This document shows positions 1-64,000 of a DNA stretch of 64,000 bases, one piece after another (the stretch's first letter is position 1; every line of letters begins with the position of its first letter). A model generated the notes under the pieces. The model was given only the letters and a program-made list of their open reading frames with translations, was not told the DNA's origin and ran no database searches. The position numbers and the translations under genes were made by a program. Source of the DNA: Schmidtea polychroa (Eukaryota); NCBI GenBank assembly GCA_044892525.1, contig CM097885.1, positions 252,464,001 through 252,528,000 on the forward strand, in the 5' to 3' direction.

Positions 1-158
1 ATTGTTAATATGAAGTACATAATATGTCGGCGTTGTGTTTGTGTGAGGGTTTGTATAGTACTTCTATATTTCAGGTAGTCATCAAAGAGAAAAATCTAAT
101 GTTTTGAGATATTTTTTCTAGGTTTTATAAATTTTTTCAAGCAAAAAAAATACGTAAT

Positions 159-346
159 CGGTCGCGTGGGCTCTTTACAAAATCTGCTCTACTCAGGCGT
201 CGTGCGAAAACTTAGCCGCGCATATATTGCAAAGTGCGTACTTGTTATTTAGGCAGCTACTGAGACACACAAACCTGTAACTTAAATAATTAAAATTTTA
301 TGTCGGTTTTTCTAAGCTCCGGGCCTTTAAAGACCCCACACGACCG
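159..346. repeat. 19-bp imperfect inverted repeat, probable MITE
   Basis: CGGTCGCGTGGGCTCTTTA (159-177) vs TAAAGACCCCACACGACCG (328-346), 17/19 complementary. Confidence 0.6.
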
Positions 347-2846
347 ACGATGTAAGAAAAATGGGCGCTACCGACGTAAAGTTAATTAGTAATTTAATAT
401 ACAAATAAATATACATGTTCATATGTTATAGCAAAACCTTGTTTTTATTATGTTAATTGTAGTTTTAAATTTTTTTTTAATAAAGTTATTATTGTTTAAA
501 ACGTGTTTATATTGTTATATATATATTAACAAAAAGATGGGGATGCACCAAGAAAAAAAAATTGGGGGTAGGCGCGGTAGCATAAAGGTTGGAAACCGCT
601 GCTTTAACTCCAAGATACATTTTTGCAATTTTAAGCAAAAATGGTAAACTTAAGTCAAAATTAATTAAAAAAAATTAAAAGACGTATCGTGCAAATGTGC
701 ATTTAAAACACTAGATATATTAGTAGATTAATTTATTTAAACAAAAATAACAACAATCGATGACTATTTATAAATTTTTTTAGCTTAAAAATAGTGAGCA
801 GAGTGCAAAAGGCTAAATTTTATTTTTAATTATTAGTACAGAAATATACGCAATATTTTTATATATGTTTGTTATATATACACCCTTTCCACGGTGACAA
901 TAATTTCGTATAACTCTGGCACTTTATGAAACCTGGAAAATAATTATAAATTTACACCGATATATTTTTTTAATAATATTAGTATCTAAATTATGAAATT
1001 AACCCATCCATAGTGGGAGTCGCTAAAAACAACATTATATTATTTTCTTTACTAATTTTACAACATAAAAAATTCGATAATTTTTTCTCATCCGTGGTTA
1101 AGAGTTTGAAGAGAGGAAATGGAGAGCTTCATCTTCCCATCTTTTAGGAAGTCTTTTTTAATATATAATCAGTAAAAATGCTTTAAATTTTTTGTCTTTA
1201 ACTTATTAAATGAATATAAAATGGATATAAAATGAAAATAATTTTATGCCATCAAGTTATTGGCAAAATTTTTCTTGAAGCCATTTTTTCAAACTATAAA
1301 ACATTATTAAATAGAACTTTAAAATAATAAAAAAAATAAATCATAAGTAAAAAATTTATTAACTTTAGCATGATATTTATTAAGTGATAATTCAAATAAA
1401 AATTTTAATTTTATAATTGTAAATTAAGTCAGTTTTAGAATTAAAAAGTATTAAGTTTCAATAAAAAAAATTATGTTACTAACGGTTAGAATTATTTCCA
1501 AATTTAAGAATGTGAATAAAGCACAAATAATTGCGATCCCAATCAATGTGATGGCTAAATCATAATGGAGTAGTGCAATAGGCTAACGGTTTTATGACCT
1601 ATTGACCGATTTACCGACCAGTAGAAAAGGAAAATAATTTCCATGCATGTCAATGTTGCAGCGTACAATGTGTGCATGTATTATATCGACTAACTGTGGT
1701 ATGTATGTCAGCGTTTCATCCAATTAAATTGCAGAGTACCATGACAAAATTCTTGTTCATGAATAACAACAAGTGTGGTTTTTACATATATTTAATTGAT
1801 CATATAGATGCAATTTTGTTACGATTATTATAATCAATACTGATATTTTTGTATTTAGCAATTTATTTCATGTTAATCTATTAAAGTTAAAAATTAATTG
1901 AAGATTTTGAATATTTATTGAGACAAAGATTTTATTAATATTAAATACTAATTTTGCTCTGTATTTATTTTATTTATCTGTTTTAATATTTAATTTATTA
2001 TTTTTTAGAATTATATTTATGAAATCAGAATGTCGATTTAATAGTTTGTAATTTGTTATTAATCGTAAAACTTTGAAATAATTTTCATTGAATTAGGTAA
2101 TTTTTGTTCATTTAAATTTATGTGAAATTTTTCAAGTTTTTGTTTAAAACATCCAAAAATCATCAAAAAGCGATTGGAAAATTCAAAATTAATATGAAAT
2201 TTATTTTACTTAAAATAAATTGTTATTTGTACGAACATTCATTCATTAACCATGTTAATTCCTGATTATTTATTTTGGATAAATAAATGGGATATAAAGT
2301 CTTATTTTTTGTGCCCTTGTTTGTAAGTCACCTATACCATGTGGGTAATAAATTCATTTAGTACATTTCAAAACACATTTAGATATGTTTAATTTCAATT
2401 CCAATTGCACTGTACAAATTATATTACTGATTAAGATATGACTTTATTAAGTATTTGGGTGATTGGCTAATACGAATCGCGCAACAAAACGTTAAAAAGT
2501 AGAGAATAGGGCTCTTTGTGATGTGGGAAATCGTTATTAAAAAGTACTAAGGATATTGAATGCTAAACCATTATTTGCCATGGAGAGTTTTCCGTTAGTA
2601 AATGTGGCCAAAAATTTGCGGACGAAAACATTGAGATTTGTTTTGAATTATTCAGAATTTGTATATTGTTGTGAAAATAAATCTTGTAATTTTGTTCGTA
2701 TTGAATAAAGTGATGAGAAATATAAAATTAGAATCACGAACAGTTGTAAACTAAAATTCAAAAATTATTTATAAATATAAAATTAATTATTTTCAAACAA
2801 AATAGAAATTGAAAAACTAAACTGATGTGATTTTAAATTGTTGAAC

Positions 2847-3101
2847 CAGTGGCGGAACTTCAAAATTTGGGCCCCCGCGGAATGTAAAATATTTCCACTT
2901 AAATTTTTCGGTTAAAGTTTAATACATAGTTATTCACAGCAGCCGCTATTCAATGATAGTTTTATGTTTGTAAGCAAATATAACTGCGGGAAAAAAGTTT
3001 CAGAAAATGATTGTAAATATTTTTTTAGCAATAATTTTGGGCCCCCTATAGCTGGTGGGCCCCCGCAACGCAGGGTCCTGCGTCTACTAGTTACGCCACT
3101 G
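2847..3101. mobile_element. hAT-type MITE, copy 1 (255 bp)
   Basis: TIRs CAGTGGCGGAACT / AGTTACGCCACTG (1 mismatch); 8-bp TSD TGTTGAAC / TGCTGAAC; near-identical copy at 34706-34943. Confidence 0.9.
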
Positions 3102-3757
3102 TGCTGAACTCCATATTAAATGTTTGTGAAAAGATTCTATTTAAATAGTTATTGACATCAATCATGTCATGTGGTAAATAGGATTCATTATCTTGACAGG
3201 CTGCTGTCATGTCAGTCAAGCGTCAATGAAAAAAATAATTTAAATAAGATGAAGCTTCAGGGGTTAGTGTTAATTAATTAGATTAAAATATTCATAATTT
3301 TAAATATTTCAATTGGAGGACTCCTGATTTTAAAAAGGATTTTAGATAATTTGATACGTGTGATTATTGTGATGACAAATAAATTGATTGTGTTTAGATA
3401 TTTGTGATTTGAATTTAAACGAAATATGGAGTCAGATTGTCAACTATTTTTCTACTGAAAAAATTCTGATAATCCGACAAAGTGTGCCTTTTTACTTAAA
3501 AAATTTCTTGGTTTGTCCCCATTGTCATTGGTAAATTGTGTCAACTTCTTTTCCAATTACTTCTTAATAATTTATTTTTTATGATAGATTTCAAATATCA
3601 CTCAGAACTATTTGACATTTTTCTATTGCTATTAGAATCTGGTCTTCCGACTGAATTTCTTTCTAGTTCTTTTACCCTTCGACCACTCGACCTATCACTT
3701 TTTTAGGATAGTGTTTTATAATGTAGTCAATCATATTACTTCTGGAACACACAAAAT

Positions 3758-3821
3758 CAGTGTTTCTCACTGTGGGGCACCGTGCTTCAGAGGTGGGACA
3801 AGTCATCAATTATCAACTATT

Positions 3822-3861
<40 letters not shown>
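3758..3861 (+). repeat. hAT-like terminus (CAGTGTTTCTCA) followed by a (TA)n microsatellite
   Basis: Charlie-type 5' end at 3758; (TA)n at 3824-3861. Confidence 0.55.
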
Positions 3862-3864
<3 letters not shown>

Positions 3865-3973
3865 AATATAATATGCTCATTCATGACTAAATATAACAAC
3901 AGTCATGCAGCAATTTCATCGAACGTTATTTTTGCATACTGGAAATACTAATTATAGATGTTTGACAGCTACT

Positions 3974-4429
3974 TCAAAGGGACCGGTAGGCCACATGACT
4001 TTTGAAAATACTACGGTGGGACATGGTATCAGGAAGGTCTGGATGAACATGGTCAGCATTCAGAGCCATTTTCAACATTGTTTTGGATGAAATGAAGTAC
4101 CGAAAGTATTCTGGGTACTCATAAGAAATTTCATAATTAACTATGAATGCTTTGTTGATGTCGTCTAGAACAATTGAATGATCTTGCAGCCACTGGTGTA
4201 ATTCTCCGCGGCTAATGATATTAGGACCATATTTGGTTTTTCTCAAGGATGCCAAATAATTATTCAGTTGATTTTTACTTGGCAGTGGTAGATTTTGTTT
4301 TGATAGGTGCTCCAATATAGCTTTTGGCTTTAGTTTCAAATCAAACAATTTTTTTCTTTCGTGTTTTGAGGTTTGAAACAAGTTCTTCATTCTCACTTTC
4401 AGAAGAACAGTATTCTGGAAGATCGTCAA
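3974..4429 (-). pseudogene. Mutator/MULE transposase fragment
   Basis: LKPKAILEHL...LPSKNQLNNYLASLRKTKYG...ISRGELHQW...FRYFISSKTMLKMA...HVH resembles the segment just upstream of the HADATYK catalytic motif in invertebrate MULE transposases. It degenerates exactly where that motif should be. Family call is by recall. Confidence 0.6.
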
Positions 4430-4524
4430 TTTCTGAATTGTTTTTTGCTTGCATTATTGCTCTTTCAATGGCAAAGGTTCAATTATGAACCCGGTTAAAT
4501 TTAAACTAATTATTGATTAAAGTT

Positions 4525-4640
4525 AGCAAATATTAATTATAGTTAGCTAAGTTAATTATAGTTAATTATAGTTAGCTAAGTTAATTATAGTTATATTAAT
4601 TATAGTTAGCTAAGTTTAGTTAGTTAGTTTGCATTTATTA
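4525..4640. repeat. Short AT-rich tandem repeat (AATTATAGTTAGCTAAGTT variants)
   Basis: Several consecutive copies visible. Confidence 0.7.
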
Positions 4641-5404
4641 ATTATAGTTTGCATTTTATAGTGTGCAAAATATTAAAATAGTGTGCATTTAAATTGAAGC
4701 GATTTAATATTATGTTAATTTCAATTTTTGTATTATTTGTAGGTATATTTTATTTTACTAATTTTGCTGGTTTTTAAATAAAATACCAGTTGAAATCATT
4801 CTTTTGATATTTAAAATAATTTCTCTGGTAGATCGTAAGGATTAATCTAGTCAAATATCGCCCACGAGAATTGAAAGTTTTCCATCCCTGCTCTAGAAGG
4901 ATGTCCACATTTTTCACAAAAAAAACATTTAACTCTTCCTGTTTGTAGATACGTACCTATGATTCGAATCACCATAGTTATAACAAATCCTACTTTGTCA
5001 TGAAATATTATTTTTTGGATCATCTATCCTTTCAGGTGATGATTTGTTCCTTCTGAGATTTGTTAGAACTTCTTTTAGTTTTCTTATCTCCTTCTGAAGT
5101 TTTTGAATCTTTAGTGTTGCATTTTTATGTAACCTCATTTGAATCCTATACTTAACTTTCACGTAATAAATATTCTGTCAAAATTCTGACAAAATAACTT
5201 TAAAATTTAGTACTTATTAGAAGTGCAAAAATAGGAAATATTAATTCCTCTCATGTAATGAAAATTTGCAAATGATTTGGAAGGTGAAATGATTACAGTT
5301 TGAAATCAATTTTTAATTTTAGCAATAACATTTCATTAAACTGACAATTTATCTCAATTAAAATATAATTTCATGTATAAATAATCGTTACATTTTGATG
5401 ATAA

Positions 5405-5498
5405 TACTTAAATATTTATTATTATTAAATATTTATTATTATTAAAATATTTATTTAAAATATTTATTTAAAATATTTATTAAATATTTATTATTATC
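5405..5498. repeat. AT-rich tandem repeat (AAATATTTATTATTATT)
   Basis: Directly visible tandem copies. Confidence 0.7.
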
Positions 5499-7894
5499 TT
5501 TGGTAATGGACAATTTTTTGATTTTTCTAAGGGCCGTGAGGCCGAATCAGGCTCCTTTTTATATTTTGTTTAATGAACGTTACAGCATGTATCAATAAAT
5601 GCATTAGATTCAGAAATTTTGGGAATACATTGTGCGGGACAGTTTCTCGGCGGCAATGTTATTATCACAGGAATTTTCTGAAAATCATCTCCGACAAAGA
5701 GAACAGAAATAAGAAGACTGATAGCCGTCAATTGCCTTTAACTAACAATATCGCAATTATTAAACTTACTGTTACTATAACCGCTGAAAATTTCAATAGC
5801 TGCAATAGTAAAATGATTTTTAAAAATTTTTTGACTCTCAACTTTTCTCCAGTTCAGCCTTTATTGAATTGACCCGAAAACGGGTAAAAAATTAAAATTA
5901 TCATTGAAGCAAAGTAGTATTAGAAATCTAATATTGGAAGATAGTAACAAAGAGAAACATTTACTCAAGAATCTTTTGGGTGGAAAATTCATGTTTAAAA
6001 CATAGATGTTTGTACACGTTACCAAGAAAATCACTTAACGATAAACGTTCAGTTCAGATTTTGAAAAATATTTTGATGAACAAGAGAAAATAAAACGTCA
6101 CTGATTTAGTTTCAATACAAATACGGAGAAAAAAATAATAACTGTGAGAAAAATTAAACATACATAAAATTTTAGAATCGAAATTATTCTAAAATTAAAT
6201 ATTTATATAGAAATTACTTTTAGTTTTTTAAATCAAAAAAGCAGATGTTTAAAGTTTGAATGATGAATGAAATTTTTATTGTCGATATTAAATAATTAGT
6301 AATTGTCTCAAAAAATGTTGTTTTAATAATAATAATTTAAAGATTATTATTATGTTGGGCTAGAACTGATTTCTAGACCCAAACTTCTAATTGTGACTGG
6401 AATGCGTAGGTACATAACATGCAAAAAGCAAAAAGTATAGTTAAATATTAAAAGATACACCAAATAAACAATAATAATTAAAAGAGAACAACAAAAAAAA
6501 ATGTAAACACAGAAATTAAATAAAATTATACAAAAGCAAGAAGTTACGCAAAATCTAACTCAAAAATAACCAAATAAACATAAAGTTACAAAAAACAAAC
6601 TCGAATAACTTAAAATATGGTAAAAATAGCAAAAGGTTCCAGAAAAACCCAGAACATTCCATAAAAATGGCGATGACCATCATAAAAGCTACGTTAAACA
6701 ATAAAATTTAGAAAAATAAATAAATTAGTAATAAAATTTTTAATCTTAAAAAGAAATTCATAAAACAGCAATTAAAATAAAAATTAAATTAAAAGTAATA
6801 TAGAATGTTCTGGAACCGTTCCAAATCCATCATGGACGTAAAATTAACGAAAAATAATTAAAAAATAAAAATTTAAAAATAAAAACAAAAATTATGGCAC
6901 AAAAATCGCCATTAAAAATATCAAAATTACAAAATAGAAAATTCTGGAATAAAAAGAATTCGAGTTTGTTTTAATGCATCAATACATACAAGTGTACAAA
7001 ATAGGTATATATACCGACGCATTTTAGTCACAATTTAATCTTTTGTATGCCAAAAAGTTTTATCGAAAATCTAATCGACACCGAGAGTAAGCCCTGTTGA
7101 TTATATTTATTTTATGATTGTTCTTTTATCATTATATTTCATTTTATTAGTTATATTTTTATCTTTTTCCATATTTGATTATTACTTAACAAGAGTGACT
7201 AGCGTCGTCGTGAATGGGTAGCATCCACGACGCTGATCAGTCTTGTTTCTAACTAATAGCCACATGCACAATTTTTGGGTCTACGACCCCACATGCATAA
7301 TAATTTCAAATTTTTTTTTACCGGAGGTCGCCACGAACAAATGGTTTCTAACCAGGAGTAGGGCGGTAAATCCATACCAGTAGTTGGCATAGTCATAGGG
7401 ACTATGCGGACGAAATAAACTTCGGGAAAGTAATCGCGGGAAACATAACACAATAAGGCCTATCGTACCGTATTCAGTTGAGTCGGGAAAGTAGGAAAAT
7501 TTTAATTAATTCGACCTTTCGGTAAACGATATACCAAAAATAAACACTTAATTCTTCTATAGGAAATATATCACTAGGAACATCTAAACGGGAAATATCC
7601 CAGACTCAAATTAATACAGAGGCTTTCGGTAGTCGGCTAATTGCATAAACTAATATCTAATATGCTCAATATTAACTACCATTAACAGATTTTAGTACTA
7701 CTATTCATAATTTTATTCAATGTAATCTAGTTCACGTACGATGTGTATTATTATAAACTAAAATCCCTTCAAAACTTTCATTCTTACCTTTATGTGTATT
7801 GAAATTTAGTTGATATAAAATCTTCAAAGATTTTTTTTTGTGTGCCCTAATAATATTATCAACTTTGGCATCATTACTATTATCATTATTGATT

Positions 7895-8385
7895 TTCCAA
7901 AATCACATTAATAAAGGGTATGTCATTCCCATATAATGGCATATATAAGTATATTAAGCTTTCTTAATACATATTTACATTATGTTTAGAAAATGATAAA
8001 TTATAAATTTTCTCAAATGACCCCCCGGAATATATATTCATCACCCAAATGTCCTAAATGATCTTATTTGAATATATAATTTTGGATAGTAATATGTTAA
8101 AAATGATAATCTAGCAAATTCCATCTTTAGGATCGTTATTATTATTATTATTAATTCTCTTAAAATTACATTAATAAAGTGTACATCAGCACTATATAAT
8201 AGTATATAGAAGTATATTAAACTTCCTTAATATATATTTAACTTACAGTAGGTTTAGGAAATGATAAATTATGAATTTTCTTAAATGACCCCCCCCCCGA
8301 AATATATATTCATTACCCATTACATAAATGTCCTAAATTAACTGATTTTAATATATATTTTGATTATAATGTGTTAAAAAGGATT
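7895..8385 (+). repeat. Diverged tandem duplication, about 260-270 bp period
   Basis: Shared blocks CATTAATAAAG, AAGTATATTAA, AAATGATAAATTAT, AAATGACCCCCC, ATATATATTCAT and AAATGTCCTAAAT occur twice in the same order. Confidence 0.75.
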
Positions 8386-10336
8386 ATTTGAGAATTTGCA
8401 TAAATGCCCCTTGCACAAAGTAACTTGTTGTAATATATATATCTGGAATGATTACCTATAAAATTTTATAAATGACCCTTTTTGACTCCTATGGTCCTTA
8501 ATGACTACCTAGAAGTATTAGTTTAATCTGCTTCTAGGCTCAGCTAGCTTACATTACTTTAGAAATATCGTTGCGTATCTCAGAGTGGAAAATGAGTCCA
8601 TAACTTCCCGAAAATGATTTCCCCTATGTAGTAACCTTATAAATTACGAATCTACATTTACCAATATCATTATCACTAACCTTATTGTCATTGTTATTAT
8701 TAATCTGGCTATTATTATTAATATTACCATTNNNNNNNNNNNNNNNNNNNNNNNNNNNNNNNNNNNNNNNNNNNNNNNNNNNNNNNNNNNNNNNNNNNNN
8801 NNNNNNNNNNNNNNNNNNNNNNNNNNNNNNNNNNNNNNNNNNNNNNNNNNNNNNNNNNNNNNNNNNNNNNNNNNNNNNNNNNNNNNNNNNNNNNNNNTTA
8901 TTGCCATTAGTGTTATTACCATTAACAGTTTCGCCCTTATCATTACCATTAATGTTATCACCATCATTATTATTAAGTTATTAAAATAATTATTATTTTT
9001 TTTAAATTTAAATTTTTGCTAATTGTTGATTCTAGGATCCCCCTATGTCTTAATTTAGTTACAATGACCCTACCCTCCAATAAAATTTCAGGAAACTACT
9101 GAATCTATTTTTAGTAACAACCCCCCCGGTAAACGACGTTAGGATCAATAATTTAAATTTAAGTTATGTATTTATGTTTGGACATGCGTATATGTCCGTG
9201 TGTGCACATATGTCTGCCCATGTTAATAACAACCGCATCGAGGCATAGTTGTCTCCCAGATCATCGGAGGGGGAAACACTCCAGTTTATTTATCTACCTC
9301 AGAAAAATAAAATTATGTCAAAGTTACCTTAGAAAATTGAATTAATTACTTAGGATTATGTAAAGACCAAAAATTCAAAAGTTTATTAACCAAAATAACC
9401 AAGTAAAAATAGAAAACATAGAAAAAATAGAAACGCAAATTTGAATTCCATCGGAGGCTCGTTTCGTGAAAATTATCTGCCCAATTACTCCCATCAGTGT
9501 AATCACGAGAACAACTGAGAAATCCCTGAATATCCTCGGGAGTAAATAGAGAACTTAAAAACTCACGGCATAGATCCAAAACCGGAAAGGAATAACAATT
9601 CCCAGTTAAGTATCTCATGAATTTAGCGTACTGGCATAGTCTGAACTACCATCCGGCAATAGTGTCATAAATCCATTATTTAAGGTATCGTATTTACCGT
9701 GGAGCATCCAGAGACTGTCCCTGAAATCAGACAAGTTAAAAATCAAACTTCAACTTACCCGTTAAGTGTCTGTTGAAGAGAAAGCCACTTACAACCATCC
9801 TGGCCAGGGACTCGCAAAGGGCTGAATATAAATTCAGGCAATTTGCAATATCCGCTTCCCAGGATGGGTCCTAGTAGCACGATTTGATTGTTGACAAAAT
9901 TATCAACAGAGAGCAAAATTAAATTATAAAAATGAATGTTTACATTTAAATAAATGCAAATTAATATTTAAATTAATGTAACTTGATATAAATTAATAAA
10001 ATAAATCTTTAAATGATTTAAACAACCAGTATTGGAAGTTTAATTTATAAAACTTTAAATATCCAGTCTTACTGTACCAACTATTGATTCATCAAACCTA
10101 AAATAATGGATTCCCAATTTAAATATACGAACTGTAATTTCCTAACTGGTACTTGTAGGCCTTGACTTTCGCAATTCCCAAGTCAACTTAAATTAAACCA
10201 AAAAACCGAGCACGAAAATTAATTAGCAATTTGAACATGAATGAAATTGTGTGTTAAACGTCTGGGGGTAACTAGATATAGATGAACAAACAGAAAATTT
10301 CACTAATAATTCTCTTAATATCGCAGACATGCCTAA

Positions 10337-10909
10337 GCTTGGATCAGAAGACAGCCACGCGAATCGCTTGGTATCCGTATCAAGACCAACCTAACTCAAG
10401 AGGAGGCAGACGAAGTTACCAGACTGGACCAGGAAGAAGAACTCACTCGCCTGAGGTCCAGGTGGATCTGGTATAAGATCCATGATTGGACCTACCAGAA
10501 TGTGGTCCCCGTAACCCCGAAGGTGGAGCCTTACATCAATTGCGCGTCATTAGCTTTGATCGATGCCTTTGACGAGGTAAAGGAGGCGGTGGACCGATTA
10601 CACCGGCTCGAAGAAGCAACCATGGCCGGCAAGTTGGAAGACTGTGACGGGTACGCACGAGCCCAATGCCATCCAAAACGAACCGCGGCTCTCCAACGTG
10701 GGCTGGAATACCCAAGAAGATCTCAACGGGGACTGGAACGACTGGGAAAACGCGGACGCCCGCGAAAGACCGCCAGCTCAACCAAGGAGAGTACGGAACC
10801 GAAGGCTAGCGGGCACGGTACGACTAACATCCGTGTTGTGTCAAAATTAAAAACTTGTGATAAAAACAAATTATTATGTGATGACCTGGTTATTGGGTGT
10901 ATTGTGTGA
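10337..10909 (+). CDS. GC-rich unassigned ORF (190 sense codons stop-to-stop), likely retroelement accessory or degenerate gene
   Basis: The frame of track ORF 10502-10909 stays open upstream to 10337 (AWIRRQPRESLGIRIKTNLTQEEADEVTRLDQEEELTRLRSRWIWYKIHDW...). Candidate acceptor TCGCAG ends at 10326. GC content is markedly above the host background. Confidence 0.45.
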   Translation, partial: AWIRRQPRESLGIRIKTNLTQEEADEVTRLDQEEELTRLRSRWIWYKIHDWTYQNVVPVTPKVEPYINCASLALIDAFDEVKEAVDRLHRLEEATMAGKLEDCDGYARAQCHPKRTAALQRGLEYPRRSQRGLERLGKRGRPRKTASSTKESTEPKASGHGTTNIRVVSKLKTCDKNKLLCDDLVIGCIV

Positions 10910-11260
10910 TGTTATGTACTGGGTTAAACATCTTTGATCCAGGGTTTGAATATTATTCGTTAGGTCTTAATAGTTCATAATTATTTAATGTTTGTTGTGT
11001 CTTGGTGGTCGATGATAACTTAATTGTGTAGATTGTTTGATTCTTAGTAATGTTCATAACGTGGAGTATCATTATTGTTGACTACAATTTTCTATAGCGT
11101 TGACAGCCCTATAAGGTTGGGTAAGATACATAGAACTCGGTTTTGGGTGCGCGTAGCGGAGGACTGCGACGAGGGGATTACCTTCATTTAGCATTGATGC
11201 TCATAATAATGCTCGACCCTCGATGCTGATGTGAAAATCATTGATGTTATCTCGTTTTAG

Positions 11261-11724
11261 TGCTAAAACTCCTGGAAGAGATGCGAGCAGATAGGGAACG
11301 GGCGCAACAACAGGCAGAGGAATACCGGGCCAAGCTAGCACGAGTCAAGGCCCACTGCCGGAATTTCGAAGGCACCTGGTTCCCGCCAGCAGAAATGAAA
11401 AAACGGATGAAGTTGATCACTCAACTACAACTCCAGAGTGCACAAGATCAGGTTGAGTTGCGGGCCCTCCGCCTGAGAGTGAGGGAGTTTGAGGTCAAGA
11501 TACACCAACAGGACCTTGATCGAGAGGTCATTGCCAAGATCCGACCCATGAGTGAGCTGCTCCACCAATCGAAGGAGTGCACCCCAACAACAGCATTCCC
11601 GAAGAAGAAGATTCGGCCGGGTAAAGCGGCGCGAGCGAGAATAAGGCAAGCCAGCCAGGCCAAATTAACTCTCCATTCTACTGGATCAGGGGCTACCCCA
11701 AGAGAATCGATCAGGAAACTATAA
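11261..11724 (+). CDS. GC-rich coiled-coil ORF/exon of unknown function
   Basis: LKLLEEMRADRERAQQQAEEYRAKLARVKAHC...ELRALRLRVREFEVKIHQQDLD shows a heptad pattern and is followed by a basic tail (KKKIRPGKAARARIR). It begins at a candidate acceptor CTCGTTTTAG|TG rather than an ATG. Confidence 0.5.
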
Positions 11725-12106
11725 GTTGTCCATGTTTTCCGAATAAATCTTTACTGGTGTATCCATGTCTGTACATTTTGATTTTTTTTGTGTTGTTGAT
11801 TATTGCCACGGGGACGAAAAGAAATCGGACATAGACCTTCTATCGGCAGTCTCTGAACCACAGTGGGTACTAGACAATTATAGTATGTTAAGCATGCTCA
11901 CTTTTTGCTAGTACCCAAACCCTTGATACAGTACCAACGTTGATTGCTCAACGGGTATCAAGTGGTCAGCTATAAATTGTATTCTGGGTTACGCTGGAAA
12001 CAGCATGAGGAGGTAAAGATTTTTCAGTACCTGTAACCCACCAATTATTTTATGCATAAATGTACTAAAATAAATTTTGTAATTATGAGTTAAATTCTAT
12101 AGCCTC

Positions 12107-12107
<1 letters not shown>

Positions 12108-12185
<78 letters not shown>
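12108..12185. repeat. (AAT)n microsatellite
   Basis: About 26 perfect AAT units. Confidence 0.97.
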
Positions 12186-12186
<1 letters not shown>

Positions 12187-13191
12187 TTAATAATAATATT
12201 TGTTAGCCGCAACAACGTCGAATTCATTTTCAATCTCCATAATTAATAAATCAACCAAATAAAATTACTAAATTTATTTTATTCAAAAAACTGCGCTTGT
12301 TTGTAATATTCAAACAATCTGTTCGAGGATTTTTTATTATTTTAATTTTGATGCTGATTTCAATGATGGTTTAATTTATTTTAATATTTAATATATTTTA
12401 ATTTATTTTTATATTTTAAACTTACTTTAATTAATTAATTTAAATATTTATATAAAAATTTATGTAATCTGATATATACAATTTAAATGTTTATTAGCAA
12501 TATCCAGTTTTAACTTAAACGNNNNNNNNNNNNNNNNNNNNNNNNNNNNNNNNNNNNNNNNNNNNNNNNNNNNNNNNNNNNNNNNNNNNNNNNNNNNNNN
12601 NNNNNNNNNNNNNNNNNNNNNNNNNNNNNNNNNNNNNNNNNNNNNNNNNNNNNNNNNNNNNNNNNNNNNNNNCACCTAAAGTAGCAAAATAAATTTTATT
12701 AAAAATTTAAAAAAATTCAAAATTGACGTGTTCCGGTTGAAATTATATGTACAGATAGCAACTTATAGTCAAATGCCATTTTGGCCGAAAAATAAACAAA
12801 TCAAACGGAAAACTCTACAAACTTTTACATTGTTTACACTAAAATATGAAGTTTCATTCCATAAATATTTTTTTGATGCCTTGAAGAAAAAAGTGATCAA
12901 AAATATGGTATTTCCTTTTAAAATAAATCTATGATTTAATGTATGAATCATTTTAAATCAATAAATAAAATTGAAAGTCCATATATTAATAATTTAATAA
13001 AACCACTAACAAACTAATTAAAATCAATAAAATTACTAAAATATGATTCCAGGAATTATAAATAAAATGTAGTAACAAGTTGGCTACGGGTCAATTAGTT
13101 ATTTGTAACCCACATAAGATGTATACAAATAAGTATTTATTGTGTGTTGCATATAACTTACATGTTCATGTGGGTTACATAAGGTTTACAC

Positions 13192-13257
13192 CTGGGGTGG
13201 GCAACTTTTTTAATCAACGGGCCAATTTAAATTTTAAAATTTTTTGGCGGGCCGCAT
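13192..13257 (+). mobile_element. hAT (Buster/SPIN-like) terminal fragment
   Basis: CTGGGGTGGGCAAC followed by CGGGCC and GCGGGCCGCA subterminal motifs. Partner end not identified. Confidence 0.45.
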
Positions 13258-14391
13258 ATAAATGTTAGGTTCGATAGGTAGGTAGTCGAACTAACACAAA
13301 AAAAAACGTTCTATCTGACTCCAAATAAATAATTTATGCGTATAGGTAATAAATAAGAAATATGATTTATAATATTTATTAATGATAAAAATTACACGAT
13401 TGTTTATTTGTACAAATTATTCACGCTGCTCTCTGAAGAAAGAAAACGGTTATGCAAACCGCCCTGAAGAATATTTCTACGAATCAAGGCTGGCCCTAAA
13501 TGCGCCAACAGCCCGATATAAGTGAAAGGAAAAAGATAGGGAAGATCACCAAATTTTACGCGATAGAGTCAACCCAGAATTGGTTAACTCTTTTTCAAAT
13601 AACGATACAACACAAAAATTAGTGATGACGTTATTATATCCCTTATTAATTTAACTTAAATAAATCTTTTATATATATGTACTTTAAAATTACTTGGAAA
13701 TTGATAACAAAACTAACTGATAAAAATATTCTATGGCTCCGAAGAATTTCGTAATAAATAATTCCAGTAACAAATTTAGTTTATGATCGATATTCCTATG
13801 AAAATTTCCTGATCCAATTGACGAAATGAAATTTCCAAAATTTATGTTGAATGCCAAATGTCAAGAATTTTCCTTGCCGAATTAAATTGATTTGATCGTT
13901 ACTATTTTTAACTATTGTGATTCCCTTCTGACTTGCTTGTCTCTAATTTTTCAGTCCCTTCACAATGAAATTTTTGTGGTATTTATATTAGTTTATTTAT
14001 AACAAATCTATTTATAGTAATTGTTTAATTCCTATTTTTATTATATATTTTTTAAATAATTTCTATAATTCTATTTTTTGTAATTATTTATTACTAATTA
14101 TATTTTAGTTTTAATTTTAGTATTTAATTTCTATTTTAGGTAATTTTTCATTACTATTTCTATTATACTTCTAATTAATTATTATTTAATTTTGAACCTT
14201 CAATTCCGGTTCCTACTGAACCCCAACATAAAGTAACACTTATTAATAATTTATAAAACTTTATTTATAATAAACATTAGAATAAAAATATATAAAATAT
14301 AAAAAAAAGTAAAGATTTCATATACAAATTTTAGTGAAAAATAAAAACAAACAGGAAAAGAACAATAAAACGGATTTACTTGAAATTTGTA

Positions 14392-14502
14392 ATGAGAAAT
14401 TTGGCTCTGTTTTTTCGATACAAGCTGATCAATATCAGCCGGAATTGATGAAGTAGCTACAAGTACGCAGCTTTCTAATCATGCATTACTCAGTCTTGAT
14501 CG
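14392..14502 (-). pseudogene. hAT Buster/GTF2IRD2-like transposase extreme C-terminus remnant
   Basis: RSRLSNA*LESCVLVATSSIPADIDQLVSKKQSQISH matches the typical Buster ending RSRL...L..CL..AT....PDI..LV..KQ.Q.SH. Confidence 0.65.
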
Positions 14503-15541
14503 TTGGTCTTTTTTTATTTATTTATACATGAAATTAATAATAGTATTGAATATTTAACATTTTTTTTTCATTTTGACATTCTTTTTTTAATAAAAAAACA
14601 AAATCATTTATATAAAATATTTTAGAAAAAATGAACGTCATTAAATTAAAAAAAACGTCATTTAAAATCACCAAGATAAAAGAAATTTCAGGCTAATTAA
14701 TAATAATAATAATAATTATTATTATTATTATAATAATCAATAATAAGTGAAAGATTTTCAAATAAGATTTAATTTCACATTAAAACAAAGTTTAAAAGGA
14801 TTAATTTATTGTATTTTCTAGGACAAGCAAATTTTGACAAAATCTCTTCACAAAGTTCAATTGAAATTTCGTAAAATCGTGCAATGTTGATAAAGATAAA
14901 AAATAAGAAAGAATCACTGTTTAGCAGTCTGATACTAATGTTTTATTATATATAATTTATTTATTCTCATAAACCAATAACAGATATAAGTGGTTAGTAA
15001 AAATAAAAATTATAGTAAATCAAAGTATTACACAATANNNNNNNNNNNNNNNNNNNNNNNNNNNNNNNNNNNNNNNNNNNNNNNNNNNNNNNNNNNNNNN
15101 NNNNNNNNNNNNNNNNNNNNNNNNNNNNNNNNNNNNNNNNNNNNNNNNNNNNNNNNNNNNNNNNNNNNNNNNNNNNNNNNNNNNNNNNNNNNNNNNNNNN
15201 NNNNNNNNNNNNNNNNNNNNNNNNNNNNNNNNNNNNAAATCTAATAATAAATGGCGAAACATAATTCCAAAGGGAGAAACTAAACGAATAACTCCATGTC
15301 CACAGTCAGCGTCTCGCGGCGGAAAATACTAGGCCATAGAATACATCTAGTATGACGACAATCCAGTTGCTAAATCTCCTGTCTCAATTAAATAAGCGGC
15401 ATACTTTTTCGTTTAGTTAGAAAAGTTATATCGAAATTCAACGATTGAACTAAGGAGAAATAACTCAGTAAAACACACACCGAAATAAACAAACAACTGC
15501 ACGAACAAATGGAAAAGAGTTTTATGTTTTTCGTCTATATT

Positions 15542-15547
15542 TTTATT
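15542..15547 (-). promoter_or_regulatory. Candidate polyadenylation signal AATAAA of twitchin
   Basis: AATAAA on the minus strand about 30 nt after the stop codon. The background is AT-rich, so specificity is low. Confidence 0.4.
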
Positions 15548-15576
15548 GTTATTGTTTTCGGAAAGATTGAAGCTAC

Positions 15577-18500
15577 TCAAGCTGTCAGGAGTAATTTATC
15601 AACATCGACAATATTTTCTGTGTCTTCGCCGGGAAGGACAGTTAATGAGAACCAGCAATTTGTTGTTTTGCCTTTGTCATTAGACGCTGCTATTGTGTAC
15701 AATCCGGAATCTGTAGAGAGAGTATAAGCCAGTTTCATAGTTGCTTCATTGTTGGTCACTTGTAGCTCAGTTCGATCATCGTTTGAGATTTCTTGTTCGT
15801 CTTTTAACCATTTCACTGAATAATGAAACTATTTTAGGAATTCAATAATTTCGTTCATGATAATATCCTTTTGCGGTTTATTATTTTATATAAAATTGTA
15901 TTTAGTTAACATTTCCCGAATTGTTCCTTGAATTTCAAAAAGTACAAAATGAGAGTCATAAAGTCTATTTGACATTTCTATATTTGGACTATTAAAAATT
16001 ATTAAATAATGTTTTAGCTAATAAATGAAATTTCTTGTTATTTTCAACATTTTTATTAGAATTATTTTCTTNNNNNNNNNNNNNNNNNNNNNNNNNNNNN
16101 NNNNNNNNNNNNNNNNNNNNNNNNNNNNNNNNNNNNNNNNNNNNNNNNNNNNNNNNNNNNNNNNNNNNNNNNNNNNNNNNNNNNNNNNNNNNNNNNNNNN
16201 NNNNNNNNNNNNNNNNNNNNNNNNNNNNNNNNNNNNNNNNNNNNNNNNNNNNNNNNNNNNNNNNNNNNNNNNNNNNNNNNNNNNNNNNNNNNNNNNNNNN
16301 NNNNNNNNNNNNNNNNNNNNNNNNNNNNNNNTGAACAAATACAATAAATAAATGATTTAAAACCAATAAGCACAAATAATTGGTTTTGTTTTCCTGAGAT
16401 ATTCAAATAGGAAAATGTTGTGCCTAATAAAAATACTAAAATAATTATTATTTTTTAAAATATGTATAAAAATAAAATAAAAATCCAAAAAAAAAGCCCA
16501 TCTAAAAACGATTCATTTAATTTATTATTATAATTGGTGTTATGGATGATGAGGTAGTTTCTAATATTCTTCTGGAACAGATACTAAATCTATCAAGCAC
16601 ATGTTTTACGTGTTCTTGTTTAATATTATAATATCTGCGTTGCAATTCTTTAGACCCATATGCGAAGCTAAATGGACCTCTTCAACCCATAAAACTTTCT
16701 TTGGATCATTGTAATCTTCAATATATTCTAACATTTTAATAAAAATTTTGTTATTTAATATCTTCATTCTAGTTGCTTTTTTTTGTATCGAAATCAGGTA
16801 AATTTCCCTTAACCATAAAGTTTACATAAGAGTTGTATTCTGCTTCCGTATTTATTTGAATTCTTGCAGGCATTAGAATTATAAAAAAATATTATATCTT
16901 TAAAATTGTTTTATAATTTATATTAAAAAATTATAATTATTTTTGTATTTTTATTAGGCAACATTTTTATTAGGTACCACAATTCAAATAGGAAAATAAG
17001 AAGTAAATATTAAAATTTTTAAAAGAACTTCAATGATATTTTTATAATTAAGACATTTAAAACTATGTTAAATATATACAATAAATTGTCAATAATTGCT
17101 ATTTTTATTTTTTATTGGTTAAGCAAAGGAGATGACTTTGCGGTTCACAGTTTTACTTGCATATCGTATTTACAGAATCACAGGAAGTAGGAATAGGACT
17201 ACAGCAGAACTACAGAAGATCAATCCGACATCCATTAGTTAGTTTTCAAACAGATCACCTGATTGGGACTGCTAAACCAGGTAGAAAGTGTAAACACTGC
17301 AAGGTTATTGTAACAAATTCCTCATAGACTGCTTACAAGAAATGTAATGGATTTAAAACCAAACTTGCTAAAATGCGGCCCAATAGCAAATTAAAAAATA
17401 TTTAAAAATACAAATTTTTATTAAAAAATATCTATTTAAATTTAAAAAAATAAATGTTTGCAATATTTGAAGTTAAAAAAACTATACTGAGTTAATTTTT
17501 ATTCCAGTTTCGTTAAAAATATTGTATGTGGAGCCTAGCAAAATATATTTATGCGATGTGGGGCTGAAACGGTCACAGTTTAGACAGCCATGAGTGAAGC
17601 GTGATCAGTTGAAGGAGGCCTCTGACACACAAGCGTACTTCAAAGAACTCACTTGGCAACGTACAAAGAAATAAATTATTATTTCATATTAATTATCTAT
17701 TTTACATATCTTACAATCAAAATAATATTTATTATCTGAATTTTCCGCATTACCTCAAGATTTCGGCATTTAATTTTATTAAAGTTTGCTGATAATAATT
17801 TTATTCTAATTATGTTTGTTTAAAATGTAATTTTTCTACAATCATAATTGATAAAATAAATTTTATTTATAGAAAAGATTTTTATCTTACAAGTTTCATA
17901 GATTATATAAATGTTTAGAAATGAGAAATAATTCAAGAAATAATAACCTGATGAAATGTCGCTTTCAAATGAACAATTGAGAGTAACTGATGATCCTTCA
18001 TCTATAGTTTGTGATTTTGTAAACCCACCAATAACTGGACCATTGGGAGATTCTTCTGGAACTGAATTTATGTAAATCATTTCCCCAATGGTAAACCATA
18101 TCTTACTTGATATTACGACTGTACATGCGGTCATTGCTAAACACTTTTCATTGTTATCTAAGATTTCACAGACATATAATCCCCCATCTTCGGGAAATAC
18201 TTCTTCTAAACTCAATGATAAGTTATTATCTTTAATGCTCGCAACAAATGTTGAAGGGACTGTGATTTTGTTTTGACTCCATTGCACTTTCATTGAATCT
18301 GAATTGAACCCCTCGACCGTACAACTTAGGATCATTGGATCAGAATCCATTAAATTTAAACTCGTTAAGTGTTGCTTGAAATAAGTGGAAATTGTTTTGT
18401 CGTCTGATTTTTTGGTAACCTCCTTGATTTTACCATTAGTTTCTGTAGTTGACGACAAAATTCCATTTTCTAAGGCAGACAAATTTTCACCTGGATAAAT

Positions 18501-21500
18501 ATTAATTCAATTCGGCTAATAGAGAAATATCCCAGTACCGATTTTGACATCAACTGACGTATTCGATACACCAGCTTCATTTGTGGCCTCACAATTGTAC
18601 TTGCCAGAATCTTCTAACATGGCTTCAGCAATAATTAGGGTTGATTTACCATCTTTGGTTGTAATCTCAATTATACCATCAGGTTTCAGTATCTTAATAA
18701 CATAATAGTAGCTTTAATTAGGTATTCAGTCTTTCATTGGTCATATGGCCTCCCATAAAATATCAGCAAATCTGGGAGCATATATACTATACAAGAATCT
18801 ATGGTAAGCTTCAAAATAAAGAACAATCATTCCTAATTTTTGATTTGGAACTTGTAAATGAATATCATTCTTACAGAAATAGATTTTGTTGCCCCCTACA
18901 GATGACAGGTACATTAGCTTTTGTTTGGTCTGACCAAATTGTAAGCAATAGTCGTATAAAGTTAAAATTAAATAATATTATATCTGTTGTATTTTCAAAA
19001 GTAATATGTCGAACAACAAATAAATGCGTTTGTTGTTTTCAAAAAATAAAACGCTATCAATTTTCTCTAAAGTCCTCCTTAAAAAGTATAAAGCACTCCT
19101 TCCTAGGCGGCGTACGCTCAATGTTGGGAAACAAATACTCAATACAAGAGATCCATTATGGTGGATCAAGATTCTATAGCAGCAGCTTACAATTTGTTGT
19201 CGTGTTTACTAAAAGACTTTAATTTATCTTTTATATATCAAACTTAATATCAAAGGTTTGTGCTCACTGAACCAAGGACAAGCACCTCTTTATAGAACCT
19301 GAGTGCGCCACGCTTGAGAAAATGTTGCGTAGCATTGATTTACACAAATATTATCAATATTAATGTAATTTTTCATAAATGCTGTATTCAGTATTAATAA
19401 GGATTTCTCAAGTTATCAGATAGACAAATAATTTAAAAGTTTCGGTTGAATTACGATTCAAGTGCCTTTATTGTAGTCAATGCATTAATTAATAAATTCA
19501 AAATATTAACTAAATTAACCTTTCCATCCTTTGTCCAAATAATCGTAGGTGCTGGGGTTCCAGAAAACTTTGCTTCAAGTGTTAATTTATCACCGTCAAC
19601 TAAACCGCTTGGTTTTTTTAAATCTTCAGTAAATTCTGGTTTGACTGATCGACTAATTGACCTATTTGAAGATGAATCAATGGATGTTCGTTTTGAAGTC
19701 GTTGACGTTTTAATAGACGATGAGTTGTCTGTTACAGTAGATTTGTATGAACTTGTTGAGGATGATGAAACGAAAGAAAGATCTTTGGAAGATACTTCTT
19801 TAATTTCACTAAATCTTTTAATTGACCGACTGCTTGATGAAAAGTCCGAATTTGAGATACTATTTGTGCGATTGAAGCTATGAAATTCAGAAGAAGTTGA
19901 CGAAGAAAATTTATTTGATGTTTTATTGAGTAACATTTGAACTCGGTTAGCTGAGGAGAATAATAAATAATTTTCAAAATGTAATATTATCAAAATAAAA
20001 AATAATTATCTTCCAGGACAAATTATTTTGCATGGATACTTATATGTTGAGGTATTTCTTTATGAGCATTTGTACATGAGCTTTTGTACTAGAGCTTTTG
20101 TATATGAGCATTTGTATATGAGCATTTGTATATGAGCATTTGTATATGAGCATTTGTACATGAGCATTTGTACATGAGCTTTTGTACTGGAGCTTTTGTA
20201 TATGAGCATTTGTATATGAGCATTTGTATATGAGCATTTGTATATGAGCATTTGTACATGAGCATTTGTATATGAGCATTTGTATATGAGCATTTGTACA
20301 TGAGCATTTGTACATGAGCATTTGTATATGAGCATTTGTACATGAGCATTTGTATATGAGCATTTGTACATGAGCATTTGTACATGAGCATTTGTATATG
20401 AGCACTTGTACATGAGCTTTTGTACTGGAGCATTTGTACATGAGCATTTGTACATGAGCTTTTGTACTGGAGCTTTTGTATATGAGCATTTGTATATGAG
20501 CATTTGTACTTGAGCATTTGTATATGAGCATTTGTATATGAGCATTTGTATATGAGCATTTGTATATGAGCATTTGTACATGAGCATTTGTATATGAGCA
20601 TTTGTACTTGAGCATTTGTATATGAGCATTTGTATATGAGCATTTGTATATGAGCATTTGTACTTGAGCATTTGTATATGAGCATTTGTATATGAGCATT
20701 TGTATATGAGCATTTGTACATGAGCATTTGTACATGAGCATTTGTATATGAGCATTTGTATATGAGCACTTGTATATGAGCATTTGTATATGAGCATTTG
20801 TATATGAGCATTTGTATATGAGCACTTGTACTGGAGCTTTTGTACTGGAGCTTTTGTATATGAGCATTTGTATATGAGCATTTGTATATGAGCATTTGTA
20901 CTTGAGCATTTGTATATGAGCATTTGTATATGAGCATTTGTATATGAGCATTTGTATATGAGCATTTGTACATGAGCATTTGTATATGAGCATTTGTACT
21001 TGAGCATTTGTATATGAGCATTTGTATATGAGCATTTGTATATGAGCATTTGTACTTGAGCATTTGTATATGAGCACTTGTACGTGAGCATTTGTATATG
21101 AGCATTTGTATATGAGCATTTGTACATGAGCATTTGTACATGAGCATTTGTATATGAGCATTTGTATATGAGCATTTGTATATGAGCACTTGTACATGAG
21201 CTTTTGTATATGAGCATTTGTATATGAGCATTTGTATATGAGCATTTGTATATGAGCATTTGTATATGAGCATTTGTATATGAGCATTTGTACTTGAGCA
21301 TTTGTATATGAGCATTTGTATATGAGCATTTGTATATGAGCACTTGTACATGAGCATTTGTACATGAGCATTTGTATATGAGCATTTGTATATGAGCATT
21401 TGTATATGAGCATTTGTATATGAGCATTTGTATATGAGCATTTGTACTTGAGCATTTGTATATGAGCATTTGTACGTGAGCATTTGTACTTGAGCATTTG

Positions 21501-24500
21501 TATATGAGCATTTGTATATGAGCATTTGTACTTGAGCATTTGTACATGAGCTTTTGTATATGAGCATTTGTATATGAGCATTTGTACTTGAGCATTTGTA
21601 TATGAGCATTTGTATATGAGCATTTGTACTTGAGCATTTGTATATGAGCATTTGTACGTGAGCATTTGTACATGAGCATTTGTATATGAGCACTTGTACA
21701 TGAGCTTTTGTACTGGAGCTTTTGTACTGGAGCTTTTGTACTGGAGCTTTTGTACTGGAGCATTTGTACGTGAGCATTTGTACATGAGCATTTGTACATG
21801 AGCACTTGTACATGAGCATTTGTATATGAGCATTTGTATATGAGCACTTGTACATGAGCTTTTGTATATGAGCATTTGTATATGAGCATTTGTATATGAG
21901 CATTTGTATATGAGCACTTGTACTGGAGCTTTTGTACTGGAGCTTTTGTACTGGAGCATTTGTACGTGAGCATTTGTACATGAGCATTTGTACATGAGCA
22001 TTTGTACATGAGCATTTGTATATGAGCATTTGTATATGAGCATTTGTATATGAGCATTAATTCATACTTCGTGCTAATTTATTCGAAGAAGAACTGTAAC
22101 TAGTTAATAAATGTGTCAATTATTTATTGTCGTAGCTAGCTAGGATATAAATGTTTGAATAGATCATCATTACAGCTTCACAATGACAGAAACACAGTGA
22201 TTAATAAAAGAACTTCTTACAAAATTTACTTTAAAATCAGCACTTCAGTATAATATTATTACACATTTGATCCTCTTAGTATTTTAGAGCCGATATGCCG
22301 ACTTTTCATTTCCAACACAATCTTAACCCGTGAAATGATGAGTTATTTTTTATAAAATAAACTTGTCTAGGCTCCAGCATTTCAAATAAATAGGAATATA
22401 TACCAAGTTTCACCAAGTTTCCTTTCAAATAAGTACAAATGTTCGACGTTATAGGCACCAATTTTCATTGCAGTCAATGATAATATTTATTGGATGTATC
22501 ATAAATATGGGTTTATTTCATACAGGACAAAGAACTGTTTGTAGCTAGCAAAGTCGTGAGATTAATCAAATAATGTCAAGGGAAAGATCTAACTCAAAAA
22601 TTGCATATTCTGAGCAAATTGCCAAAAATATCCTTAGAAATTTAACCGGTAATTAGAATGAAACAAAGTGTTTAAAAATTCAATGGTAGAAAATTGAGTG
22701 ATTTGTTTAAATATTGATATATTTTTGCAGCCATGGATAAAAATTCAGTGAGGTATTATTTTAATCGCACAGCAAAAAAGATCTGGGTATATGTAAGCAA
22801 TGCTCAAAGAAATAAAAGCAGCGGGAGGATATAACCATCTCAAAAGTCAACACAAAACTTATTTATTGAAACGACACAAGGAGACAACTGATGATTTACT
22901 ACTACATCTATGAAAGTACAACTTACATTGCTAATAAAAGCAAAAACTGAAGTATCCTATAAAAAAACTACCAAAAAAACTACTCAAAATCTAAGTCAAG
23001 TTATTAAGAAAGAATTAACTTATTTTCAAGAAGAAAAGGTAAGAGGAAAATATATAGAAATGGCTTACGATTTTCTAATGACTACCCGACCAACAATTGT
23101 GGAATCCAAAAGGGCATTTTCGGCGGCTGGATTAGTTTGCACAAAATCACGATTAAATGACGAAAGTCTGGACAAATTATGTTTTTGTGAGGTTGATTAA
23201 TAAACTTGTTTAAATTACTATTGTCCATTACCCTTATTTCAATTAACTGTTTATTTTTGCAACACATTTACTCTTTCATTCCAATTTTTCTATATTGTTT
23301 TTAAATAAAAAAATTCCCGGTAAACCGGTGGTGATTGAAAAATTTACCGAATTACCGATAATCTGCAATTCTATGATATTTTTGGAAGGTCCATAAGGTT
23401 TATATTTTTCATTATTCCATTTCTATTAACCGTTTCAAACCCGTCTTTTTTTATAGAAAAAAATAATTTCTAATAAACTTTAAAATAAAAAACAACTATT
23501 GGAAAAGCATGTTTTGTTATTAATGCAACAGTGTAATACTTTTTGAAATAATATGAAGGATTAAAAGAAAAATAACAACACATTTTTAATGATGTGATGA
23601 ACATCCTTTACTTCTTCTTTGAGGCTGCTTAGTTTGTGTTCCTTGGGGTATGAAGGTAGATAGAAAAGGTCACCCAGTCGAGATTATTTTATTTGGCCTT
23701 AAATTTACCTCTAATAAGTTTCTATTTAGAATCATTCAACTCGTCTGTCTTATTTTTTAGCGCGTTATCAAATTATATTATTGGCGAAAAATGAATAAAT
23801 TAAGTGGAGATTGAGCGTCTGTATAATTTAATGTATGAAAAATTTTTACGTTACCGGAACTTGAAGGTATATATGAAACCTATATAAACGTTCTCCGAAC
23901 TGAAAGGGTTCAATCATAGTCCAATCAACAAAATCTTCATCCTCACTTTCTTTACCAATGATCTTTTTTCAATTTCTTATAGTTTTATATTTTATAAATT
24001 AGATATGAAATAAAATATTGATTAATAATGTAAAAATTAAACATTCCATAGTCAATAAAATGTGCTCGTGTAATTGATCTGCAAAATTATATAATATAAT
24101 TTTCAAACCAATTTTATTGAAATTACAAAGATTAATTGAAATTCCACCAATGAAATTAGAAAGATTAGAAATTTAATTAAAAGATTTTATTAAACTTACG
24201 TTCAACATGTAGTTTCATAGAGGTTTCATCCTCACCCAACTTGTTGGTGATACGGCATGAGTATTTACCAGCATCTTGGACGGTGCACGAATAAATCTCG
24301 AGTGATGTAATGCCACACAGGTGATTAATTTCATAGTCGCATTTTCCCTTTATCAGCTCAACGCCATCTTTAAACCTTGAAGAAAATCTTTAAAATATCG
24401 AACTTCCACGTTAGTTATTCATACCAAGCAATTTCTGGAGTTGGGAAACCGTCAGCTGTACACATAATCTTGACGCTGTTTCCTGATTGTATAAATCTGT

Positions 24501-25015
24501 TCCTAAGAGGAAAAGCGAATCTCGGCTTTTTCTCTGCTTCTTGGAACATTTCTATTGCAGCTTCTTCTCGTTTCTTGCGCATTGGTGTGGATTCTCTCGG
24601 TTTGTCTAAATATAAGAAAAAAGTTAAATTTTGAGAAAACTGTGAAATTCATACAGGAAATATTATTAATCAGGGATTCAACTTTCAGAAGAGCTGTATG
24701 TTCCTTTTTGCCAAAACTGTTTTCAGCGCGCACTACATATTCCCCTTGATCTTCTAATTTCGAGCGATTTATTTTCAAGCAATAGTCTTTCCCAGAATAT
24801 TTTTGCATAAACTTGACACTCTGTGTTAATGGAATATCGTTTTGTAACCTATAGAAGTTGTCTAATAGATTATTTTTAACAAGAAATAATATTAAACCAT
24901 GTGACAATTGGTGCTGCAACTGCTACAATCTTACATGAGAACTCTGCATTTTGTCCTTCTGCTACCAATTGATTTGATGGCTTTTTGATGAATCTTGGAC
25001 CAGCTTCTTTCCGAT
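15577..25015 (-). CDS. unc-22: Twitchin C-terminal block: 2 Ig, Ser-rich linker, 3 Ig, stop
   Basis: DRKEAGPRFIKKP..., KPRFAFPLRNRFIQSG..., Ser-rich exon 19950-19520, KPEFTEDL...GTPAPTIIWTKDGK|ILKPDG...DSGKYNC, FPEDGGLYVC, last exon VKWLKD...DSGLYTIAASN...DKLLLTA followed by TGA at 15579-15577. Confidence 0.88.
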
Positions 25016-28000
25016 CTAGCATAAAGATTGCACTAGTGAAAATGCTGAGGTTAGAAAATGTCATTTAACTGCCCAATGTCGACTTGTGAATTTGGACTCT
25101 TCATTCCATTTAATTATATCATGCACATTTTACCAATTAATTATTGTTATAAGAACTTTTTTTTCCAATTTCACCATTGAATTTATTTAAGAGAGCTTGA
25201 AGACTAAATCAGTAATATATTGACAAATTTTCGGCACTGGCTTTTTTTTCAAGTTCATGAGTATCAAAAGACATCGATATATTACTGATTTATTAATTAT
25301 TACTAAATACTTCAACCTATTTAAACATTTTATAACCATCAATAACATGATTTGTCTTTGATCTGTTTTCATTAGCAATTCCATTTACCGTCATATAGTT
25401 TTCGAATAAAAATAAATATTTTCTTTTTAAAACAAAACATTGATCATTTTTGATCATCAAAAGCTAAATGGCGATAGATAAAAGTTGATAATTGGTTCAT
25501 CCTGAACATCATGTCATTTTGCAACTATTAATAAACTTTAAACCGAATGTTTAACTCGAAGTCAAAACAGAAAATATTTTGGAAAATATTTGGTAAATTG
25601 CAATGTTTGTTTAAGCAAAAATTCTCTATAAGGTAAAACCGTTTCTCGTTTGATCAAATATATTCGGCCTAAAATGGTAATGAATGTTTTTATGAGTTTG
25701 TACATAAAATTCTGTCACTGAATATATTTTTCAGGCCCGTAACAAGGGTGGTGCAAGCGGTGCAGTCGCTCAGGGCGCACATCTGAAAGGGGCGCAAAAT
25801 TGGGATGTAAAATATTTTTAGTGTTACCAAAAAATATGAATAATTAAAAAAATTATCACATGTCATGCACGAAAAACGACTCTAGCTAGTCTATTTTATC
25901 TTTTACCATTACTGGTTGGACTTGTCCATTAGCGTGCATTAGGTGTGTATTTTGTAAAATCGCCACCATGACATTATTATGCAAAATAAATTCACAAAAT
26001 GAATTTCCATTAAATGCACTATTTTGAGTTTTACAATGTAATATGCCAAATTTGGGGGACCCGTCAAAAGAGCGCAGACAAAAGAGCACAAACTAAAGAT
26101 CGAAAAACAATATTTATTAAATAGGAACAAGAAAATTAACTCAGATCAGACGGTATCGTTTGATGTTAACTCTTTATTGTTTCATTAAAAACTAATTGTT
26201 CAGTTTCTTTAACTAAAAAACTGGTCTAATCAACTGAACGTTTGCGGGCTTCTTAACTATAATAGACTATCAACTGAAGTCCAATTATTCAAAACGCAAT
26301 CTAATAACACATACAAAGATTTTAAATGTTAGGCCTAAAGTGAGAATATAAAATGAAATGAAATGTAACAAAATGAAAGGAAGTTCAAACTAATAAAACG
26401 TTTCTTTATAGTTGCATTTATACTGCTAGGTTGTGGGCTATACCTCGTAGGTAGTCTTATGTCGGCGCTCTTTTGTCGGGGTGCCCAAATTTGGATATTG
26501 CAGCACATGTTGAAAAATCTTTGGACCCAATAGAGCGAACAACTTTTTTAGTTGGAGAACCAATTAAAATTCTGCCACAAGAAATTCTTGGAGAGCAACT
26601 AACGTCCATTTCATCCAAAAAAATATCTTTTCTTAGTTTAAAAAAAGTTATTCGTATTAAAGAACATAATTAATAGTTCTTTAATTTTTTTATCATTTTT
26701 TATTTATAATATAGTTTTTTAATCTTTCAGGCATGCCTGAAACAGATTTTCAGTTCCATGGACGAATACTTTTTTGTTAGAGATAATGGTGAAATTCATA
26801 ATAATGTATTGTAAGTATTGTAACTACTTACACGCAAATTATGTGTGGGATTTATTATTCGCCTGCTGTGCACGTCATACCTGCCTGAAGGGTTCATTTA
26901 AAATATTTTTAATTTATATTTGTTAATATATTTTTTTATATAATTCATATAATAATGTTAAGCTAACAGTTAATATATTAATAATAGATAATTATATTTA
27001 AATAATTATATTTAAATAATTATATTTAAATAATTACAATTACGTACCGAAACTTGTTTCATAGATCTTAAAATCAGGCATTCTATTCTTTCTCAAAGAA
27101 CTATAATTTGCAATGTGACCAATATTTGGTTTCCTATTCCATTGTGAACCCTTAATATAAAAATAATTTATTAAACATAATCTAATAATAATAATGATAT
27201 TAATTATTATATTGTGAGATAAAATTAATGAAAAATTACAATTCTATCGTGCATTCTCTGTCGAACTTTCTCATATCTACTTCCTGGAATCTTTTTCGTT
27301 TGACCTTCATATGCTTTGATCAGCCATGGATGATCAAGACATTCATAAACGGTCATTCGTTTTCTAGAAATAATTTGAAATATCATCAGGAAAGGAGGGA
27401 TATTAAGTTTACTGTGGCTGTCTTATCAATAATTTCCTGATAAAATCTTTAGCATCATCTGATACATTTTTGAAAATGTCATCATTGAAATCATAGGCAC
27501 ATTTTTTCACATTTTGAAGAGTTTCATAATCATCATCGCCGCCAAATGGTGATAGACCACTTAATCTGATAGGAAGATATCGAGAATGAAATGTGAAAAA
27601 GGCACATTGAATCTTACAGAACATATGACAATACACCAACTGCCCACATATCAGTATAGAATCCAACGGGTTCAATCTCAGCCACTTCAGGAGCAGCGAA
27701 TTCTGCTGTTGCAGTGGTCACTTTGACAGGTTCTTCGGGATTAAGTTTTGTAGACAAACCAAAATCTATGATTTTAATGCGATTGCTGTTACTGGTTTCA
27801 CACATGATATTTTCAGGCTGGAAGGACCATTGATGGTTGATTGATCATAAAATATTACAAATTCATAAAATTTACCTTCAAATCCAAATGAATGTATCCT
27901 TCATCGTGCATAAATTTCAAACCATCACATACTTGACGTATGTAATTTGCAGCTTCCGCTTCGTTCATATTATAGCCATCCTCGGTAATTCTGTCGAAAA

Positions 28001-31000
28001 GTTCCCCACCAGATAAGCTATAAATTAAATATTTTTAATTATAATACTTTTTATTATTGGGGAGAATTGTGTTATTTCCATAATAAATATTAGAAAACAA
28101 TAATATTTATAAAAAAAGACTTACAACTCCATGATTAGGCACATTTCATCTTTATCATCAAAGGCATCGTGGAGATTTAACAATTTTGGATGATGTAAAT
28201 GATTCAAGGTATCAATTTCATGTTTGACCACATTTTTGTCAACCTGATGAGGAGTATCAATAAATTTGGCAACGAAAATCTTTCCAGTCGCCAATTCCCG
28301 ACAGCGATATACTTGTCCAAAGGCTCCACTATTATAAACCCCAATAAATAATGAAGAATAATTATTACCATTAAATAATTGCAAAAAATGAAAAACTATG
28401 GATAAAATATGGAATGCGAACACAAGATTAATATACTTTTGCGGACCGCGGAAATTTTCATATACACGTTTTCAATATTTCAGTGAAAACCATTTACAAT
28501 AGATATATTTTACAAAGGAAATTCAAAAATATTTATTATTCATTATGTAACAAATACCAAACTCGCAATCCGTTATCTCATCCACGAAATCACCAAACTC
28601 GATCATATTCAATTAGTTCATTATGCCCAAATCAAGCCTTATAAACCATCCCAATTCACAATTCCAATCCCAGGCAACAACAACTTCTGGATGTGATAAA
28701 AGCCCATAGCCAGAAGAACTTTTCATTATAACTCGATTTTATATTAACCGATTTCCTTAAAATGGAGCGTACAGTACAGTCAAGCGCTATTGCCACATAC
28801 CGACTTTACAATGTTCAATTTTTTATAATATTCGACTTGACTATATCCGGAAAACACTGTAATGATATTTAAATAATACAATTATATATTACAAGATAAA
28901 TGCTTTTATATTCTATTGATATAAATTTCTTGTCGCTTATAATTCATTATGATTTCTATTTTAATCCTGATCTCGATTTGATGTAATGATGAACGGTCTG
29001 TGATTGAACCAAAAGCTATGGGAAGGCTTATTTTTTAGTGTCATTTGTAAAAATGCTCTTTTATTACCGCTCTTCAAGAACATTTCTATAGCAACGAACA
29101 TAAATAGCACCGACAGAACATTAGAGACGTAGAAAGGTTTGGCAATTCACGACACGAACTCTACATAATACGGTATGTAATAAATATAAAAAAAGCTGCA
29201 TTATCAACCATACAGAAATTCAGTTTTAACTTCAATCAGAAATCTTTTCAATTGTATAAATGTTGAATAATAGCACTAACCTTCCTAATTCTTCAAGAAT
29301 TTCATAGTGATCGTGTACACTTCCATTTTTGATTTCAACGGGCTGTGGTCTGTATTTGTTCCACAAATCGTGATCTGGAAATTGTAAATTTAAAATAATT
29401 CACTGTAAGTTATTTGCAATGATATTTATTTATGAATTTCTCGAATTGTATAAAATGCCAACATTTTACATGGTGCAAAAGCTTTCCAAAGATGGAAAAA
29501 CAATGCGACTAGTTTATGAGACAATTAAAGAAATTGGAAATGTTTATGATGAAGACAGATCAAGTAATACAGAAATTCGACAATATATTCATTTTTATAT
29601 ACTTTGCAGATCAAATGAGTAAGATTTACAATAAACTGTTCACTACAAAAAATGTTTACCATAAATCTCATATAATTATAATTAAGATACGAGTAGACAT
29701 CCTATGATACTGTGCTCTGAGAAAGACATTTCAATATTACAAAATTATATATCAAACGAAATACGTGTACTCCATACATTATTATTAACCCATTTTTGCC
29801 CGGATTTTTTTCTCTCAAAATTTATAATAATTTCGATAGATCATAATGTTATATGATGCATAAGATTTTATTTTTTATTTCTTTGCACCACGATCTCCAC
29901 GCTTGCTAGCTGTCGACTGTTGCAGTCTAAACTTTTATTGCGCCGAGAATAATGGAGTGGTGGGGGGAGGGGGCTAAAAGTACTAAATGTTCCAATATTG
30001 GAACACTGGGCAAAAATGGGTTAACCGCTATAATGATGCCACTATAATTGCTTCATAAAGTTAATTTCAATATCGTCTTTATAATGTTTATTATTTTTAT
30101 AGTTGACTTGTGGGGCATCTATTGGACTTGATTGTTAACGTAGTCCAGCAATATTTTACACGCAATCTAATGTATGTATCTAACGTAAAACTTATAGAAA
30201 AGTTCAGAAATGCATTTTTTATGTAAATTTCACTTTTTTGGTTTTTTCACTACGCATTCCCACCTGTTACTTTTTTGATAATTCCAACACTGAACCAGCC
30301 AGTGATTAAATGAAATTTGAATTATGTTCCATTGAATTGCCTAATGCGATTATGTAACTTGTTTCTTGTAAATTGTCATAAAATGGCAACTTCCTTTCGT
30401 CGCAATTGTCAGAATGAGAAAAACAACTTTGATTATGTAAATATAAATATGGTGAGTATACTGCATTAAAAGAACAATAACGCAATCAATGAACATTTTC
30501 AAAACCTAACTGCTTGTTTTGTTACAAAAATTGATGTGGCTACTTTGGCACCATCACCACTACAAAGACAAAAACCCTTTTGAAGATATATTCCCCAAAC
30601 TGAGTTCTGCGAAAATAATAGAGGGAGTTTCAATTAGACCACAATCGAGACAGCTGCTTCTCAATCAACACTTTGATAACATTCTGACAGCAGTTCAAAA
30701 AGGCATCCTGGCTGTCTTTTCGAATTATTTGCAATGGTTTTCTTGGGCTACATGATGCTACAGTTTTAATCTCTAATCAAGAATATGAAGAAGAACTATG
30801 AAAGACTAGTCTGTATTATGTCACCAAACTTCACTCTATGAATTCTCACCATAATTCTTTCCATAAGAACACATGTGATGTAGCTGGTGAGTATGGTGAA
30901 CGATTTCATCAAGAAATCAGTGAGATGGAAATTCGATGTAAAGGAAAGCTTTCATCTACATTAATTGCTGGACTTTAGTGCGTGATTCCAAGTTCTCTCA

Positions 31001-34000
31001 CAGAAGAACCAGTATGATGAAATATCTCTGGATTATATAGCCAAAATGATTTTATATACATTTATGATTTTCTTAATTTAACTTACTGTTAATATCACAT
31101 GTTATATAATATGTACATATATAGCTGTAAATATAACACATTTCATAATAAAGGAAAAGGGGTTTTAATTAAAATGTACACATTAAACGTTAAGACAAAT
31201 GTCAAAATCGAATTCGGCCCTCCAGTATTAAAAAAAGTACAAACAAAATTTCATTATATTTTATTGGAGTGTAATTATGCATTTCAAAAGGGTTAGATCA
31301 TGGCCATACGAGAAACCTAGTGTTTCAACCTATAAATAATATATCTTATAAAACACTTATAAAACACGGTACGCATTCTTCTGATTTTATTTTAGTTTGA
31401 ATTTCTGTTTAAGGTAGTTTCCATATAACGCGGTATGAATGATTTCATTAAGAAAGGACTGCTTTTATATCTTATTTCATGTACTAGATAAAATGTATTT
31501 TGGACAATGCTACTTTACAAATGGGAAGTATATTTTGTCCCTTATCCTTATCTAGGGTTGCCACATGTTGAGAGACTCAAAGTAGGACAAATATACAAAT
31601 TGTAGGACTGTCCTACCGAAAGTAGGACGTGTGGCAACTCTATCCTTATCCATATATTGTCAACCTGTGAAGCAATTGTCCAATACATTATTATATAATC
31701 AGTTATATACAGTTAAGATTATGGCAATATATGAGACATATAAAATATGACTAAATAGTTTAGCAGTGAAACATTATTAAAAAGTAAATTAATTAAAACT
31801 TACAGAATTTATCATAATTGTCAATATCAGGTCCGGAATAGTCACCACGGTTTCGAGACTGATCGAGATTGGATTTTTTCGGTTTAATCAACCCTTCACC
31901 TATTGTAATTGGCCCTATTTCATCACTCGGTTCACTGCGACCATGAAGATTTTCAGCAATTATTCTGAAATTGTAATCCTTTCCGTTGCGTAGGTTGTCC
32001 AATTGTACATTATTGAATCGTGAGGTAGCAACTCGAACCCAGTTGCCATCGGGAGTTTCTCGCTTTTCAATATGATATTCTGATATATAACCTTTCTTTC
32101 CGGAATCAGAAATTGGTGGAGTCCATGATAATATCACACCATTGTCAAGATGACTATCAACCCTTACACCCGTTGGTTTATTGGGGGCATCATTAACTTC
32201 AATTTCGAATTTTGCACTATCTGAACCAAGCTCATTTTCCAAAGTCAAATTATAAATTCCAGAATTAGATTTATTAGCATTCTCAATAGTTAATATGGCA
32301 TGTCTTTCTTTCAAATCAATAGTAACATTTCTACTAGGTTTCAACTCTTCTCCGTTAAGAGTCCAACGAGCCTTTGGTCTTGGGAATCCAACAAATGGAA
32401 TTTTGACTACAATATTATCACCTTTGTCCCAAGAAGTTGTTTCGTTGAATCGAGCTGGTAATTTTATGTGTGGCGAGCCTTAACAATAAATCTCATAAAT
32501 CCGAAACCTCTATTCAAAAGTTACTTTTTATGGCAAGGTCAGCTCTTGATAGTCGAGATCCTGATCGTGTAGATGCTTTAACGCTATATTCATCAGCATC
32601 TTCTCCAAAACAATCATGAATAGTTAAATAATATTTATTTCCTTCTTTCCCTATATCAATTCTTGGAGATTCCTGTAATTCTCGTACTCCTTTATACCAA
32701 GTGACATCTAATGGAGGTGTTCCGTCGATTTCAACTTCGAACTTGGCTGTCTTTCCTTCAATCACTGATACAGGCTTCAAACCTTGTAAGAATTCTGGTA
32801 GTGAACAAGCTGTAAAAAATATCTAGCTATTATCCCATTTAAATAAATATCTTGCATTCTAGGAGGATTAAATATTTATAAATTTAGATTACTGTTCATC
32901 TACAAAAATGTTATTTCATTTGTTTAAAGTGTTATTCTATTTGCTAAAATGTCATTATATCGCAATGCTATAATGTCAGTGAAAATGGAATCCCATATAT
33001 AACTGTAGCTTACTATTCATATTTGATCAAATGATAAGTGATTCTGGAGCAAAATAATCAGTTATTAGACATATGCATAAGCAGTGCTGTCAACGACATA
33101 TGTCGAGAAGATTCGAAATAGGAGATCTCAACATTGATACTAAAATGCCATTTTGGTATTCGATATAGGTGAAATATTTGCAGATATTTCAGTGAGATCT
33201 TGCATAACCCATCTGAACACTTATCTTTCACTGCTTGCTAAAGATTTATTTTACAGAACTGTTACAGGAGATAAAATATGTATCTACTAGTGGTAATTGG
33301 TGGTGAGGTTTGGATGAACTGTAAATATATAAAATAAAAATCCAGCCGATTTAAAATGAGTTAACGGATTTAATGAAATTATTAATTTCTCTACACCATT
33401 AAGAGGATATAATCCAGGAGTGTCAACCTGGCGGTATATAAATCGGCTCATTTTACTGTTGGTTTCATACTTTGAGACATCTTTAAAGGATAAAACTAGA
33501 AATTTTATTTTATTCCATGTACATATTGAAACATTTTAGAACATTTCCATGTTCAAAATATATCAAACATTTAACATTCAATTTCTATTATTTCCCATAT
33601 TTTTAAAATGATAACCTATTTGCAGAGTCTCCCCTAGTTTAGGTCAATGATGCGTAACCGTTACGATAAAGGGATTAAAATTGAATTTTTCTGTTCATTA
33701 ATCTCAAATGCAACTTTAAAATGATTAAAACAAAAAATAAACATTACAAAGATTTTTAATGCGAAATTTGTTATTTATTTTTAGATAATTCTTATATTTT
33801 ATATGTATAATTAGTGTTCTTTGCTGAGTCTTTTTCTTACCGCAGATGTTTCAGAATTCATTAATGAAAACAATTGTCCATATAAATATGCTGAATTTTG
33901 TTAAAAAAAGAAATTTTCTTTTAATCATTGTATAAAATGTGACTGGTAAATGTTAGCAGCCCCTTATTATTTACCTAATCAACATGTTTGGGTATTACTA

Positions 34001-37000
34001 AAAACTTCATTTTAGCTCGAATATACATAAAATTTAGTTATCCTTTATGACATGAATTTTTTATTCATTTTCTTTATTTTGAGAAATTATTTTTATTATA
34101 TAAATATTTATATTATTTTGTACAAAAGCCACGTGGGTAACGTAAAATAATCATGAGAGCCAGTCAGGTATGCACAATTCATAGATTCACCACTAATGTT
34201 CTAGATCAGTGATTCTCAGCCTTTTTTTTGTTGCGGCACGCTTTTAACGATTTCAAAATTTTGGGGTACACAAAGAAAAAGATAAGTTGAAAAAACCTAT
34301 ACACTGCGTAAAATAGTTTATGATAAAAATTTTGAATGTACGAAATAAAATAATATGTACTAAAAAAATAACAAAACGTTTATTAAGGATTAATTACAAG
34401 TTAATAATAAAAATACTTATAATGCGAAATTTGATAATTTTTTCTAAATATGAACTAATTGTATCAAAAATATGTTTGCCAGTTGTAAAATCGGGCAACT
34501 CCTCCCGACAACATAAAAATTGATTAATTATATCATTTTCGTGAATAAATTTAACGAATGCTATTACTTGAGCTTTTCCTGTAATGTCTGTTGTTTCGTC
34601 GATTTGTAGAGCAAAATTTGAATTTGCAAGAGTTTCGATATATTACATATCTAAAATTTCGCGGCACAGTGGTTGAGAATCACTGTTCTAGATAATGGTT
34701 TTGTTCAGTGGCGGAACTTCAAAATTTGGGCGCCCCGCGCAATGTAAAATATTTCCACTTAGATTTTTCGGTTAAAGTTTAATACATAGTTATTCACAAC
34801 AGTCGCTATTCAATGATAGTTTTATGTTTGTAGGCAAATATAACTGCGGGAAAAAAGTTTCAGAAAATTATTGTAAATATTTTTTTAGTAATAATTTTGG
34901 GCCCCCGCAATGCAGGGTCCTGCGTCCACTAGTTGCGCCACTGATTTTGTTGCTGTAATATAGTGACTATGTTATGGTTTTCTCTTTAAGAAAGAAGGAC
35001 TCAACGTGGAGGGGCAATCTACTATCAATATCAGTAAAATAATTTTTCCATTTCTTGTGATATTTTATTTATTTTCATATAACTAAATCAAAAATTAATT
35101 TTCCTACGTAACACAAATTTTCAAGTCTTATTAAAAGTAATGTCCAAAATTTCTGTTATATAGGTAAAATTTATTTTTCATCTATATTGAATGTAAATGG
35201 AATACTTTTATATTTTTGGTCGCCTTTTATCATTTTTTTTTGTTTAAATGATATTTTATTTATTTTCATTTTGACAAATAAATAAATCAAGTACTACGAA
35301 TATCCTAGAATTTGAATTGGATCTGATAAGATAATATAGCAATATAGACATATTATATTATAAAATTAGAATTTATGTTTATAATAAAGTTAGTTATTCC
35401 ATAATTCTTAATAAATACAATGAAAATGATTCTATTGAAACAATGCTAAATTACCTTTAGGATCTTTAACTTTAACAGTTCTAGATGCAACAGATGGCGC
35501 ACTCAATCCAGCATCGTTTTCAGCAAACACTCGAAACTCATAACTTTTATCCTCTATCAAATTTGGAATGTTGAATGTGGTTGGAAGGCATGGTTGAAAG
35601 TTAACTTTTGTCCAATTAGGATTTCCAGCTTCTCTTTTTTCAATATAATAACCTCTAACTTTCCCTCCACCGTCAGAAGATGGTTTGGTCCATGATAAAC
35701 TTACAAAATCACCACCAACCTCAGTTACTGTTGGTTCACCGGGAGCTCCAGGTTTATCTGAATGCAATCAAAATTAACTTACTGCTATTATGACTTTAAA
35801 TTTTCTACCGAACGGTAACTTGGCAACAATGTCATTTTCTAATTCTAAATATTCTCCTGGACCATGCTGATTAACAGCTGCTACACGGAATTTATAGAGC
35901 TGATTTTCTTGGAGACCTTGTACTACAAATCGAGGCTCTTTGCACATTGAAGAAATTGTTGTCCATTGATCTTTTCCGGGTTCTTTTTTCTCAACAATGT
36001 AATGAAGAACTTTGCTTCCGCCATCATTTTGTGGAGGTTTCCATGCTAAATTGCAAGTGTTCTTCGTAATATCTGAAACCGATAATGGTCCGAGACATTT
36101 TCCAGGGGAATCTTGAAAAATCCATATAATAAAGATAATTTTTCACGGGGAAATATGTTACCAATGACTTTAGTTTTAAACGGAATGGAAGTAGCACCAC
36201 TTTCATTTGAAATTTCCAATTTATAATTGCCAGCCTCTTCGGGACTAACATCTACACAAACCGATAATATTCACAACATTAATATTTCACTAATAGAAAC
36301 CTTTCAATTGCACTGTGACAAAACCATCGAATTCAGTGATTTTAATTTTATCTGATTCTGGAAGATCTTTGTTGTCCTTTTTTAATTTTAACTTAATATT
36401 TCCTTTTCCACTAAACGGGATTTTGAATTTTATTGTTTCTCCAGCTTCAGCGACTTGATCTGGAACATCGGATATTGCTTTTGGTACAGCTGAATATTGT
36501 TATGCAATCATTAATAACAATTGGCTAAAATTCCCAGTTACTTACAAAGTACTTCTAGTGGTGCACTGCAACTATCTTTACCAGCTTTATTTTTTATTTC
36601 ACAAGTGATATTTCCACCATCTTTGTCATCGACATCGGAAATCTCAAGAGTTAAAAGTCCATCATCGTCTCTCATTTTCACTTTGCCAGATGGTCTTAAT
36701 TCGATTCCGTTCTTCAACCACTTGACTTCTGGAGTAGGTTTACCGTCAACTCTACATTGGAAGGTTGCTGTGCCACCAATCGGAGAAGTTAACGGGGTGA
36801 TTTTGCTCAAAAACTCGGGAGTTGTTCCGGCTGTTAAAATGAATGCCAACTTAACTAGTTAGAGTAACGGCCATAAAAGAAACCTGTTTTATCAAATATC
36901 TTTGTAGGCAATGTTGAATCACTGGGTTCACTGGGTCCTGCTGCATTGACTGCACGTACTCTGAATTCATATTCTTCATTTTCTTCTAGATTTGGGATAG

Positions 37001-40000
37001 TTGTTTGATTTCCAATTATTGGTTTATCAGTTATCGGTTCCCAATCTCCACCTTTTTTACGCTTTTCAACCTGATAGCCAACAACTTTATTTCCACCATC
37101 TTTTATTGGTTTTGACCATGACAAATCAACATAATCTTTACCAACTTTATCTATTAATGGAGTACTAGGTGCATCTGGTATAGCTGAAAGCAAAAATAAT
37201 TTCATGTAGATAAACGAAAACTGAAAAATCTATTATTCATAATGGATCCCATAAACAGTATAATCTAAGTTGATAATATGAACAATGATGATGTTGAGTG
37301 CCTACATACCACCATAGTGAAATTTCCCATAAAGATTAGATAATTTCTCTGTGGATATCAACAACAGTATGAACAATCTATAACTGTTCTAAGAGAGTAA
37401 AAGTAGCCAAGGTGATCATTAAGTCTGAATAAAATAGAAACTTCAACGCCGCTATAGAAAGAAATACATCCTTCGACCATTTAATGTACATCTTACTATT
37501 ACTACAGATAAAATAGTAACTAGAATATTTAAGGTATTAGATAATAAATAATGAATAATATTCATAGAATGTGTCCAATGCAAGAATATGACAAAGCAGA
37601 AGTATAAAAATTATTAGACTCAAATTACTCTATAACAATAATAATTCATATCTTTACAAAAGTTTATTCTATTCAATTAGTTTTCTAATCTTTAATCTTC
37701 TTTATTTTTGTTTTATTGATAATAGCTTTACACAATTTTAACAATAAATATCATTTCTAATACATAAAAATGAAAGTATGTGGAGGTTTGTATGTCCGAA
37801 TATATGAACTTCAAATTATTGGTAAAAGGTAGACAAATGTATTCAATTTTTCAAATTAAAAACGTAGAAGACCGAATGAACTTCAAATTCGTTCTGTTTA
37901 CTATACTAATGAGAAAAAAATGTCAAAATTTTTATGCAAAAAAACAACATGAAAATATTTTTTAGACGATTTAAAATGTTTATTATTTTTTTCATTTTCT
38001 TTTTTGTTTCTTTTTGTCTATCTCACTCTCTCGGTACGGTATATATGGATGGGTATAGTATGGCTGAATAAGGTGAGGTAAAGTGGAATTGTGATTTTGT
38101 GACTTTTATACAGAAATGAAGAAAATAAAAATTTTCATGAAATTATCTTTTTCTTTGTTAGTTTAACATCATTGCAGGGGGCCGTTTATAATATTATTTT
38201 ACTCTTTCAAATAGCCCCGGGTAGCGCCAAGTAGATAATAATAAATAAAAATAATAATTATAATAATAATAATAATTTTACACCATTACTTTATAAGTTA
38301 AAAATGCTAAAGGTAATCAGATGCACTTGTAAACAGTTTCTATGTATCGCCTAATTTTTTAGTCCAGAGAGTTGATTATGATTTTTCATACGCCATGTTT
38401 ACAAGTTTACAGATTTTCTGTGACCAAGCAAATAAGCAAGTGATATGATTTGCAGTGTAGCAGGGAAAGTATGCAATAAAGTTGAATCGGCAATATTGTA
38501 TACTTACCTGGCGCGAAGAGAAATCTTAGTACTGATGAGAGACAAAAGCTCGAAACTAGTCGACTATTGAAATTTGCACTGGGTATCACAAANNNNNNNN
38601 NNNNNNNNNNNNNNNNNNNNNNNNNNNNNNNNNNNNNNNNNNNNNNNNNNNNNNNNNNNNNNNNNNNNNNNNNNNNNNNNNNNNNNNNNNNNNNNNNNNN
38701 NNNNNNNNNNNNNNNNNNNNNNNNNNNNNNNNNNNNNNNNNNNNNNNNNNNNNNNNNNNNNNNNNNNNNNNNNNNNNNNNNNNNNNNNTTAATTATAATA
38801 ATGATAATAATAATTAATGTTAATAAATTAATAAATTACGAACTATATTTCGGCTTGCATTGAACAGTGTTTGTGCACTGACTTGGCTCACTTAGGCCAG
38901 CATCGTTCTTTGCCCTAACTCGAAATTGATACTTTTGGTCCTTTTTCAAATTTGGAACTAAGAAAATTTTAATTGACAACATTTTATAATTGAAATTTAC
39001 TTGTTGCGCTCGGTGTTTTAACTAATCCAATTGGAGCTTTGATCCAATCATCGCTGCCCTCTGGTTTGTATTCAACTTGATAGCCTGCGATTCGTTTACC
39101 GCCATCATTTTTCGGTTTAGTCCATTCTAAAGTGACAGCATTTTCATCAACATCAACAGGTGTCACATTAGTCGGACAATCAGGAGCAGCTAAACATTAA
39201 AAAAAATTGTTTAGGAAAATTTCTCGAGAAAATCTTTTACTAAATGGAGATTGAGCAATTATCGGCTTGTCTGTTTCCAGAGGTTCCCCAACACCGAATT
39301 CGTTTTCAGCTTTCACTCTGAAACTATACGGTTTTCCTTCATCCAACCCAAATACTTCATAATCGGTTCCTTTCACAAATCTGCTTAAAGGTTTCCATTC
39401 ACCAGTACTCGGCTCTTTCATTTCCACCACATAATTAGAAACGGGACTCCCTCCATTTTCCTAGGAATTATAATAATAATATTAATATCTTTTATAAGAT
39501 AAAAATAATTAATATTGAACTTTAGGAGGTTTCCATGATAATTTACAGCTATCTCCTGTAACTTGTGACACTTCCAATGGACCGTCAGGCTTATCTGGTT
39601 TATCGAAAACGGTTACTTTAACTGGAACACTGTCTGAGCCTTTGGGATTCTTTAATGTTATGTTGTAAAGACCTTGATCCTTTTTCTGGGGATTGAGATT
39701 TGTTATTACTACTTCATCTGGTTTAACTTCAACTATGAAATTTGGGTTTGCAGTAATCGGTTCCCCATTCTACTCATTTTATATTTATCAATGAAAATGC
39801 TTAGAAAATCAATCTTACTAATTCACAAATAACTTCAGGAGGAGGATAACCACCGGAATAGGGAATTTTGATTTGAAATTTTTCCCCGGCTATTGCTTTA
39901 ATTTGTTTAGGATTTTTGTCAAGAATTTTTGGCGGACCTTAAAAATAAATTTAATTTTCATTTTATTTTAATTTTATTTACTTTCCGGTTTTTGAACTTT

Positions 40001-43000
40001 AACCAAATCAGTTGGTTCACTTGGTTCTCCAGGACCAACTTCATTAACTGGAATAATTCGGAACTCAAATTCTTTTCCTTCAGGCAAATTTTTGACTGTA
40101 TAATCAGTACCATTTACAGGAAGTATATTGGCTCTAAATTAATTACAATAAATTTCTTTTATTTTATNNNNNNNNNNNNNNNNNNNNNNNNNNNNNNNNN
40201 NNNNNNNNNNNNNNNNNNNNNNNNNNNNNNNNNNNNNNNNNNNNNNNNNNNNNNNNNNNNNNNNNNNNNNNNNNNNNNNNNNNNNNNNNNNNNNNNNNNN
40301 NCCCAGAGGCTGGCTTTCTTTATTAACTTTAGAAATATAATCCAACACAACTGTTATCATGTCATCTGTGAAGTCATCATAATATTGTTTCAACCATTCT
40401 TTGTTTTTTGTCACTGATTGATCGTTTATTGAATTCAAAACATTGGATAATTGTTCAACACTTTTGCTAGCAAACATTTGAATTGTGTTTATCCTTTTAA
40501 GAGCTCGATTAAATAGAATATCATATTCCTTCTTTTCGGCAGTTCCATATTCTGGTTTATTATTCTTTGACATGAAACGATGAACAAAACTATTAGTGGC
40601 ATTTGACCAAAAATATATGGTTTGACTTGTAATTCTAAAGGGAGTTCCAGCATCATATATAGCACTATCTTTTGCAGCAATTATTCTGTCACCACTTGGT
40701 CTAATAGAAGTGGCATAATATTCACCAGATGATTCAATAACATTCTCCGACGATTGTATGAGATTTGCGAAATCTTGGATGATACTAGAAAATGTACAAG
40801 AGTTTTTCATTTTTAAAATTCCCCAAAAATATAACCGGTTAAAACAAATTCTTCAAACAAAACCCGAATTACCAGAATTAAAATCAATTCTACAAACTAA
40901 TTTCAAAACTATACTATATAAAAAATACAAAAAACCTACTTCTCGCGTCTGTGTGCGCACACTAACAAGAATCGGTCTAACCATACGGCGCACACAGACG
41001 CGATACAAAAACCANNNNNNNNNNNNNNNNNNNNNNNNNNNNNNNNNNNNNNNNNNNNNNNNNNNNNNNNNNNNNNNNNNNNNNNNNNNNNNNNNNNNNN
41101 NNNNNNNNNNNNNNNNNNNNNNNNNNNNNNNNNNNNNNNNNNNNNNNNNNNNNNNNNNNNNNNNNNNNNNNNNNNNNNNNNNNNNNNNNNNNNNNNNNNN
41201 NNNNNNNNNNNNNNNNNNNNNNNNNNNNNNNNNNNNNNNNNNNNNNNNTGTCCATTTTTTGTCTCCTTTTTCTCTTTTTTCAATAATATATCCTTGGACT
41301 GGTTTGCCTCCATCCTTTTTAGGTGGTTCCCACGATAGTGTAACAGAATCTTCAGTTACTCCATCAACCTTCGGAGGTTTGACAGGTCCAGGTGGGTCTA
41401 TATTATTATTTCTTTCCAAACTTCAAATTGCCAAAAATATTTACCAAATGGATTCTTCGCTTTAATCGGTGCCGTGGTCATAAGTGGTTTTCCTACCCCT
41501 AGCGCATTTTCAGCCATTACTCGGAACTCATATTCCGTACCTTCTTCTAAATTTCTGATTTTAGCCGTCGGAGAATTAATCAGATTTCCCGCTTTCTGCC
41601 ATCTAAATATTGAAATAATTTCCAAAATCCATCATCGGAATATGTAATGAAGAATAACATACACATCGGATCCTTTAGGCTTCTTTTCAACGATATAATT
41701 TGTTACTGGTTCACCTCCATTATCTTTCGGAGGTTTCCAGGACAATGTTATGGAATTCGCCTGTATTTCTGAAGCTTCCAAAGGTCCCTCGGGAGCAGCA
41801 GGAACATCTATAATTTTGAAAATTATACAAATTATTAGAAACATTTATAAATACCCAAAACTTTAACTTCGCAACTACCGATATCTTGTCCGGAATCATT
41901 TTTCAGTGTAAGACTTATTTTACCGGAATCTGATCGTTTTGCATTCGAAACTGCAAGAATCACTACATTGTCTTCTGGATTGATGGAAATATGTGTGCGC
42001 TGATCATCGGTAATCGGTTCATCGTTCTTTTTCCAATTCACAACTGGTGTTGGAAATCCTCCAGTGTATGGGACTTTTATCTGGAAATCTTGACCGGCTT
42101 TGACAGTTATATCTTTCAGTCCGGACAAATTTAATTTAGGTGCCTCTGGTTGATCCTCTGCCGTAATAACCTTTGTTGGCTTGCTAGGCTCACTGGGACC
42201 GGCATCGTTGACAGCGATAACTCTAAATTGAGCTTCTTCTCCGGGTTTCATTGGAATATCAGCAGTATTTTCACCATTTGCTGGAACTTCTTTTACTGGT
42301 TCCCATTCTCCATCTTTGTTCTTTTTCTCAATAACATATTCCTTTATTTTACTGCCACCATCATGTTTCGGTTTGTTCCATGATAGTTTTATTCCATTTT
42401 TAGAGATTTTATCAACATTTGGAGTTGCTGGAGAATCGGCTGGAACTGTAAGAACTTGCATATCAAATGAGAATAAATATTTCAAATAACAAACATATTG
42501 GATCTTTAACTGTATGGGGTTTGGTAATTTTAGAAGGCTCCCCGGGACCTGCATCATTAACAGCTTTAACTCTAAACTCATACTGTTTTCCTTCAATAAG
42601 ATTCATAACTGTTTGACTTGCCCCAGGAGCAAGTGTAGGACTCGCCTTTTGCCAGTCTCCACCAACTAATTTCTTTTCTACTTGATATCCTTAAATATTT
42701 GTATAATTACTTATAAGTGTAAATATATTTATAAACCTTTAATTGGATTACCGCCATCGGATATTGGAGGCTTCCAAGCCAATGTTACTGACATCCGATC
42801 AAACTGAGTAATTTTTAATTCTTCTGGTGAACCTGGCGCATCTGAAATTCGAAAAATGATTTAATGATTTATTGAGGTTTTGTGTTACCAAATGGATTTT
42901 TGGCCGTTATCAATTCAGTTTCTGCAGGTTTACCTGTACCCATTTTATTAACTGCGCTAATGCGAAATTTATATCGTTTGTCTTTTTCAAGATTTTTCAC

Positions 43001-46000
43001 CGCCATTGTATTATCTTTTATTATTCCAGGAATCTTTTGCCAATAAGTTGAGCCTTCTTCACACTTTTCAACAATATAATCTATGAGATTGAAGCATTTT
43101 TCACATGTTTTCTACAAGAAAATATTAATCTCACCAGTTATTTCACAAGCTCCATTATCTTTAGGTGGGTTCCATGTCAATTTACATGATTCGCTTAAAA
43201 TATCAATAACTTTTGGCTCTTCCGGTGCTCCTGGTTTGTCCATAACAATTACTTTAATTTCAGCTTCATCTGTTCCATAGGGATTAGATAGTTTGATTTT
43301 ATATACTCCACTATCATCTCGTTTAACAGAAGGAATTTCAATGCCTGTCAAATCTTCTTTATCGGTAACTTTGGCATTTTCTGGCAAAGAAATTCCGTTC
43401 TTTGTCCATACACATTCTGGTTTAGGAGCGCCCGTGATTGCAATTGGGAGATTTAGTTTTTCACCGGCTTTCAGTCGAATTTCATTATTTGGACCCAAAC
43501 CCAAACTTGTTAAATCAAATTTAGGAGCTTCTGAAACCAAAATATATGATTTTGACTCAATCCTTTTTATACGGATATGTTTATCCAAAATGTACAAAGT
43601 GATTTATAATTAATACTAAAACTAACAAAACTAAGTAATCCTAAAATAAAATTTATTGTGCAAAAATGTTATTAGTATATAAAAATATTTAAGTATGTGG
43701 GATGCTATTTTCCTTCCTGAAACAGCCCTCGACAAAGGGATTCTAGACTAAATGCAGTATTGGGCATTGTTACACAAAATAGGTTGATTAGCTTAATCTC
43801 TTTGCCTATAAAATTGAGTTTACAAATGAACAAAATATCTAATCTATTTAATACTTTGATCATTGTATGAATTCTATTCGATTCACACTAGATTTGTTCA
43901 TTGTGCTCCACCAATTATACTTGCTTCGTTCGAGGATTTTTCCTTTATACCTTGTGATTTCCAATGATGCGCGTCTGTATAAAATGCTTATAGGCAAAGG
44001 AAAAGTACGGCCTGAGAAATATTTTTATAGATTTAGAGCTAAAATATATCGACTGTATAATATCACAAGTGACTTAATCAAGTCACTAGTACCATTTCTT
44101 TTATCTGATTTGACCCAGGGGAAAATGCTAACTCAGACATCTTTAACATAATTCAAAGTGATCAGGGTTGCACATTTTCGGTTATCAACGATGAAGGCCT
44201 TGGAAAAATTAAACATATAATTCACAATCAACCAGAAACCCCTCGTCAAAAGATGGCATTCTATGTTGCGTAATAAATAAAAACTCAATTGGATAATAAA
44301 AGCAACACCTTGAACAACGTCGACTAACATCTGGCACTAACATCTTACTGAATATGTGTCTATGTAATGGTCATGTGGACCCCCCCCTCCTCCTTCATTC
44401 ATATTGTGTTGATGCCGTTTGCAGATAAAATGATTTCCAAATGTAAATAAACGAATGCATCAATGATATGATAGAAGGGGGTCGTATTGTGAATAATTAT
44501 ATTTGTATTTATCTTCTATTTCATATTTTCTAATTTTGGTAAATAAAGGTTTTTCATTAGAGTGAATTTATTTTGTTTTAAATGTTGGCTCATCCGATAC
44601 ATCTAAATGAATAATAAAGCCAATCTAATGATATAGGTGTTATGATGTCTAATAAAGGATTTAAAAACATAAAATTTATGTAAATTTTGCATCCGCATCA
44701 TTGTTAATAATATTGACTAATGTGTTGAGTAGTAAAGAAAGTAAAAATAAATAACCTTTGCTTGGTTTGGCAGTTGCAACATCACTCGGTAAGCTGGGTT
44801 TACTTGGCCCTGCTTCATTTACAGCTGTAACTCGATATTCGTATTGTTTTCCAGTTTTAACGGAATCATCTTTGAAAGTATTATCCCTTATTAAGTCTTT
44901 ATTGACTTTGACCCATCTATTGGATTTCGGTTCTTTTCTCTCGACTATATAGTGCTGAATTGGAGCACCTCCATCGCTTTTTGGAGGATTCCATTTGATT
45001 TCAACCATATTATTATCGTGATCAATAATTTCCGGTTTGCTAGGAGCATCAGGTTCATCTGAATTTTGTCATAATAGATTATTAATAAATAATCGATATT
45101 TTACCGAAAGGATTTCTAGCTTCAATTGGTTTTTCACCCTCAAGTGGTTCACTAGTTCCCAAGGGACTTTCAGCGGATACTCGAAATTTGTATTCATGAC
45201 CTGTTTCTAGTTTAGGTACAGTAAAACTTGTCCCATTTATCAAGTCGGAAACTTTTTCCCATTTGCCTTTTTTTAAATCCATTTTTTCAACAACATAGTT
45301 ACTTTAGTTAGAAAATTTGTGAAGAATAAAATTAAAATATACTATAAATAGTTACCTGATTTCAGCTCCTCCATCATCTTTAGGTTTCTCCCAGGATAAT
45401 TTTGCAGAGTTCTTCGTTACTTCGCTTATCACTAAAGGTCCTTGTGGTGCAGATGGTTTCCCAAGGACAACCAATTCCACTTCCGCTGAATCATGTCCTA
45501 CTTCATTGGTTACGGTTAACTGATATAAGCCGGTATGTTTTCGTTGAGAATTTGTAAAGTCAATTCTTGTCGACCTTTCTTTGTATGTAATCAGAATGTT
45601 TTCATTGGGTTGCACTTGCTAAAGAGATAATTAAATCGCGGAGATCAATATAAAATGAATACAATATTTTTCACAGTCCATCTTGGTTCCGGATCCGGTT
45701 CACCGACATAATTCAGTTCAATTGTTGCCGGTTGGCCTACTTTAATTTTGATTGGAGCAATTTTAGATTTATCAATTCGTGGTTTCACTAAAATTTCCGT
45801 TGAAAAAAGTTCAATTAGAATTAAAAGATTTATTTACATAATCTAGGTTTAGCAATAATCGGTCGAGTTGCTTCACTTGGTTCCGATGGACCAGCTTTAT
45901 TGATAGCAATAACTCTAAATTGATATTCCGCATTTGCCGTTAAACCTTCTACTTTAGCTTTGGTATCAGTACTCTTTACTTCTTTTACGTTATTCCAGGT

Positions 46001-49000
46001 TGGAGCATTTGTTTGTTTAGACTGCACTACATACTTTAATATTGGAGATCCATTATCGCTCCTTGGAGCAGACCATTCCATTTCGGCAAAACTAGAATCC
46101 CAATCAGTTAATTTCAAATCTGTGGGTGGATCTGGTGGATCAAACTGATCTCTTGCTAGGATTTCTTTCTCATTCATCAAGTTATCACTTTCTCCTTGAT
46201 CGTTGACAGCTCGTACTCGAAATTTATATTTATGTCCTTCAATTAGATCGATATCGCATTCTGGTTTTTCAGTTTTTTTCACTTCTTTCCATTCCCCATC
46301 TGCTGTATCCATCTTTTCGACAACGTAATGTTTTATTGGTGATCCACCATCATCTTCTGGAGGCTCCCAGAGAAGTTTACAACGATCATGTTCCAAACCG
46401 GAAATCCTAAGAGGCCCTCGAGGATTCCCTGGTCGATCTGTAATTTGCAACAGCAGCAATTGATTAATAAATTATAATAAATTGTAAACATTTGAAGCTC
46501 TACCTAAAACATTGAATTCAACAGGTACTGTGATTTCCCCGCCATTGTTTTTGAAAACTAATTCATATTTTCCTGTATCTGTTCTTTTGGCGTTTTCTAA
46601 AATCAATTCTACTTGTTTGAGATGTGGAATAGCTTTCAATTGCACTATTTCTGGAACTGCCTGACCATTTAACATCAAAGCGACTTGAGGAACGGGAAAT
46701 CCTTTAAAGATTAAAAATAAATTTTGATAAAGAGTTATATCAAATTCAAACCAGTGAATGGTAAAGCACATCGAAACATTTCCCCTTTTTTCAAGACACA
46801 ATATTTTGGTAGATTCTCAGAATTGACAGTTGGCGGTTTTTCACATTCATCGACTTGCAATTCACCTTTTGTGCTGTGAGCTCCGATTTTACACATATAT
46901 ATCGCTTCATCGTCCAGATCTAATTCCTTGAATATTAGATATAAATCTTCATCGACTTGATTCATTTCTATCATTGAACTTTGTTGAATAAGTTCTCCAT
47001 CTTTATACCACTCAACTGGGTATTTCTTCGGGTTGAAAGCCGAACAAGTTAACTCTTTTCTTTTGCCTTCTAAACCTCTGGTATTCATCAAATTTGATCG
47101 AAATTCAACATCCGCTGAATAAGAGGAAATAAAAATTATATTTTACTAACTGAAAATCTAACGTTTTACAGTTAACATAGCTGTTGTAACTGCTTTTGCA
47201 ACCTTAGCTGAATATTCTCCATGATCTTTCATTGTTATATTTTTTATTATTAAAAATCTTTTAGTTCTCGCTTCTGATCCAAATTCATACTTATCCGATG
47301 GTTTGATTTCCTTAAAGGTTTATAAATAATACTCATTTCTTTAACAAGATTGTAACTTGATCTCCTTTGAACCAATGACATTCGGCGTCACGATCTGAAG
47401 CTTCGCATTCAAATTTAACTTTTACATCTCCTTCTAAAGCCTCTTGAGGTCTTAAATTACGAATAAATGTCCAATTTGGTTCCTCTAGAGCTAGGTCACA
47501 ATACGTTTCATCTCCTTCAACAATACATCCATATTCGCCTTCCATTCCAGCTTTAGCTCGACAAACTTTAAGAATACATCGATTTTCACGTCTTTTAATT
47601 TCAAATTGACCAGGAAAATACTAGATGAAATAAAATACTTGTGTAAATGGAATTTAGTATAAAATAGGCATTTGTTAAAATTGTGGTCTTTGTACCATGT
47701 ATAAAATTGCCTTTGAAATAAAAATCACGAAATAGAAGTTTTGAAAAAGAATAAATAGCTCAAAACCTTTCACATCTACAAGGACTGATAGACAGAAACA
47801 AAAATTTCAATCAGATGAAAGCTACAAGCCTATAAGCCTTTAAAACAAATTTTGAATCATACACTAGTTTCTATATCTTCATTTCTTTTCAGACTATAGG
47901 TTAGTAATCTCAATGAGGTCGGTGGTGATCTACCAATCAAACACTAAGTGACTTTCAGTTGATCGCCATAAAAATACAATTTAATACAATTCAATTAATC
48001 TGCAGTAGCTCAATTGTGCTAGAAAATATAAAATAATACACAAACCTGAATTGATCGTGGAATAAATAATTAAATAATTTAAATATTATTGTTAGTACAA
48101 TAGTATAAAAAGCAAATTCCATTTATACCTTTTTTAAAAAAAATTTAAATATTTTATGGTAAGAATAGGAAGGAATAGCACTTGACAATTGGTCGTATTA
48201 ATTCTGCATTTCTCCGTTAAAAATTAATCAAAAATCAAATAAAAGGACTACAGATCAAGATCAGACCAATTAACCCTCTCCGTATATTTGTCGAATATAT
48301 TCGACATTAAAGCAAGATGTCACTTCCAGTTTCATAGGCCATTGCAAAAGTACATCGTTTTCACCGCGCATTATGAAAAAGAAAACAGAAATATGTGTCC
48401 CTTTTCAAGCTTTGAATCCATCGGGATGAAGCTGAAGGCACATTTTGTAACCGTTTTTGTGGGAATAGAACGGGTCACTATAAATATCAGCATTATTTTT
48501 TACACGGAGAGGGTTAATACAATTTATATATTATTTAAAATAAGCTGAAAAGTTTTCAAAATTGAACTTGATCCATTTCCCTATTTAAAGATCGGTTTTA
48601 TTTTCGTATCTTACAAAACTGTTTTTGACATAATCATGAAGGTTTTGGATTTTCAAATTCTTTTATAGTGGTAAATAATTAACATAATTAACATAATTTA
48701 GAAAAAGGAAGTTAAAAATACATTTGGCAGGAAATAGGTTAATGAGGAATAAAGCATAAATGGAAAAGGTTTACAAGTGTGATATAATTGATTAGTACCC
48801 CACTATCGTCATGAGTATATAATACATATCCTTCTCTTAGATACCACAACAGTGTCATTTTGATATAATTAAATATATTTATACACAAAATTATAAAAAT
48901 ATCAAACCTCAATCTTGTTACCATTAAGGTACCATGTAACATGAGCTCGAGGATCTGACACACTGCATTCTAGAATTATATCTTTATTTCGGACAACCTC

Positions 49001-52000
49001 TACAGTCCTTGGAAGTTTTTGATTGAAATGGTATGTGGATTTCTTTTCTTCAACTTTCAAAACACATTGAGTAGCAATATCATTACATTTTAGCGTATAT
49101 CTTCCCGCATCTTCCATAGCGACTTTCTTAATTTCTGCGATATAGTCTTGGCCCTCACTGCGATTAATAAAAGTCAATAACAAAATTTATATTCATTTGG
49201 CATTTTTACTTGATAAAATTATATTTTGGACCTTGAAAAACTTCTAATTTGTTTTTCAACCATCGATATTTAGCGTTAGGCTTACAAAAAGAAGCTTTCA
49301 GTGTCACTTTCAAGGAGCCTTCATTGCAGGTGACGTCTGTCAATTCTGTAATGAATTTTTCTTTTTCCTATATAACATTTGAATTGTCAAGACATGTAAA
49401 ATTATATGCAAAACATTAGATAAACTGAAAATCAAAATGGAGGTTAAATCAAAGACGATAATTACTCTGTCAGATAGTATTTTATATATTTAAACAGTAC
49501 AAAAATAACATACTATATGCAATAAATCACCTAATTTTACATATGAAAAGAAATATTTTTGACATCGTTTATCAAAGTATTTTTGAAAAGACCTTTGACT
49601 TTTGCCAGAAAATTAAGTNNNNNNNNNNNNNNNNNNNNNNNNNNNNNNNNNNNNNNNNNNNNNNNNNNNNNNNNNNNNNNNNNNNNNNNNNNNNNNNNNN
49701 NNNNNNNNNNNNNNNNNNNNNNNNNNNNNNNNNNNNNNNNNNNNNNNNNNNNNNNNNNNNNNNNNNNNNNNNNNNNNNNNNNNNNNTTAAAAATTGTTAT
49801 AATAATAATAGGCATAATTAAAAGAAAATATTTATAATATAATAACCGTCATTAATTTTTTTGTTTGTTTGTACGTGTGTCAGATCAAATTGAAACTAGC
49901 CCTATTTTAAGGAATGTGTGGAAAAAGTAAAAAAAACGTCTTAATCCGGGGGAGCTAGAACGTAAGCGTGCGAAGAACAGAATTTAACAGCAAGAAAAAC
50001 GCTCTACTGAAACTGATGAAGCTAGAAGGCAGGCGAATGCAGCTAATCAAAGGCAAAGGAGACAAAATCTAATGGGAGAAGAACCTCAAAAAATGTTCGA
50101 GGCAAGCTCAAAGAACTGAAGAACTGAAACTGAGGATGAGTAACAGGCCATATTGGAAGCTGAACATTTGCAACAAGTTCAAAGGAGGAATGACGAAACT
50201 GAGGATGAATATCAGACCAGATTTTGGAAGCTGAACGTTTTATTATCTTTTAACTTTTCCTGCCATGCTTGACGGGGGATTATACTAGTTTATTTATATT
50301 TTAAAAAACGTATATAATTGTATAAAAAGCTAAAATATTTTATATTCTTATCATAAATATTTAGTCCTTATCATTGAAGATGCAATGGTGCTTGTTGGAA
50401 GTACATAAATCACTTTGTGGATTGCATTGGAAAAGAACAAAAAGAAGACAATAATAACCATCGCAGTAAAATTTCAAAAAGCAACTTTTTACAAGAAACA
50501 AATATGGAAAAAAATTGAGAAAGAAAAGGATTTACACCCGCTCTAACAGCGTAAAAGTAAGAACAGAAATAAATATTTTCTTTCGTAAAATAGGAGTAAT
50601 TTTGATTGAAAATCGAGAAAGATATAAATAGCAATATTTAGAATTTCTTATAACTGCATTGGAATTATAGAATCAGATTCGTTCCAAGAAAGGTTTCGAG
50701 AAAATTTAAATAAGGAAACTCAGCTAAAGGAGACCTAGTTACTTAAACTTCTGTGCTGTAACTAAATCTAACTTAATAAATTTTTCGTATGACAAGTTAG
50801 ATCGCCATAATTTCATCTAGGTACCCAAAAGTCAATAATTTTATGTCCCCTTCTGAAACAAAATAAAAAGGTGAGAGTAAATAGCACCATAATTCCTCGC
50901 AGAGGATTTATTTCTTCGATAACGGTTGAGATAACTGTTTCTGAAATGTTCTCTATTGAAATGTTACTGGGTACTTTTGAAACTAAATGTTAAATATTAC
51001 TTTTATTTGCTTTATTTACTATTTATTGGAATCAGTAATATAATAATTTTTTTATAAATATAAAAGAATAATATAAAGAAAATTTCAAACTTGTTTAGGT
51101 TTTTCGTGATGCTTCAATGCAGGAAATCCTGGAATTACATCAGCAAGAGATGTTCTTCGGCTTCCCATTGATTCTCTTCTTTGCTGTAATTGAGATTCAA
51201 GCGCTTTAGGATCTAACAGACCTGCAGTTTTTGGCATTTCAGTTTGAGAAGATCGTCTACTGTCAGCTTTTTCCTGGGATATTTTTTTGGTTAACAGTTT
51301 GATAAATTCAAATTGAAATTTTAAATGATTTAAGCAATGTTATTCAGTTTTTTATCAACACGTGAACGATTTGTTTTAATTGTAGAAACAAACTAAAAAG
51401 TAGAAATTTAAAATTAAAGAACTGTTCTACTTAATTTTCTTATTTAGTTTCTGTGAACATTTAAATAATTGTTTATCATTATTTATCATTTAAATTCTTA
51501 CAACATTAATAGGTTCCCCGTCTTCAGTTTTTTCAACCTTTTTCAGATTCATTTTAATTAAATCAATTTGAGATGGACGACGACTACCCTTGGATGATGG
51601 CACTGCAAGTTCTCCTAAAGCATCATCTTCCTCAGATTCCTCTCTAAAGTGAATGGATATATATTTCAAAATTTTCTGATTTGATTCTTACTCAGGCATT
51701 ATTGAATTTTTTCGATCTTTTACATAAACCATAAATTTTTTTGAGTCGTAAATAATTCCTCCGTATTCGAGATTCACTGTGTATTTTCCTTCATCTTTTG
51801 GTTCTGCTTTTTTCATAACTAATGTAACTTTTTTAGTTGTCGGGTCATTTTTAATAGAAATTCGACTGTCCGGATGGAGTTCTTTTCCACCTTTGTGGAA
51901 TCTTACATCAGGCATTGGTTCACCAGAAATTTGTATTGGAACCGTAATTGTTGAACCTGAGTTTAAAAGGAGTTATATTTTATATTAAAAATATTAAAAA

Positions 52001-55000
52001 TTAATCTATGAATAGGATGTTGGATTTACCTTGACCAACTTCGACATTACTAATATCATAAGTGAATGCAGGCCCGGCTCCAACAATTTCTTTTGTTAAT
52101 TTTTTAGGTCCTTCGGTTTCATACACTGAAAGAAATTATTCATTGTTAATAAATATTAAAAACAAAAAAAAGAAAAAGAAATTAATCAGTAAAAATTACT
52201 GAATTTAAATATAAAATTAAATTATGTTACAATCAAGATAGAAGAGAAAAACTGATAATATTCCACGGAGTCAGACCATGTCATGAATTATTTTTACACC
52301 AAAATAATTGAAACTATATTGTGTTTTCCAGAACATAAGAATATTTTAATTTTTCAATCCATTTGATAATGTTGAAATACATCCTTGCGGTTATTTCTCG
52401 TTTAGACAAAAAAGATTCAAGGTGTAGAAATAACTCTCCTCGATTTGTTATAGTAGCTTTGGTACAACTGGAAATTTATAAATCTATTTCCTTCAAAGCC
52501 TTTGAGTTTTTTAATTAAAATTTATATTCTCAATTTTATTTGTAAGTCTCAAATAATCGTAAATAATGATTACCATATATTCGGCCTTACGTCACTTAAA
52601 ATGTTTAGAGTTCCCTAATCAAAATAAATAGTAAATAAGAGAATAAATTCTATGTCTAAGCCGTACAAATATATCTGACAGTCAGGAAGCAAAAAATGGT
52701 TAAGCATTTACGTCGACGGAAAACAATTTATTTATTAAGTATTAACTTTGGTATAATTATTTTAATATTGTCAAAATTAAAATATAAAAATATCATAATG
52801 TTTGCTAAATAGTCCAAAAATAATTACCTATTATATATAAATAGGGTTATTACTCAATTCCATAAACAAGTAATTAAAAGAATTTTTTTATGTTTCACTA
52901 TTCTAATGCAACCATTCTAATATTATTAAATAGTTAAAACAAATCTTTAGGACTCCAAAATACGTATCAAGATTGTATTATTTTATTAATTAATGAATTA
53001 AACTTACAATTCCATGTTCACTCAATCATGGTCCTTACTATCAGAACCATGTGTGGCGCATCTAATAAAACCTTCATAGTGGGTACTACAATACCGTAAT
53101 GAGTTTTGTGAAATATATAAACTAAAAAGATGCTTTAACTGTAATAAACATAGAGATTTCTTATTTATAATTATCAGTTTCAGTTTTATTATAGTAATTA
53201 CAGTTCAAACAGCCACATAGCCAGAATAAATTATCAAGGTTTCTAAATAAGTTTCCATAGGGGAATTTTCAGTTGAGATATGTCGAAGATCAAAATTTTA
53301 TAAAATGTTAATACTTTAATTAACTTAAATAATTTTATGTTCATAAAAATTTCGATAAAATCAAAAAAAATTGTCCATGAAGAAAAATGACATCAAAACA
53401 CTGATGAATGTATAAGTAGTTGAAGGTCAGTTTATTTAACCGTAATATAAACAAAATATTACATCGGATTTGTTTGAAAGATGCGTCTTTCAAAAAGTCA
53501 TTTATTAAGCTGTGATTTTGATTAAGTGGTACATTTTGAATAAAAAGATGAAAGATATATGATTATAAAATTAATTGTTTACATTTAAAATAAAAATGTA
53601 ATAATAAAAATAAAATGTAATCACTTTGCATCAATGGAAAAAGACTTACTTTATCTCACAGAAAGTAGAATATTATATATAATTAATAATATTGCCTCGT
53701 TGAGGCAAATCTTTTAAGTAATACACAAAATATAAATTCATTTTTTAAAAGTTTTACTATAGAAATAAGCAATATATCTATTGTCTAAAATTATATTTAA
53801 TAGAAAAACTAAATCTGCCAAAAATTAAATAAATAGAAATTAGAAATTATAAGCAAAATATTTTTATAATAAATAAAATAAAGCCAAATTAATTTATTTT
53901 TTTCTTCTCTTATAACACTATTATATTAANNNNNNNNNNNNNNNNNNNNNNNNNNNNNNNNNNNNNNNNNNNNNNNNNNNNNNNNNNNNNNNNNNNNNNN
54001 NNNNNNNNNNNNNNNNNNNNNNNNNNNNNNNNNNNNNNNNNNNNNNNNNNNNNNNNNNNNNNNNNNNNNNNNNNNNNNNNNNNNNNNNNNNNNNNNNNNN
54101 NTTTGTATTATATATTTGAAAAATTTTATAAAATATTAAATTATTTTAAAATAAAATAATCAAAAACAAAAACAAAAATCTACTTAAATAATTCTTATAT
54201 AATATATAACCAGAATAAACAATTAATTGAAAAATCAAAATATCGTCATAATTAGATGTAGCAAATTATAATCAGAAAATGGGAAATATTTTCTGTTAAA
54301 TGGTAAATCAAAAATTCAATGGCATTTTCTAACAGATTGTGAAAAAAAATTTTCTAAATTGATTCTTTTAATTATTTTGGTTTTCATCGTGAACATGACA
54401 ACGTGGTAGAAATATCCGAATTTCTCTCCATTGATAGAATTTGACAAGATATATAAAAAGCAATCAGACCATCAAAATCTAATAAGTGCGACTGATAATA
54501 AATATCATAGAGGAAAGAGTGATTTCACATAATCCTATTGGCGTGTGTACGCACTAAATCTTATAAAATTAGCAAGTATAAAAACATTGAAAATTTGTTG
54601 AACGAAAATTTAAATTTATCCATTGTTTATTGTAAGTTATTAGTAAACAAATTTTTTATTTAGACAACAACACGTGATTGGATAATAATAGGAATTGTGC
54701 GGCTTTTATTTAAATTGAGGATTCTCAATTATTAATTTTTCTGATATATTTTAAATTCATTTATTTACGTCTTAATTTACACATCCTGCTATAAAAGTAT
54801 TACATAAATTTATGAAAATGATCAATTGTGTCACTTTGTAACAACCATGGTAGAGAAGGACTACGACATTTCCGGGCTAATGGGGAAATCTGTTTATGTA
54901 TTTTATGTATTTATGTAAGTTATTAGCTTCCTATTTACAAAGCATAAAGAAATTGAATATCATGAATGTATTTGAAGTGTCTAATCTAAACAATGTAACA

Positions 55001-58000
55001 AAAAGACCAAGAAATCTATAGTTAACCAAATATGAAGTTGCGTCACTAAAAACTATTTCATTCGAAGACATAATGGAAAAATTTGAAAATTACTAGGTTG
55101 TTTGAAAATTTTTTAATTTAGATGTTGTAATAAAATTATTTATAGAAGACTTATCTTATGGTTGTAGAGACGTAATTATTGAACTTTTTTCACAACCATC
55201 TCGGGTGAATCGACTTCATGACACTACTAGTATTTGCACACGGTTCTTGAACTTTTAATTTTACAAACCAAAACATGTTTAAAATCACTTAATCTTTTTC
55301 AAAACTAAGCATAGATATCTTATTTCTTCAATGAACCTCAGAACATGAAAATTCATCTACAAAAATTTTTTTGAAGAAAGCAAATATAAATGCAGCTTAG
55401 TATTAAAGTGTTAAAATATAGATGAATAAATGTGATTTTGAAAAATACAATAATTGCGAAATCTTACAATTTCATCAGTTTAAATGTTTTGCGTATTGTT
55501 TTCTTATAAAATCAAAATCTGTTGTTGAAAACCGAATTAAAATTTCTTGCATTTTATTTATTAATATCTGAAGCATTTACTTTGAAAAATAATTCTAAAT
55601 TACTTTCATTAGAAAAGATAGTCTTGGTTGGTTTGACTTTCAAAATGTTTATTATGCTGTCAAAATTATTTATTAAAATCATCAAATTTAATATTTTTTT
55701 GAGTTTCAAAAGGGTTTTTATTTCCAAAAATGATCATTGTTAAGAGATATTTAATATAGAATAAAGTCAATAGTAAATCAAAAATATTTTTTTATTTAAA
55801 TATTCAAATCTAATCTAAGAATATAATTTGAAAATATAAAGTTACTGTATTATTTCAATAGTATCAACACCTCTTAAACAAGAATTGTTTTTTCACTGTT
55901 ATTTTTGCTTTCCTATGGTTTATCCTCGTCATTATTTCGATTTATAATTTTCATTCATTAACTTCTCTGAGTAAATCGATTTCCTTATTGGTTTTCTTCA
56001 TCTAGTCACTCAGATTGACTTGTTTTATATTTTGTGTGCCTTGAGTGCAATTGTAATCAATTCGATATTTTTGTAGGAAAGCTTGGAATATCTTAGATTT
56101 AAACTGTGATTTATTTTTAGAAAAACTTAAATAATAAACAATTTGTAAGAGTTGAGGTTGTAAATATGAATGTTAAGATAGGAACAATGTATCAAACACA
56201 AGAAGATATAATTAAATGGAATATTGTATCCATATATCCTTATTTTGTAGGATATCGAATTATATTCCATTATGCAAGACTTTCAGTTTGCTTAAAAAGG
56301 TTTAGAAAAGTATATGAAAGATCCTTATTGTTTTTTATTTAACACAAATTTTCGGCACAGCTTTTTTCAGGTGTCTAATCGATAGTTTAAAAATAAAAGA
56401 AAATATACAAACTTGCTGAGATGTCTTGTGATTTCGATGGTTGTTGAACTTTTGCCTGAAATGGTTGAGGTGCTGGTGGTGCAGATTTTTCTTCATTGTT
56501 TTGTTTCGGTGAATCTTGTTCTATTCAATAAATGGAATTGATTTCTTTCGAAGAATGAAATCAATTAAAAAATAACCTTTGACTTTTAAATATGCCGTCG
56601 ATGAGTCTTGTCCCCAGTCATTTTTCACCTCAATTGAATAATTGCCAGAGTCATCGGGGAAAACTTCAGCAATGACAAGTCTGGCAATTCCACCGACATA
56701 AGTTTGCTCAAATTCCGCAGTATTTTGCAATGGTTTTCCTTCACGTAACCATTTGACGGAAATTGGCTCAGTTCCATTGACTTTCACCGTAAATTCCACT
56801 TCATCTCCATCGACTGCTTCTATTGGTTCAAGTTTAATTGTAAAACTTGGTTTTTCTCCTTTCTTGATTGGAGCTTGAAAAATGAAAAATTATCTCTGAC
56901 TTTCATCTAACTTAGAAACTTTTACCACTAAGATTTAAATTGACATTGGAAGAAGTCTGACCAGCTTCTGATTTGATATCACACTGATAATTTCCATTGT
57001 CTTTTTCGGTGACCTAAACATGAGAAATCAATCATTAAAAGTTGAAAACCTATGATTATTACATCATCAATTTCAAGAATCATTATGTAATAATTATCTT
57101 GTTTAACGATATCGATAAAATATCTCCCGCTTGATTTAATAGGTTTTTTAGCAAATAGCCAACTCGCTTCCGGTTTTGCTGAAGATTCGACTTTAATTTC
57201 AATAATTGCCCGACGACCCCCATCCTCTTGTTTAATAACAGGTTCACCTATGACTACTGGTGGAGTAGGTTTTGTTTTGATGCTAAATAACAATAAATTC
57301 AACCTACCCATTTCATATATGATAAAAACTTACTCGGATATGTCCAATTTCAAATCGTTGGCATTTCCCACAGAATTCGTAGCAACTACCCGGTACATAC
57401 TGAGCTCACTTTCGACAAAATTCTAAGTAAAATACCTTAAACTATTTACCATTAAATCATTTTTAATTACAGTTAACTTCAAAGTCGACAAATACACATC
57501 ACTTCCTTCTTTGCTTCTTGTTAATTCAATCTTTCCTGGTAGACTTTTTACTTCTGTTGTCCCTTTAAACCATTTAATTTCTGGTTCTGGGTTAGCTTTG
57601 CAACGACAAGTTAACGTCATTTGTTTTCCACCGACACCCGGAACAATTTGTATTTTATCCACAAAACTTGGAATCAATCCATCTTTCATTTCGGACGCTG
57701 AAATATTTCCCCGTTATGAAATTGAAATAATATTTCGTTAAAAATTCCAATATAGTTGACCAAATCCATAATTTATAAAGAAAAAATGGCGGATATTATA
57801 TGAATAAAGAAAAGTATTGAATGAAAAAAGGATTGGCAATGACGTCATCATTTAATCGAATATTATTTTCCAATCAAATTGTTTAATTTGTTAAATTCTT
57901 GTAAATTATGATGGAATTAATATTTATATATATTTTGTGGAATTGATGCATTCGCAAAGGATTTTTTATCTATTTTTGGAATTGTTAATGGTAAAGATGA

Positions 58001-61000
58001 AGGTGATTATTATTAACTTAGTAATAAATTGTGAATGATCCTTTTTTTCTGAATTGACTTTACAACGAAAAGCCGAACGTTTGTTTTCCAACAATATTCG
58101 GTAAAATTTGAATTTTATCAACAAAACGTGGAATTGATCCTTCTATTAATTCAGTAACGGAAGAAAAAGTCTTTTCCATTGTGGATTTGTAATTTTTTTT
58201 CGTCGCAAATTCCAATTTTGAACCCATATGGCACTCCTGTTATTGATATTTTAATCAAAAATAGTAACTTATTAGCGTTATACGGCAACACGCCATATGG
58301 ATTTGACAGTATTCGAAGGAGACAATTGGAAGCAATTTTGTTTACAAAATGGCGGTTAATATTTTTAAGAAAGCTATTGATTAAAAATGATTGACAATGA
58401 AGTTATCGTTTAATCGAATATTATTTTACAACGAAGTTGACAAGATATTATAAAAGTTTTGGCTTTTAATATTGACGGAGATCATTTCTATGTATTTCAT
58501 AGAATTATTAAAATTGCAGTTTCTTTTAATCAACTTTCGATTTGGAAACTGATACTAATTATTAATTAGTTATTAATAAATGTTCAGAGATTTATTATTT
58601 CTTCTAAGTAATTCAAATTACATGAAACAGACCCTCTAAAGTAAGTAATGAAACTCATATATATTTTACATTATTTTTATTTGGAATTGAAATTCTAAAA
58701 GACTAAAATATCTTGGATCTTTGTGCTATCTGAGAGTTTTTTATATCAAAATTCATTAATTTTTTATTTGTAAATTTGATTAATAAAAATGCATGATTAT
58801 CTATATAAAAATATTCGGCTATAAAGCTATTTAAAATGATTAATTATTAGTTATTGATTATTATTTTTATATAAAAATTTTGAATATTAAAATAGATTTT
58901 AAGAAGAGAATCTGTGTTTAATTTATACACTACTAGGAGATAAAAATATAATCATAAATATATAAGTATGATAAAGGTCGTCCTTTTCTTGGAGAAAAAG
59001 TTTCGAAGTTACTAAAATATTTTAATAATTTATATTAATACATGTTTATTATTGTAATATAGCTTGTGGGGGGCGATACATCGGAAGCTGCATTATTAAA
59101 TAACCCAGAATTAAAACTAATCAAGACCTTAATAGATACTATGCGTACCTTGAAGTTACGAAATATTGCCTCAGTGTCTATAGTGCATCATGTCACAGAC
59201 AAAATTGACTTCGGTAATTTTGCGAAAATAAAACCAAGAAAACATTGTATGATGTTTTAATTACATTTCTCACTTTAGAAATATATTTATAATTTTATAT
59301 TTTTTCCTATGTATTCATTCGGCATTTTGTCTAAGCAGGTTCGAAGCTACTAACAAAATGAGCCATGTGTATAACCAGTAAATATAATACCGTTCTTGAG
59401 AATTTCAAGTATAAATTAACGGAAATCTTGAATATGTTTAACTTCAATTAATATCAAAAGAAGCATATAAATGATTTGTGGCATATCCAACGGGGCAAGA
59501 GAAATGTCTCCTCTCCAAAAAGGGAAAAATCATTATAGAATTGACTAAAATGAAGGTTTTCATTATTTATAATATTTCGGTCGATAATTCGCTTTCTAAA
59601 AATCCCGCAACTTTTAAAATCGATGTCAGATTGTGGTTCAAAACCAACTACAATAGACCTCTTTATGTAGGAAAGATAACTGGATTTTGTTCCTTAAGTA
59701 AATATTTACAATCACATAATATAGTGATGCACTTGCTACGTTCCATTGACCACATGTGGCTTGCCACGTTTTTCACAGAGGCCCCCAAAAAATTACACGA
59801 TATTTTGTAATTTTTATTTTTTACTTAAATTTAGTCATTCAAAATAATAAATTTTACAAATAGAACAAAAATTCATTGAAACTAAAATTAAAAAAATTTT
59901 CTAACAAAATATAAAACATTTATTTTTTCGTTTCAAAATTTAATGAAAGAGAAATGAAAAATGCTTTTTCCTCGTATGATTTCATAAAAAGATGTAAATT
60001 AATTAAATTGATTTAGTGTGAATTAAAACAATATTTTAATATTGCATTATTTATCGATCGTAATTTAATCAGTTCAATTGTTAGCTGTGCATATAATTTA
60101 TCAAGAGTTTCTGCTATTATCGATTTATTTCACCATATTTTTGACAAATTATTTAATTTTTGATATATCCTAATTATATAACAGATATGCAAAGCTCACA
60201 TTATTAATTTCAAATATTTGAATATAATATTTTTTTTATTAATTATTAACTTGTTTATTGTTTTTATTTGAGAATTAAAAGGATATTTATTACAAAATTT
60301 AAACAATTCCTAATTCTCCAATTACTTAGTAATTTGTAAAATGGCTCGCTGTTGAAATAGATTGAGCACCACGGACCTGTGAATTTTGTTGCATTTGCAT
60401 TGTAATAGTTTTACCCTTTCATCTTATTGTTTATATTTGAGATTTATTATTATTAATTTTTAAAATTACTGTTTTTATACAAAATTTCATTTAAAAATTT
60501 CAACTTTTCCCTTAATATTTTAGCCTAAAAATAAAAATGTTTATCATGATTATTATTCAGTTTTCAAGTTGATTATTTATTTTATATATTTCTAATATAT
60601 TTCAAAATATGAGTACCAATTTCAGCGGCTAAATGAGTGCTAGCAATTTGAGGATATCCTTATAAAATTAGACATAAATTTTTGTTTTTAATTTACTCAA
60701 GGTAATCAATAATAATTTATAAATTGATATAATTCGCTCCAATAGAATCGGCATCAGTCGATGTGTGCAACGGTGCTAGTGTGCTAGAATTAATGGAATT
60801 CAGTGCATGGGTTGACAACATGACAAGATGAACCGGGGAATGATGCAGGTAAGCACTGTGAATTCTCATGTCATCCAATATGTTATGGTACAAGCATGCG
60901 GCCTGTCTCACGTACAGGAAAATGTTATATACACCAAACACCACTGAGATACGTTCTCTATAGTGGTGGTTGGCGTGTAAAATAACTCACCAATTTATTT

Positions 61001-62760
61001 ATCATCATCATCAGCAAATCAAGCAGCAATTTATCATGTACTGAATTATGTTTTTTTAATCAATGTTTTTAAAATCAATTATATTTTTTGGAAATTTTTT
61101 TAGCAATTTTACAAATGGCTTACAAGTAATTTTTTTTATTTAAAGTAATTTTTAAGACTCGAATTCTGATCTATATGAGATATGAGATCATTATTCAAGT
61201 TCTTAAATATTACTTTTAATCAACAATATAATTATAAATTATTTTTAATTAATTTCCAGGCTTTTTTAGGAATTTTATGTCTTTTATTAAAGTATTTTGG
61301 AATTATTTCGAAAAAATGTGAGTCCGATATATTTTTAATTATAATTAATTAATTAAATAAATCAATCAATGTATTTTTTTAAAACATTTTGGGAAAAATC
61401 GCTGATTAGAATAATTTTTTTAATTTTTGTAATTTTTTTTCTGAGCTCAATATGAGAGGATTCTTTAAGGAAATCAAATCTGGAGTAAAAAGATATTGAG
61501 CCAAATTCATCTGCTCTTGATATTTTCATTAAAAATATAATTTAAAAAATTTTCAACGATCTTTTTTTTCTAATAATTGTCTAAAATAGAATTATTATAG
61601 AAACGTATCTCATCGTTACAATTTTACGAATCAAAAGTTTGTATGTGTTTTTTATTATGTGTTGTGCTTGTGTGCATTTTTTAATTTTCCTTCCACTTTT
61701 CAGATTTCTATAATATAAGATGTATCTCATTGAGCTATAAATGAGAACATCAACGTGAAATCAAAGTAAGTATGTATGTTTCTATAATGTAAGATTATTG
61801 ATTTTTTTGTTATATTATAGGAAATGCATCTCAGTGGTGTTTGGTGTAATACATATTGGGAATAAAATAAACATACACGCACACTCAAATTTGTGATTGT
61901 GTGTATATCCCAGGAGCAAATGCAATGTTATTATTGTGCATATTAAAGCGACATATTTAATGTAATATTGATTTATAATTTTTTTAAATTTAATTTTAAA
62001 TCCCACCTTGAAAATTTAAATTTATTGACGCATTACTGTCACCATATTGATTTTTAGCTGTCACTTTGTATATTCCACTGAATTCTGGTTTAGTTTCTAA
62101 AATTTCCAGCTTTATTTCATATTTATCCTTAAATGGTGACGTCACGGTTATTTTTCGTAAATTGTCGGCAGTGAACGGTTTGTCATTAAAAAAATATAAT
62201 ATCTTCGGTTCTGGCGTTCCTTCCAATTGGCATCTAGCTACAATTCCTCCGTTTTCTTGTTTGATTTCTGGTACTTGAAGAAATTTTGGAGGTATTCCTT
62301 GCAATCTAAATTTATTGATAAAAATAGAAAAACAAAAAAATCTTTTTAATTACATTTTTGCGGGAGTAGCAATATTTAAGTTGATTGTGGCTGAGGTTTC
62401 CCCAATATCGCTTTTAGCGTGAACTTTGTATTCACCACTGTCAGTTCCAAGTATTCCAACGATTTCTAACATTAGCAAATATTCCGTTGGTTTTTTGGCA
62501 GTTGTTGATATTTTATATCTACCCCCGTTCATAATGTTTGTGACACCTTTTGACCATGTTATTTGAGATTCGGGATCGCTTACTAAAGTGATCTCAAAAA
62601 TTATATTCTTTCCTGCTTGTCTAATTTTTGGTTTTTCAGGAAATCTTGGAATTATCCCTAAATCAAAAGTTTAAAATTTAAACATTAATTATTGGTTAAC
62701 ATTCAATGTTATTGCATTTCAAAACAAAGTCAACATTATAAAAATAGTATTACCTGGCAT
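15577..62760 (-). CDS. unc-22: Twitchin / projectin / UNC-22-like giant muscle kinase (mini-titin), complete multi-exon CDS, about 4,530 aa
   Basis: Hand-traced GT-AG exons, phase-consistent at every junction, in transcription order: 62760-62754, 62657-62354, 62305-62007, 57697-57471, 57422-57334, 57282-57063, 57013-56926, 56873-56577, 56520-56413, 52125-52030, 51956-51692, 51643-51502, 51273-51091, 49367-49210, 49157-48908, 47620-47357, 47310-47163, 47114-46752, 46701-46504, 46437-45838, 45787-45675, 45618-45356, 45301-45105, 45058-44756, 43530-43135, 43080-42889, 42841-42737, 42689-42495, 42445-41855, 41807-41663, 41602-41445, 41397-~41247 (donor falls in gap), 40133-39982, 39937-39819, 39769-39521, 39460-39241, 39189-39001, 38957-38844, 37183-36884, 36830-36546, 36489-36301, 36251-36162, 36111-35809, 35757-35455, 32809-32525, 32478-31804, 29374-29281, 28328-28125, 28017-27876, 27817-27618, 27565-27413, 27363-27240, 27150-27048, 25015-24898, 24848-24655, 24605-24425, 24375-24200, 19950-19520, 18692-18539, 18490-18107, 18061-17948, 15815-15577. 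The sum is 13,599 nt, divisible by 3. Product is I-set Ig and Fn3 repeats plus a twitchin-type kinase followed by 5 Ig domains. The symbol is the nematode orthologue name; alternative exons may be missed. Confidence 0.93.
16530..16873 (-). pseudogene. Degenerate integrase-type (Ginger/KRBA2-like) transposase N-terminus with H2C2 zinc-binding motif
   Basis: MPARIQINTEAEYNSYVNFMVKGNLPD..., then EVHLASHMG [frameshift] ELQRRYYNIKQEHVKHVLDRFSICSRR...ITPII, fitting the H-x3-H-x-G...RYY.I...V..V..C..C pattern with one Cys lost. Confidence 0.55.
20061..22058. repeat. 14-bp minisatellite, about 143 units, consensus TATGAGCATTTGTA
   Basis: Tandem array with unit variants TAT/CAT/CTT/CTG/CGT-GAGC-(A/T)(T/C)-TTGTA. 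The unit at 22021 is exactly 140x14 bp from the first unit at 20061. Confidence 0.98.
22910..23373 (+). mobile_element. hAT transposase C-terminal dimerisation domain remnant plus 3' terminus
   Basis: RPTIVESKRAFSAAGLVCTKSRLNDESLDKLCF fits the hAT dimerisation motif (P.TSV.SER.FS.AG...R..L). TACCG/ACCGG subterminal repeats and terminal CTGCAATTCTA ending at 23373. More degraded transposase sequence probably extends upstream to about 22300. Confidence 0.75.
26056..26485. mobile_element. Mutator (MULE)-like MITE (430 bp)
   Basis: Inverted termini GGGACCCGTCAAAAGAGCGCAGACAAAAG vs reverse complement GGCACCCCGACAAAAGAGCGCCGACATAAG; perfect 9-bp direct flank CAAATTTGG (26047-26055 and 26486-26494). 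Confidence 0.75.
27048..29374 (-). CDS. unc-22: Twitchin Ser/Thr kinase domain (MLCK/titin-kinase family) with C-terminal autoinhibitory tail
   Basis: ELGSGAFGQVYRC (G-loop), FVAKFI (catalytic Lys), YIHLDLKPEN (catalytic loop), IKIIDFG, TTATAEFAAPE (twitchin-type activation segment), YTDMWAVGV, and regulatory tail IPGSRYEKVRQ...IGHIANYSSLRK. All catalytic residues are intact. Confidence 0.95.
29789..30020. mobile_element. piggyBac-type MITE (232 bp)
   Basis: TTAA-CCCATTTTTGCCC ... GGGCAAAAATGGG-TTAA: perfect 13-bp TIR and TTAA TSD. Confidence 0.88.
30288..31271 (+). mobile_element. Degenerate CMC (Chapaev3-like) DNA transposon remnant
   Basis: FPKLSSAKIIEGV...PQSRQLL and EYGERFHQEISEMEIRCKGK match the widespread FPKLS.AK.KEG.F.GPQIR ... 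SDE.GERFHQDI..ME.RY.GK transposase family. Possible CAC...GTG ends. The superfamily name is by recall. Confidence 0.6.
31553..31642. mobile_element. 90-bp hAT MITE
   Basis: 16-bp TIRs TAGGGTTGCCACATGT / ACGTGTGGCAACTCTA; perfect 8-bp TSD TCCTTATC; internal (A)GTAGGAC repeats. Confidence 0.88.
31804..49367 (-). CDS. unc-22: Twitchin central region: 5 tandem Ig, then Fn3/Ig super-repeats (15 Fn3 in total)
   Basis: Repeated Fn3 signatures (P..P..PL.V.....S..LSW.PP..DGG..I..Y.VEK.....W...........L..G..Y.FRV.A.N..G) and I-set signatures (P.P...W.K.G.....D.G.Y.....N..G). Order read: Ig x5, Fn Fn Ig Fn Fn Ig Fn Fn Fn Ig Fn Fn Ig Fn Fn Fn Ig Ig Fn Fn Ig Ig Fn. Confidence 0.92.
34207..34685 (-). mobile_element. 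Non-autonomous hAT Buster/Charlie element with an internal transposase fragment
   Basis: 15-bp TIRs CAGTGATTCTCAGCC / GGTTGAGAATCACTG; perfect 8-bp TSD TTCTAGAT (Buster-type TCTAGA target). Minus strand ~34640-34430 reads NFALQIDETTDITGKAQVIAFVKFIHENDIINQFLCCREELPDFTTGKHIFDTISSYL, which matches the region around the first catalytic Asp of Buster/SPIN transposases. Confidence 0.9.
34706..34943. mobile_element. hAT-type MITE, copy 2 (238 bp)
   Basis: Same family as 2847-3101, with a short internal deletion near the GGGCCCCC motif; TSD GTTTTGTT / ATTTTGTT. Confidence 0.9.
38527..38566 (+). ncRNA. Minimal type I hammerhead ribozyme (Penelope-like element type)
   Basis: TAGT-A-CTGATGA-GAG(acaaaag)CTC-GAAA-CTAG-TC/G-ACTA. 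The full conserved core is present (CUGAUGA 38532-38538, GAAA 38552-38555, UC 38560-38561). Stem II is GAG/CTC, stem III is replaced by the palindrome ACTAGT, and stem I is TAGT/ACTA with a G.A mismatch at the first pair. Confidence 0.75.
40302..40810 (-). CDS. Orphan ORF (at least 169 codons, runs into gap) inside a twitchin intron; product unknown, possibly TE- or virus-derived
   Basis: Starts aaaaATGAAA with no stop until the N-gap at 40301: MKNSCTFSSIIQDFANLIQSSENVIESSGEYYATSIRPSGDRIIAAK...EWLKQYYDDFTDDMITVVLDYISK. It has no Ig/Fn3 features, and the flanking twitchin exons join into one Fn3 domain without it. Confidence 0.55.
44090..44270 (+). pseudogene. Possible retroviral-type integrase core fragment
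   Basis: NIIQSDQGCTFS...KIKHIIHNQPETPRQK resembles the I.SD.G..F....GI.H....P..PQ motif around the second catalytic Asp. Confidence 0.35.
48274..48513. mobile_element. piggyBac-type MITE (240 bp), different family
   Basis: TTAA-CCCTCTCCGTATA ... TACACGGAGAGGG-TTAA: 13-bp TIR with 1 mismatch and TTAA TSD. Confidence 0.85.
49829..50288 (+). mobile_element. Helitron remnant
   Basis: ETDEARRQANAANQRQRRQ-type repeats typical of RepHel N-termini; 3' end with an imperfect GC hairpin (CCTGCC...GACGGGG) followed by CTAG|T at 50285-50289; TGTTTGTTTGT near the 5' end. Confidence 0.55.
51091..52125 (-). CDS. unc-22: Twitchin Ig6 plus unique linker with four RRxS PKA-consensus motifs (D1-like region)
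   Basis: Spliced translation: ...EEESEEDDALGELAVPSSKGSRRPSQIDLIKMNLKKVEKTEDGEPINVEKADSRRSSQTEMPKTAGLLDPKALESQLQQRRESMGSRRTSLADVIPGFPALKHHEKPKQ. Confidence 0.85.
54760..55090 (+). pseudogene. Highly degraded hAT transposase C-terminal remnant
   Basis: Ends ...EVASLKTISFEDIMEKFENY*, with an upstream VTT..VE-like segment. Weak similarity only. Confidence 0.35.
56413..62760 (-). CDS. unc-22: Twitchin N-terminal block: 7-nt coding first exon (ATG CCA G), Ig1-Ig5 and a Pro/Gln-rich linker
   Basis: MPGIIPRFPEKPKIRQAGKNIIFEITLVSDPESQITWSKG...DSGEYKVHAKS; PPKFLQVPEIKQ...FSGIYKVTAKN; PSFVDKIQ...; PTPPVVIGEP...DNGNYQC; PSFTIKLEP...FPDDSGNYSIEVKN; then EQDSPKQNNEEKSAPPAPQPFQAKVQQPSK. The start codon is inferred from ATGCCAG|GTAATA being in phase with exon 2. 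Confidence 0.85.
59066..59260 (+). pseudogene. hAT (Tip100/ZMYM-like) transposase C-terminus remnant
   Basis: LKLIKTLIDTMRTLKLRNIASVSIVHHVTDKIDFGNFAKIKPRK resembles LKLIKT.LR.TM...RL..LA..SI......IDF...FA..K.RK. A GGCCCCC-type terminal motif lies near 59780. Confidence 0.6.
60932..61846. mobile_element. TA-flanked non-autonomous TIR element (about 915 bp)
   Basis: Perfect 21-bp inverted repeat TACACCAAACACCACTGAGAT (60930-60950) / ATCTCAGTGGTGTTTGGTGTA (61828-61848) that extends imperfectly inward. Reads as TA|CACC...GGTG|TA, with internal GTATCTCA motif repeats. Confidence 0.75.
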
Positions 62761-64000
62761 TCTTGAAACGTTTAAAAATCAGTTGCTTTTACGAAATTAT
62801 TCCGAATCCTGAGAGTAATTAATTAGAAGAAAATTCTCAATTTTTCAATAACTTTAAAAATAAATTCGAAATACTTATGAAATCAGTTTTTCGTGCAGAA
62901 GTAGCACAAGAATCAAATGAGGATAAGTAAATAATATTTTGATTGTTTTCTGTTTATATACATCTATTTATACCTACACGACTTGATGGATTTCCTATAA
63001 AAACACACAAGTAAAAAGCGCGAACATGGTGCGCATCAATTCTGGCACACTAAATTATTAGAATCGCAGAATCAATGTTCGCGTCTGATTTTTGAACTTT
63101 CTCTCTGCAATGTTATGCATCGAGAAAAATTGATCGACGAATATTTCTTTTACTGGATATTAAAAAATTAGAATCGCCTGCTATTAATAATAATATAAGA
63201 GTGCATGGAAAATACTGGGATAGAAATCACACCGAGTATGTGTACATCGCCTGTATTGGTTAGTAGCATGCAAATAATCCAACCAAACACGTAGGTGTTT
63301 TGTGCTGACCCAGTCAAGATCATCCATTTGATCACTTTCAATCGATATTATACATCGAAATCATTTTTGTTACTGGAATTTTCAATTTTAAAAATCTCGA
63401 TTTTTGATTGGACAATTAGAAAATTCTAATGGAATAAATTCGTTGAACCAACAATGGAATCATTTCAGATATTTCCCATAAAATTATAGGGCTCTTCATT
63501 TAAGATTTTTCGATTCGGCTGCAATGAAGGAGACAGATAAATAGTTAATAAAATAAATGAAGAAATAAAATCATAAATAATTCACAGACATTGTAGTGTC
63601 TATGATTTGTGTAATATTTATAATTAATGAAACTGAAAATTCTCTTCCAATAATTTTGTAATTAAACATTAATTTTCCCGAGTGATGAGACAAGATAATA
63701 ATAGCTCATAGTCGTAAGAATTTCTCGTGGATCGCATAAAATTAGAAGAATTTGTTTATTTGTCTCTGAATCTGTTTTTGATCTGTAAAGAAAATAAAGC
63801 CATTCAACCATAAATATTTATCTTTTTTTAATTACATAATAATTGATTTTATTAAAAAGATCTAAATTATACAAACCTTGATTTATATGACAATTCTGAA
63901 CTGGTAAGAGTTCTTTTTGATTGGCTTTCCAAAAATATAATCGTAAATAAATATCTATTATTTACTCAACCTGTATTGTTTGCTTTTATTTTTATTGTTA

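Follow-up and report, generated by a model that had tools for sequence, protein, structure and literature searches.

The window analysed here, a stretch of 64,000 nucleotides from Schmidtea polychroa (contig CM097885.1), carries on its minus strand a putative titin/twitchin-like gene, whose tested exons encode I-set and fn3 domains. One intron of this gene harbors a hammerhead motif within a repeat on the opposite strand. The features of this region are the following, in positions of the window:

37184 to 38843, minus strand: host intron of 1,660 nt in the Ig/Fn3 (putative titin/twitchin-like) gene, flanked by exons 38844-38957 and 36884-37183
38235 to 38274, no strand: upstream half of the likely (TAA)n target tract, which resumes downstream of the element
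38275 to 38611, plus strand: 5'-truncated copy of a probable retrozyme unit, spanning unit positions 76-383 and then +1 to +50 past the cut site; its final ~19 bases are N in the window and were taken from the genome locus L001
38460 to 38511, plus strand: long hairpin from folds; the U1 stretch lies in the 3' arm, and the sequence of the 5' arm resembles a degenerate donor
38500 to 38515, plus strand: 16 nt equal to nucleotides 1-16 of a host U1 snRNA type; the minus (host-gene) strand reads a perfect CAG/GTAAGTAT donor
38526 to 38527, plus strand: junction of a 14-nt deletion (alignment A1) that removes the 3' arm of a GAAA hairpin, the YGC bulge and A2.6
38527 to 38566, plus strand: decayed type I hammerhead with an intact core and a predicted cut after 38561
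38555 to 38560, plus strand: palindromic helix III ACUAGU (2 bp and a 2-nt loop in the sequence), predicted to pair between two copies

That the motif lies in an intron and antisense to the host gene had been proposed in a first-pass annotation, and both points hold. The joint 37183 to 38844, with CT..AC ends on the plus strand, is found in three of three RNA-like runs (contigs from two samples and two studies, with an RNA status that is guessed and not on record) and is absent from the DNA-like run. In the contigs of the RNA-like runs the intron is removed whole. An alternative in which a minus-strand open frame, ending at the perfect donor 38508/38507, forms an exon was rejected, as the intron is skipped whole in the contigs, from which rare exonised forms would be lost. 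The hammerhead resides on the plus strand, antisense to the host pre-mRNA, and therefore cannot cut it. Elsewhere on the minus strand of the window, the stretch 39977-41422 contains a long open frame (40142-40852) between host exons, which is interrupted by N, is unlike Ig/Fn3 and is possibly an intronic insertion, and the frame at 34397-34642 may resemble a fragment of a hAT/Buster-type transposase.

The conserved hammerhead core is present as originally described, with CUGAUGA at 38532-38538, GAAA at 38552-55 and the GUC triplet with C17 at 38561, and so are helix II (GAG/CUC, 38539-41/38549-51), the helix III palindrome and helix I (UAGU/ACUA). The core pattern matches the window twice against 0.15 expected, and at least two matches were reached in 2 of 100 shuffles; the 40-mer folds no better than its shuffles (z +0.60). 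The search with hammerhead models proposed in the first-pass annotation gave a divided answer: in the window region the Rfam search returned no hammerhead match, so that the motif itself was not called, and the intact family hammerhead matched Hammerhead_1 (RF00163) over its full length at 27.4 bits (E 0.004), below the gathering score of 34. A search for related copies, likewise proposed, located the intact 40-nt hammerhead at 640 exact places in the genome, while the reversed control gave 0. Taken alone, the core pattern in the window is thus weak evidence, and it rises above chance because of the family, with its 640 exact intact copies, the empty reversed control and the Hammerhead_1 match. 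We conclude that the hammerhead motif at 38527-38566 is real.

In the family form, helix I comprises 6 bp, helix II 4 bp closed by the loop CAAAA, and helix III the 2-bp palindrome; there is an unpaired U1.7 and a YGC bulge, and no extra base intervenes between positions 9 and 10.1. We take the YGC bulge to resemble that of the Schistosoma Sm-alpha hammerhead. The full-length match to the type I hammerhead model RF00163 and the CAAAA loop 2 likewise recall Sm-alpha, from which the family differs by its sub-gathering score, by a helix III cut to ACUAGU and by the lack of any tRNA-like head that we could find. The unpaired U1.7 and the final A of loop 2 correspond to a contact described in the available part of PMC11875169.

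The assignment to the type I hammerheads of the Penelope and retrozyme world, with a palindromic helix III, was correct, whereas the description as a minimal hammerhead of Penelope-like elements (PLEs) has to be revised. With the minimal hammerheads (min-HHRs) of PLE pseudo-LTRs, as far as the accessible text of PMC4209133 (Cervera & de la Pena 2014) describes them, the family shares the type I topology, the palindromic 15.2-16.2/loop 3, the G10.1-C11.1 pair and the dimer model. Unlike these, it has helices I and II of 6 and 4 bp, nothing unpaired between 9 and 10.1 and no linked ORF; none of the marks of a min-HHR (an extra unpaired base between 9 and 10.1, a long helix II, a short helix I) occurs in it. 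By the definitions given in that available text, the family hammerhead is the canonical metazoan form.

The minimal look of the window copy arises through decay, namely the 14-nt deletion and the loss of two base pairs, 2.1-1.1 and the fourth of helix II. The A-G mismatch at 2.1-1.1, noted from the start, cuts helix I to 4 bp and is peculiar to this copy: among 33 aligned copies the pair is A-U in 30, G-U in one, a gap in one and A-G in the window copy only. The A38542-G38548 mismatch reduces helix II to 3 bp. Helices I and II together reach -1.8 kcal/mol in the window copy versus -6.7 in an intact copy. Judged by these sequence changes, the window copy is likely inactive; it is a single unit with three lesions, not a locus of tandem intact hammerheads as expected of an active retrozyme. 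The deletion junction exists at two places genome-wide, the other being L002 (G000:C1:252105561-252105712), 397 kb away, which has the same 14-nt deletion and helix II change with the 5' half of the other subfamily. Such a shared deletion next to unlike 5' halves hints at gene conversion or template switching.

Could the host nevertheless have adopted this copy as an antisense ribozyme acting on the twitchin-like gene? In favor of this, the copy has kept its core nucleotides together with U1.7 and the final A of loop 2. Against it stand the antisense orientation to the pre-mRNA, the three structural lesions, the lack of a partner within 1.5 kb on either side, the normal splicing of the intron and a divergence like that of any aging insertion (~6-7%, or 93-94% identity to the nearest copies), and we consider adoption extremely improbable. 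The site is nothing special: among at least 640 copies of the repeat, the one in the window is ordinary and probably dead.

The run of N beside the motif had been read as an assembly gap that might conceal collapsed tandem copies. The window's own genome place (L001 in G000) contains no N, and across the run it adds ~19 more element bases followed by the (TAA)n tract. In the 3.2-kb L001 locus, with 1.5 kb searched on either side and on both strands, there is no second hammerhead. Because L001 is continuous, without N and with one hammerhead only, collapsed tandems lack assembly support, and this explanation was rejected.

The family unit is 371-383 bp long, non-coding and low in GC, and we found no ORF and no tRNA or tRNA-like head in it. 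A rough first look with 153 bases around the motif gave 1,203 genome candidates (1,203-1,829 across queries), and the family is spread across all large contigs, in part as lone truncated copies and in part as partial tandems or full arrays. In the L029-31 array, three hammerheads in identical units lie 383 bp apart, and other tandems are spaced by 371-378 bp; at least two same-strand hammerheads occur in 17 of 120 loci. Folded as circles, five of five natural units were more stable than their shuffles (z -5.5 to -9.8, 40 shuffles each), with helices I and II formed. The palindrome ACUAGU is predicted to form an intermolecular duplex at -4.8 kcal/mol.

Metazoan non-LTR retrozymes have been described in PMC7229834 (Cervera & de la Pena 2020) and bioRxiv 10.64898/2026.07.22.740005 (Li, Clavereau & Pollet 2026). 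In the parts of these papers available to us, they are non-coding, low-GC units of 150-450 bp with one canonical type I hammerhead, organised as tandem arrays and dispersed monomers, with a highly paired predicted circle and co-occurring with PLEs. The present family agrees in all of this, in that its low-GC unit without ORF or tRNA falls within the size range, carries the canonical type I hammerhead, occurs in tandem and folds into a highly paired predicted circle. It differs in that no homology to a resident pseudo-LTR (pLTR) was found and in that it carries nucleotides 1-16 of U1. The family therefore fits a non-LTR retrozyme in every membership feature settled here, with cleavage and circles predicted from the models; in the literature searched it is undescribed. 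As for activity in the class, the available text of Li et al. (bioRxiv 10.64898/2026.07.22.740005) reports cleavage in only one of nine predicted dimers.

Like this low rate, several results from the alignments count against the retrozyme reading. No compensatory changes occur in the 12 hammerhead pairs among the 33 copies used in alignment A1 (16 of 49 copies omitted), and over the whole unit the covariation term is +0.24, with both sides changed in 2 of 79 pairs. Between the two subfamilies, fixed differences number 0 in 52 hammerhead columns versus 34 in 259 upstream columns (48 of 58 loci used, 10 partial copies dropped); this zero is weak evidence because conservation extends over the entire 3' half and because the 5' halves had served to pick the subfamilies. 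The intact 42-mer is kept in 14 of 48 copies that were chosen by the 5' half irrespective of the hammerhead, and looking for variants of helix II, we obtained 20 point mutants, which were scattered.

The missing covariation, as well as the deletion that the window copy and L002 share despite their different 5' halves, would be compatible with a satellite-like repeat that spreads at the DNA level, by unequal crossover or conversion, and for which the hammerhead no longer matters. The dispersal over all large contigs, the clustered 3' ends, the ragged 5' ends and the inverted heads are not predicted by DNA-level spread, however, and we regard this explanation as very improbable.

The 120 hammerhead sites in 93 loci (counted after 6 duplicate loci had been dropped, with some loci still overlapping the same place) comprise 3 that are unanchored, 17 that continue into another unit and 100 that end within the unit. 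Past the cut site, 64 of these 100 3' ends lie at +45-55, 27 at +76-97 and 9 elsewhere, positions being fuzzy in AT-rich DNA. The two clusters are ~35-40 nt apart, and the copies mostly run into AT-rich or (TAA)n/(TA)n DNA. An inverted part is present in 35 of 120 loci, and the 5' ends are scattered from 39 to 383. Such copies all span the cut site, and therefore the template must have been an uncleaved multimer or a re-ligated circle.

PLEs possess an optional 30-40-bp tail, inversions and a bias for microsatellites, according to the available part of PMC8557442 (Craig et al. 2021), and an anole PLE starts reverse transcription at two internal sites, with uncleaved RNA as the main substrate, in the accessible text of PMC11167929 (Frangieh et al. 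2024). As in the Penelope/Poseidon PLEs of the available portions of both papers, the family displays 5' truncation, copies with inverted 5' parts and partial tandems, its targets are rich in AT/ATT, and downstream of the hammerhead it ends at either of two sites that are 30-45 nt apart; the optional 30-40-bp 3' tail, the inverted 5' parts, the partial tandems and the AT or microsatellite targets all point to mobilisation by a PLE. Unlike these elements, the family codes for no protein and must work in trans. We thus have direct evidence for the two-site PLE tail on a retrozyme, of a kind that we did not encounter in the available portions of the published retrozyme accounts examined. Taking the evidence together, the stretch very probably represents one copy of a non-LTR retrozyme that is truncated at the 5' end, mutated and likely inactive, and that a PLE likely inserted into intronic (TAA)n DNA.

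The genuine min-HHRs of the genome are those of two other PLE families, which carry ORFs. The first (L072:2110-4990, in G000:C2:183466500-183474500) has an uninterrupted ORF of 856 aa with RVT_1 (RT) and GIY-YIG domains and a minimal hammerhead with a U3-A8 core variant, present in 1,932 exact copies; its ends fall at +56-64 past its own hammerhead in 19 of 30 cases and at +92-96 in 11 of 30. The ATG of L072 sits between the two 3'-end sites of the element. The second family (L069, L053, L217-L241) has 850 exact hammerhead copies, mostly with the U3-A8 core and with C3-G8 in L069, and by eye its ends lie at about +60 and +110 past the hammerhead. Both hammerheads contain the extra base between 9 and 10.1, with helices II of 6 bp and 3 bp, respectively. 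Because of its end spacing, the L072 family is the better helper candidate of the two. In the second family, the predicted cut coincides exactly with C/GTGAGTAT; this sequence forms helix I and is close to the consensus of a 5' splice site. Short matches to the 3' region of this family appear on both strands at window positions 25180-25293.

Alternatively, the unit might itself be the pLTR of an undiscovered autonomous Penelope-like element, with the copies as its truncated 3' ends. The tail signature, the inversions and the targets are those of PLEs, whose insertions are mostly 5'-truncated, and our GIY-YIG scoring covered the best 150 of 2,572 candidates. Yet upstream of copies that are long enough we always find another unit and never an ORF, ORF scans of the first 50 loci revealed no PLE ORF (RT plus GIY-YIG) beside any of them, and the two PLE families found bear different, minimal U3-A8 hammerheads. 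The unit also has no detectable homology to the terminal repeat of either PLE (39 and 128 of 300 shuffles score as well). No parent PLE was identified among 34 GIY-YIG loci, where the two unit matches (L056, L076) are separate insertions beside PLE copies. We therefore judge the pLTR origin distinctly unlikely. At L056, L076 and L012, the ends of retrozymes and PLEs are direct neighbours within one AT-rich tract, which would suit a common choice of targets.

For the retrozyme, we propose a cycle in which tandem arrays are likely transcribed, a step visible solely as RNA-like contigs of one array variant. The canonical type I hammerheads, probably acting as dimers through ACUAGU, are expected to process the multimer to unit lengths. 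Judging from the folding and from known retrozymes, ligation would turn each unit into a circle with extensive pairing. A PLE protein would then likely start reverse transcription inside the RNA at about +45-55 or +76-97, copy across the uncleaved or re-ligated site and insert the product at AT-rich DNA, in keeping with the end clusters, inverted heads and targets that we observe; the inserted copies decay, as in the window.

With regard to expression, run X2, which is RNA-like and has no intron cover, contains only three contigs on the unit, which together form a closed cycle of 378 nt that runs over the cut site. Of the loci compared, only the L029-31 array has the three substitutions that these contigs carry. 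Run X1 has many variants of the unit, X5 has some and X11 has none, the last of which is not evidence. These data suggest a transcribed source array, with contigs that cannot separate a circle from array read-through.

An unusual element of the unit is its U1 stretch. The 16-mer is identical to nucleotides 1-16 in four of the eight host U1 genes compared, is exact at 913 genome places and is common to both subfamilies. The longest U1 match in 20,000 shuffles was 11; the analytic chance is 6e-8 for this match, 8e-6 if any U1 16-mer is allowed and 2e-4 when only the five bases outside the splice-site-pairing part are considered, a wide margin for a match that was spotted after the fact. The similarity between unit and U1 upstream DNA ends at the 16-mer, apart from one flanking T in two of four genes, and the 16-mer is absent from both PLE loci tested. 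A metagenome search for the U1-like stretch together with the hammerhead yielded a sole match (L250), without helix I, which we took as chance.

SINEU elements, SINEs with U1- or U2-derived heads, provide a precedent for a 5' piece of U1 on a retroelement, explained by template switching in the available part of PMC4494074 (Kojima 2015). The present family resembles SINEU, as presented in that part of PMC4494074, in the joining of a U1 5' piece to a retroelement. Unlike SINEU as described there, it has only 16 nt, which are internal to a circularly permuted unit and paired in a hairpin, and where SINEU relies on Tx1 for mobilisation, the family has a hammerhead and ends of the PLE type; the U1/U2 head at the 5' end and the LINE-type 3' end that characterize SINEU are both missing from the family. 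A retrozyme with a U1 5'-end fragment was not found in the accessible literature searched.

We also weighed whether the 16-mer is functional, which would mean either that the hairpin opens in the circle so that the RNA pairs with 5' splice sites, or that U1 snRNP is bound by the opposite strand, with effects of the family and its intronic copies on splicing or RNA stability. The exact match to nucleotides 1-16, starting at nucleotide 1, and the 913 exact copies in both subfamilies would suit such a role. In the predicted circle of the intact unit, however, 14 of the 16 U1 bases have an unpaired probability near 0, and conservation of the 16-mer does not exceed that of the adjoining sequence (31 of 49 copies versus a median of 29). 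The perfect antisense donor of the window copy is unused in the contigs of three of three RNA-like runs. The 5' ends of the copies do not pile up at the 16-mer (1 of 58), which also led us to reject a U1-primed second strand. A function is thus unlikely; if true, an RNA circle that uses U1 would be a mobile RNA with a direct handle on the spliceosome, and ~900 perfect splice donors would have been seeded genome-wide. Most likely, the 16-mer dates back to the ancestor of the family, in which a single template jump onto U1 snRNA left it as a relic now held in a hairpin.

The family is of modest value, which lies in its two-site tail and its U1 5'-end fragment. The fragment, probably a relic, would matter if it engaged the spliceosome. 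As the Penelope two-site tail on a retrozyme and a PLE with an intact ORF are found in one genome, the partnership between retrozyme and PLE is directly testable with named natural sequences.

Three minor observations concern other repeats and the U1 genes. The search for other families with a palindromic helix III returned 393 matches; by eye, most of the 100 matches listed belong to an abundant, unrelated repeat (L167-L186) with CTGAGGA...GAAACAAGTC spacing and no evident helix II. The eight U1 genes, from C1 and C2, represent at least three U1 sequence types. At G000:C4:74005298-74060415, a tandem array contains at least 31 U1-like genes (88.6 bits) at a spacing of ~1.77 kb.
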